Of a DNA stretch of 10,585 nucleotides, positions 1 to 10,585 are shown piece after piece (positions within the stretch are counted from its first letter, which is position 1; each line of letters opens with the position of its first letter). Under the pieces are notes generated by a model. The model saw only the letters and a program-made list of their open reading frames with translations. It was not told where the DNA came from and made no database searches. The translations under genes and the position numbers were made by a program. The DNA is taken from the IMG/VR virus record IMGVR_UViG_2541047825_000014; one strand, written 5' to 3'. The DNA comes from a virus. Lineage: Duplodnaviria; Heunggongvirae; Uroviricota; Caudoviricetes.

Positions 1-648
1 ATGGCAGCGACGCACACACTCCCTCTGGCGTCACCGGGCATGGCACGCATCTGCCTTTACGGGGATTTACAACGATTTGGCCGCCGCATCGACCTTCGTG
101 TGAAAACGGGGGCTGAAGCCATCCGGGCGCTGGCCACGCAGCTTCCGTCGTTTCGCCAGAAACTGAATGAGGGCTGGTATCAGGTGCGCATTGCCGGGCG
201 TGATGCAGGCGAAAATGAATTATCTGCCCGTCTTAATGAGCCGCTGGAAAATGGTGCCGTGATTCACATCGTGCCGCGTATGGCGGGAGCTAAAAGTGGC
301 GGTGTGTTTCAGGTGGTGCTGGGGGCGGCGCTGATTGCGGTGGCATGGTGGAACCCTGTGGGCTGGCTGGGTGCTGCGGCTGTATCGGGCATGTATGCGG
401 CAGGGGCCAGTATGATTCTGGGTGGTGTGGCCCAGATGCTGGCACCGAAAGCCAGGACGCCCACGGCAGCCAGTACAGATAACGGCAAACAGAACACCTA
501 TTTCTCCTCACTGGATAACATGGTTGCTCAGGGCAATGTTCTGCCTGTTCTGTACGGTGAAATGCGTGTGGGGTCGCGGGTGGTTTCTCAGGAGATCAGC
601 ACGGCAGACGAAGGTGACGGTGGTCAGGTTGTGGTGATTGGTCGCTGA
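1..648 (+). CDS. I: Phage tail assembly protein I (lambda gpI family)
   Basis: 215-aa ORF starting MAATHTLPLASPGMARICLYGDLQRFGRRIDLRVKTGAEAIRALATQLP and ending GGQVVVIGR, recognised as the lambda gpI family. It sits immediately upstream of J, as in lambda. The ATG is at the window edge, so upstream context is not visible. Confidence 0.85.
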   Translation: MAATHTLPLASPGMARICLYGDLQRFGRRIDLRVKTGAEAIRALATQLPSFRQKLNEGWYQVRIAGRDAGENELSARLNEPLENGAVIHIVPRMAGAKSGGVFQVVLGAALIAVAWWNPVGWLGAAAVSGMYAAGASMILGGVAQMLAPKARTPTAASTDNGKQNTYFSSLDNMVAQGNVLPVLYGEMRVGSRVVSQEISTADEGDGGQVVVIGR

Positions 649-666
649 TGCAAAATGTTTTATGTG

Positions 667-688
667 AAACCGCCTGCGGGCGGTTTTG
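667..688 (+). terminator. Short GC hairpin with T-tract between I and J (possible attenuator or weak terminator)
   Basis: AAACCGCC-TGCG-GGCGGTTTT: the arms at 667-674 and 679-686 are reverse complements, followed by T's. The J ribosome-binding site GGAG lies at 697-700. Confidence 0.3.
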
Positions 689-708
689 TCGTTTATGGAG
701 CATGACGA

Positions 709-3700
709 ATGGGTAAAGGCAGCAGTAAGGGGCATACCCCGCGCGAAGCGAAGGACAACCTGAAGTCCACGCAGTTGCTGAGTGTGATCGATGCCATCAG
801 CGAAGGGCCGGTTGAAGGTCCGGTGGATGGGTTAAAAAGCGTGCTGCTGAACAGTACGCCGGTGCTGGACAGTGAGGGGAATACCAATATATCCGGCGTC
901 ACGGTGGTGTTCCGGGCAGGTGAGCAGGAGCAGACTCCGCCGGAGGGGTTTGAATCCTCCGGTTCCGAGACGGTGCTGGGTACGGAAGTGAAATATGACA
1001 CGCCGATCACCCGCACCATCACGTCGGCAAACATCGACCGTCTGCGCTTTACCTTCGGTGTGCAGGCACTGGTGGAAACCACCTCAAAGGGGGACAGGAA
1101 TCCATCGGAAGTCCGCCTGCTGGTTCAGATACAGCGTAACGGTGGCTGGGTGACGGAAAAAGACATCACCATTAAGGGCAAAACCACCTCGCAGTATCTG
1201 GCCTCGGTGGTGGTGGATAACCTGCCGCCGCGCCCGTTTAATATCCGGATGCGCAGGATGACGCCGGACAGCACCACAGACCAGCTGCAGAACAAAACGC
1301 TCTGGTCGTCATACACCGAAATCATCGATGTGAAACAGTGCTACCCGAACACGGCACTGGTTGGCGTGCAGGTGGACTCGGAGCAGTTCGGCAGCCAGCA
1401 GGTGAGCCGTAATTATCATCTTCGCGGGCGCATTCTGCAGGTGCCGTCGAACTATAACCCGCAGACGCGGCAATACAGCGGTATCTGGGACGGAACGTTA
1501 AAACCGGCATACAGCAACAACATGGCCTGGTGTCTGTGGGATATGCTGACCCATCCGCGCTACGGCATGGGGAAACGTCTTGGTGCGGCGGATGTGGATA
1601 AATGGGCGCTGTATGTCATCGGCCAGAATTGCGACCAGTCGGTGCCGGACGGCTTTGGCGGCACGGAGCCGCGCATCACCTGTAACGCTTACCTGACCAC
1701 ACAGCGCAAGGCGTGGGATGTGCTCAGTGATTTCTGCTCGGCGATGCGCTGTATGCCGGTATGGAACGGGCAGACGCTGACGTTCGTGCAGGACCGACCA
1801 TCAGATAAGGTGTGGACCTATAACCGCAGTAATGTGGTGATGCCGGATGATGGCGCGCCGTTCCGCTACAGTTTCAGCGCCCTGAAGGACCGCCATAATG
1901 CCGTTGAGGTGAACTGGACTGACCCGGATAACGGCTGGGAAACGGCAACAGAGCTTGTGGAGGACACGCAGACCATTGCCCGTTACGGTCGTAACGTCAC
2001 GAAGATGGATGCCTTTGGCTGTACCAGCCGGGGGCAGGCACACAGAGCCGGGCTGTGGCTGATTAAAACGGAGCTGCTGGAAACGCAGACCGTGGATTTC
2101 AGCGTGGGCGCAGAAGGGCTTCGCCATGTACCGGGCGATGTCATTGAAATCTGCGATGATGACTATGCGGGTATCAGCACCGGTGGTCGTGTGCTGGCGG
2201 TGAACAGCCAGACCCGGACGCTGACGCTCGACCGTGAAATCACGCTGCCATCCTCCGGTACCACGCTGATAAGCCTGGTTGACGGAAATGGCAATCCGGT
2301 CAGCGTGGAGGTTCAGTCCGTCACCGACGGCGTGAAGGTAAAAGTGAGCCGTGTTCCTGACGGTGTTGCTGAATACAGCGTATGGGGGCTGAAGCTGCCG
2401 ACGCTGCGCCAGCGCCTGTTCCGCTGTGTGAGTATCCGTGAGAACGACGACGGCACGTATGCCATCACTGCCGTGCAGCATGTACCGGAGAAAGAAGCCA
2501 TCGTGGATAACGGGGCGCACTTTGACGGTGACCAGAGCGGCACGGTGAATGGTGTCACGCCGCCAGCGGTGCAGCACCTGACTGCCGAAGTCACCGCAGA
2601 CAGCGGGGAGTATCAGGTACTGGCCCGCTGGGACACGCCGAAGGTGGTGAAGGGCGTGAGCTTCCTGCTTCGCCTGACCGTGGCAGCGGACGACGGCAGT
2701 GAGCGGCTGGTCAGCACAGCCAGGACGACGGAAACCACATACCGCTTCAGGCAACTGGCGCTGGGGCGTTACACGCTGACGGTCCGGGCGGTAAATGCGT
2801 GGGGACAGCAGGGCGATCCGGCATCGGTATCGTTCCGGATTGCCGCACCGGCAGTGCCGTCGAGGATTGAGCTGACGCCGGGCTATTTTCAGATAACTGC
2901 CACGCCGCATCTTGCGGTTTATGATCCGACGGTACAGTTTGATTTCTGGTTCTCGGAAACGCGGATTACCGATATCAGGCAGGTTGAAACCACAGCCCGC
3001 TATCTTGGCACGGCGCTGTACTGGATAGCCGCCAGTATCAATATCAAACCGGGCCATGATTATTATTTTTACATCCGCAGTGTGAACACCGTTGGCAAAT
3101 CGGCATTTGTGGAGGCTGTTGGCCAGCCGAGTGATGATGCATCCGGCTATCTGGATTTTTTCAAAGGAGAGATAGGGAAAAGCCATCTGGCTCAGGAGCT
3201 GTGGACGCAGATTGATAACGGTCAGCTTGCGCCTGACCTGGCTGAAATCAGGACGTCCATTACGGATGTCAGCAATGAAATCACGCAGACCGTCAATAAG
3301 AAACTGGAAGACCAGAGTGCGGCAATTCAGCAGATACAGAAGGTTCAGGTTGATACAAATAATAACCTGAACAGCATGTGGGCTGTGAAGCTGCAGCAGA
3401 TGCAGGACGGACGCCTTTATATCGCGGGTATTGGTGCCGGTATTGAGAACACCCCTGACGGCATGCAGAGTCAGGTGCTGCTGGCGGCGGACAGGATTGC
3501 GATGGTTAATCCTGCGAATGGCAACACAAAGCCGATGTTTGTTGGTCAGGGCGATCAGATATTCATGAACGAAGTGTTCCTGAAATATCTGACGGCTCCC
3601 ACCATTACCAGCGGCGGTAATCCTCCGGCATTTTCCCTGACACCGGACGGGCGGCTGACGGCAAAAAATGCCGATATCAGCGGTAACGTGAATGCGAACT

Positions 3701-4188
3701 CCGGGACGCTCAACAACGTCACGATTAACGAGAATTGCCGGGTTCTGGGAAAACTGTCCGCGAACCAGATTGAAGGCGATCTCGTTAAAACAGTGGGCAA
3801 AGCTTTCCCCCGTGACTCCCGTGCACCGGAACGGTGGCCATCAGGGACCATTACCGTCAGGGTTTATGACGATCAGCCGTTTGACCGGCAAATTGTTATT
3901 CCAGCGGTGGCTTTCAGCGGTGCCAGACATGAACGGGAGAATAGCGATACTTATTCGTCATGCCGCCTGATAGTGAAGAAAAACGGGGCTGAAATTTATA
4001 ACCGAACGGCTCTGGATAATACTCTGATTTACACGGGTGTTATTGATATGCCTGCAGGCAGTGGCGTAATGACACTGGAGTTTTCGGTATCAGCATGGTG
4101 GGTAAATGGCTGGTATCCCACAGCAAGTATCAGCGATTTGCTGGTTGTGGTGATGAAGAAAGCCACCGCAGGCATCAGTATCAGCTGA
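709..4188 (+). CDS. J: Tail tip / host specificity protein J (central tail fiber), with a divergent C-terminal receptor-binding region
   Basis: 1159-aa ORF starting [34 protein letters not shown], recognised as lambda gpJ over most of its length. GGAG at 697-700 precedes the ATG at 709. The last ~330 aa (from about nt 3180) are AT-richer and do not look like the lambda LamB-binding C-terminus as I recall it. Confidence 0.95.
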
Positions 4189-4206
4189 ATTTTATAACCC
4201 CAATAC

Positions 4207-4233
4207 GGGCGTCAGAAATGACGCCTTTTTTAT
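4207..4233 (+). terminator. Rho-independent terminator downstream of J
   Basis: GGCGTCA (4208-4214), loop GAAA, TGACGCC (4219-4225), followed by TTTTTT (4226-4231). Confidence 0.7.
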
Positions 4234-4255
4234 TGCAGAAAAGCGAGAGGTAATT

Positions 4256-4855
4256 ATGCGTAAATTATGTGCTGTTATTCTGTCCGCAGTAGTCTGGCTG
4301 GTTGCCGCTGGTACGCCAGCGAGCGCAGCAGAGCATCAGTCCACACTAAGCGCCGGGTATCTTCAGACCCATACTGATATGCCAGGCAGTGATGACCTGA
4401 AGGGCATTAACGTGAAATACCGTTATGAATTTACGGACACGCTGGGGCTGGTGACGTCATTCAGTTATGCCAATGCCAAAGATGAGCAAAAAACGCATTA
4501 CAGCGATACCCGCTGGCATGAAGATTCAGTGCGTAACCGCTGGTTCAGCGTGATGGCGGGGCCGTCTGTACGCGTGAATGAATGGTTCAGTGCTTATGCG
4601 ATGGCGGGTGTGGCTTACAGCCGTGTTTCGACGTTCTCCGGGGATTATCTCCGCGTAACTGACAACAAGGGGAAAACGCACGATGTGCTGACCGGAAGTG
4701 ATGACGGTCGCCACAGCGACACGTCTCTGGCATGGGGGGCTGGCGTGCAGTTTAACCCGACCGAATCCGTGGCCATTGATATTGCTTATGAAGGTTCCGG
4801 CAGTGGCGACTGGCGCACTGACGGTTTCATCGTTGGTGTCGGTTATAAATTCTGA
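4256..4855 (+). CDS. lom: Lom outer membrane protein (Ail/Lom/OmpX/PagC beta-barrel family); lysogenic-conversion moron
   Basis: 199-aa ORF with a signal peptide (MRKLCAVILSAVVWLVAAGTPASA) and a C-terminal GFIVGVGYKF beta-barrel terminus, recognised as lambda Lom. Ribosome-binding site GAGAGG at 4243-4248. Flanked by terminators on both sides. Confidence 0.95.
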   Translation: MRKLCAVILSAVVWLVAAGTPASAAEHQSTLSAGYLQTHTDMPGSDDLKGINVKYRYEFTDTLGLVTSFSYANAKDEQKTHYSDTRWHEDSVRNRWFSVMAGPSVRVNEWFSAYAMAGVAYSRVSTFSGDYLRVTDNKGKTHDVLTGSDDGRHSDTSLAWGAGVQFNPTESVAIDIAYEGSGSGDWRTDGFIVGVGYKF

Positions 4856-4881
4856 TTAGCCAGGTAACACAGTGTTATGAC

Positions 4882-4909
4882 AGCCCGCCGGTTCAGGCGG
4901 GCTTTTTTG
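4882..4909 (+). terminator. Rho-independent terminator downstream of lom
   Basis: AGCCCGCC (4882-4889), loop GGTTCA, GGCGGGCT (4896-4903), followed by TTTTTT (4903-4908). Confidence 0.7.
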
Positions 4910-4919
4910 TGGAGTGGAT

Positions 4920-6983
4920 ATGGCAGCAGTAAAAATCTCAGGTGTGCTGAAAGATGGTGCGGGAAAACCAATACAGAACTGCACTATTCAACTGAAGGCA
5001 AAGCGTAACAGCACCACGGTACTGGTCAACACAGTGGCCTCTGAAAATCCGGATGAAGCCGGGCGTTACAGCATGGATGTTGAGTATGGACAGTACAGCG
5101 TCACCCTGCTGGTTGAAGGTTTTCCGCCTTCACATGCCGGGACCATTACCGTCTATGAAGGTTCCAGACCAGGTACGCTGAATGATTTTCTCGGTGCCAT
5201 GACGGAAGATGATGTCATGCCGGAGGCATTGCGTCGTTTTGAGGAAATGGTGGAAGAAGCGGCACGCAACGCTGAAGCCGCCTCTCAGAGCGCAGCGGCA
5301 GCAAAGAAATCAGAAACAGCAGCGGCATCGTCCAGGAATGCGGCGAAAACATCAGAGACGAATGCAGGTAACAGCGCGAAAGCGGCAGCTTCTTCAAAAA
5401 CAGCCGCACAAAACGCAGCAACAGCGGCAGAACGTTCAGAGACAAATGCCCGTGCGTCAGAAGAAGCCTCCGCAGACAGTGAAGAGGCTTCCCGCCGTAA
5501 TGCAGAGTCAGCCGCTGAAAATGCCGGAGTCGCCACCACAAAAGCGCGGGAGGCCGCAGCAGACGCAACAAAGGCCGGGCAGAAAAAGGATGAGGCTCTG
5601 TCGGCAGCGACACGGGCTGAAAAGGCGGCAGACCGCGCAGAAGTCGCAGCGGAAGTGACTGCAGAGCCCTATGCGAATATAGTGCCGCCGCTGCCTGATG
5701 TGTGGATACCGTTTAACGATTCACTGGATATGATTGCGGGTTTTTCTCCGGGCTATAAAAAAATAGCTATTGGTGACGATGTGGTTCAGGTCGCCAGTGA
5801 TAAACAGGTTAATTTCAGTCGCGCATCAACGGCAACATATATCAACAAATCTGGCGAACTGAAAACGGCGGAAATTAATGAGCCGCGATTTGAGTGTGAT
5901 GGCCTGCTTATTGAGGGACAAAGAACGAACTACATGCTCAATTCGGAAAGTCCAGCCAGCTGGGGGAAGTCATCAAACATGGATGTGCCCGAAACCGGGA
6001 CGGATAGTTTTGGTTTTACTTATGGAAAGTTTGTCTGCAACGATTCTCTGGTTGGGCAAACTTCGGCTATTAATATGGCATCAATTGCTGCAACAAAGTC
6101 AGTTGATGTCTCAGGCGATAACAAGTACGTGACAACCTCATGCCGTTTTAAAACAGAACGACAGGTAAGGTTACGTATACGGTTTGATAAGTATGATGGT
6201 AGTGCAACAACTTTTCTTGGCGATGCGTACATTGATACGCAAACGCTTGAAATTAATATGACAGGTGGTGCTGCCGGCAGAATTACGGCACGAGTCAGGA
6301 AGGATAAGACCACAGGCTGGATTTTTGCAGAGGCAACGATTCAGGCAATTGATGGTGAGTTAAAAATAGGCTCTCAGATACAGTATTCTCCTGAGCAGGG
6401 TGGGGCAACAGTATCTGGTGACTATATTTATCTTGCCACCCCACAAGTAGAGAATGGGCCGTGTGTATCATCATTTATTATTTCAGGAGGCAGCGCAACG
6501 ACAAGAGCCAGTGATTTGGTTAGTATCCCCACCAGAAATAATCTTTATAAGTTACCATTTACTTTTTTACTTGAGATTCATAAAAACTGGGATATTGCAC
6601 CAAACGCCGCACCCCGCGTGTGGGATATAGCAGCAGCCAATACCGGGCAATCAGCAATTGCAGCAATCAACAGAGGTAGTGGTAAGTTATATATGAGTCT
6701 GTCAAACCCTTCAGGCTCGTATGTTAATAGCGCAGCGACAGATGTATTTGCAGAGAAAACCACATTTGGATGTATTGCAAAAGCTGATGGTCACTTTCAT
6801 GTGGTGACAAATGGTAAAGCGGTTAATGAAGTTTATTGTGAATATAATGGCGTGACCGCTGATAAAAATATCCGATTTGGAGGGCAGACGAATACTGGAG
6901 AACGACATCTGTTTGGCCATATTCGCAATTTCCGCATATGGCATAAAGAATTAAATGACAGGCAATTAAAAGAGGTCGTATGA
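4920..6983 (+). CDS. stf: Side tail fiber protein (Stf-like), mosaic: conserved N-terminal tail-attachment region, Ala-rich repetitive shaft, divergent AT-rich C-terminal putative receptor-binding domain
   Basis: ORF track gives 4914-6983 with a GTG start. I prefer the ATG at 4920 (product MAAVKISGVLKDG..., matching the lambda Stf N-terminus) with GGAG at 4911-4914. No tfa-like gene follows. Confidence 0.85.
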   Translation: MAAVKISGVLKDGAGKPIQNCTIQLKAKRNSTTVLVNTVASENPDEAGRYSMDVEYGQYSVTLLVEGFPPSHAGTITVYEGSRPGTLNDFLGAMTEDDVMPEALRRFEEMVEEAARNAEAASQSAAAAKKSETAAASSRNAAKTSETNAGNSAKAAASSKTAAQNAATAAERSETNARASEEASADSEEASRRNAESAAENAGVATTKAREAAADATKAGQKKDEALSAATRAEKAADRAEVAAEVTAEPYANIVPPLPDVWIPFNDSLDMIAGFSPGYKKIAIGDDVVQVASDKQVNFSRASTATYINKSGELKTAEINEPRFECDGLLIEGQRTNYMLNSESPASWGKSSNMDVPETGTDSFGFTYGKFVCNDSLVGQTSAINMASIAATKSVDVSGDNKYVTTSCRFKTERQVRLRIRFDKYDGSATTFLGDAYIDTQTLEINMTGGAAGRITARVRKDKTTGWIFAEATIQAIDGELKIGSQIQYSPEQGGATVSGDYIYLATPQVENGPCVSSFIISGGSATTRASDLVSIPTRNNLYKLPFTFLLEIHKNWDIAPNAAPRVWDIAAANTGQSAIAAINRGSGKLYMSLSNPSGSYVNSAATDVFAEKTTFGCIAKADGHFHVVTNGKAVNEVYCEYNGVTADKNIRFGGQTNTGERHLFGHIRNFRIWHKELNDRQLKEVV
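5260..5650 (+). repeat. Low-complexity Ala/Ser/Glu-rich degenerate repeats encoding the fiber shaft of Stf
   Basis: Translation contains repeated A-A-K/S-x-S-E-T-N/A-A motifs (AAKKSETAAASSRNAAKTSETNAGNSAKAAASSKTAAQNAATAAERSETNARASEEAS...). The GC-rich GCN-codon runs generate spurious overlapping ORFs on both strands. Confidence 0.6.
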
Positions 6984-7258
6984 AAGATTTAACTTTGAAG
7001 TTTCATGACAAACTGCAGTTTAAGGCCTTCCTGTCATCTCTTGGCTGGGCGGAAGATGAAGACCTCCAGAATAAACTGTTAGTTGATGAAATTGGTTTCA
7101 CCTACACAGAAACAGGGGTAACAGAAGAGGGAGAACCTGTCTGTATCCGGAATGATGGTTATTTTGTCAACATTCGCATTCTTGATGACTTGTTTGATGT
7201 TTCTGTATTCTCTGATTATGTCGTGGAGCTGGAAACACCGCTTCGGGAATGGAGCTGA
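6980..7258 (+). CDS. Hypothetical acidic 92-aa protein, translationally coupled to stf
   Basis: The ATG at 6980 overlaps the stf stop (ATGA at 6980-6983). AGAGG at 6971-6975. No signal peptide or TM segment. No family recognised. Confidence 0.55.
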   Translation: MKDLTLKFHDKLQFKAFLSSLGWAEDEDLQNKLLVDEIGFTYTETGVTEEGEPVCIRNDGYFVNIRILDDLFDVSVFSDYVVELETPLREWS

Positions 7259-7270
7259 AAGGAGGAAATA

Positions 7271-7558
7271 ATGGATATAAGCCCCTTACTTCATGCACTT
7301 TGTGCTGTGGCTGCGCAGATACTGGTTGGTCTTTTTACCGGAAACTGGGCTTACGGAGCGATAGCCGGTTGTACGTTCTTCATTGCGCGTGAACATACCC
7401 AGGCAGAATATCGCTGGATTGAAATGTTCGGGCATGGCAAGCGAATGAATATGCCGTGGTGGGGCGGTTTTGATCCGCGTGCTTGGGATGTGGCAAGCCT
7501 GATGGATTTTGCTGTGCCGGTGGTGGCGTGTCTGCTGATCTGGATGTTGATCCGTTAA
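7271..7558 (+). CDS. Hypothetical small membrane protein (95 aa, two predicted TM helices)
   Basis: Strong ribosome-binding site GGAGGA at 7261-7266, 5 nt before the ATG. Hydrophobic N-terminal segment (LLHALCAVAAQILVGLFTG...AIAGCTFFIA) and C-terminal segment (FAVPVVACLLIWMLI), with a Trp-rich loop (NMPWWGGFDPRAWD). No family recognised. Confidence 0.6.
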   Translation: MDISPLLHALCAVAAQILVGLFTGNWAYGAIAGCTFFIAREHTQAEYRWIEMFGHGKRMNMPWWGGFDPRAWDVASLMDFAVPVVACLLIWMLIR

Positions 7559-7573
7559 ATATAAAAAGTAAAA

Positions 7574-7609
7574 AGCCGCAGTAACTTGTCATGATAGGAT
7601 ACTGCGGCT
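7574..7609 (-). terminator. Hairpin likely terminating the minus-strand dinI-like transcript (possibly bidirectional)
   Basis: AGCCGCAGTA (7574-7583) and TACTGCGGCT (7600-7609) are reverse complements with a 16-nt loop. On the minus strand the hairpin is followed by TTTTTACTTTTTAT (complement of 7561-7573). There is no T-run on the + strand. Confidence 0.45.
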
Positions 7610-7675
7610 GGCTGGTTAACTTTCGATAGTGCGAGTATTGAATGATTTCCAGCCGTTACTGATTTTACGTGCTAA

Positions 7676-7924
7676 TTAGTGAACAAACCACTCATCAGCA
7701 GACTCCCAGGTATCTTTCAGAGTTTCCTGAACAAAAGTTTTAGCTGAATCTTTATCGGCGGTGCGCGTAACAGAAAGGCCATCGTTGCTGGTGGCTTTTA
7801 CGATCACCTCTACATCGTCATAACGTTTACTGATGCGTCGGGTTAATTCTTCCTTTAACGCATCCACAGCACCGTTTGGCATTTTAGTCATTTTTTCTTT
7901 GGCTATGCAGATCTCAATACGCAT
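7676..7924 (-). CDS. DinI-family DNA-damage-inducible protein (prophage-encoded DinI-like)
   Basis: 82-aa [38 protein letters not shown]...[11 protein letters not shown] with the characteristic DinI N-terminus and acidic C-terminal TWESAD(D/E)WF motif. GAGGGA ribosome-binding site upstream. Confidence 0.9.
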
Positions 7925-7937
7925 AAAAGTCCCTCTA

Positions 7938-7989
7938 TACTGTGTTTGTATACAGTGTTATTTTTAACTGTATGGATAAACAGTGTCAA
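7938..7989 (-). promoter_or_regulatory. SOS-regulated sigma70 promoter of the dinI-like gene with two tandem LexA boxes
   Basis: Two CTGT-N8-ACAG motifs: box 1 TACTGTGTTTGTATACAGTG (7938-7957) and box 2 AACTGTATGGATAAACAGTG (7966-7985). On the minus strand a perfect -35 TTGACA (complement of 7984-7989) abuts box 2, and a -10-like TAAAAA lies 17 nt downstream (complement of 7961-7966). The -35 overlaps the integrase stop codon. Confidence 0.7.
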
Positions 7990-9083
7990 GAGGTCTTATT
8001 TCTGCTCCTTTGGAGCTCTTCAAAACGATTATGTAAAGATTTCGGATACAGTTCGGTATATACCTGCCATAGCACGTTTAATGAACGATGCCCTGTAACC
8101 TGAGCGACTTCCTCAATACTAAAACCAGCCTCAAATAAGCGACTTGCCCCTTCTCTACGCAAATCATGGTATCGCAGATCTTTAATACCTAATTTGCTTC
8201 TTACCCTCTGAAATCCTGCAGTAACAGAAGTGCTGTTATATGGAAAAATGAATTCCGATTTTTTGGGCTGTCGTTGGACGATATCCCAGGCTTCCCCAAG
8301 CAAGGCTACTTTCATGTGGTTGCCTTCCTTTTTGCGTGGATCTTTCCTGTCTCTTACGAGTATAGATTTTTGTTCCTGGTCGAGATCTTCCCATCGTAAC
8401 CGGCATACTTCTCCGATCCGCATACAGGACCACACAGAAAATTTGAGGATATCAACGAACGGAATTTTTGAGCATTTATGAGTAGATCGTTGTTGAAGGC
8501 CTTCAATGAGCATGTCCAGTTCATCAGATGCTGGTCTACGATTACGACGGTTTGATTTACCAATCAAACCAAGTTTAAGTAGATATGGGCGAGCGCTTTT
8601 CGCCGGGTTTGATGTGTAATTAATTCCGTATACAGGTTTGGCCGCATCCAGAACACTGCCAAGATAACTAACATCGTGGCTGACTGTTGCTGGACCTGCA
8701 CCAGCGTTGTTTCTTAGCCTGCAATGTTCAATTACGTCATTTTCTGTCAGTTCAGATAGTTTGATCGCGGAGATGTCACTATCCATAAGCAGTTCCAGCA
8801 CATATCTTTTAGTACGGCCTGCTTTACCTCCGGCATTTGGGTCATTTAAATATTTGTGTAGTAAGTCACGGACTGTAAGTCCGTCAACTGCATTTGATGA
8901 TGGAATGCCATATAGATCTAATTCCATCACTTTCTGTGTTCCCCATGTTTTGGCATGAGCATGTTTAGGGAATGTTTTGCTTTCCCTGTAAGTGATAACA
9001 CCTTTTTCTTTGATAATCACATTACAGCGATAGCGTGGTGTGCCATCGGATTTTAGTCGTTTCTCTATGTTATAGTACGCCAT
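7986..9083 (-). CDS. int: Phage integrase, tyrosine site-specific recombinase family
   Basis: 365-aa ORF. The C-terminal catalytic region carries R...HxxR...Y hallmarks (RYHDLRREGASRLFEAG...VTGHRSLNVLWQVYTEL). It diverges from dusA with an 88-bp intergenic spacer. Confidence 0.93.
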   Translation of the reverse strand: MAYYNIEKRLKSDGTPRYRCNVIIKEKGVITYRESKTFPKHAHAKTWGTQKVMELDLYGIPSSNAVDGLTVRDLLHKYLNDPNAGGKAGRTKRYVLELLMDSDISAIKLSELTENDVIEHCRLRNNAGAGPATVSHDVSYLGSVLDAAKPVYGINYTSNPAKSARPYLLKLGLIGKSNRRNRRPASDELDMLIEGLQQRSTHKCSKIPFVDILKFSVWSCMRIGEVCRLRWEDLDQEQKSILVRDRKDPRKKEGNHMKVALLGEAWDIVQRQPKKSEFIFPYNSTSVTAGFQRVRSKLGIKDLRYHDLRREGASRLFEAGFSIEEVAQVTGHRSLNVLWQVYTELYPKSLHNRFEELQRSRNKTS

Positions 9084-9101
9084 TACACGACCTCGTTATT
9101 T

Positions 9102-9139
9102 CGGGTTCCCATAAAACGTGGGAACCTGTGCGGGAACCT
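9102..9139. repeat. Three copies of a GGGAACC/GGGTTCCC heptamer (one inverted, two direct) in the int-dusA intergenic region; candidate integrase or regulator binding sites or att-associated repeats
   Basis: cGGGTTCCCataaaacgtGGGAACCtgtgcGGGAACCtaacg read directly from the sequence. Confidence 0.4.
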
Positions 9140-9171
9140 AACGCGAGAAAAATAGCCTGAAATGTTCAAAA

Positions 9172-10209
9172 ATGCACGATAATCATGAAACACAAAAAAT
9201 TAATCAAACCAGCGTGATGCCTGAAAAAACTGGTGTTTACTGGAATTCTCGGTTTAGCATTGCTCCTATGCTTGACTGGACGGACAGACATTGCCGTTAT
9301 TTCTTGCGTCTGCTTTCCCGCAATACGTTGTTGTATACCGAAATGGTGACCACAGGGGCGATTATTCACGGTAAAGGTGATTACCTGGCGTACAGTGAAG
9401 AAGAACATCCGGTAGCGTTGCAACTCGGGGGTAGCGATCCGGCGGCGCTGGCACAGTGTGCGAAGCTGGCAGAAGCGCGTGGATATGATGAGATCAACCT
9501 GAATGTCGGCTGCCCGTCTGACCGGGTGCAGAACGGCATGTTTGGTGCGTGTCTGATGGGTAATGCGCAGCTGGTTGCCGACTGCGTGAAAGCGATGCGC
9601 GATGTGGTGTCGATTCCGGTGACGGTGAAAACGCGTATTGGCATCGATGATCAGGACAGCTATGAATTTCTCTGCGATTTCATCAACACCGTTTCCGGCA
9701 AAGGTGAGTGTGAGATGTTCATCATCCACGCACGTAAAGCCTGGCTTTCTGGGTTAAGTCCGAAAGAAAACCGTGAGATCCCGCCTCTCGATTATCCGCG
9801 TGTGTATCAACTGAAGCGTGACTTTCCGCATCTGACGATGTCGATTAACGGTGGTATCAAGTCGCTGGAAGAAGCTAAAGCGCATTTGCAACATATGGAT
9901 GGCGTGATGGTCGGGCGCGAGGCGTATCAGAATCCGGGTATTCTGGCGGCGGTAGACCGAGAGATTTTTGGTTCCTCGGATACCGATGCCGATCCGGTGG
10001 CGGTAGTGCGCGCCATGTATCCGTACATTGAGCGTGAACTCAGCCAGGGTACGTATCTCGGCCATATTACCCGGCATATGCTGGGCTTGTTCCAGGGTAT
10101 TCCTGGCGCGCGGCAGTGGCGGCGTTATTTAAGTGAAAATGCCCATAAAGCGGGTGCAGACATTAATGTGCTGGAACACGCGCTCAAACTGGTGGCGGAT
10201 AAGCGTTAA
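9172..10209 (+). CDS. dusA: tRNA-dihydrouridine synthase A (DusA)
   Basis: 345-aa ORF with a Dus-family TIM-barrel signature ([17 protein letters not shown]...NLNVGCPS...). The exact start is uncertain: the ATG at 9172 has no clear ribosome-binding site, and an in-frame alternative lies at 9217. The first ~150 nt are notably AT-rich compared with the rest of the gene. Confidence 0.9.
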
Positions 10210-10238
10210 CTTTTCACCAAAAAGTAGTCAAATTCACC

Positions 10239-10268
10239 ACGCCCTGCGCACCGTCGCGGGGCGTTTTG
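10239..10268 (+). terminator. Rho-independent terminator downstream of dusA
   Basis: ACGCCCTGCG (10239-10248), loop CACCGT, CGCGGGGCGT (10255-10264) giving a 10-bp stem with one U-G wobble, followed by TTTTGCT. Confidence 0.55.
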
Positions 10269-10290
10269 CTGTTAAATCAATAGATTATTT

Positions 10291-10307
10291 TTGGCATGAT
10301 TCTTGTA
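10291..10307 (+). promoter_or_regulatory. Sigma54 (-24/-12) type promoter upstream of pspG
   Basis: TTGGCATGATTCTTGTA fits the TGGCAC-N5-TTGCW pattern (GG at 10293-10294; TTGT at 10303-10306), about 35 nt upstream of the pspG ATG. pspG is known to be sigma54/PspF dependent. Two TTCACCA direct repeats (10213-10219, 10233-10239) lie upstream. Confidence 0.5.
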
Positions 10308-10342
10308 ATGCCAGCAAGAGATTTCATATTTGGGAGAGCATC

Positions 10343-10585
10343 ATGCTGGAACTACTTTTTGTAATTGGCTTTTTTGTCATGCTGATGGTCACCGGTGTTT
10401 CGTTGCTGGGTATTATCGCCGCGCTGATTGTGGCGACGGCCTTTATGTTCCTCGGCGGTATGCTGGCATTGATGATTAAGTTGCTGCCGTGGCTGCTGTT
10501 GGCGGTTGCGGTGGTGTGGGTGATCAGGGCGATTAAAGCACCAAAAGTGCCGAAATATCAGCGTTATGACCGCTGGCGTTACTAA
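10343..10585 (+). CDS. pspG: Phage shock protein G (PspG), small inner-membrane protein
   Basis: 80-aa product MLELLFVIGFFVMLMVTGVSLLGIIAAL...KYQRYDRWRY. Ribosome-binding site GGGAGAG at 10332-10338. The longer ORF-track start at 10133 is an in-frame upstream extension across the promoter and is not credible. Confidence 0.9.
   Translation: MLELLFVIGFFVMLMVTGVSLLGIIAALIVATAFMFLGGMLALMIKLLPWLLLAVAVVWVIRAIKAPKVPKYQRYDRWRY

Follow-up and report, generated by a model that had tools for sequence, protein, structure and literature searches.

The window, a stretch of 10,585 nucleotides of viral DNA (Caudoviricetes; IMG/VR record IMGVR_UViG_2541047825_000014), carries tail genes whose order matches that of a lambda-type cluster, where K, I and J are followed by lom and the side tail fibre gene (Table 1). 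It covers no more of the E. coli prophage than its right end, and an 81-nt capsid pseudogene fragment is annotated nearby in the closest genome. Gene J is a single intact open reading frame with 82% amino acid identity to lambda J over its full length, and the closest E. coli genome carries a gpJ annotation at this position. Six Pfam families (FNIII-A_GpJ, Phage-tail_3, Ig_J, Ig_J_second, Phage_Tail_Tip and Ig_GpJ_C) scored above their curated cut-offs and are arranged as expected for a lambda-type J; J thus has both the domain series and the tail-cluster position of a lambda-type tip attachment protein. Its length equals that of J from the plaque-forming phage PhiR55_1 and its dN/dS is 0.06-0.12; judged from its sequence, J is likely functional. 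Directly 3' of the J stop codon lies a terminator-like hairpin, and the records of phages 21 and 434 have annotated terminators at the equivalent position.

Table 1. Features of the J locus; positions are those of the window and residue numbers (aa) those of its J.
Feature	Position	Strand	Remarks
Gene I	1-648		tail gene cluster, before J
Gene J, tail tip attachment protein / central tail fibre	709-4188	+	1159 aa; ORF list and translation
Lambda-like part of J: hub domains and two FNIII/Ig domains	709-3107	+	GC 58-59%
Divergent block 1: alpha-helical shaft and upper central straight fibre	3108-3585	+	aa ~801-959
Conserved junction	3586-3776	+	aa 960-1023; GC 57%
Divergent block 2: Ig-like receptor-binding domain (RBD) allele, 1A2/VT1-Sakai family	3777-4188	+	Pfam, alignment, fold
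Pfam Ig_GpJ_C	3793-4185	+	aa 1029-1159; E 3.2e-37
PhiR47_1-type sub-allele patch	3862-4109	+	aa ~1052-1134
Terminator-like hairpin and T-run	4207-4236	+	8-bp stem, 4-nt loop, TTTTTATT tail; consensus scan
Ail/Lom	4256-4855		tail gene cluster, after J
Tail fibre N-terminal domain protein	4920-6983		after Ail/Lom

We mapped the mosaic breakpoints of J by sliding identity against seven reference J genes. The bulk of the gene had been described as lambda-like in an earlier note on this DNA, and this was borne out: up to ~3108, nucleotide identity to lambda was 87-100% per 100-nt bin and mostly at least 94% (~95-99% as a whole), and the N-terminal 800 residues of lambda gpJ are ~97% identical to those of the window J. 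When lambda, 434, phage 21, PhiR55_1 and 2H10 were compared together, identity over this part was 91-100% per 90-nt bin, with the exception of bins of 88-90% around 2330-2700 and 2959-3138. In contrast, J of VT1-Sakai is only 58-93% identical to the window up to ~2868 (its N-terminal 2100 nt), and thus shares the distal modules only. The same note had treated 3180-4188 as a divergent C-terminal region. Divergence from lambda is indeed present there, but it forms two blocks, ~3108-3585 and ~3777-4188, on either side of a conserved stretch; we therefore rejected one continuous divergent region, as sliding identity resolved two blocks, the junction between them and a patch nested in the second. 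The specificity region of J has previously been described as an independently recombining unit (PMC6646904).

Base composition told less than identity did. GC content fell from 58.4% (709-3179) to 51.5% (3180-4188), and a single change-point test on J gave a likelihood ratio of 25.9, compared to a maximum of 20.4 among 300 codon shuffles. Thus, the distal part of J is AT-richer, as had been claimed from about 3180 onwards. However, the best change point lay at ~2883, ahead of both swap boundaries, and lambda's own J shows a comparable drop, from 59.3% to 53.2%. Because lambda J drops similarly, composition alone is no mark of a swap, and the GC drop was rejected as a sign of foreign origin.

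Block 1 is the long variant of the shaft, with 27 residues more than lambda. BLASTP against lambda J placed a 27-aa gap at lambda residues ~836-858, inside the helical shaft, which spans residues 809-861 in lambda (PMC11101478). Its nucleotide identity was 18-78% to lambda, 434, PhiR47_1 and 2H10, 88-97% to VT1-Sakai and 96-100% to phage 21 and PhiR55_1. A single-sequence AF2 model predicted a long helix at residues 840-899, with pLDDT 65-88 there; since the mean pLDDT of the shaft model was 54, we take it as weak support for helicity only. The swap in block 1 is distinct and concerns the shaft; the receptor binder is not part of it. The junction downstream of it was kept in every lambdoid J aligned and, from this conservation, is likely the recombination joint between modules. 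It also contains the gpJ fusion point of Brodel et al., lambda residue 964 (residue 991 in the window), which was chosen because it is among the last stretches identical across natural gpJ proteins (PMC11338833).

To compare receptor-binding ends, amino acid identities were taken over the same columns of the specificity region (lambda J residues 960-1132). Here the window J was 47% (47.1%) identical to lambda, 49% to 434, 67% to A8/2H10, 70% to phage 21, 93-94% to VT1-Sakai (93.0%) and PhiR55_1, and 98% to PhiR47_1. The LamB-specific region of lambda type was not matched, and the loops around 1012, 1048, 1077 and 1107 differ. Thus, the alignment to lambda J that the earlier note had proposed as a check revealed no near-identity across the C-terminal domain. 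J ends in the residues that the note quotes. The note's statement that the final ~100 residues do not resemble lambda held in sequence (42% identity over the last 149 residues), but not in kind: the Pfam domain is the same, and so is the fold. An AF2 monomer model of the RBD, of moderate confidence (pLDDT 79 overall and 81-97 over most of the Ig domain, blocks 51-150), superposed on the solved gpJ fibre-tip domains of lambda and A8. Its best Foldseek matches were 9wca and 9wcb (A8 gpJ; 9wca is the closed form), followed by 8xck and 8xcj (closed lambda gpJ and lambda gpJ713-LamB, respectively); these four fibre entries had E-values of 9e-19 to 8e-17 and query-normalised TM scores of 0.65-0.68, and the next match was at 1e-4. 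A PDB sequence search likewise returned A8 gpJ as the best match (E 2e-95). A protein database search with the RBD returned mainly short contig-end fragments and was used for structure alignment and cluster sizes only. As both the Pfam domain and the predicted fold match those of lambda and A8 gpJ, the RBD is a diverged allele of lambda's domain, not another domain.

A link to a receptor is provided by the engineered gpJ chimera 1A2, which makes lambda particles use OmpC in place of LamB (Brodel et al., Nature 2024, PMC11338833). In delta-lamB delta-ompC cells, 1A2 delivers only when a suitable ompC is supplied; it works on 20 of 23 OmpC variants, including that of EDL933, and fails on those of K-12 (G1), G2 and G40 (PMC11338833). 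The C-terminus of 1A2, given in the supplement of that paper, corresponds to the VT1-Sakai allele at 155 of 160 readable residues. This sequence came from a machine-read PDF with insertion and deletion errors, and all five mismatches coincide with misread positions, including one stop codon. As frameshifts in the machine-read text made plain tblastn unusable for 1A2 and A8, both were aligned by a frameshift-tolerant protein-to-DNA alignment calibrated on A8, which read in this way scores 96.9% to 2H10, though the A8 sequence in the PDB is 100% identical to 2H10. By sequence comparison, the RBD of the window is therefore nearly identical to an allele whose dependence on OmpC has been demonstrated by experiment.

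Host listings offer circumstantial evidence in addition. The six PhiR phages with an RBD of the 1A2/VT1-Sakai family have ECOR13 or E. coli C as listed host, never K-12; PhiR11_1 and mEp332, with ~40%-identical RBDs of lambda/434-like classes, are listed on K-12. In the available literature we found no receptor for PhiR47_1 or for the sub-allele of the window: PMC13190303 gives no receptor for the PhiR phages, and the SNIPE paper reports only ManYZ dependence. A 2026 receptor-prediction preprint was set aside as not relevant, since it concerns Drexlerviridae-type GpJ and explicitly excludes the lambda C-terminal domain.

Within the RBD, the nested patch sets the window apart from its relatives. 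In the patch, 41 of 248 nucleotides differ from PhiR55_1, compared to two mismatches in 3700-3861 and none in 4110-4260; relative to PhiR47_1, it is 97-100% identical. dS was 0.69 in the patch, compared to 0.12 elsewhere in J. Overall, the data did not support positive selection on the patch, and its dN/dS of 0.12 points to mainly purifying selection. Over the full RBD, 12 residues differ from 1A2/VT1-Sakai (window residue first: R1073K, R1076K, N1078H, S1079T, T1081I, K1090R, T1109S, S1118H, V1120H, W1131L, G1134N and S1157T), and all except S1157T fall in the patch. Six of the 12 lie in three predicted loops (1076-1079, 1118 and 1131/1134) and V1120 is the first strand residue after the second of these; the putative receptor-contact loops are thus not identical to those of 1A2/VT1-Sakai. 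W1131 and G1134 align with lambda H1104 and D1107, and 1076-1079 with lambda 1048-1051. In lambda, residues 1107 and 1012 were universally required for the switch from LamB to OmpF (PMC6646904). Because the differences cluster in loops and include the counterparts of 1104 and 1107, the patch might, though less probably than not, define a distinct specificity sub-type; it would more likely differ from 1A2 in its range of OmpC variants than in the porin itself. If so, it could accept, for example, the OmpC of K-12, G2 or G40, which 1A2 cannot use, and would be a third module, available as it stands, for retargeting delivery particles based on lambda.

Taken together, J is a recombinant lambda-type central tail fibre whose RBD most likely binds OmpC rather than LamB (probability roughly 0.78). 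This supports the earlier suggestion of an altered receptor specificity through a C-terminal swap, with 47% identity to lambda and 93% to the allele of the OmpC-using 1A2. That the domain instead still binds LamB, and has merely drifted neutrally within a LamB-binding family, is scarcely credible. It does share the Pfam domain and fold of lambda's LamB-binding domain and keeps framework motifs (DDxPFDRQIV, VIDMPAG and the C-terminal KK..GIS), but only 47% of its specificity region matches lambda, its putative contact loops are entirely different, and the near-identical domain of 1A2 brings DNA into cells that lack lamB, in an OmpC-dependent manner (PMC11338833). We also consider it very improbable that J is what is left of a decaying prophage, with a C-terminal divergence that serves no function today. 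The restriction to a prophage right end, the capsid pseudogene fragment in the closest genome and the J of VT1-Sakai, itself split by mutation, would fit decay; against it stand the intact 1159-aa frame, in which each of the six J domains passes its Pfam cut-off, a dN/dS of 0.06-0.12, an RBD core identical in hundreds of genomes and an RBD 98% identical in the isolated phage PhiR47_1.

A shift of the PhiR47_1-type patch to another outer-membrane protein, such as OmpF or another porin-like barrel, is less easily dismissed, though still unlikely. It would be in line with the twelve substitutions relative to 1A2, half of them in predicted loops and including the 1104/1107 counterparts, 1107 being one of the two lambda residues required in the LamB-to-OmpF switch; moreover, the patch lineage is old (dS 0.69) and so had time for functional divergence. 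However, the RBD remains 93% identical to an OmpC-binding allele, and selection on the patch has been mainly purifying (dN/dS 0.12). Even A8, with no more than 67% identity, is an OmpC binder, and OmpC use in this clade thus spans much larger distances than that between the window and 1A2. OmpC use by the sub-allele of the window, and the range of variants that it accepts, are inferred.

In the model that we propose, homologous recombination would have put J together out of at least four modules: the lambda-like hub and FNIII part, the long (+27 aa) helical shaft of phage 21/VT1-Sakai type, the RBD of the 1A2/VT1-Sakai family, and the PhiR47_1 sub-type core patch within it. The trimeric Ig-like fibre-tip domain would insert its distal loops into the extracellular vestibule of the trimeric porin OmpC. 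If the solved complexes of lambda with LamB and of A8 with OmpC are a guide, binding would splay the domain, twist the beta-prism fibre and flip the helical shaft, and the tail-tip hub would open for DNA ejection. The same RBD sub-allele occurs with a long shaft in the window and with a short one in PhiR47_1, which suggests that the shaft, as relay of the receptor signal, can be combined with a receptor binder to which it is not closely co-adapted.

The RBD family was found in 3350 of 5426 complete E. coli genomes (62%), and the RBD core of the window at 99% or higher nucleotide identity in 230 records. As the family is one of the most frequent in prophages of E. coli, the RBD of the window is a standard alternative allele and not an unusual alteration: the swapped receptor-binding end of J is real but ordinary, and its family has been described. 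Exchange of the J specificity region is already documented (PMC6646904) and exploited in engineering (PMC11338833), and as a discovery it carries little weight. Its value lies in annotation, which would mark the prophage as a probable user of OmpC and not of LamB; this assignment bears on its predicted host range and superinfection behaviour.

Several known gpJ systems can be set against that of the window. Lambda gpJ carries a homologous Ig-like domain on the same fibre, which binds LamB, and its helical shaft is 27 residues shorter. J of phage 434, reported in classical work to use OmpC, is lambda-like with a swapped C-terminal domain; at 49% identity in the specificity region and with several indels relative to the window, it represents a separate RBD lineage. 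A8, whose C-terminus is that of phage 2H10 J, shares the fold of the window RBD (Foldseek E ~1e-18, TM ~0.65) and has been solved with a receptor (9wcb, 'Open state of A8 gpJ 713 central tail fiber with OmpC G17 from E. coli EDL933'). Its loop sequences differ, however, with a 6-residue deletion after FPR and a 5-residue insertion NQQSY, and A8 accepts K-12 OmpC whereas 1A2 does not; for both, delivery has been shown to require OmpC and not LamB (PMC11338833). Closer still is the 1A2/VT1-Sakai allele (prophage Sp15 of E. coli O157:H7, and also many long-tailed Stx phages), with a 93% identical RBD, no indels and the same C-terminal tail. Natural VT1-Sakai J has the long helical-shaft variant, as in the window, but is split by mutation where the window J is intact; OmpC use was shown experimentally for 1A2, from which the window RBD differs by twelve substitutions. 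Among these systems, the closest RBD is that of Escherichia phage PhiR47_1 (PV340566), from the temperate phage panel of Brenes & Laub 2025, which is 98% identical with the whole patch included; its J, of 1131 residues, has the short lambda-type shaft in contrast to the long shaft of the window.

The tail tip attachment gene J is one intact open reading frame (1159 aa, 709-4188) with the full Pfam J domain set, including Phage_Tail_Tip at aa 872-1000 and Ig_GpJ_C, the C-terminal receptor-binding domain (RBD), at aa 1029-1159 (E 3e-37). The C-terminal peptide of J is the one quoted in the earlier note. The protein is 82% identical to lambda J over its full length, and full-length J is 95.9% identical to that of phage PhiR55_1. 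Consistent with the claim that the bulk of J is lambda-like, DNA identity to lambda was 87-100% per 100-nt bin (mostly at least 94%) until ~3108, followed by 24-69% at ~3109-3500, 80-88% at 3509-3708, and 50-55% from ~3709 to the end. The divergence described for 3180-4188 was thus present, but as two low-identity blocks separated by a conserved junction. Similarly, the C-terminus differs from that of lambda as had been noted, but with 42% identity over the last 149 aa it is a diverged homologue and not unrelated sequence. The reported increase in AT content was also observed, with GC dropping from 58.4% upstream of 3180 to 51.5% downstream (LR 25.9, compared to a maximum of 20.4 in 300 codon shuffles). 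However, the best change point in J was at 2883, and GC declines to a comparable extent in the J gene of lambda itself (59.3% to 53.2%); thus the GC shift is real, yet not diagnostic of a swap. Opposite the GC-rich part of J, a 461-aa antisense ORF (1801-3186, minus strand) most likely results from codon bias and does not represent a gene.

Comparing the window bin by bin (90 nt) against lambda, PhiR55_1, PhiR47_1, phage 21, VT1-Sakai, 434, 2H10, and the E. coli genome closest to it resolved J into the segments listed in the table. In the structural scheme of Ge & Wang (PMC11101478), block 1 corresponds to the alpha-helical shaft, which spans residues 809-861 in lambda, together with the upper end of the beta-prism fibre. 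It carries a 27-residue insertion relative to lambda; a low-confidence single-sequence model places a long helix at J aa 840-899. The junction contains the equivalent of lambda aa 964, the fusion point of the gpJ chimeras of Brodel et al. (PMC11338833). In the nested patch, synonymous divergence from PhiR55_1 was 0.69, compared to 0.12 in the rest of J (patch dN/dS 0.12), indicating that the patch is an old sub-lineage acquired via recombination and not the result of recent mutation. Furthermore, the window's RBD sub-allele is joined to a long shaft here and to a short lambda-type shaft in PhiR47_1 (J 1131 aa), and the long (+27 aa) shaft is also paired with a phage 21-type RBD, in phage 21. 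Thus, these modules assort independently, and the length of the J shaft does not appear to go with a particular receptor.

Segments of J and features of the prophage right end
Feature	Coordinates	Orientation	Closest references or description	Diverged from
Hub and FNIII/Ig part	709-3107		all lambda-like references	VT1-Sakai (58-93% until ~2868)
Block 1, helical shaft and upper fibre	3108-3585		phage 21, PhiR55_1 (96-100%), VT1-Sakai (88-97%)	lambda, 434, PhiR47_1, 2H10 (18-78%)
Conserved junction	3586-3776		close to all references	none
Block 2, RBD	3777-4188		VT1-Sakai, PhiR55_1, PhiR47_1 family	lambda, 434, phage 21, 2H10
Nested patch in block 2	3862-4109		PhiR47_1 (97-100%)	PhiR55_1, VT1-Sakai, closest genome (84-86%)
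Terminator-like hairpins with T-runs	4207-4236, 4882-4912		directly after J and after lom	
Side tail fibre gene	within 4914-7558		~687 aa, lambda-like N-terminal domain	
Two small ORFs	6980-7258, 7271-7558		3' of side tail fibre	
DinI-like gene	7676-7924	minus		
Tyrosine integrase	7986-9083	minus	divergent from dusA	
dusA	9172-10209	opposite to integrase	pspG next; prophage end (7986-10585)	

When the last 149 aa of J were searched against phage records with tblastn, the matches fell into classes at 92-98% identity (PhiR47_1, 2G7b, VT1-Sakai, many long-tailed Stx1a/Stx2a phages, and PPompW), 62% (phage 21, 1H12), 57-60% (Stx1a phages, 2H10, Turner), and 40% (434), with lambda as noted. Over the columns aligned to lambda residues 960-1132, the J "specificity region" (Maddamsetti et al., PMC6646904), the window was 98.3% identical to PhiR47_1, 93.6% to PhiR55_1, 93.0% to VT1-Sakai, 70.2% to phage 21, 66.7% to 2H10, 49.1% to 434, and 47.1% to lambda. 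A 291-nt RBD core had a match of at least 99% in 230 complete-genome records, 3350 of the 5426 E. coli genomes that are complete had at least one member of the RBD family (at least 80% nt identity) and often more, and a 99%-identical protein cluster held 466 member sequences. The phenomenon, the RBD allele family, and the likely receptor have already been described, and little here is new.

Brodel et al. (Nature 2024, PMC11338833) placed natural gpJ C-termini on lambda gpJ and obtained the OmpC-dependent chimeras 1A2 and A8, with delivery assayed in delta-lamB delta-ompC cells supplied with ompC alleles. Their sequences were taken from the supplement, where machine reading had introduced insertions and deletions, and were therefore aligned with a frameshift-tolerant protein-to-DNA method. 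Of 160 readable residues in the 1A2 C-terminus, 155 were identical to the VT1-Sakai allele, and all five exceptions fall at reading errors (one a stop codon). The window matched machine-read 1A2 at 144/160. As a calibration, machine-read A8 was 96.9% identical to 2H10, whereas the deposited A8 (PDB 9wca) is 100% identical to 2H10 in this region. Furthermore, window aa 976-1159 were modelled with AF2 (pLDDT 79), and the top four Foldseek matches of the model were 9wca, 9wcb (open-state A8 gpJ 713 central tail fibre with OmpC G17 of E. coli EDL933), 8xck, and 8xcj (E 1e-18 to 1e-16; next 1e-4). The module structure, the identity of the domain and its fold, and the close match to an OmpC-dependent allele are established, and OmpC is the most likely receptor of the window's J (probability roughly 0.78). 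Altogether, the AT-richer divergent tail of the earlier note was confirmed in part, and its proposal of a receptor-altering C-terminal swap is supported. Separately, phage 21 and the proven OmpC binder A8/2H10 share 82.7% identity in the specificity region, which raises the question of OmpC use by phage 21.

1A2 delivered efficiently to 20/23 OmpC variants and failed on G1 (K-12), G2, and G40, whereas A8 accepted K-12 OmpC and was weak with G40, G55, G56, and G67 (PMC11338833 source data); recognition is thus set by the RBD and OmpC alleles together. The window differs from VT1-Sakai/1A2 by 12 substitutions (window residue first: R1073K, R1076K, N1078H, S1079T, T1081I, K1090R, T1109S, S1118H, V1120H, W1131L, G1134N, S1157T), and mainly for this reason it may accept a range of OmpC variants other than that of 1A2. 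Half of these substitutions (6/12) fall within three predicted loops; V1120 starts the strand that follows the second loop. In the alignment, predicted loop 1076-1079 falls opposite lambda 1048-1051, W1131 opposite H1104, and G1134 opposite D1107. Both lambda 1107 and the indel site at 1048-1049 belong to the positions named by Maddamsetti et al. (PMC6646904) as determinants of host range and natural hot spots. Host fields list ECOR13 or E. coli C for the six PhiR phages with the window's RBD family, and K-12 for PhiR11_1 and mEp332, whose ~40%-identical RBDs are of lambda/434-like classes. This pattern agrees with the failure of 1A2 on K-12 OmpC and offers weak, circumstantial support for OmpC use.

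In the lambda-LamB complex, the RBD spreads, the prism twists, the shaft flips, and the hub opens (PMC11101478). By analogy, the J trimer would bind the OmpC trimer via its distal loops, and binding would spread the RBD, twist the prism, flip the helical shaft, and open the hub; the "open state" of the A8-OmpC structure suggests the same trigger with OmpC.

The window covers the right end of a lambdoid prophage that sits beside dusA in E. coli. Its best whole-window match (98.1% identity), E. coli O2:H6 PG20180057, has the order tail assembly I, gpJ, Ail/Lom, side tail fibre, two small ORFs, DinI-like, integrase, dusA, pspG. The hairpins bracket lom as its own small unit. GC is ~40-46% across 4914-7558; the side tail fibre C-terminus weakly matches, below threshold, a lectin domain of the concanavalin-A-like type (Laminin_G_3, E 3e-5), and the two small ORFs had no Pfam matches. 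Between these fibre-associated ORFs and the DinI-like gene, the equivalent of 81 nt (7599-7679) is annotated in the closest E. coli genome as a capsid protein pseudogene fragment, and the stretch is probably a recombination scar. The position of the integrase fits the known family of dusA-specific integrases.

In the Stx1 prophage VT1-Sakai, J (978-4450 of its sequence) has the RBD allele found in the engineered 1A2; it is annotated as two ORFs, split by mutation, and this natural copy may be defective although its C-terminal module works when transplanted. Phage 21 shares the window's fibre layout: its ~2.06 kb fibre gene precedes two ORFs, 279 and 294 nt long. In the window the integrase shares one prophage end with J, lom, and stf, an arrangement unlike that of the lambda prophage.

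Follow-up and report, generated by a model that had tools for sequence, protein, structure and literature searches.

A phage-21-type side tail fibre with a lectin-like tip and a conserved 92-residue partner in an Escherichia coli prophage

The stf gene in the window analysed here, the whole 10,585-nucleotide stretch of IMG/VR record IMGVR_UViG_2541047825_000014, encodes the side tail fibre of a phage-21-like E. coli prophage, in which a lectin-like tip replaces the needle of lambda and T4. The window holds an ordinary phage-21-type fibre in an ExPEC-type prophage, integrated at dusA with dinI and int. Lectin-like heads are already common among coliphages, and the sole modestly new element is the family of the partner protein encoded by orf92 (Table 1). 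We consider it rather probable that the stf product is a glycan-binding primary-receptor fibre, whose heads have no need of a Tfa-type chaperone and are accompanied by a conserved accessory protein, either an assembly factor or an adaptor. Side and lateral fibres govern the first step of host recognition and are the parts swapped to retarget phages or delivery particles derived from them. Side fibres are dispensable under laboratory conditions.

Table 1. Features of the fibre locus in the window (residues refer to Stf)
Feature	Residues	Position	Strand	Basis
stf, side tail fibre gene		4914..6983	+	intact 689-aa ORF from GTG at 4914; probable true start ATG 4920
N-terminal tail-attachment (collar) domain	5-134	4926..5315	+	PF08400 match
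Ala/Glu/Ser-rich shaft	95-255	5196..5678	+	composition; likeness to lambda orf-401 shaft repeats
Head neck, PLPDVWIPFNDSL...NEPRFE..GLLIEG..TN	256-345	5679..5948	+	conservation
Head lobe D1, predicted variable ConA-like jelly roll, GTA head-spike-fibre type	346-545	5949..6548	+	
Head lobe D2, predicted LamG-type jelly roll ending HLFGHIRNFRIWHKELNDRQLKEVV	546-689	6549..6980	+	Laminin_G_3 match
orf92, small acidic alpha/beta protein, partner of the lectin-type head		6980..7258	+	92 aa; ATG overlaps stf TGA (ATGA)
orf95, small predicted membrane protein		7271..7558	+	PHROG 1443 (no function assigned); phage 21 annotation

A lambda-type fibre gene in a widespread locus

Behind J (709-4188) and lom (4256-4855), as placed by the ORF list and Pfam, stf closes the tail operon, which is the position of a lambda-type Stf. 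Its probable ATG start is also the one that PGAP assigns to stf in a 99.4% identical genome. An earlier, sequence-only reading had begun the feature at 5650, one base off the reading frame: 5649 is the first base of codon 246, and translation of 5650-6980 runs into 17 stops. The lambda-Stf-like N-terminus and Ala-rich shaft described in that reading were both recovered. PF08400 matches the collar with an E-value of 5.8e-67 and 224 bits (cut-off 26.6), the N-terminus is 73% identical to lambda orf-401, and the shaft is composed of 33.5% Ala and 14.3% Glu. In Ur-lambda, residues 1-94 of Stf form a 12-copy collar bearing four trimeric fibres (PMC12617516). By analogy with that cryo-EM structure, the fibre here would be a homotrimer present four times per virion, with a shaft that is presumably a trimeric coiled coil.

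Positions 5650-7549, spanning the distal part of stf, orf92 and the greater part of orf95, are 99.2-99.7% identical in DNA to phage 21 (OL657228: CPT_21_22, _23, _24), mEp460_4F5, Perceval and ev017; phage 21 and mEp460_4F5 are examples of isolated phages with this locus. Identity to the phage 21 locus, where CPT_21_22 is annotated 'side tail fiber', is 99.2%. Phage 21 has the same gene order, with stf, a 92-residue ORF with a start/stop overlap and a membrane-protein ORF, but continues after the cassette with sitABCD and lacks lom, whereas the prophage here continues with dinI and int at dusA. The phage 21 counterparts of orf92 and orf95 are annotated only as a hypothetical protein and a putative membrane protein. 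The stf-orf92-orf95 locus occurs in about 450 of 5,426 complete E. coli genomes at a query coverage of at least 80%, and stf is interrupted by an IS element in several isolates. The implication that this arrangement is unusual is not supported: the module is found widely in E. coli and shares 99% identity with the side tail fibre locus of phage 21. Literature searches found nothing on the function of the phage 21 side tail fiber, of Laminin_G_3 tail fibres or of mEp460, and the lambda-Stf engineering paper from Eligo did not use the lectin-type head.

The predicted lectin-type head

At the shaft-head junction, starting at the neck, GC content drops from about 0.57 to about 0.42-0.44. The neck is the most conserved segment among 129 fibre/partner pairs, with a majority-residue frequency of 0.73, and contains four of the nine invariant columns together with most of the near-invariant ones. 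The GTA head spike fibre family NF048003 matches Stf residues 332-532 with 55.7 bits (curated cut-off 36), and PGAP gives the same stf gene this family's name. Laminin_G_3 (PF13385) aligns with residues 563-684 at 24.8-25.6 bits, which is under the Pfam cut-off of 27.6; the profile is matched by 29 of 52 diverse family members at E<=0.001, the best at 1.9e-11. The C-terminal motif, previously likened to ConA/LamG-type domains, lies inside this match. Monomer structure prediction gave the head a jelly-roll beta-sandwich fold of the lectin type, with no canonical gp37-like fibre tip, and the top matches of the head are non-catalytic binding domains. As modelled, the head is built of concanavalin-A/LamG-type jelly rolls. 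Stf lacks a gp37-like Gly/His-rich distal tip with HxH repeats, and Pfam found no C-terminal Peptidase_S74 domain (PF13884) in it. The earlier proposal that the distal tip is non-canonical, relative to lambda and T4 gp37, is supported.

Stf here resembles lambda Stf in its collar, its Ala-rich shaft, its place after J and lom and its presumed function, that of an accessory fibre accelerating adsorption (PMC12617516), but the distal ends differ. In lambda, the tip is a gp37-like needle, rich in Gly and His, with the protein OmpC as its target, and the next gene encodes Tfa (PF02413); the head here has no sequence in common with that tip and a predicted lectin fold, and the gene after it is not related to Tfa. 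[quoted passage not shown] The T5-like phage IrisVonRoten (Bas32) has a head 52% identical by tblastn (H96) on its proximal lateral tail fibre Gp22, with the 92-residue orf92 homologue Gp23 directly after it. Unlike Stf, Gp22 has a T5 Ltf-type N-terminal anchor; its protruding C-terminal domain is 'galectin-like' and a possible extra receptor-binding domain according to the BASEL authors (PMC11990801). IrisVonRoten also encodes Gp24, a T-shaped fibre with an intramolecular chaperone that is thought to be attached to Gp22, whereas no such second gene is present here. In other phages with the head, S74 domains occur in separate second fibres only.

Rcc01080 of RcGTA (GhsB, PDB 6TB9) is homologous to the Stf head in lobe D1 and in some of the neck (phmmer E 6.5e-10, with query residues 55-301 aligned to chain residues 44-285). 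It is a two-lobed, lectin-like beta protein that binds the capsular polysaccharide of R. capsulatus (PMC10218006), with one subunit per head spike (PMC7296036). Rcc01080 is a stand-alone 325-residue protein, anchored by an N-terminal (I/L)-G repeat on the pentameric capsid spike base (PMC7296036), whereas in Stf the domain forms the distal end of a tail fibre and the (I/L)-G repeat anchor was not found. With the collar and shaft of a tail fibre ahead of it, the domain is no head spike. The Stf head further differs in the neck, which has an extra conserved start (residues 256-300), and in its C-terminal lobe, a distinct one of the LamG type. This homology and the predicted fold suggest that the head binds glycan. 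Alleles of D1 and D2 are hypervariable and are exchanged independently of each other, and the head is found joined to at least three anchor types, a recombination pattern typical of receptor-binding modules.

The 92-residue partner gene and the absence of Tfa

Orf92 occupies the position that tfa has in lambda. Tfa (Caudo_TAP, PF02413) was absent from all ORFs between stf and int in Pfam, NCBIfam and PHROG scans; PF02413 had no match in orf92, orf95 or a 70-residue antisense ORF, and hhalign of the orf92 profile against lambda Tfa returned a probability of 0.1%. The search for an overlooked tfa homologue was thus negative. The sequence-only reading, which stated that no tfa follows, was right as far as Caudo_TAP genes in these scans are concerned, but missed the conserved orf92. 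Its implication that any assembly-type gene is lacking is not supported: in all the phage types examined, a 92-residue gene, coupled in translation, comes right after the head. One P2-like prophage has had its fibre tip exchanged for this cassette and keeps nothing of Caudo_TAP but a truncated stretch of 74 residues, consistent with a folding route that does not depend on Tfa.

The linkage of orf92 to the head is strict. The gene is intact in 167 of 169 informative loci, and has decayed in two loci whose fibre gene stays intact, indicating that it may not be strictly essential. Homologues follow the head in Dhillonvirus and, 0-3 nt from the stop of the head gene, in lambda-like, P2-like, T1-like, T5-like, Leclercia-type and Aeromonas phages. 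This linkage is kept down to ~30% identity, with stop and start codons always overlapping or abutting, and spans temperate and virulent sipho- and myoviruses of Escherichia, Salmonella, Leclercia and Aeromonas. The distant-relative loci came from a search with one distant representative, P0199; a family-alignment search gave only relatives at least 70% identical, P0208 was matched by its N-terminus only, and P0297 found one truncated contig. Beside the one head relative checked in a Rhodobacter phage, no orf92 homologue was detected. Divergence of orf92 correlates with that of the neck (r 0.84) and the C-terminal motif (r 0.76), and with that of the adjacent variable lobes at r about 0.5, all uncorrected for shared ancestry. 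In Lambda_2E9 both lobes are replaced, and orf92 is still 90% identical.

Orf92 matches phrog_1361 at E 3.2e-42, and all 13 of 13 diverse members match PHROG 1361 and 18574, to which no function is assigned. No known fold or solved relative was matched, and no homology or fold match to a chaperone was found. The most probable site of action of orf92 is the conserved junction of shaft and head, where it would either assist assembly or form a small structural piece, an adaptor or cap. Tentatively, and with slightly less than even confidence, we propose that this family (PHROG 1361/18574) is an unrecognised class of tail-fibre accessory protein for lectin-headed fibres, which would take over the function of Tfa, gp38 or intramolecular chaperones. 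It would act at the neck, either joining three independently folding heads to the trimeric shaft or serving as a socket for a second fibre, and would be required whenever the head is transplanted.

Proposed function and rival readings

In the proposed mechanism, a lambda-type side tail fibre would have had its distal end swapped for a horizontally mobile lectin-head cassette. The collar domain would attach the fibre to the tail immediately above the tip, as four trimers of twelve chains in all by analogy with Ur-lambda, and the Ala-rich coiled-coil shaft would extend it outwards. Each chain would end in the conserved neck and two concanavalin-A/LamG-type beta-sandwich lobes, most likely binding surface polysaccharide, be it O-antigen, capsule or another exposed glycan. 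Such binding would be reversible and multivalent; by enriching virions at the cell surface, it would bring the central fibre J within reach of its outer-membrane receptor. Because the lobes are predicted to be globular and the RcGTA homologue has a single subunit per spike, a Tfa-type chaperone, which serves the interdigitated gp37/Stf needle, should be unneeded; the cassette would bring its own 92-residue partner, translated by coupling to stf.

It is unlikely that the head is mainly a docking platform, with orf92 as an adaptor from which a second distal fibre of the Peptidase_S74/IMC type hangs to give branched fibres. Here, the second fibre gene would have been lost, leaving the head and orf92 as a partly vestigial proximal fibre. 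A Peptidase_S74 fibre gene does lie directly after orf92 in a third prophage type, in Leclercia-type loci, in KarlJaspers and in IrisVonRoten, and three such second fibres from unrelated phages have in common the N-terminal motif TVxxIPxDIxxLK. Divergence of orf92 also follows the conserved parts of the head, not its variable lobes. The BASEL authors modelled IrisVonRoten Gp24 as attached to the head-bearing Gp22, a proximal fibre carrying the T-shaped one (PMC11990801), implying that the head may in part be a docking platform. However, lambda-like and P2-like contexts have no second fibre gene, and orf92 is followed there by the small membrane-protein gene and then by dinI and int or P2 tail genes; among the 15 matches listed, of about 450 E. 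coli genomes, no second fibre gene lay under the match. The hypervariability and shuffling of D1 and D2 would be expected of a receptor contact, not of a docking surface, and the RcGTA homologue binds capsule unaided. DT57C LtfA/LtfB was rejected as a branching model, as LtfA ends in an S74 domain and not in a lectin-type head.

That glycan binding is coupled to catalysis seems very improbable. The head would then be a glycan depolymerase or esterase on a ConA-like scaffold (GH16 or polysaccharide-lyase type), degrading O-antigen or capsule as tailspikes do, but its top matches are the non-catalytic domains described above. Its invariant residues fall in framework motifs also present in the RcGTA fibre, which is not an enzyme, rather than in a recognisable GH16 catalytic motif, and neither Pfam nor NCBIfam detected a glycosidase or lyase family in Stf. 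We also regard as quite improbable that orf92 is unrelated to the fibre, a hitch-hiking small gene such as an anti-defence or exclusion factor, linked through a neighbouring, frequently exchanged cassette. The lack of any chaperone-pointing match, the resemblance of the neighbouring orf95 to such a passenger and the two decayed copies of orf92 beside intact fibre genes would be in keeping with this. Against it stand the persistence of the linkage at ~30% identity across temperate and virulent phages of four genera, the conservation of orf92 in Lambda_2E9, and the divergence of orf92, which correlates better with the distant neck than with neighbouring D2, contrary to what would be expected from linkage alone.

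The lectin-type head ranks among the more frequent distal modules in coliphages and E. coli prophages. It comes as a self-contained cassette of the neck, two independently swappable lobes and the 92-residue partner gene, and serves lambda-type, P2-type, T1-type and T5-type anchors without Tfa. Orf92 should probably be included when chimeric fibres are engineered with this head. Orf95 follows orf92 in lambda-like and P2-like prophages, and is absent from the third prophage type and from the T1-like and T5-like phages examined; its phage 21 counterpart is annotated 'putative membrane protein, 2 TMDs'. Orf95 accompanies the cassette only in temperate phages, and is probably no part of the fibre.

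Fibre gene and prophage setting

The 10.6-kb window covers the right-hand end of a lambdoid prophage together with its junction to the chromosome. Annotations of E. coli TUM13754 and of further human and animal E. coli isolates show a near-identical gene arrangement. The side tail fibre ORF, stf, is real and intact. A sequence-only reading had likened its N-terminus and Ala-rich shaft to those of lambda Stf and had found gp37-type repeats missing from its distal part, and both observations hold. Residues 5–134 match PF08400 (E 5.8e-67) and share 73% identity with the lambda orf-401 N-terminus, while the shaft (residues 95–255) contains 33.5% Ala and is similar to the lambda shaft repeats. The sequence character shifts from about residue 256, and from there stf has 1.4% His, a single HxH and no BLASTP similarity to orf-314, the distal part of lambda Stf. 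The start assigned to this part, 5650, is off frame by one base, since codon 246 begins at 5649. GC content drops from ~0.57 in J and the stf shaft to 0.40–0.44 over the head (residues 256–689) and the 92-aa partner ORF, orf92 (~5680–7250), with its onset at the neck. This drop marks the head–orf92 cassette as being of other origin than the remaining tail operon.

Features of the prophage right end and chromosomal junction
Feature	Position	Strand	Remark
Gene-I-like tail assembly ORF (putative)	1–648		
J	709–4188		
lom	4256–4855		
stf	4914–6983	+	Fibre gene, 689 aa
orf92	6980–7258	+	92-aa ORF
orf95	7271–7558	+	Predicted membrane protein, 95 aa; PHROG 1443 (function-unknown family)
dinI	7676–7924	−	
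Tyrosine integrase	7986–9083	−	
dusA	9172–10209		After integrase; then start of next host gene

The prophage is integrated beside dusA, with the tyrosine integrase adjoining and divergent (7986–10209), and the 345-aa dusA ORF is still intact. Elements that target dusA replace its 5′ end, so an intact ORF is expected. In TUM13754 (locus L181, 4007–6070 in its own coordinates, as for all loci below), PGAP annotates a 99.4%-identical stf as two pieces, an N-terminal pseudogene and an ORF of its own named 'phage head spike fiber domain-containing protein', and places a very small 'capsid protein' pseudogene fragment right behind orf95. 'Head spike' is a misleading name for a tail fibre.

Fold and relatives of the head

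The AlphaFold2 model of residues 246–689, computed as a monomer from an alignment of 51 of the HMMER cluster representatives described below, is confident and all-beta (pLDDT 93.1, pTM 0.90). Its fold is lectin-type, with nothing like the gp37 needle among the fold matches listed, in agreement with the earlier guess of a concanavalin A/LamG-type C-terminus. The C-terminal motif behind that guess falls within a Laminin_G_3 match (residues 563–684; 24.8 bits, just under the Pfam cut-off of 27.6), and the same Pfam model is matched by 29 of 52 diverse relatives (best E 1.9e-11). The structural interpretation was largely correct. We divided the head into a neck (256–345) and two lobes, D1 (346–545) and D2 (546–689). 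The best fold matches cover 185–196 aligned residues, which exceeds D2, so they likely describe D1, with D2 as the LamG lobe detected by Pfam.

NCBIfam NF048003 ('phage head spike fiber domain') matches residues 332–532 (55.7 bits, cut-off 36). The sole significant PDB sequence relative is Rcc01080 (E 6.5e-10), which forms the head-spike fibre in the gene transfer agent of Rhodobacter capsulatus (RcGTA) and is present as one subunit per capsid spike (PMC7296036). Cells with a capsule bound a fluorescent Rcc01080 fusion far more strongly than cells without one (PMC10218006). Searching the full library by HMMER (E≤0.001) yielded 2,864 cluster representatives, and the module is C-terminal in nearly all of the 150 listed. 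From 5650 to ~7550 the DNA shares 99.2–99.7% identity with the side-tail-fibre loci of phage 21, mEp460_4F5, Perceval and ev017, and at least 80% of the stf–orf92–orf95 query is covered at a locus in 450 of the 5,426 complete E. coli genomes. By tblastn, the head was found in 228 phage records, among them T1-like phages (tunus, tonn, JK16), T5-like phages (IrisVonRoten, BUCT632, EC122), Dhillonvirus 'rolling', the ~137-kb Escherichia phages pangalan and Gotham and, as more distant matches, Rhodobacter and Synechococcus phages; Foldseek against BFVD is consistent with this distribution.

The C-terminus of IrisVonRoten Gp22 was described by the BASEL authors as a protruding 'galectin-like domain' and possible additional receptor-binding domain (PMC11990801), and this region is 52% identical to the present head. 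A 'lectin-like head' on coiled-coil fibres, likened here by description only, is catalogued in a tail-fibre structure atlas (10.1101/2024.10.28.620165). As a fibre, this stf is unremarkable: its kind is known, already catalogued and widespread.

An IS element (three 'mobile element protein' ORFs) lies near the stf 3′ end in Lambda_4C10 (L002, 4784–7200), inserted at about residue 646 of the same stf, and likewise in phages 4A7, D2, 1W and 3W. In these isolated phages the insertion cuts the fibre gene short and parts it from orf92 and orf95, and the fibre is therefore dispensable for laboratory propagation.

The ORF at the tfa position

In lambda, the gene for the assembly chaperone Tfa directly follows stf. 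The claim that no such gene is present stands in that Caudo_TAP (PF02413) matches none of the ORFs between stf and int, but the tfa position is filled by orf92, whose ATG overlaps the stf stop (ATGA) and whose family profile is unrelated to lambda Tfa (hhalign probability 0.1%). The PHROGs it matches are function-unknown families, and its relatives are annotated 'hypothetical', with the single exception of a generic 'tail fiber protein' in IrisVonRoten.

Three unrelated types of N-terminal anchor carry the head (lambda Stf, P2 gpH (PF12571) and a third prophage type), and in each case a 92-aa orf92 homologue follows with overlapping start and stop. The pair also occurs in KarlJaspers, IrisVonRoten, fp01 and an Aeromonas myophage. 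In a distant branch from Leclercia, Enterobacter and E. coli prophages, with heads ~20–30% identical across the two lobes, the homologue lies 0–3 nt past the fibre gene in 76 of 80 loci. Of 13 loci without an orf92 match, 11 are uninformative (contig ends, shortened fibre genes, other C-terminus) and two carry visibly decayed copies beside intact fibre genes: fragmented ORFs in L036 (4332–4623), with a 627-aa minus-strand ORF slightly downstream, and a 33-aa internal-deletion remnant in L140 (4683–4784). One P2-like prophage carries, behind the cassette, a 74-aa remnant that spans no more than the final third of the Caudo_TAP profile, which indicates that the cassette displaced tfa on its arrival.

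Conservation of the neck is consistently high: its identity to this copy is 74–100% across loci with an orf92 identity of 50% or more, except for 68–71% in the third prophage type. D1 and D2 exist as several alleles that recombine independently (D1 92% with D2 42%; D1 32% with D2 40%), and in Lambda_2E9 both lobes are replaced with orf92 still 90% identical. Across 129 distinct fibre/orf92 pairs, uncorrected for shared ancestry, orf92 identity correlates with that of the neck (r 0.84) and terminal motif (r 0.76), and much more weakly with D1 (0.48) and D2 (0.51), though D2 is adjacent DNA. The direction of these correlations fits orf92 working with the conserved head base, and D1 and D2 would be the specificity-determining surfaces.

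Proposed mechanism and alternatives

In Ur-lambda, a twelve-chain N-terminal collar bears four trimeric fibres (PMC12617516), and by homology the stf N-terminal domains would form the same assembly. With a two-lobed lectin-type head ending every chain, a virion could display up to twelve heads, which would bind surface polysaccharide reversibly and multivalently before J engages its outer-membrane receptor. The heads probably fold independently of one another, because the RcGTA homologue is single-subunit and the monomer model of the head is confident. This would explain the absence of Tfa, the chaperone that an interdigitated gp37-type tip needs. We favor orf92 as the cassette's own accessory, either an assembly factor or a small structural adaptor at the shaft–head junction.

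Head and orf92 could instead be chiefly a docking platform for a second fibre, as several phages carry a Peptidase_S74 fibre gene after orf92, three such fibres have an N-terminal TVxxIPxDIxxLK motif in common, and in IrisVonRoten the second fibre is modelled as attached to the first (PMC11990801). However, lambda-like and P2-like phages, the present prophage included, have no second fibre gene, and the D1 and D2 lobes are hypervariable. An enzymatic head, suggested by low-ranked GH16 and lyase fold matches, is an unlikely alternative. An unrelated passenger role for orf92 is hard to reconcile with a head–orf92 linkage kept down to ~30% identity across virus families; orf92 is not incidental to the head.

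The S74-fibre N-termini are MATVTNIPADITALK (T1-like phage, L182 4270–4947), MVTKTVIPTDITKLK (T5-like phage, L183 4789–6513) and MASVTVIPTDINNLK (prophage, L015 4290–5474), and their motif may be a common docking peptide onto the lectin-headed fibre or orf92. The third E. coli prophage type (L008–L010, L014–L015) carries the lectin-headed fibre gene, orf92 and S74 fibre gene together, in an unusual position for fibre genes, with a capsid-protease/major-capsid fusion gene on one side and the tail tube gene on the other.

Lambda-like and P2-like prophages have orf95 after orf92, whereas the third prophage type and the T1-like and T5-like phages examined lack it there. Most of its occurrences within the phage collection are in temperate Escherichia phages, and it may serve lysogenic conversion or exclusion from its place beside the receptor-binding module. 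The sitABCD iron/manganese transporter operon lies directly behind orf95 in phage 21 (L001, 6007–9456) and in a P2-like prophage with the same fibre cassette (L005, 7998–11447). Fibre cassette and sitABCD cargo seem to have moved jointly between lambdoid and P2-like phage.

Follow-up and report, generated by a model that had tools for sequence, protein, structure and literature searches.

The 10,585-nt stretch of DNA analysed here (the window) is almost certainly the right, attR-side end of an intact and collinear lambdoid prophage of about 43 kb. This prophage is of the mEp460 type, was inserted in the 5′ end of the E. coli dusA gene by a DusA-associated integrase (DAI), and has its attP 5′ of int. 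The position of int beside the tail fibre genes, which a sequence-only reading of the same DNA had singled out, is the ordinary published layout of dusA-inserting phages and was already known.

Open reading frames and domain matches give the order J, lom, stf, two small ORFs, dinI, int and dusA over the whole window, which also shows gene I upstream of J. On the plus strand, J (709-4188) exhibits seven J-specific Pfam domains and is followed by lom (4256-4855; PF06316, E = 3e-128) and by the side tail fibre gene stf (4914-6983), the final structural gene of the late operon, which encodes the PF08400 N-terminal tail-fibre domain (E = 6e-67) and matches the tail protein family phrog_1419. Two small ORFs come next on this strand, one of 92 aa (6980-7258; phrog_1361, E = 3e-42) and one of 95 aa with hydrophobic segments (7271-7558; phrog_1443, E = 2e-57). 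The minus strand then encodes a DinI-like protein (7676-7924; PF06183, E = 1e-19) and a tyrosine integrase of 365 aa (7986-9083; PF00589, E = 1e-20). The 5′ end of int points toward dusA and its 3′ end toward the phage, and a spacer of 88 bp separates it from a hybrid dusA gene on the plus strand (9172-10209; PF01207, E = 8e-105). The ORF order thus bears out the earlier statement that int forms one block with the tail-fibre end, next to the chromosome.

In the collections searched, the closest genome match to the window stands at 98.1%, and the far end of the window's own prophage is inferred from close relatives. Two of these relatives, L001 and L005, harbor the full prophage and are 96-98% identical to the window. 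Their left part comprises zur, a dusA 5′ stub, a gene with a Panacea domain, two genes for hypothetical proteins, a PrtN-family gene and exo, the last two on the minus strand. The middle part encodes ea22, yfdRQP, cI, cro, replication, Q, lysis, terminase, head and tail functions, and the right part J, lom, stf, two ORFs, dinI and int, followed by dusA. The collinear lambdoid modular order is therefore found in L001 and L005, and similarly in the virion genome of mEp460. In the latter, stf (19086-22694), dinI and int (23303-24400, minus strand) are followed by a 340-bp gap, beyond which lie gp23, gp24, an excisionase gene (pfam11112) and an exonuclease gene. The attP of mEp460 lies within these 340 bp, directly 5′ of int and between int and the excisionase gene, so that the first of the two options raised by the sequence-only reading, an attP upstream of int, is shown by packaged phage DNA. 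The search for a xis gene that it had proposed was equally productive, as the relatives encode an excisionase-type gene at the opposite prophage end from int. This PrtN-family protein of 93 aa (L001 6734-7015; PF11112, E = 3e-23) is encoded about 1.5 kb from attL, has homologues near int in five other loci and found no match among PDB sequences; judging from its domain, it is a putative RdfN-type excisionase. For the other attP-proximal cargo genes, Pfam, NCBIfam and PADLOC gave only the Panacea (SocA-like) domain of the first far-end gene.

The phage-derived half of attR (9084-9271), corresponding to the P arm of attP, is identified by its likeness to mEp460 virion DNA: the region is 96% identical over 212 nt to the virion segment directly 5′ of int, the similarity ending at the core. 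The phage supplies the dusA start and the first ~100 nt of the gene (9172-9271), which correspond to phage attP DNA. The core, identified by alignment to the virion attP and to the empty attB, is a core-type att site, ATTGCTCCTATGCTTGA (9259-9275, plus strand), which is the sole att-core match in the window, and the strands are exchanged within ATGCT(T)GA (9267-9274). In the full prophages, the motif ATTGCnCCnATGCTnGA occurs exactly twice per 50-kb prophage locus, once at each prophage end, for 0.00-0.03 expected occurrences; this is the second att copy that the sequence-only reading had proposed to look for. The displaced native dusA 5′ stub adjoins zur at the far junction of L001, and the 340-bp gap of mEp460 corresponds to window positions 9084-9271 followed by the left-junction sequence of this relative. 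Recombined in silico, attL and attR yield an mEp460-type attP and an empty attB, and the rejoined attB finds matches in 1043 genomes, with up to 99.6% identity over the full 500 nt. The four sites attL, attR, attP and attB are thus related by a simple and precise reciprocal exchange. A BLAST comparison of the right and left junctions returned only an 11-nt match, TGGGAACCTGT, which corresponds to an arm-type repeat; the imperfection of the att repeats explains why the core was missed.

The spacer between int and dusA harbors three copies of TGGGAACCT (9103-9139), one inverted and two direct, which are candidate arm-type Int binding sites. Of the six occurrences of this motif in a 50-kb locus, five are grouped at the two junctions of the prophage. 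The triplet keeps its layout across other genera, where the sequence of the motif changes. This spacer must also accommodate the promoters of int and dusA; a simple promoter scan detected no sigma-70-like int promoter there.

The integrase is a member of the DAI family. Its translation presents all the catalytic residues of tyrosine recombinases (R222, H306-x-x-R309, H332 and Y342). Its gene adjoins the dusA 5′ end with the element on the int 3′ side, as in DAI genes, which have the island at their 3′ end and whose elements bring along the 5′ end of dusA (Farrugia et al., 2015; PMC4482086). Moreover, the dusA 5′ end is replaced and the native one displaced to the far junction, as read from the relatives, an att repeat located in dusA flanks the element, as does the semi-conserved repeat of about 21 bp in DAI elements, and a PrtN-domain RDF-type gene is encoded across attP from int. 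The arrangement of a lambda-type module, with attP 3′ of int and with int and xis together at attL, was not found. At the DNA level, int is 97.7% identical to that of mEp460 and 97.4% identical to that of phage 1720a-02, and 728 of the 5426 complete E. coli genomes carry it (~13%). Among 52 homologous loci from other genera, 34 have dusA divergent from the int homologue and about 90 bp upstream of it, and in six loci of other genera J or stf homologues are convergent and located 3′ of int.

Small ORF 1 shows a 4-nt overlap with the stf stop codon and may encode an stf accessory protein rather than a moron. For small ORF 2, homology starts in many genomes only at ~7258-7270, which indicates a mosaic joint. 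No function was assigned to either ORF by Pfam, NCBIfam or PADLOC, and the label of morons that they had first received is unproven. Downstream, a repeat search detected an inverted repeat at 7574-7609 on the minus strand, with a 10-bp stem (GCCGCAGUA...) followed by a U-run, UUUUUACUUUUU, and a fold z-score of -3.5. This hairpin is likely a terminator for the leftward int and dinI transcripts, located between convergent transcription units. In many lambdoid phages, the accessory region that follows the tail fibre has a dinI-like gene as a conserved marker of its end. Indeed, the dinI module is common to more than 100 Stx phages and is the final gene before attR in YYZ-2008, a canonically ordered prophage. 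A LexA-box-like palindrome of the form CTGT-N8-ACAG (CTGTGTTTGTATACAG; 7940-7955) sits between a promoter-like site (7989-7960) and the dinI start, suggesting that dinI may be under LexA control from its own promoter.

The sequence-only reading had also proposed that the region is composite, with a dusA-targeting element fused to a lambdoid tail module. In this scenario, an independent element made of int, dinI and perhaps the small ORFs would be joined to a lambdoid prophage terminating at the tail fibres, by fusion or as a tandem neighbour. The composition of the region gives this proposal some substance, as GC, ~0.58 in J, falls to 0.40-0.45 from the C-terminal end of stf up to and including int, homology to other genomes or phages begins or ends at ~7258-7270, ~7602 and ~7989, and an internal int fragment is present in other prophages. 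However, low GC and mosaic joints are usual in the equivalent of the lambda b region, and each 50-kb locus has a single att pair that flanks the entire 43 kb, with a collinear genome in between. A cryptic att-like repeat had been suspected at 7559-7675, but an att-core search allowing up to three mismatches gave no match there or anywhere else in the window outside dusA, and repeat searches of this interval returned only short pairs at chance level and the hairpin, the region folding like a terminator. In addition, infectious phages (mEp460 and others) package int at this position with attP beside it, and the cognate RDF-type gene belongs to this same prophage, being encoded at its other end. 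A composite origin is therefore very improbable. The prophage genome turned out to be of the standard lambdoid type, collinear and with an int-proximal attP, which is precisely the case in which the sequence-only reading had said that its suspicion would fall.

We give still less credence to two other explanations, which we hold to be equally far-fetched. A prophage of canonical lambda order might have been rearranged after integration by inversion, deletion or inter-prophage recombination, bringing int to the tail fibres; E. coli prophages often recombine with one another, and O157:H7 strain 2571 harbors a decayed version of the element with an internal deletion. Yet packaged virion genomes carry the same order, as the mEp460 map shows, this order is kept across a 2.2-kb stretch in at least 106 complete genomes, int faces dusA in the 34 loci of other genera, and the four att sites fit a precise exchange. 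Alternatively, int could be a non-functional relic lying next to the tail fibres by coincidence, the prophage using another integrase and site. Truncated int copies do exist in other prophages, but here the ORF is full length with every catalytic residue present, the full prophages of the relatives have no other annotated integrase, and the junctions are exact DAI-type att sites. Furthermore, deletion of the 97%-identical int of 1720a-02 abolishes attP formation and excision (Balasubramanian et al., 2019; PMC6328086).

An intact prophage with attP 5′ of int can be described by a simple scheme that starts from direct observations, namely the gene order, the attP position, the junction sequences, the empty site and the conserved int-dusA arrangement. 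The circular genome reads J, lom, stf, accessory ORFs, dinI, int, attP, two or three small rightward genes, an rdfN/xis-like gene of the PrtN family, exo and the early left operon, and departs from the lambda order only in the position of attP, which is found on the xis side, 5′ of int, and not 3′ of it on the tail-fibre side. Given this position of attP, recombination at the core ATGCT(Y)GA opens the circle between int and the excisionase gene. The integrase gene then remains joined to the tail-fibre end, reading inward from the junction, and the excisionase gene ends up about 41 kb away, at the opposite prophage end. The ~190 bp between int and the core give dusA a new promoter, start codon and N-terminus. 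We infer that int has its own promoter in the spacer, overlapping the arm-type repeats, so that by analogy with KplE1 it is probably autoregulated. The RdfN-like gene, which occupies the xis slot in the distal early-left operon, would be switched on at prophage derepression and set the directionality of excision.

More generally, the excision switch could be split across lambdoid dusA prophages, with int constitutive or self-repressed among co-evolving arm repeats and the far-end RdfN-type gene alone under repressor/SOS control, a proposal whose chances we consider evenly balanced. If true, it would answer the question of what drives rdfN in prophage-like dusA elements (Durand et al., 2021). 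E. coli has two dusA 5′ alleles, with the att core as their exact point of divergence, and one of them is possibly a fossil of such an integration. K-12 yjbL-yjbM together with the dusA 5′ end was considered as such a fossil element and not adopted, the direction of change being undecidable because the long N-terminus is also native in C. rodentium and a Vibrio element has one of equal length.

The value of these results is chiefly for annotation, with nothing mechanistically new. An int gene next to tail fibres at a prophage border is no sign of a chimera or of a rearrangement when the integrase family has attP 5′ of int. Recognition of the dusA module, formed by int, the arm repeats, the phage-borne dusA 5′ end, the core ATGCTYGA and a distant PrtN/RdfN excisionase, makes it possible to place the borders of a prophage exactly. 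This applies to ~13% of the complete genomes of E. coli, and the prophages concerned include Stx-converting and effector-carrying ones.

Among known systems, mEp460 (NC_019716) and its relatives mEp460_4F5, PhiR55_1, PhiR40_1, PhiR47_1, phiSTEC1575-Stx2k, Lys8385Vzw and SKA5 are closest, their dinI-int-attP segment being 97.7-99% identical to the window at the DNA level. The order stf, dinI, int, attP, small ORFs, PrtN-type excisionase and exo is the same in mEp460, which also has early-left genes (yfdP/Q/R-like, ea22) and a structural module of the same type, whereas its stf is longer and the two small ORFs are missing between this gene and dinI. J and stf of the window are mosaic variants relative to this group. 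Similarly, the Stx2d-activatable phage 1720a-02 (KF030445), with its nearly identical int, inserts 100 bp into dusA and encodes a dusA 5′ end; the orientation of its prophage, with int at the junction, was called noncanonical although seen before (Balasubramanian et al., 2019; PMC6328086). It differs by its stx2 gene and another late-region mosaic, and was studied in Citrobacter rodentium.

The dusA islands share the int gene adjoining the dusA 5′ end with its 3′ end toward the element, the semi-conserved att core in dusA, the replacement dusA 5′ end with its promoter, and a PrtN-domain RDF across attP from int. In these elements, which supply the dusA promoter and in which Pint is constitutive, RdfN is the RDF encoded across attP from int, its activity being shown for the Vibrio homologue only (Durand et al., 2021; PMC8409611). 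The members characterised by experiment comprise islands of Acinetobacter and Pseudomonas together with an IncC-mobilisable element of Vibrio (Farrugia et al., 2015, PMC4482086; Durand et al., 2021, PMC8409611). In the Vibrio element rdfN is driven by AcaCD, whereas here the rdfN-like gene occupies the xis slot of a lambdoid early-left operon. In KplE1-type modules, int and the RDF gene also lie at opposite prophage ends and the autoregulated int promoter overlaps att (Panis et al., 2010; PMC2951348). KplE1 (CPS-53), HK620 and Sf6 resemble the present prophage in having attP between int and the RDF gene, and their int promoter overlaps the att region, as is predicted here, but they have an unrelated integrase subfamily, target the tRNA gene argW and use a TorI-type RDF, not PrtN/RdfN. 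CPS-53 moreover shares yfdP/Q/R-type early genes with the present prophage.

The circular map of lambda runs through the late genes, J, lom, stf, accessory genes, int, excisionase, exo, early-left genes, immunity, replication, Q and lysis. The gene order of the present phage is the same, so that the "different genome architecture" announced by the sequence-only reading holds for the side of int on which attP lies and is overstated for the rest. The attP of lambda is located between the b region and the 3′ end of int, and int and xis consequently remain together at attL, co-transcribed from pL and subject to sib retroregulation; in the present prophage, int is cut off from the early-left operon because attP lies 5′ of it.

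The window carries the 3' end of the lambda tail assembly gene I (1-648), J (709-4188), lom (4256-4855), the side tail fibre gene stf (4914-6983), two small ORFs of unassigned function (6980-7258 and 7271-7558), a dinI-like gene (7676-7924, minus strand), the tyrosine integrase gene int (7986-9083, minus strand) and dusA (9172-10209) followed by pspG, as assigned by ORF listing and profile searches. The 5' end of int points toward dusA, 88 bp away, and a search for tRNA genes in the window found none. This ORF order confirms the sequence-only reading that int directly adjoins the tail-fibre end and borders the chromosome. The GC content is ~0.58 in J and 0.40-0.45 from the stf C-terminus to int. 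Within J, ~520 nt (2960-3477) lack any megablast match in the relative L001, which is elsewhere 96% identical; this pattern of similarity indicates a mosaic replacement.

The full element was read in two relatives, L001 and L005, the latter being the closest of 5426 complete E. coli genomes (98.1% over all 10,585 nt). Both harbor one collinear lambdoid prophage of ~43 kb between zur and dusA, which successively encodes a Panacea-domain gene, two small genes, a PrtN-family gene and a 3'-5' exonuclease (both on the minus strand), ea22-like and yfdR/Q/P-like genes, a cI-type repressor, cro, replication genes, Q, lysis, terminase, portal, head and tail genes, and finally J, lom, stf, the two small ORFs, dinI and int, next to dusA. 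No second integrase is annotated in either prophage. The second att copy and a candidate xis gene, whose location had been proposed as a check, were both found at the far end: the att core pattern occurs exactly twice per 50-kb prophage locus, at both ends (0.00-0.03 expected), and once in the window, inside dusA, while the PrtN-family, excisionase-type gene lies at the zur-side end. Judging by these relatives, the far end in the window's own genome would comprise a dusA 5' stub, ATGCT(Y)GATAGGATGTACCG, then TGGGAGCCTATTGGGAACC and the Panacea-domain and PrtN-family genes.

The position of attP is given by phage mEp460 (NC_019716), one of eight sequenced phages to which the dinI-int-junction segment is 97.7-99% identical and whose record is the packaged linear genome. 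Its int (23303-24400, minus strand) stands in the order stf, dinI, int, a 340-bp gap, two rightward ORFs, a PrtN-family "excisionase" (pfam11112) and an exonuclease. The gap consists of window positions 9084-9271 plus the sequence of the zur-side junction of L001; the virion genome thus holds both junctions joined, adjoining the 5' end of int, and the suggestion that attP might lie upstream of int proved right. In a four-way alignment with attB (...ATTGCCCCGATGCT T GACTGGACGG...) and attP (...ATTGCTCCTATGCT C GATAGGATGT...), attL combines the left half of attB with the right half of attP, and attR (window 9259-9275) the left half of attP with the right half of attB. Strand exchange is therefore placed within ATGCT(Y)GA (window 9267-9274), which agrees with the seven-base core that Balasubramanian et al. 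reported for the Stx2d-activatable phage 1720a-02 (PMC6328086). The attB rejoined in silico (500 nt) has matches covering 80% or more of it in 1043 of the 5426 genomes, the best matches, such as that of the type strain ATCC 11775, reaching 99.6% over all 500 nt.

Two dusA 5' alleles exist in E. coli, unrelated ahead of the att core ATGCT and near-identical after it (window 9172-9271 compared with 5670-5773 of the K-12 locus and 492-550 of the ATCC 11775 locus). The "long", K-12-type allele, with yjbL-yjbM upstream, is present in 4267 of the 5426 genomes and shares 84% DNA identity with the phage-borne dusA 5' end, and the "short" allele, with zur directly upstream, in 1043. Because the break between alleles falls at the recombination core, the comparison suggests that one of them may be a fossil of an event mediated by a DusA-associated integrase (DAI). 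On the other side of attP, three rightward cargo genes precede the excisionase-type gene (L001 5486-6687; L005 5161-6362, outside the window). The first encodes a Panacea (SocA-like antitoxin) domain (PF13274, E 2e-18), and a PADLOC search of the three gave no match. Since mEp460, in contrast, has other genes in this slot, a variable cargo site adjoins attP.

It had also been envisaged that the region was composite, with a dusA-targeting element fused to a lambdoid tail module. Homology comparisons do place mosaic joints near ~7258-7270, ~7602 and ~7989, and the GC content is low from the stf C-terminus to int, but both traits are usual in this region of lambdoid phages. Moreover, there is only one att pair, virions of mEp460 carry int in the same place, and the cognate gene of excisionase type (RDF) occupies the opposite end of the same prophage. 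The cryptic att copy suspected at 7559-7675 was not found by the att-core search, and a terminator-like hairpin lies there instead. The fusion is thus rejected in favor of a single prophage with attP 5' of int.

This hairpin, an inverted repeat at 7574-7609 whose minus strand folds into a 10-bp stem and then continues in a U-run, is best read as a putative terminator of leftward int/dinI transcription, opposing rightward late transcripts. In relatives, RefSeq places at ~7599-7679 a pseudogene fragment, annotated as "capsid protein", that lacks its N-terminus and is interrupted by a stop codon; overlapping the hairpin and intergenic DNA, it is probably a spurious similarity call. A promoter scan yielded a promoter-like site for dinI (7989-7960, minus strand) and, between this site and the dinI start, there is a LexA-box-like palindrome, CTGTGTTTGTATACAG (CTGT-N8-ACAG, 7940-7955), suggesting that dinI may be under its own LexA-type/SOS control, independent of int. 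In the Stx prophage YYZ-2008, which has the canonical order, the same dinI module likewise comes last before attR; hence dinI is part of the post-tail-fibre accessory region, and it is the int-attP cassette that forms the exchangeable unit.

By sequence, the window int has the defining features of DAIs. The catalytic motifs R, HxxR, H and Y are all present in its translation. Among 52 loci of other genera encoding homologues 44-99% identical to it, dusA is divergent and ~90 bp upstream of int in 34, from genera including Kosakonia, Izhakiella, Morganella, Xenorhabdus, Proteus, Serratia, Plesiomonas, Shewanella, Idiomarina, Vibrio, Aeromonas and Algicola. J or stf homologues converge on the 3' side of int in six loci from other genera, and PrtN homologues lie near int in five. 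In published DAI islands, the island flanks the integrase gene at its 3' end and supplies the 5' end of dusA (Farrugia et al., PMC4482086). The RDF of dusA elements is a PrtN-domain protein, RdfN, with attP flanked by int on one side and rdfN on the other, a constitutive Pint and a dusA promoter coming from the element (Durand et al., PMC8409611).

Full-length int copies occur in 728 of the 5426 genomes. An internal fragment (520 bp, 96% identical; int nt 457-978, window ~8106-8627), annotated as a hypothetical protein, is found in phage cdtI (NC_009514, 23131-23652), in E. coli O26:H11 11368 (936698-937218) and, at other loci, in ~200 other E. coli genomes, and seems to be a remnant left by replacement of the integrase cassette. 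In O157:H7 strain 2571 (L060, 1-8098), one of the carriers of a full-length int, a decayed, effector-carrying dusA prophage has the same right end as the window, with a J fragment, lom, stf, three DUF1076 (NleG-like) genes, dinI, int and dusA. Most of this phage has been lost by deletion, as shown by the fusion of the J fragment to a truncated yfdQ-like early gene.

The int-dusA spacer (9103-9139) contains three copies of TGGGAACCT, one inverted and two direct, and the other attP arm two more (L001 5275-5294); the prophage junctions account for five of the six matches in 50 kb. In loci L006-L053, from other genera (~5910-6000), this layout and its spacing are kept while the ~9-bp motif varies by genus (GGGAACC, GGGGTGCT, GGTGTAC, GGTGTCC and others), as expected of arm-type sites co-evolving with the Int N-terminal domain, which these repeats probably are. 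In the regulation we propose, the int promoter would lie among the repeats and be self-regulated; the RdfN-like gene, in the slot of lambda xis at the end of the early-left operon, would be expressed on derepression and direct excision; and dinI would respond to its own promoter-like site and LexA-type box.

In lambda, integration leaves int-xis and J-stf at opposite prophage ends, because attP is located between the b region and the int 3' end. The attP of this phage is instead on the 5' side of int and separates it from the excisionase-type gene, in a circular gene order otherwise that of lambda; when the circle is opened there, int necessarily remains joined to stf-dinI next to dusA and the excisionase gene ends up near zur. 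Int and RDF genes at opposite prophage ends are widespread, as in KplE1 (the CPS-53 prophage), HK620 and Sf6, where an autoregulated int promoter overlaps att (Panis et al., PMC2951348). The location of int beside the tail fibres is thus real, fully explained and already described: phage 1720a-02 (KF030445), with an int 97.4% identical to that of the window, loses attP formation upon int deletion, and its prophage orientation was called "noncanonical ... with int adjacent to attL", yet seen before (Balasubramanian et al., PMC6328086).

What the first reader, a model, noticed from the sequence alone, without database searches (positions are those of the whole stretch)
7271..7558. Small two-TM membrane protein at the classic moron position between tail fiber genes and int
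It has a strong ribosome-binding site, two hydrophobic helices and a Trp/Gly-rich loop. The site between tail fibers and integrase in lambdoid phages often holds superinfection-exclusion or defence morons, such as Cor-type and other membrane exclusion proteins. This ORF could block entry of related phages or modify the receptor, but it matches no family I can name.
Basis: inference. Interest (0 to 1): 0.6.

Follow-up and report, generated by a model that had tools for sequence, protein, structure and literature searches.

The report
Uncharacterised membrane protein trailing phage tail-fibre genes
This is a real, strongly conserved small membrane protein of unknown function that many different phages carry just after their tail-fibre genes and some bacteria keep in their chromosomes; it may block other phages, but nothing here tests that.

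Summary
The ORF at 7271-7558 is real. It has an AGGAGG ribosome-binding site, is under purifying selection (dN/dS 0.16-0.30), and matches PHROG 1443 (unknown function) over its full length. It is 100% identical to a phage mEp460 gene and occurs in 35% of complete E. coli genomes. AlphaFold (pLDDT 92) predicts three helices, not two.

The gene sits directly after the last receptor-binding gene in lambdoid, epsilon15-like, P2-like and P1-like phages, behind unrelated fibre types. It is absent from lambda. It is decayed in some virulent phages and syntenically fixed in Aeromonas, Leclercia and Silvania chromosomes. So it is an autonomous accessory gene.

It is not a textbook moron here. It has no promoter of its own and lies downstream of two terminators in the late tail operon.

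It has no detectable relationship to Cor, HK97 gp15, P22 SieA, holins, PADLOC defence proteins, Pfam families or any solved fold.

Superinfection exclusion remains the best guess (about 0.35) and is untested. Membrane orientation is unresolved. Interest is moderate.

The parts
7260..7265 (+). Shine-Dalgarno AGGAGG, 5 nt upstream of the ATG
   Evidence: Read directly from the sequence
7271..7558 (+). CDS of the 95-aa membrane protein, a PHROG 1443 member (stop TAA at 7556-7558)
   Evidence: dN/dS 0.16-0.30
7280..7339 (+). Helix 1 (aa 4-23), hydrophobic; conserved H8 and Q16 lie on one face
   Evidence: AF2 model; conservation; hydropathy
7346..7429 (+). Helix 2 (aa 26-53): hydrophobic part aa 26-39, then the near-invariant polar stretch R40-E41-H-T-Q44-A45-E46-Y-R48-W-I
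7430..7489 (+). Conserved Trp/Gly-rich connecting loop (aa 54-73: G.GKR.NMPWWGGFD.R.W, W72 invariant)
7490..7552 (+). Helix 3 (aa 74-94), the most hydrophobic segment; conserved S76, D79 and P83
7574..7609 (.). Stable hairpin between the convergent genes. The T-run is on the minus strand, so it is mainly the terminator of the dinI-like gene and at best a weak stop for the + strand late transcript.
   Evidence: Fold -21.5 kcal/mol, z -3.9; sequence
6980..7258 (+). Context: 92-aa ORF (PHROG 1361). It overlaps the stf stop and is a one-to-one partner of LamG-type fibres. It is a separate module from the target.
4914..6983 (+). Context: side tail fibre (phage_tail_N plus Laminin_G_3-like C-terminus), first gene of the stf / 92-aa / target transcription block
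4882..4903 (+). Context: intrinsic terminator after lom. With the one at 4207-4226, it means the downstream block needs antiterminated late transcription.

Best explanation
**What it is (shown, confidence about 0.9).** This is a stand-alone three-helix integral inner-membrane protein of an uncharacterised family, PHROG 1443. It is an autonomous accessory gene, not a virion or lysis component. It travels at the 3' end of receptor-binding-protein (RBP) gene clusters. In this prophage it is the last gene of the late tail operon.

**How it most likely works (inferred, confidence about 0.35).** It acts alone as an exclusion factor against other phages.
1. It is anchored in the inner membrane by three variable helices.
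2. It presents an almost invariant polar and aromatic element at one membrane interface. This element comprises H8 and Q16 on helix 1, R40-E41-x-x-Q44-A45-E46-x-R48 on helix 2, the PWWGGF..R.W loop, and S76/D79 on helix 3.
3. That element binds a conserved inner-membrane or envelope component, or the membrane-inserting ejection proteins of an incoming phage.
4. Genome entry is blocked after adsorption.

Because the element is invariant from E. coli to sphingomonads while the neighbouring fibres vary, the target must be a conserved envelope feature, not a strain-specific surface receptor.
For: **Shown**
- The gene is real and under selection.
- The three-helix model is confident.
- Conservation is concentrated in residues 40-73 plus H8, Q16 and D79, while the hydrophobic residues drift.
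- The gene lies directly after the last RBP gene in a lambdoid siphovirus (window; phage 21), a Uetakevirus podovirus, a P2-like Halomonas myovirus, a P1-like phage-plasmid, and Comamonas, Citrobacter, Pantoea and Chelativorans prophages. The upstream RBPs fall into at least four unrelated groups.
- It is variably present. It is absent from lambda's equivalent region. Its GC content is 9 points above its flanks.
- It works without a partner gene. Orphan chromosomal copies sit among unrelated core genes and are syntenic within Aeromonas, Leclercia and Silvania.
- It is pseudogenised where it was dragged into virulent phages 6947 and KFSST3 next to tail or tailspike genes. It is therefore dispensable for lytic growth.
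- It is abundant and multi-copy in E. coli: 1874 of 5426 genomes, median 2 copies, up to 7.

**By analogy (established knowledge)**
- Cor sits in the same slot in HK022.
- Small inner-membrane proteins such as HK97 gp15 and P22 SieA block DNA entry (records; PMC10883804).
Against: - No functional datum exists. All sources call it hypothetical, and no paper was found.
- It has no similarity to any characterised exclusion protein or PADLOC model.
- In this window it has no promoter and lies behind two terminators. Other phage contexts also show no convincing promoter. Expression in the lysogen, which classical exclusion needs, is therefore not supported.
- Syntenic vertical inheritance in three genera looks more like a cellular membrane function than a fast-turnover defence gene.
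- The invariant E/H/Q/E/D cluster could equally be a catalytic or ion-binding site.
- Orientation is unresolved. In the three-helix model, the positive-inside rule puts the conserved segment in the cytoplasm (K+R 6.0 against 0.7). The TMHMM note in the phage 21 record puts it in the periplasm.
Confidence: 0.35

Rival explanations
1. It is a cellular membrane-homeostasis protein that phages have borrowed. The family is primarily a bacterial small membrane protein, either a minimal membrane-embedded enzyme or an ion- or lipid-binding module built around the invariant E41/H8/Q44/E46/D79 cluster. Phage copies are host-derived cargo that adjust host envelope physiology.
For: - Copies are syntenic and vertically inherited in five Aeromonas genomes (pirin-X-RIO1-like-LpxM-LpxM), five Leclercia genomes and three Silvania genomes.
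- Sphingomonad copies lie next to pnp, ligA or cfa.
- Invariant charged and polar residues are predicted to lie at one membrane depth.
- No promoter or lysogeny signal is seen in phage contexts.
Against: - There is no match to any enzyme, transporter or Pfam family, even at relaxed thresholds, across 98 members.
- There is no fold match.
- There is no conserved functional neighbour.
- The overwhelming majority of copies are in phages or prophages, at one specific position.
Confidence: 0.18
2. It modulates an envelope-glycan pathway, giving receptor masking or seroconversion-like effects. The protein would interfere with a lipid-linked (undecaprenyl-phosphate, LPS or O-antigen) assembly step at the inner membrane. 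That would change the surface glycans that tail fibres and tailspikes recognise.
For: - It is linked to RBP genes, including depolymerase-type tailspikes.
- In P22 the slot after the tailspike holds gtrABC.
- Small stand-alone phage proteins that alter O-antigen exist, namely Gnarl1-3 (PMC12373910).
- The Aeromonas copy is one gene away from two LpxM-type lipid A acyltransferases.
Against: - It is unrelated to the Gnarl proteins, whose supplement lacks the motif, and to GtrA and other Pfam families.
- The same protein is conserved in hosts with very different or no classical LPS, such as sphingomonads (the LPS point is my own knowledge).
- In Aeromonas the LpxM genes are convergent and separated from it by a kinase gene.
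- Late expression would leave little time to remodel the surface.
Confidence: 0.15
3. It has a late-lytic membrane function. As the last gene of the late operon, it would tune lysis timing (antiholin-like) or otherwise condition the membrane late in infection.
For: - It is co-transcribed with tail-fibre genes through short gaps or 4-nt overlaps (window, L012, L032, L033).
- In Uetakevirus, Comamonas and P1-like elements it lies immediately upstream of lysis genes: holin/endolysin, or lydA/lydB.
- One of 98 members gives a sub-threshold Phage_holin_8 hit.
Against: - In lambdoid phages it is far from the S/R/Rz cassette.
- Orphan chromosomal copies have no endolysin nearby.
- It is decayed in virulent phages.
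- Extreme conservation of a polar segment is atypical of holins and antiholins (my own knowledge).
Confidence: 0.12
4. It is a tail-fibre assembly or virion component.
For: It is always adjacent to RBP genes.
Against: - It is an integral membrane protein.
- It follows unrelated fibre families.
- It appears only once, after two fibre-plus-partner pairs, in L060, where the ~94-aa ORFs are the fibre-specific partners.
- It exists in chromosomes with no phage nearby.
- It is absent from lambda.
Confidence: 0.04

Closest known systems
Cor superinfection-exclusion protein (HK022, phi80, N15)
   Same: It is a small accessory gene in the same genomic slot, after the tail-tip or fibre genes and before int (HK022 record). 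It is variably present among lambdoid phages.
   Different: Cor is a secreted outer-membrane lipoprotein with a signal peptide and a lipobox (LSGC in the HK022 sequence). The target has no lipobox or basic n-region and is predicted to be a three-helix integral membrane protein. hhalign probability is 0.1%.
HK97 gp15 (moron-encoded inner-membrane exclusion protein)
   Same: It is a small membrane protein carried as an accessory gene inside the tail-gene region, and it acts alone (record; function from my own knowledge of Cumby et al. 2012).
   Different: gp15 has 62 aa and one TM segment. It sits next to the tape-measure gene and has its own terminator. hhalign probability is 0.3%.
P22 SieA
   Same: It is an inner-membrane protein that alone blocks DNA entry (PMC10883804, listed).
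   Different: SieA has 164 aa, its own annotated promoter, and a different location between gene 16 and mnt. hhalign probability is 0.2%.
Lambda-type morons such as lom (present in this window at 4256-4855)
   Same: It is an accessory gene in the tail-distal region with composition distinct from its flanks.
   Different: lom is bracketed by its own terminators. The target has no promoter of its own and is fused to the fibre operon, 12 nt behind the 92-aa ORF.
Seroconversion genes downstream of tailspikes (P22 gtrABC) and Gnarl1-3 O-antigen-altering accessory proteins
   Same: These are RBP-adjacent or stand-alone phage accessory genes acting on the envelope (PMC12373910).
   Different: No sequence relationship was found. 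gtrABC is transcribed divergently from its own promoter. The Gnarl proteins are different genes (KpV79 orf, Mu p07, Mangalitsa orf).
PhoR N-terminal membrane hairpin (PF11808)
   Same: It is the only recurrent weak Pfam signal, seen in 7 of 98 members with a best E-value of 0.0032. The architecture is similar: a tight TM hairpin followed by a charged helix.
   Different: It scores far below the gathering threshold (13.8 against 27.1 bits). This is most likely compositional or architectural resemblance only.

Membership tests
PHROG 1443 (unknown function) | Full-length match to the family profile | tested here: met
   E 1.7e-57, 192.6 bits, residues 1-95 aligned to profile positions 1-95 of 97
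Moron (Hendrix/Juhala sense) | Present or absent between otherwise homologous phage genomes | tested here: met
   Present in phage 21 and mEp460. The family HMM finds nothing in lambda's I-J-lom-stf...int region, with phage 21 and phiv142-3 as positive controls.
Moron (Hendrix/Juhala sense) | Own promoter upstream of the gene | tested here: not met
   There are no + strand sigma-70-like sites in 6700-8100. Only two chance-level 9/12 matches lie deep inside stf. The gap to the upstream ORF is 12 nt. None was found in the phiv142-3 or Leclercia contexts either. The scan covers consensus sigma-70 promoters only.
Moron (Hendrix/Juhala sense) | Own terminator downstream | tested here: inconclusive
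   The hairpin at 7574-7609 is stable, but its T-run is on the minus strand. In L060 the homologue is bracketed by two near-identical terminators.
Moron (Hendrix/Juhala sense) | Base composition different from its neighbours | tested here: met
   GC is 51.7% (GC3 52.1%), against 41.9% for orf92, 43.1% for the stf C-terminal half, 43.4% for dinI-like and 42.5% for int.
Cor family | Signal peptide with lipobox Cys (outer-membrane lipoprotein) and sequence similarity | tested here: not met
   There is no basic n-region (the protein starts MDISP). C11 is preceded by H-A-L and is not conserved. hhalign probability against HK022 Cor is 0.1%.
HK97 gp15 family | Sequence or profile similarity; location next to the tape-measure gene | tested here: not met
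   hhalign probability 0.3%. The target follows the side fibre, not the tape-measure gene.
P22 SieA family | Sequence or profile similarity | tested here: not met
   hhalign probability 0.2%
Known anti-phage defence proteins (PADLOC-DB v2) | Match to any defence-system model | tested here: not met
   No family matched at E <= 1
Holins / antiholins | Match to a holin family and adjacency to an endolysin gene | tested here: not met
   The window protein has no holin Pfam hit. One of 98 members has a sub-threshold Phage_holin_8 hit. The window contains no endolysin.
GtrA-type / seroconversion enzymes | Pfam GtrA-like or glycosyl/acetyl-transferase domain | tested here: not met
   No such hits for the protein or for 98 family members
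T4 Imm, epsilon15 gp21, D3 Iap (small membrane exclusion or polymerase-inhibitor proteins) | Sequence similarity | not tested
   These sequences were not retrieved. Indirectly, the only PHROG hits of the target are three unknown-function families.
Any solved or viral predicted fold | Specific structural match | tested here: not met

The most novel reading that the evidence does not exclude
The family is a previously unrecognised minimal membrane module of about 95 aa, with three helices and an invariant intramembrane or interfacial E41/H8/Q44/E46/D79 plus Trp-loop site. It acts on a universal proteobacterial envelope component. It is mobilised together with receptor-binding cassettes across all major tailed-phage architectures. 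On this reading there would be a general 'RBP plus entry/envelope-modifier' cassette, with a new mechanism of exclusion or envelope remodelling, and with cellular orthologues doing the same job in Aeromonas, Leclercia and sphingomonads.
Probability: 0.12. Interest if true: 0.75.

Novelty: new member of a known kind. Interest (0 to 1): 0.42.

Why it matters
One in three complete E. coli genomes carries this gene, often in several copies. It recurs at the same position in lambdoid, P22/epsilon15-like, P2-like and P1-like phages, yet nothing is known about it. If it is an exclusion or envelope-modifying factor, it would be among the most widespread single-gene phage-phage interference functions in enterobacteria. 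That would bear on phage-therapy host range and on prophage-mediated immunity. Its near-invariant 35-residue element offers a precise handle for finding the conserved host target. If it instead proves to be a cellular membrane protein borrowed by phages, it is an unusually clean case of a tiny host gene being mobilised together with tail-fibre modules.

Tried and rejected
- **Family libraries:** Pfam, NCBIfam and PADLOC gave nothing for the protein. A relaxed Pfam scan of 98 diverse members gave only a sub-threshold PhoR N-terminal signal in 7 of 98.
- **PDB sequence searches:** Profiles A1 and A2 found nothing credible. One E ~1.7 hit to the yeast Ard1 'REVHQAEY' peptide was rejected as chance.
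- **Named exclusion proteins:** Direct profile comparison with HK97 gp15, P22 SieA and HK022 Cor was negative.
- **Gnarl O-antigen modifiers:** These are different genes, and the family motif is absent from that paper's supplements.
- **Literature:** Searches on FIG00639861, Ybl63, phage 21 and phiv142-3 found no functional data. In the phiv142-3 study the homologue, Orf5, was not tested.
- **'Receptor-matched exclusion partner of one fibre type':** Rejected, because the upstream RBPs are unrelated.
- **Functional link to the 92-aa ORF:** Rejected. That ORF pairs one-to-one with LamG-type fibres, and the target occurs without it.
- **Early topology inference:** My first inference of a periplasmic loop, drawn from K/R-rich C-terminal tails, was not sustained. 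Full charge counts favour the opposite orientation for a three-helix model, so I report orientation as unresolved.
- **IMG/VR scan:** It returned only near-identical E. coli contexts among the 80 loci kept, so it added a prevalence figure (438 contigs) but no new diversity.

Full report
**Context of the window.** The window is the right end of a lambdoid prophage in an Escherichia chromosome. The gene order is:
- tail assembly I (1-648) and J (709-4188);
- lom (4256-4855);
- a side tail fibre with a phage_tail_N domain and a Laminin_G_3-like C-terminus (4914-6983);
- a 92-aa ORF (6980-7258, PHROG 1361);
- the target ORF (7271-7558);
- a convergent DinI-like gene (7676-7924, minus strand);
- a tyrosine integrase (7986-9083, minus strand);
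- host dusA (9172-10209) and pspG.

The best genomic matches are E. coli chromosomes with the same arrangement.

- The ORF has 95 codons. AGGAGG lies at 7260-7265, five bases before the ATG, and the ORF starts 12 nt after the stop of the 92-aa ORF.
- It matches PHROG 1443 over its full length (E 1.7e-57).
- It is 100% identical to a gene of phage mEp460 and 96% identical to CPT_21_24 of phage 21.
- It has 568 homologues in the word-indexed search and 436 cluster representatives at 50% identity in the exhaustive search. All are stand-alone proteins of about 90-120 aa.
- Against diverged copies, dN/dS is 0.16 (phiv142-3, dS 0.88), 0.20 and 0.30.
- At megablast level the ORF alone is present in 1874 of 5426 complete E. 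coli genomes, at 3931 places, with a median of 2 and a maximum of 7 copies per genome. It is always annotated 'hypothetical protein'.
- It is also found in 438 IMG/VR contigs and 40 plasmid records, including phage-plasmids.

**Anatomy.**
- Hydropathy shows two hydrophobic stretches, residues 3-39 and 74-94.
- AlphaFold2 with a 26-sequence alignment gives a confident model (mean pLDDT 92.1, pTM 0.76) with three helices at 4-23, 26-53 and 74-94. The first stretch is therefore a tight hairpin.
- Conservation is the reverse of what a generic membrane plug would show. The hydrophobic residues drift, while a polar and aromatic element is almost fixed.
- Among 26 sequences from Escherichia, Aeromonas, Comamonas, Citrobacter, Leclercia and Salmonella, the invariant positions are D2, H8, Q16, G29, R40, E41, T43-I50, R58, M61, P62, W64-F67, W72, D79 and P83.
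- Among 98 representatives at 29-57% identity, E41 and W72 are invariant, and H8, R40, Q44, A45, E46 and P83 are at least 90% conserved.
- By helix geometry, H8, R40/E41 and D79 should lie at a similar depth near one interface. This is my inference from the helix boundaries, not a measured contact.

**Topology is unresolved.**
- In a three-helix model, the N-terminus and the conserved segment are on the same side.
- That side carries 6.0 K+R per protein (N-tail 0.71, polar part of helix 2 2.42, loop 2.88). The other side carries 0.7.
- The positive-inside rule therefore favours N-in, conserved segment cytoplasmic, and C-out.
- The phage 21 record quotes TMHMM as '2 TMDs, N-in, C-in', which would place the segment in the periplasm. 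It also quotes a SignalP signal peptide. A cleaved signal peptide is hard to reconcile with the conserved H8 and Q16.
- My first reading, from C-terminal tails alone, pointed the other way, and I withdraw it.

**Where the gene lives.** Its position is strikingly constant across unrelated genome architectures. It lies directly after the last receptor-binding gene in each of these:
- lambdoid siphoviruses (window; phage 21);
- a Uetakevirus podovirus, between the tailspike and the lysis cassette;
- the P2-like Halomonas phage phiHAP-1, after the fibre-assembly gene and before the sheath gene. From my own knowledge, this corresponds to the P2 Z/fun cargo site;
- a P1-like Leclercia phage-plasmid, after two fibre-plus-partner pairs and before lydA/lydB;
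- prophages of Comamonas, Citrobacter, Pantoea, Chelativorans and Pigmentiphaga.

Junctions are often only 10-15 nt or a 4-nt overlap. The upstream RBPs belong to at least four unrelated groups:
- LamG-type fibres with a ~93-aa partner;
- pectate-lyase-type or depolymerase-type spikes;
- PHROG 2837-type proteins;
- others.

The ~92-aa ORF pairs one-to-one with LamG-type fibres and is a separate module.

**Evidence that it is accessory and autonomous.**
- The family HMM finds the gene in phage 21 and phiv142-3 but nothing in lambda's homologous I-to-int region. It also finds nothing in the fetched HK022, HK97 and P22 stretches.
- Its GC content (51.7%) stands out from its flanks (42-43%).
- In virulent phages 6947 and Kuttervirus KFSST3, a copy lies right behind a tail or tailspike gene. 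It is broken by frameshifts and stop codons. It appears to have been dragged in with an RBP module and then decayed. An intact shorter copy persists in Aeromonas jumbo phages.
- Intact copies also sit in ordinary chromosomal contexts with no phage genes nearby. In Aeromonas the locus is pirin - X - PA4780-type RIO1-like kinase - two LpxM-type acyltransferases, syntenic in five genomes. Leclercia (five genomes) and Silvania (three genomes) each have their own conserved locus. Sphingomonad copies lie next to pnp, ligA or cfa.
- There is no conserved partner gene. The protein therefore works alone, and its function can benefit a cell without a phage.

**Expression signals.**
- In the window, lom is bracketed by intrinsic terminators at 4207-4226 and 4882-4903.
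- The stf / 92-aa / target block follows with no + strand sigma-70-like promoter better than chance.
- The block should therefore be read by antiterminated late transcription. This is an inference from lambdoid biology.
- The hairpin after the stop codon (7574-7609, -21.5 kcal/mol, z -3.9) has its T-run on the minus strand. It is mainly the terminator of the dinI-like gene.
- The phiv142-3 and Leclercia contexts put a terminator in front of the gene but again show no convincing promoter.
- The gene therefore fails the 'own promoter' criterion of a textbook moron. It meets the presence/absence and composition criteria.

**Comparison with what is known.**
- Pfam, NCBIfam and PADLOC gave no hit.
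- PDB sequences gave no hit.
- No specific fold match was found. The afdb50 library was unavailable.
- hhalign probabilities against HK97 gp15, P22 SieA and HK022 Cor are 0.3%, 0.2% and 0.1%. Cor nevertheless occupies the equivalent slot in HK022.
- There is no lipobox.
- The Gnarl O-antigen modifiers are different genes.
- No publication deals with the family. The only names are 'hypothetical protein', FIG00639861 and 'Ybl63'.

**Interpretation.**
- What is shown: this is a real, abundant, strongly constrained, autonomous three-helix membrane protein that hitch-hikes at the 3' end of RBP gene clusters.
- What is inferred: its role.
- I rank single-protein interference with incoming phages at the inner membrane first, at about 0.35. 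The reasons are that it is cargo, that it is dispensable for lytic growth, that it is kept by lysogens and by some chromosomes, that it is multi-copy, and that known exclusion genes share its slot.
- The invariance of its polar element behind variable fibres argues for a conserved envelope target, not a specific receptor.
- The reading is weakened by the lack of lysogenic expression signals, by the core-like synteny in three genera, and by a residue pattern that could be catalytic or ion-binding.
- The rivals are a borrowed cellular membrane function (0.18), modulation of a lipid-linked glycan pathway (0.15), a late-lytic or lysis-timing role (0.12), and fibre assembly (0.04).

**Verdict.**
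The accessory-gene reading holds. The classic-moron and Cor-like readings do not. Exclusion remains an untested best guess.
- The gene belongs to a catalogued but uncharacterised family. I rate it a new, uncharacterised member of the known kind 'tail-fibre-adjacent phage accessory membrane proteins', of moderate interest (0.42).
- There is a roughly 12% chance that it represents a new, broadly distributed envelope-acting mechanism.

Noticed in passing
window 6980-7258: The 92-aa ORF (PHROG 1361, unknown function) overlaps the stf stop codon by 4 nt. Homologous ~93-95-aa ORFs follow each LamG-type fibre one-to-one, including two fibre-plus-partner pairs in a Leclercia P1-like phage-plasmid (L060). 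It is probably a fibre-specific assembly partner or chaperone.
   Followed up: partly
window 7940-7955 and 7968-7983: Two exact CTGT-N8-ACAG (LexA-box-like) sites overlap the -35/-10 of the promoter-like site in front of the DinI-like gene (7676-7924, minus strand). Chance expectation is 0.14 matches and 2 were found. This suggests SOS control of the prophage dinI homologue.
   Followed up: partly
window 4207-4226 and 4882-4903: lom (4256-4855) is bracketed by two clean intrinsic terminators, which is textbook moron architecture. This contrasts with the target ORF.
   Followed up: partly
window 7986-10585: The prophage integrase abuts dusA (TIGR00742, E 6e-175). The dusA ORF as read starts with an extra N-terminal stretch. 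pspG lies at the window end. The prophage is therefore integrated at the 5' end of dusA.
   Followed up: partly
L064 ~3990-4200 (Escherichia phage 6947); L065 ~3990-4160 (Salmonella Kuttervirus KFSST3): Unannotated, frameshifted or stop-interrupted remnants of the same family lie immediately 3' of a large tail or tailspike gene in virulent phages. These look like relics of RBP-module acquisition from temperate phages.
   Followed up: yes
L060 5912-5931 and 6311-6328: In the Leclercia phage-plasmid the homologue is bracketed by two nearly identical terminator hairpins (AAGCGCCTCCGGGCGCTT followed by a T-run). This looks like a discrete cassette inserted at a terminator.
   Followed up: partly
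L006, L015, L017, L018, L022 (Aeromonas), about 6001-6309 in each: A syntenic chromosomal copy lies between a pirin gene and a convergent PA4780-type RIO1-like kinase gene, which is followed by two LpxM-type lipid A acyltransferase genes. The LPS neighbourhood is suggestive but not operonic.
   Followed up: partly
proteins P0144, P0193, P0258: A subfamily carries an insertion of about 45 residues of soluble-looking sequence (…FGKPF…AEWHY…AEY…) between the RWIE.FG helix and the MPWWGGF loop. The connecting loop therefore tolerates an extra domain.
   Followed up: no
window ~5250-5700: The fibre gene contains an Ala/Ser/Glu/Lys-rich low-complexity, coiled-coil-like stretch with AT skew up to 0.53. 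It generates several long spurious ORFs in other frames and on the opposite strand.
   Followed up: no
L001 6386-9835 (phage 21): In phage 21 the slot just beyond the target gene holds a complete sitABCD iron/manganese transporter operon on the opposite strand. In the window the same slot holds only the dinI-like gene. The region downstream of the target is therefore a variable cargo region.
   Followed up: no

Follow-up and report, generated by a model that had tools for sequence, protein, structure and literature searches.

Described LexA-Controlled dinI Genes

The closest described counterparts of the locus studied here are the dinI homologs of the Salmonella prophages Gifsy-1, -2, and -3, which have a LexA box upstream and whose tagged protein accumulates after mitomycin C treatment (PMC3121763). 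Swapping the box-containing promoter abolishes damage-dependent induction, and the essential product of the operon is a small antirepressor (Lemire et al. 2011, PMC3121763). The three genes have one box each, with heterology indices (HI) of 3.9–5.3, and nalidixic acid raises their expression 4.6- to 23-fold (PMC8072944); Table S1 of the Salmonella paper gives gene names only, without box sequences. Among chromosomal dinI genes, that of Klebsiella has a box over its start site, LexA occupancy of its promoter measured by ChIP drops after mitomycin C, and its 3' end is processed to an Hfq-dependent small RNA, DinR (PMC10907235). In Escherichia coli K-12, dinI has a single verified box, ACCTGTATAAATAACCAGTA, whose 20-mer is separated from the ATG by 19 nt.

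Searches of the literature returned no report on LexA boxes or induction of the E. coli lambdoid dinI cassette, nor any report of LexA binding or expression for the exact promoter described below. In an array of CFT073, the dinI-like gene c0943 changed along with sulA, umuD, recN, and dinI (PMC2817434), and one paper speculates that induction of Stx phages would be restrained by the DinI of the phage (PMC8456039). LexA control of a prophage dinI gene is already proven in the Salmonella Gifsy prophages; the present locus differs from these in the presence of two operators, the monocistronic organization, and the location between tail fiber genes and int.

Two LexA Boxes on a Prophage dinI Promoter

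The window analyzed here is a stretch of 10,585 bp, in which a preliminary description had drawn attention to the segment 7925–7989 as the promoter of a DinI-like gene with two well-formed CTGT-N8-ACAG boxes. A pattern search of the whole window recovered two exact palindromes of this form and no others, CTGTGTTTGTATACAG at 7940–7955 and CTGTATGGATAAACAG at 7968–7983, where 0.14 would be expected by chance; none of 200 dinucleotide shuffles of the window contained two or more. The corresponding 20-mers, given here on the plus strand, are TACTGTGTTTGTATACAGTG for the proximal box (7938–7957) and AACTGTATGGATAAACAGTG for the distal box (7966–7985), and agree with the consensus TACTGTATATATATACAGTA at 16 and 15 of 20 positions, respectively. 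The plus-strand reading of the segment includes aaaagtccctctataCTGTgtttgtatACAGtgttatttttaaCTGTatggataaACAGtgtcaagagg.

We scored both boxes with a symmetrized matrix built from 15 E. coli K-12 operators, those of recA, lexA (two), sulA, umuD, uvrA/ssb, uvrB, recN (three), dinI, dinB, uvrD, yebG, and tisB, whose 20-mers had all been confirmed as exact matches in MG1655 DNA upstream of the respective genes before the matrix was built. The proximal box scores 22.0 bits and the distal box 20.7 bits, on a scale where the 15 verified MG1655 operators range from 13.3 to 27.4 bits (leave-one-out) and the dinI, recA, yebG, and sulA operators score 22.2, 22.7, 21.1, and 19.5 bits. With the same matrix, the third-ranked site of the window reaches 8.4 bits, about 12 bits below both boxes, and 20.7 bits was attained by none of 300 Markov-shuffled windows. 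The corresponding HI-like values are 5.8 for the proximal and 6.7 for the distal box (1.7–12 for the reference operators), values that derive from our own matrix and not from the Lewis 1994 heterology matrix and are not directly comparable with published HI. The chance expectation and the matrix scores together exclude coincidence: the two-box match is real, lies where the preliminary description had placed it, and is far beyond chance, and both boxes are of operator quality, having the palindromic form CTG-N10-CAG as well as the more stringent CTGT-N8-ACAG.

The promoter itself lies on the minus strand. Its −35 hexamer, TTGACA at 7989–7984, is a perfect match, seen in the sequence and by the promoter scan, and its −10 region, TAAAAAT at 7966–7960, can be read either as TAAAAA with a 17-bp spacer or as AAAAAT with an 18-bp spacer. 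The promoter scan chose TTGACA with AAAAAT (10 of 12 matches), the 17-bp alternative being equally possible, and the −10 is weak, with four of six matches. The distal box occupies the −35/−10 spacer and overlaps the −35 by 2 bp, the final two bases of its 20-mer being the final two of the hexamer, whereas the proximal box begins 2 bp past the −10 region and lies over the predicted transcription start, which we infer would fall about 7 nt past the −10, inside this box. Core promoter elements or the predicted start are, by position, overlapped by both boxes. The earlier statements that the boxes bracket the −10, that the −35 is perfect, and that the arrangement spans 7925–7989 are accurate. A Shine-Dalgarno sequence, GAGGG at 7935–7931, read from the sequence, lies 6 nt ahead of the dinI ATG at 7924, and 13 nt separate the proximal 20-mer from this ATG.

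The 20-mers are 8 bp apart, so that both boxes could be occupied simultaneously. Their center-to-center spacing of 28 bp, or about 2.7 helical turns, sets two LexA dimers about 240 degrees apart round the helix, and because the dimers would not be on the same helical face, we assume that LexA binds them independently rather than cooperatively. The window shares with lexA, recN, and the colicin genes the presence of several LexA operators per promoter. The spacing differs: in MG1655 DNA the boxes are 21 bp apart in lexA and 22 and 18 bp apart in recN, whereas they are 28 bp apart in the window, with the −10 between them. In colicin genes the LexA boxes overlap one another. More than one LexA operator on a promoter generally goes with tighter repression.

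The Gifsy genes resemble the window gene in being prophage dinI homologs with their own sigma-70 promoter and an E. coli-type LexA box near the ATG, but they have a single box over the −10 (in Gifsy-2, TACTGTGTTTATATACAGTG), whereas the two boxes of the window flank it. The chromosomal dinI genes of E. coli, Salmonella, and Klebsiella belong to the same family and also have a box between promoter and ATG (PMC10907235). Compared with K-12 dinI, the prophage gene has two boxes of similar strength and a perfect −35, and it is mobile.

The stop codon of the adjacent integrase gene, TGA at 7988–7986, is embedded in the −35 hexamer, the 3' end of int reading AAG ACC TCT TGA. Between int and dinI the scan detected no terminator, so that read-through from int into dinI, and hence LexA-independent expression, is possible. 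The preliminary description had presented this overlap as a compact arrangement. The TGA does lie inside the −35, but the overlap is a by-product of the cassette abutting this particular integrase gene; the same promoter adjoins noncoding DNA in other phages.

The DinI-like Protein and Its Transcription Unit

The gene behind this promoter (7676..7924, minus strand) encodes a protein of 82 aa that matches the Pfam DinI family PF06183 with an E-value of 1.2e-19 and 70.8 bits, against a cut-off of 24.2, over profile positions 1–63 of 63. With DinI of E. coli K-12 it shares 46% identity, and it matches the solved DinI structures PDB 1GHH/7YWA (E = 8e-13). The earlier assignment as DinI-like is therefore well founded, and on these sequence matches the protein is a genuine member of the DinI family; its identity with the Gifsy protein is 42%. 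In the cryo-EM structure of DinI on RecA, contacts are made by L13, L21, W71, W77, and F78 in a hydrophobic pocket and by E24, E69, and D76 in an acidic patch (PMC9926225). By our own mapping, made by aligning the 82-aa protein with K-12 DinI and transferring these published residues, the same positions are M15, L23, W73, W79, F80, E26, D71, and E78. Five of the eight contacts are identical (L21, E24, W71, W77, and F78) and the other three are conservatively replaced (L13 by M, E69 by D, and D76 by E). Like DinI, the protein should bind RecA filaments.

The RNA past the dinI stop codon contains two predicted hairpins (z = −3.8). The first, GGCUGG...CCAGCC, lies in the dinI 3' UTR at 7654–7610 (minus strand). 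The second, at 7609–7562 on the same strand, is an intrinsic terminator with a 10-bp G+C-rich stem (7609–7600 with 7583–7574) followed by UUUUUACUUUUU; the terminator scan missed it because of its 16-nt loop. Among 12 variants of the 3' region, the terminator stem shows compensatory changes at four pairs, and the first hairpin is invariant in all 12, which leaves it without covariation evidence. The only same-strand ORF downstream of dinI, 70 aa long (7380..7592, minus strand), starts inside the terminator loop. It has no Pfam match, and neither RefSeq nor the mEp460 annotation has a gene on its strand there; the ORF annotated at this place in RefSeq is one of 95 aa on the opposite strand. Because a terminator follows dinI and the sole downstream ORF starts in the loop of this terminator and lacks a family match, the dinI unit appears to be monocistronic. 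In this respect it is similar to chromosomal dinI, whose mRNA is likewise short and monocistronic and is structured at its 3' end, and differs from the Gifsy operons, in which dinI is followed by an antirepressor directed against a noncleavable repressor; the repressor of the relatives of the window prophage is of the S24 type.

A search of the whole window against Rfam gave no match at gathering thresholds, the sole low-stringency match, to babR_5UTR (E = 4.6), being at chance level. The invariant hairpin and the terminator may be released together as a regulatory small RNA, as DinR is in Klebsiella; the literature search found nothing specific on a 3'-UTR small RNA of the E. coli lambdoid dinI cassette.

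Prophage Context and Mobility of the Cassette

Directly upstream of dinI and in the same orientation lies a tyrosine integrase gene of 365 aa (7986..9083, minus strand; Pfam Phage_integrase, E = 1.1e-20), an assignment that the annotations of mEp460 and of RefSeq genomes share. Beyond it lies the host gene dusA (9172..10209, plus strand), identified by its Pfam Dus domain (E = 8e-105) and by the RefSeq annotation of matching genomes, which marks the right-hand junction between prophage and chromosome. Matching chromosomes have, in this order, tail genes, lom, tail fiber, small ORFs, dinI (reverse), int (reverse), dusA, pspG, and other host genes, and the arrangement identifies the window as the right end of an mEp460-like lambdoid prophage that has inserted at the 5' end of dusA. 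The cassette thus lies between tail fiber genes and int, whereas the Gifsy cassette follows the replication genes at a distance of about 1.3 kb (PMC3121763).

The top full-length match of the window in the E. coli collection is 98.1% identical, and features of the prophage beyond the window are taken here from relatives about 98% identical over the window. The repressor of these close relatives has an HTH and a Peptidase_S24 domain (E = 5.9e-19), in mEp460 as well as in the closest complete relative. Two other LexA boxes were observed in the close relatives: a near-consensus one of 26.6 bits inside the CI-type repressor gene, present also in mEp460, and one of 23.2 bits where a methyltransferase gene close behind Q begins. 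The curators of mEp460 annotated the dinI promoter and do not mention LexA.

The 541 bp around the promoter have matches in 3,170 of the 5,426 complete E. coli genomes, with as many as seven copies in one genome, and in 134 phage records, among them mEp460, cdtI, 2H10, and many Stx1 and Stx2 phages. In most phage records the homology breaks off on one side at the −35 (about 7989) and on the other within the terminator hairpin (about 7600). Variation was followed in 80 viral-contig and four genome loci that encode a 98–100% identical protein. Upstream of the −35, these loci have at least five unrelated classes of DNA, one of which is the present integrase while the rest are noncoding, some of them ending in a terminator-like C-run/T-run. 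Past the terminator hairpin, the DNA is unrelated between copies, in many downstream contexts. Promoter, gene, and terminator together are, from these borders and contexts, a mobile phage "moron" cassette, whose gene, as in morons generally, would be dispensable for the phage. It shares with other morons (lom, bor) a promoter and a terminator of its own, sharp homology borders, and many unrelated flanking contexts; it differs from them in that it would be wired to the host SOS regulon instead of being constitutive or phage-controlled. A terminator-like element ahead of the cassette, as found in its intergenic contexts, is a further point of similarity with Gifsy.

The two boxes travel with the cassette. 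Both CTG-N10-CAG boxes are kept in 67 of the 68 copies with enough upstream sequence, the proximal box being present in all 68 and the distal CTG/CAG in 67; their spacing is 28 bp in 62 of the two-box copies and 29 bp in the other five. In 20 unique in-register promoter variants, changes are mostly confined to the center of the distal box, the gap between the −10 and the proximal box, and the region upstream of the −35, while the CTG/CAG arms are constant and AAAAT of the −10 is invariant. One divergent variant has a different proximal box core (CTGTACATAACTACAG) and different flanks with intact CTGT/ACAG arms. The Shine-Dalgarno sequence is largely conserved, a few variants having GGGGG or GGGGA. 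This pattern indicates that the LexA boxes are under selection in the cassette.

A scan of genome contigs for distant relatives yielded just the four near-identical loci, and the diversity described below was taken from tblastn of phage records. The PhiR12_5 homolog (69% protein identity) retains both boxes. That of BP-4795 (60%) retains the proximal box and has lost the distal one through a change of CAG to CAA, which suggests that two boxes are dispensable. The homolog of Klebsiella P18-100 (68%) has a single box in a different promoter, and those of Gifsy-2, Kp4884-1, PHB10, and Aeromonas pAEv1818 (42–51%) have a single box overlapping or adjoining the −10. In Gifsy-2 and Kp4884-1 a terminator precedes the cassette, and in Gifsy-2, PHB10, and Aeromonas pAEv1818 small ORFs directly follow dinI. 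The homolog of Yersinia YeP1 (47%), placed after another gene, has no box. From these comparisons, LexA control appears to be the rule for phage dinI genes, and the two-box layout is confined to the clade of E. coli lambdoid cassettes.

Host LexA and Other Candidate Readers of the Boxes

Taken together, we regard it as very probable that 7925–7989 is the regulatory region of a self-contained SOS-inducible dinI cassette under the control of host LexA; those points of the preliminary interpretation that are open to sequence analysis all hold. The sigma-70 promoter on the minus strand would direct a monocistronic mRNA for the 82-aa DinI-family protein, ending at the terminator at 7609–7562. In an undamaged cell, host LexA dimers would sit on the two independent operators, one in the spacer and one at the start site, and would block RNA polymerase from binding or from initiating. 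After DNA damage, RecA filaments would trigger LexA self-cleavage, both operators would be vacated, and the DinI-like protein would be made, independently of induction of the prophage itself. The best-supported model is thus ordinary LexA repression of a promoter with a strong −35 and a weak −10 by two operators of medium to high affinity. From what is established for SOS promoters, two operators should make the basal leak smaller than in genes with a single box, and induction may come later.

The main competitor of this model holds that a phage-encoded LexA look-alike reads the boxes, mainly or in addition to host LexA, and re-occupies those of dinI and other phage genes once host LexA is lost, resulting in a pulse of expression or in phage control. 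The gene mEp460_046 is annotated as "LexA DNA binding domain protein," and its 108-aa ortholog in NZ_CP043181.1 matches Pfam LexA_DNA_bind (2.9e-19), without an S24 domain. This protein is 43% identical to residues 1–86 of host LexA, with RSVNAAVEHLRAL in the recognition-helix region where LexA has RSPNAAEEHLKAL, and the prophage of the relatives contains two more strong LexA boxes (26.6 and 23.2 bits). A precedent is reportedly provided by gp6 of phage GIL01, a LexA homolog that is said to regulate phage promoters. However, the gene of the 108-aa protein lies outside the window, its presence in the prophage being deduced from relatives with 98% identity across the window; many different phage backgrounds have the dinI cassette, with no sign that those carry the 108-aa LexA-domain gene; and host LexA alone suffices to account for the boxes. 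We therefore consider a reading by the phage protein unlikely, and it is similarly doubtful that the dual-operator dinI promoter is a node of a phage-wide LexA-box network readable by the phage itself. Should the 108-aa protein bind the boxes, the phage could re-impose or reshape LexA control after destruction of host LexA, and DinI, thus RecA filament activity and repressor cleavage, would be timed from within.

Far less probable is a Gifsy-type switch, in which the LexA-controlled promoter would serve an antirepressor gene downstream of dinI whose product inactivates a noncleavable repressor. Gifsy-1, -2, and -3 do follow this logic, with dinI first in the operon (PMC3121763), small ORFs stand directly behind dinI in the distant homologs of Gifsy-2, PHB10, and Aeromonas pAEv1818, and the window has the 70-aa ORF at 7380..7592 (minus strand) downstream of dinI. 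But dinI ends here in a hairpin with a U-run, in whose loop this unannotated ORF without Pfam match begins, the DNA beyond the hairpin is unrelated among copies, and the repressor of the relatives is of the cleavable HTH plus Peptidase_S24 kind. The two defining features of the Gifsy model, a co-transcribed downstream gene and an uncleaved repressor, are thus both missing, the second as judged on relatives.

Finally, that the palindromes are chance A+T-rich inverted repeats or integrase/att sites is hardly credible: although they adjoin the 3' end of int, and although A+T richness and numerous repeats bound by proteins are typical of phage att regions, the same two boxes accompany dinI into contexts that have no integrase and the prophage meets the chromosome at dusA, across int from the boxes, which rules out an att or integrase role, while the chance expectation of 0.14 and the matrix scores speak against coincidence and the conserved positions are the LexA-contacted CTG/CAG arms.

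A Possible Role for Prophage DinI in the SOS Response of E. coli

The relatives encode a repressor with HTH and Peptidase_S24 domains, and RecA-dependent cleavage of this repressor is therefore the likely route of prophage induction. Because this repressor is of the cleavable type, the idea, already present in the preliminary description, that the DinI-like protein tunes RecA-dependent repressor cleavage and with it prophage induction is plausible. The RecA-contact residues of the protein are conserved, and filament stabilization and competition for the groove are the candidate directions of such an effect.

The regulatory logic is that of the textbook, with a proven analog in Salmonella, and the arrangement is widespread and essentially ordinary. 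Since the cassette is found in 3,170 of 5,426 genomes and in many Shiga-toxin phages, many E. coli strains probably make extra prophage DinI from the onset of the SOS response. Of practical interest, this additional DinI could alter SOS mutagenesis and possibly also the threshold at which CI-type prophages, toxin-converting ones among them, are induced.

Sequences Flanking the dinI-Like Gene

The dinI-like gene is followed by a strongly structured 3' untranslated region of about 110 nt (7562-7675, minus strand), in which an invariant hairpin (7654-7610) precedes the terminator hairpin. Processing of the 3' end of the chromosomal dinI of Klebsiella yields the Hfq-dependent small RNA DinR (PMC10907235); no Rfam family matched the phage 3' untranslated region (window 7562-7675). 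The opposite strand carries, in the RefSeq annotation, a pseudogene fragment of a "capsid protein" (7599-7679; 27 codons) that could account for some of the conservation of this region. Upstream of the dinI promoter, phage BP-4795 and related loci carry three to four copies of a short tandem repeat, TGATGCCCCAT, located 160 nt upstream of dinI in BP-4795.

Two small plus-strand ORFs of 92 aa (6980-7258) and 95 aa (7271-7558) follow the tail fibre gene; both products are hypothetical proteins in RefSeq relatives, and neither matched a Pfam family. The length of the tail fibre region varies among otherwise close prophages, with 2,070 bp in the window versus 2,379 bp and an additional fibre gene in NZ_AP017610.1.

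Integration Site

The prophage is inserted at the 5' end of dusA (window 7986-10209; positions 1-5000 of L109, the locus of the closest complete relative, NZ_CP043181.1), and int and dusA are divergently oriented. The attachment site therefore lies upstream of int, whereas that of lambda lies downstream. Because the left prophage end adjoins zur (L109 1-5000), just some 2.7 kb separates the prophage bearing the predicted LexA-controlled dinI cassette from the chromosomal lexA-dinF operon. The proximity to lexA is probably coincidental, following from the position of dusA.

LexA-Related Elements in Prophage Relatives

Outside the window, a near-consensus predicted LexA box, TACTGTTTTTACATACAGTA, was found within the gene of a CI-type repressor (HTH and Peptidase_S24 domains), with the same sequence in NZ_CP043181.1 (L109 12303-12322) and in phage mEp460 (positions 4671-4690 of its locus, L108). 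At 26.6 bits, it outscores both dinI boxes. It covers codons 70-77, which encode the linker joining the HTH and Peptidase_S24 domains, and no obvious promoter hexamers were found around it. A third strong predicted LexA box of the prophage, TACTGTAAAAATAAACAGTG (L109 20844-20863, also outside the window; 23.2 bits), overlaps the start of a gene for a DNA methyltransferase, spanning its codons 3-9. The methyltransferase gene follows the gene for the Q antiterminator, at the beginning of the late operon.

The relatives also encode, again outside the window, a 108-aa protein (L109 16758-17084, plus strand; mEp460_046 is its equivalent) made up solely of a LexA DNA-binding domain (Pfam PF01726, 2.9e-19) and devoid of the S24 cleavage domain. 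It shares 43% identity with residues 1-86 of the host LexA, and the recognition helices of the two proteins resemble each other. A LexA homolog encoded by a phage, gp6 of GIL01, has been reported. The 108-aa protein is a candidate non-cleavable mimic of LexA.

Follow-up and report, generated by a model that had tools for sequence, protein, structure and literature searches.

The stretch of DNA analysed here (10,585 bases in full, termed the window) began in the late (tail) genes of a lambdoid prophage and ran on into the bacterial chromosome. Its features were arranged as follows.

1-648: tail assembly protein I, phage part
709-4188: tip attachment protein J, phage part, intact ORF
4256-4855: Lom, phage part, intact ORF
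4914-6983: side tail fibre (stf), phage part, intact ORF
6980-7258 and 7271-7558: two small ORFs without family matches
7676-7924, minus strand: dinI-like gene with a Pfam DinI match, the last phage cargo gene before int
7986-9083, minus strand (ATG at 9083-9081): integrase gene (int), 365 aa, a DusA-associated, Rci-like tyrosine recombinase
9084-9171: int-dusA intergenic region, phage-derived, the P arm of attP
9104-9111, minus strand, and 9119-9126 and 9132-9139, plus strand: three GGGAACC repeats, candidate arm-type integrase sites
9172-10209, plus strand: dusA ORF (Pfam Dus, E 8e-105; NCBIfam DusA TIGR00742, 581 bits)
9172-9267, plus strand: phage-donated 5' end of dusA, codons 1-32, assigned by identity to phage attP
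9259-9285: imperfect att repeat ATTGCTCCTATGCTTGACTGGACGGAC, 27 bp, from alignments of attL, attR, attB and attP
9268-9275: identity core ATGCTTGA, 8 bp, holding the strand-exchange site
9276-10209, plus strand: host-derived remainder of dusA, in frame with the phage-donated start
from 10343: pspG, chromosomal, beyond dusA

The order dinI-int-attP was common to phages mEp460 and SKA5, a plasmid insertion and the lysogens A24 and TUM13754, and the dinI-like gene travels with this module. An ORF check placed int and dusA divergently with a gap of 88 bp (9084-9171 exactly), as an earlier note on this DNA had described, and ARAGORN returned 0 tRNA or tmRNA genes in the whole window, in agreement with that note's statement that no tRNA gene separates the two. 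The AT-rich beginning of dusA that it had reported was also real, but the length of ~150 nt was too long; the anomalous stretch covered 96 nt (9172-9267). The GC content of this stretch was 37.5%, while 96-nt windows in the rest of dusA averaged 54.0% (sd 4.7), giving a z-score of -3.5, and 0/839 windows from the host part were as low. The first 150 nt of dusA showed 42.7% GC because ~50 nt of that interval is already host DNA.

We interpreted positions 9084-9330 as containing the junction on the int side of a lambdoid prophage that entered E. coli dusA site-specifically, about 100 bases into the 5' end of the gene, and we place the probability of this reading at approximately 0.97. In the orientation of the window, the int-proximal junction is the right end (attR); the same junction was called attL in PMC6328086. 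The interval had been proposed to hold both the att core and a phage-donated N-terminus, and both were located within it: positions 9268-9275 form the core, and 9172-9267 are the coding part supplied by the phage. The donated coding stretch spanned ~96-104 nt and not ~150 nt.

Bases 8700-9900 were searched against 5426 complete E. coli genomes, with an occupied junction defined by at least 80% query coverage. Every genome matched, in three patterns. An occupied int-dusA junction was detected in 740 of the 5426 genomes, and an integrase was annotated in all six rows listed at or above 80% coverage (H1-H6). In the K-12-like pattern, represented by many genomes, the match began only at ~9169, with roughly 95% overall; in the MS20654-like pattern, likewise represented by many genomes, it began only at 9259, at 99%. 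Among the listed matches that lacked an integrase, none started before ~9165-9169, the others starting at 9259. One record, pOHT76-1_1 (H81), was rejected as a case of plasmid carriage, as it holds the chromosomal dnaB-qorA-pspG-dusA region.

The alignment to unoccupied dusA loci that the earlier note had proposed thus gave an identity break, which was sharp at 9259-9268 with native-type alleles. With K-12-type alleles the break was blurred, their similarity to the phage-borne 5' end being 82% from 9169 on. The position of the break depended on the kind of empty allele, and caution is warranted in annotation, as the apparent break varies with the empty allele chosen.

Anchored, ungapped comparisons were used to assign the phage and host sides of the junction. 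Positions 9084-9168 matched attP of mEp460 at 85/85 positions and attP of SKA5 at 84/85, versus only 22-34% for both kinds of empty site. Positions 9169-9267 matched attP of SKA5 at 99/99 positions and that of mEp460 at 93%, versus 82% for K-12 dusA and 38% for native-type dusA. To the right of 9275, identity to SKA5 and mEp460 fell to 33-35%. The opposite pattern was observed for the empty-site dusA of MS20654, to which 9268-10209 was 99.7% identical and 9084-9267 only 34-38%. In a search of a phage database, identity to ten phage genomes stopped at window positions 9272-9277. As the sequence was phage-type to the left and host-type to the right of this block, the exchange point therefore lay within ATGCTTGA at 9268-9275, and since phage DNA ran through 9267, the phage contributed both the 88-bp upstream region and dusA codons 1-32. 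The prophage boundary is now fixed to 8 bp, which is useful for annotation.

These comparisons also bear on whether the 5' end of dusA could be a divergent native allele related to that of K-12, with the true att site elsewhere, for example to the left of int. The 82% identity of K-12-type empty alleles to 9169-9267, and their similarly long N-terminus, would fit such an allele. However, the stretch was 100% identical to attP of SKA5 and ended exactly at the core, and in free phages it continued into DNA found at attL. Among the listed matches from the 5426 genomes searched, this 5' end and its upstream region did not occur in any unoccupied genome, and, within a single species, divergence from K-12 was 18-19% at the 5' end and 3% in the gene body. 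The exact match to free-phage attP, together with the structure of attL, excluded a native allele, and we assign it a negligible likelihood.

The core ATGCTTGA was common, without mismatch, to attR in the window, attL in A24 and TUM13754, and native attB. The surrounding 27-bp repeat (9259-9285) matched attL at 21/27 positions, and window positions 9262-9280 matched the published attB of C. rodentium (PMC6328086) at 17/19. The same int-attP module was inserted in parB of plasmid pEND_Eco18005, where phage identity stopped at 9271. This insertion is a secondary site, at which the same phage end was joined to an unrelated gene.

A fixed core is relevant to a further explanation, namely that the phage-type 5' end was gained by homologous recombination or gene conversion and not by integrase-mediated recombination. 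The ~100 nt of 82% similarity between phage-borne and K-12-type 5' ends would fit such an exchange. The host of this prophage was native-type, however, with a dusA body 99.7% identical to that of MS20654, and a native-type 5' end has only 38% similarity to the phage copy. The break coincided with the 8-bp core of attL, attR and native attB, which is the experimentally mapped site, and the parB insertion joined the same phage end to a gene with which it is unrelated. Homologous exchange was excluded because the native-type 5' end lacks similarity and the junction falls at a fixed core, leaving it hardly any plausibility. Site-specific integration at the core was thereby retained as the explanation of the junction.

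The left prophage end lies outside the window, and attL was therefore read from two relatives, A24, which was 100% identical over 8700-9900, and TUM13754, which was 99.0% identical over 4200-9330. The earlier note had suggested searching the other prophage end for a direct-repeat copy, and one was found in both lysogens beside the displaced native 5' end of dusA. Next to zur, attL consisted of the native promoter, codons 1-18 of native dusA, ATGCTTGA and then TAGGATGTACCG... (TAGGATGTACCGTTTTTGAAAAAC...). Both free phages, mEp460 and SKA5, continue past their core with exactly the sequence that follows it at attL (TAGGATGTACCGTTTTTGAAAAAC...). The distance between the attL and attR cores was 46.7 kb in A24 and 44.3 kb in TUM13754.

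A contiguous attP was present in the free phages mEp460 and SKA5, its left half corresponding to window positions 9084-9275 and its right half to the phage side of attL. The attL, attR, attP and attB sequences agreed, so that recombination of attP with attB yields the observed attL and attR, save for one core base. The core was ATGCTCGA in both free phages read (SKA5 and mEp460) versus ATGCTTGA at both junctions of native-type lysogens, a one-base difference between the sequences compared that a simple exchange does not explain. Synthetic chimeric attL queries, at a threshold of at least 80% coverage, identified 663 genomes with a K-12-type flank and 80 with a native-type flank, and these 743 attL-positive genomes agreed with the 740 occupied right junctions. 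Approximately 14% of complete E. coli genomes were lysogenised at the dusA site, comprising 15% of K-12-type and 7% of native-type hosts.

The integrase matched Pfam Phage_integrase over residues 189-346 (E 1e-20) and was 98.6% identical to the integrase of phage mEp460. Residues R222, K252, H306, R309, H332 and Y342 were invariant in an alignment with Rci, the IncI1 shufflon recombinase, and two further integrases encoded beside dusA. Identity of the integrase to Rci was 26% over residues 75-365 (BLASTP, E 3e-21). A tblastn search against plasmids gave about 2300 matches at roughly 26% identity; the one inspected was an IncI1 recombinase, identified as Rci because it adjoins the pilV shufflon. 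No curated NCBIfam family was found for the integrase, the NCBIfam comparison giving only Xer and integron matches far below threshold. In Kosakonia, Phytobacter, Pluralibacter and Intestinirhabdus, a related integrase (64-83% identical) was located in the same divergent position, ahead of a long-type dusA start.

The P arm held the only three copies of GGGAACC in the 10.6-kb window, all within 35 bp, and two further copies were found in the P' arm of attP (L006 2833-2852), 50-70 bp past the core. Counting both arms, the core was flanked by five TGGGAACC-like repeats, of which the P arm contributed three and the P' arm two. The count of GGGAACC alone was weak, with 3 observed versus 0.96 expected and 19/200 shuffles reaching 3. 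The repeats were kept in the Kosakonia and Phytobacter elements, whose integrases were 82-83% identical, and the Pluralibacter element, with an integrase 70% identical, carried another repeat, GGTACACC/TGGTGT, at the same positions. The repeats thus appear to co-vary with integrase divergence, as expected of protein-binding sites co-evolving with a recombinase, and their clustering, presence in both arms and conservation or co-variation suggest that they are candidate arm-type Int sites. The integrase also had an N-terminal extension of ~70 aa, missing in Rci. Heterobivalent (lambda-Int-like) integrases combine an N-terminal arm-binding domain with repeated arm sites to either side of the core, and the window integrase may be of that kind.

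From these comparisons, a mechanism of integration can be proposed. In the free phage, attP runs from int through the 88-bp P arm, where three of the GGGAACC repeats lie, and the 96-nt mimic of the dusA start to the 8-bp core, beyond which the P' arm has two more copies. Strand exchange by the tyrosine integrase, an Rci-like enzyme, takes place inside the core ATGCT(T/C)GA, leaving the native promoter and the first 18 dusA codons at the far prophage end, beside zur. The phage-borne start of 32 codons is joined in frame to the remainder of dusA, and by this in-frame fusion a full-length ORF of 345 aa is kept. Insertion into the 5' end of dusA by a DusA-associated integrase, with supply of a replacement start, had been put forward for this locus beforehand, and the comparisons of attP, attB and attL supported it. 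The reconstruction of attP x attB, the family of the integrase and the intact fused ORF were established here at the level of sequence. Excision and integration dependent on Int would be expected by analogy, as they were reported for a module 97.7% identical to this one (PMC6328086).

Whether the junction is still functional is a separate matter. The prophage could be defective and no longer able to excise, leaving the site as a scar. The attL, regulatory and excision genes lie outside the window, so that activity cannot be read from it, and in relatives the tail-fibre region beside int has annotated pseudogene fragments. Furthermore, about half of the dusA-specific islands reported by Farrugia et al. 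(PMC4482086) were islands or phage remnants and not lysogenic prophages. Against a defective prophage, int was full length with all catalytic residues present, the core and P arm were 99-100% identical to those of the isolated phages SKA5 and mEp460, and the window's ORFs for J, lom and stf were intact. Relatives also held complete prophages of 44-47 kb, with the attL core equal to the attR core in each. A defective prophage is accordingly rather unlikely, and this particular prophage probably still excises, as far as can be judged from its int, core and arm.

The dusA gene in the window is chimeric, part phage and part host; it is neither disrupted nor purely native. The fused ORF was intact at 345 aa, with full-length matches to the Dus and DusA profiles (Pfam and NCBIfam). 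The core encoded the Met-Leu-Asp of the motif APMLDWTD, which was invariant in 85/85 dusA loci examined across Enterobacteriaceae, and the Pfam Dus domain began at residue 30, where the core lies. In the free phage, a stop codon ended the dusA mimic nine codons past those of the core. Native DusA has 331 aa, and the phage-type ORF, if read from Met16 (MPEKTG...), would have 330 aa with a similar MP-E start; the start codon of the phage-type ORF is thus uncertain. Neither a consensus scan nor a relaxed one (at least 8/12 positions) found a sigma-70 promoter for dusA on the plus strand of 9000-9175, and the sole match was a weak minus-strand site at 9207-9179, facing int. Expression of the fused dusA is accordingly putative, as is its activity.

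Two resident dusA starts were observed in E. coli, and these partitioned the 5426 genomes exactly, into 1123 native-type and 4303 K-12-type (79%). The native short start (M..ES....PA[HY]RFSI), unrelated in sequence to the K-12 one, was present in 67 of the 79 other-species loci sampled (L009-L087), including E. albertii, cryptic Escherichia clades, Citrobacter, Klebsiella, Enterobacter and Kluyvera, and the same short start was found in B2-type E. coli (empty-site MS20654). The K-12-type start was long (MHGNSEMQKINQTSAMPEKTDVHWSGRFSV); it was 81-82% identical to the phage-borne start of the window and 84-86% identical to the start of a Kosakonia element. Divergence between the 5' end and the gene body was discordant: between K-12 and the window, the 5' ends were 81% and the bodies 97% identical, and between K-12 and Kosakonia S29, the 5' ends were 84% and the bodies 80% identical. 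K-12 carried a 1686-bp insert with yjbL and yjbM, which replaced a 133-bp segment made up of the native promoter and 5' end. Long-type starts stood beside a related integrase in Kosakonia, Phytobacter, Pluralibacter and Intestinirhabdus, and beside accessory genes in other loci, namely toxin-antitoxin modules (Superficieibacter and Silvania) and an isochorismatase (one Kosakonia locus). In a further Kosakonia locus (L065), the long start had no ORF of at least 70 aa in roughly 500 bp upstream.

The K-12-type start is most economically read as a fossil, and on sequence grounds we find it fairly probable that this start is the leftover 5' end of an older dusA-integrating element that has since been mostly deleted. 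Several results weigh against it. Upstream of K-12 dusA, tblastn recovered no integrase remnant, its one match, over eight residues (3-10 of int), being not significant (E = 13), and the K-12 region upstream of the dusA ATG was unrelated to the phage P arm (22% identity). A tblastn search with the yjbM (DUF2713) product gave no match among 50,697 phage records, which leaves nothing to link the cargo of the putative fossil to phages. A remnant attL was not found in K-12, where the native 133-bp segment was absent and not displaced, and the fossil reading therefore requires an extra deletion.

If the K-12-type start does derive from such an element, the N-terminus and promoter of the reference E. 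coli DusA would be of mobile-element origin. In one review, 'yjbM', 'zur' and 'dusA' are entered as three distinct insertion sites of Stx phages. These are probably one site, named from the left-flanking gene in two host backgrounds, and the two host configurations of the dusA site would explain the three names in the literature. The fossil reading, if true, would likewise make the 'yjbM', 'zur' and 'dusA' sites of the STEC literature a single site in two host backgrounds.

The junction can be compared with systems already described. Farrugia et al. (2015, NAR, PMC4482086) reported DusA-associated integrases (DAI) that are divergent from dusA, with elements that enter the 5' end of the gene and donate a new 5' end. 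The elements were flanked by ~21 bp semiconserved imperfect direct repeats within dusA, and the integrases were tyrosine recombinases whose closest characterised relative was Rci, without the C-terminal extension of Rci (PMC4482086). Every feature of the DAI family testable in silico was displayed by the element in the window. Its integrase was a tyrosine recombinase with the RHRH tetrad and nucleophilic Tyr, related to Rci and missing the C-terminal extension, as judged from the plasmid tblastn and NCBIfam comparisons. The int gene was divergent from dusA at 88 bp, with the phage genes dinI, stf, lom, J and I beyond it. The 5' end of dusA was swapped in frame, the original 5' end being at the far junction in A24 and TUM13754, and imperfect direct repeats lay in dusA (27 bp, 21/27, with an 8-bp exact core). 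Membership also followed by sequence through the mEp460 integrase (98.6%), which Farrugia et al. listed among the DAI homologues (PMC4482086); the A. baumannii reference is AGH34419. Eight E. coli entries are given in their Table S1 (PMC4482086), and the two read here were phage lysogens. The DAI models D1279779_RGP05 of A. baumannii and Prophage 03 of P. protegens Pf-5, compared by description, shared the same plan but differed in belonging to other genera and in having att sites of 26-28 bp.

More distant systems shared parts of this arrangement. Rci of IncI1 plasmids has the catalytic domain of the window integrase, with an identical R-H-R-H-Y set, but it inverts shufflon segments, lacks the ~70-aa N-terminal extension and has an extra C-terminal extension of ~90 aa. 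Vibrio SGI1-related genomic islands are also reported to target dusA (PMC8409611); as described there, these islands are mobilizable and dependent on IncC plasmids, unlike lambdoid phages, and the likeness is one of description. The lambdoid phage mEp460 (JQ182728 / NC_019716) was closer, with the same type of integrase, a P arm matching at 85/85 positions and the same dinI-int-attP order. It differed in being a free phage with an attP and not a junction, in a dusA' mimic of 93% identity and in its core, ATGCTCGA.

The closest experimental counterpart was the Stx2 phage 1720a-02 (Phi-stx2dact, KF030445.1), whose int-attP module was 97.7% identical over 7986-9276. This phage integrates 100 bp into dusA of C. 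rodentium through a 21-bp motif with a 7-base core, its phage-borne dusA' ORF is fused in frame, and formation of attP requires int (PMC6328086). The AttP R primer of that study matched window positions 9103-9122 exactly, as the phage-specific 3' part of its PCR Primer 3 matched 9236-9267. Phage 1720a-02 differed in carrying stx2dact, where this window has no stx gene, and in its host species, and the C. rodentium attB had C at two positions where the window has T. Both the junction and its mechanism are confirmed as already known, having been described since 2015 and experimentally verified for this near-identical module. The junction by itself adds nothing new to the biology of DusA-associated integrases; relative to these systems, the reading of the K-12 dusA start as a fossil is the only part that might be new.

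The dinI-int-attP module (window 7676-9275) shared 98-99% identity between lambdoid phages (the window and mEp460) and SKA5, whose 37.6-kb genome encodes a GpH-type tail fibre as well as a DNA invertase. Identity at this level across the lambdoid phages and SKA5 indicated that the integration module moves between unrelated phage backbones. The same module was found on plasmid pEND_Eco 18005 (L001, NZ_CP126947.1), in a phage that interrupts parB and encodes a DNA invertase along with tail genes of the baseplate type (gp46/gp47-like). At this site (L001 6472-6591) the phage sequence could be followed as far as ...CCTATGC, which corresponds to window 9271, and the adjoining plasmid sequence agreed with attB at 12 of 20 positions; parB was apparently disrupted through secondary-site integration. 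A further record, pOHT76-1_1 (NZ_CP135245.1, 373 kb), is labelled a non-mobilizable plasmid and contained the chromosomal dnaB-qorA-pspG-dusA-int region (L089 1-4098). Rather than a plasmid, this record probably represents a misassembly or a piece of the chromosome.

A one-base polymorphism was located within the core, at window 9273, at position 2788 in both mEp460 (L005) and SKA5 (L006), and at 1383 in lysogen A24 (L004). The core read ATGCTCGA in the free phages SKA5 and mEp460 and in the K-12-type attB, and ATGCTTGA in the native-type attB and in both junctions of native-type lysogens. Had a C-type attP simply recombined with a T-type attB, C would be expected at one of the two junctions. 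The T at both was either present in the integrating phage from the outset or produced by repair of the mismatch.

The two attB types correspond to two resident dusA 5' ends, into which the 5426 E. coli genomes divided exactly, 4303 being K-12-type and 1123 native-type. The regions compared were as follows:

L002 (E. coli K-12 ER2796) 1406-3099, K-12-type dusA 5' region
L003 (MS20654, an empty site) 2869-3009, native-type counterpart

The K-12-type start was accompanied by the yjbL/yjbM insert and was 82-86% identical to element-borne dusA starts, while the native-type start was the type found in most other Enterobacteriaceae sampled. The K-12 dusA start looks like a fossil left by an older dusA-integrating element. 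To its left, a dusA prophage has yjbM when the host is of the K-12 type (compare ER2796, L002) and zur when it is of the native type (lysogen A24, L004). A review listed yjbM, zur, and dusA as separate insertion sites of Stx phages (PMC8065619); these are probably a single site under three names.

Elsewhere in the window, two small open reading frames lay between the side tail fibre gene and dinI:

6980-7258, plus strand, small ORF of 92 aa
7271-7558, plus strand, small ORF of 95 aa

A Pfam search of both returned no match, and their counterparts in lysogen TUM13754 were annotated as hypothetical proteins in RefSeq. By eye, the 95-aa product was hydrophobic, with the look of a membrane protein. 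Inside the side tail fibre gene, A strongly exceeded T at 5200-5700 (AT skew 0.41-0.56), a stretch encoding alanine/glutamate/lysine-rich low complexity (residues ~100-260) flanked by a phage_tail_N domain and a C-terminal lectin-like domain.

Outside the window, both related prophages carried a PrtN-family gene close to their attL end:

L004 (lysogen A24) 2889-3170, PrtN-family (pyocin activator) gene
L090 (lysogen TUM13754) 13516-13797, PrtN-family (pyocin activator) gene

The gene is a candidate for a role in excision or regulation. According to Farrugia et al., 64% of dusA-specific islands carry a prtN homologue (PMC4482086).
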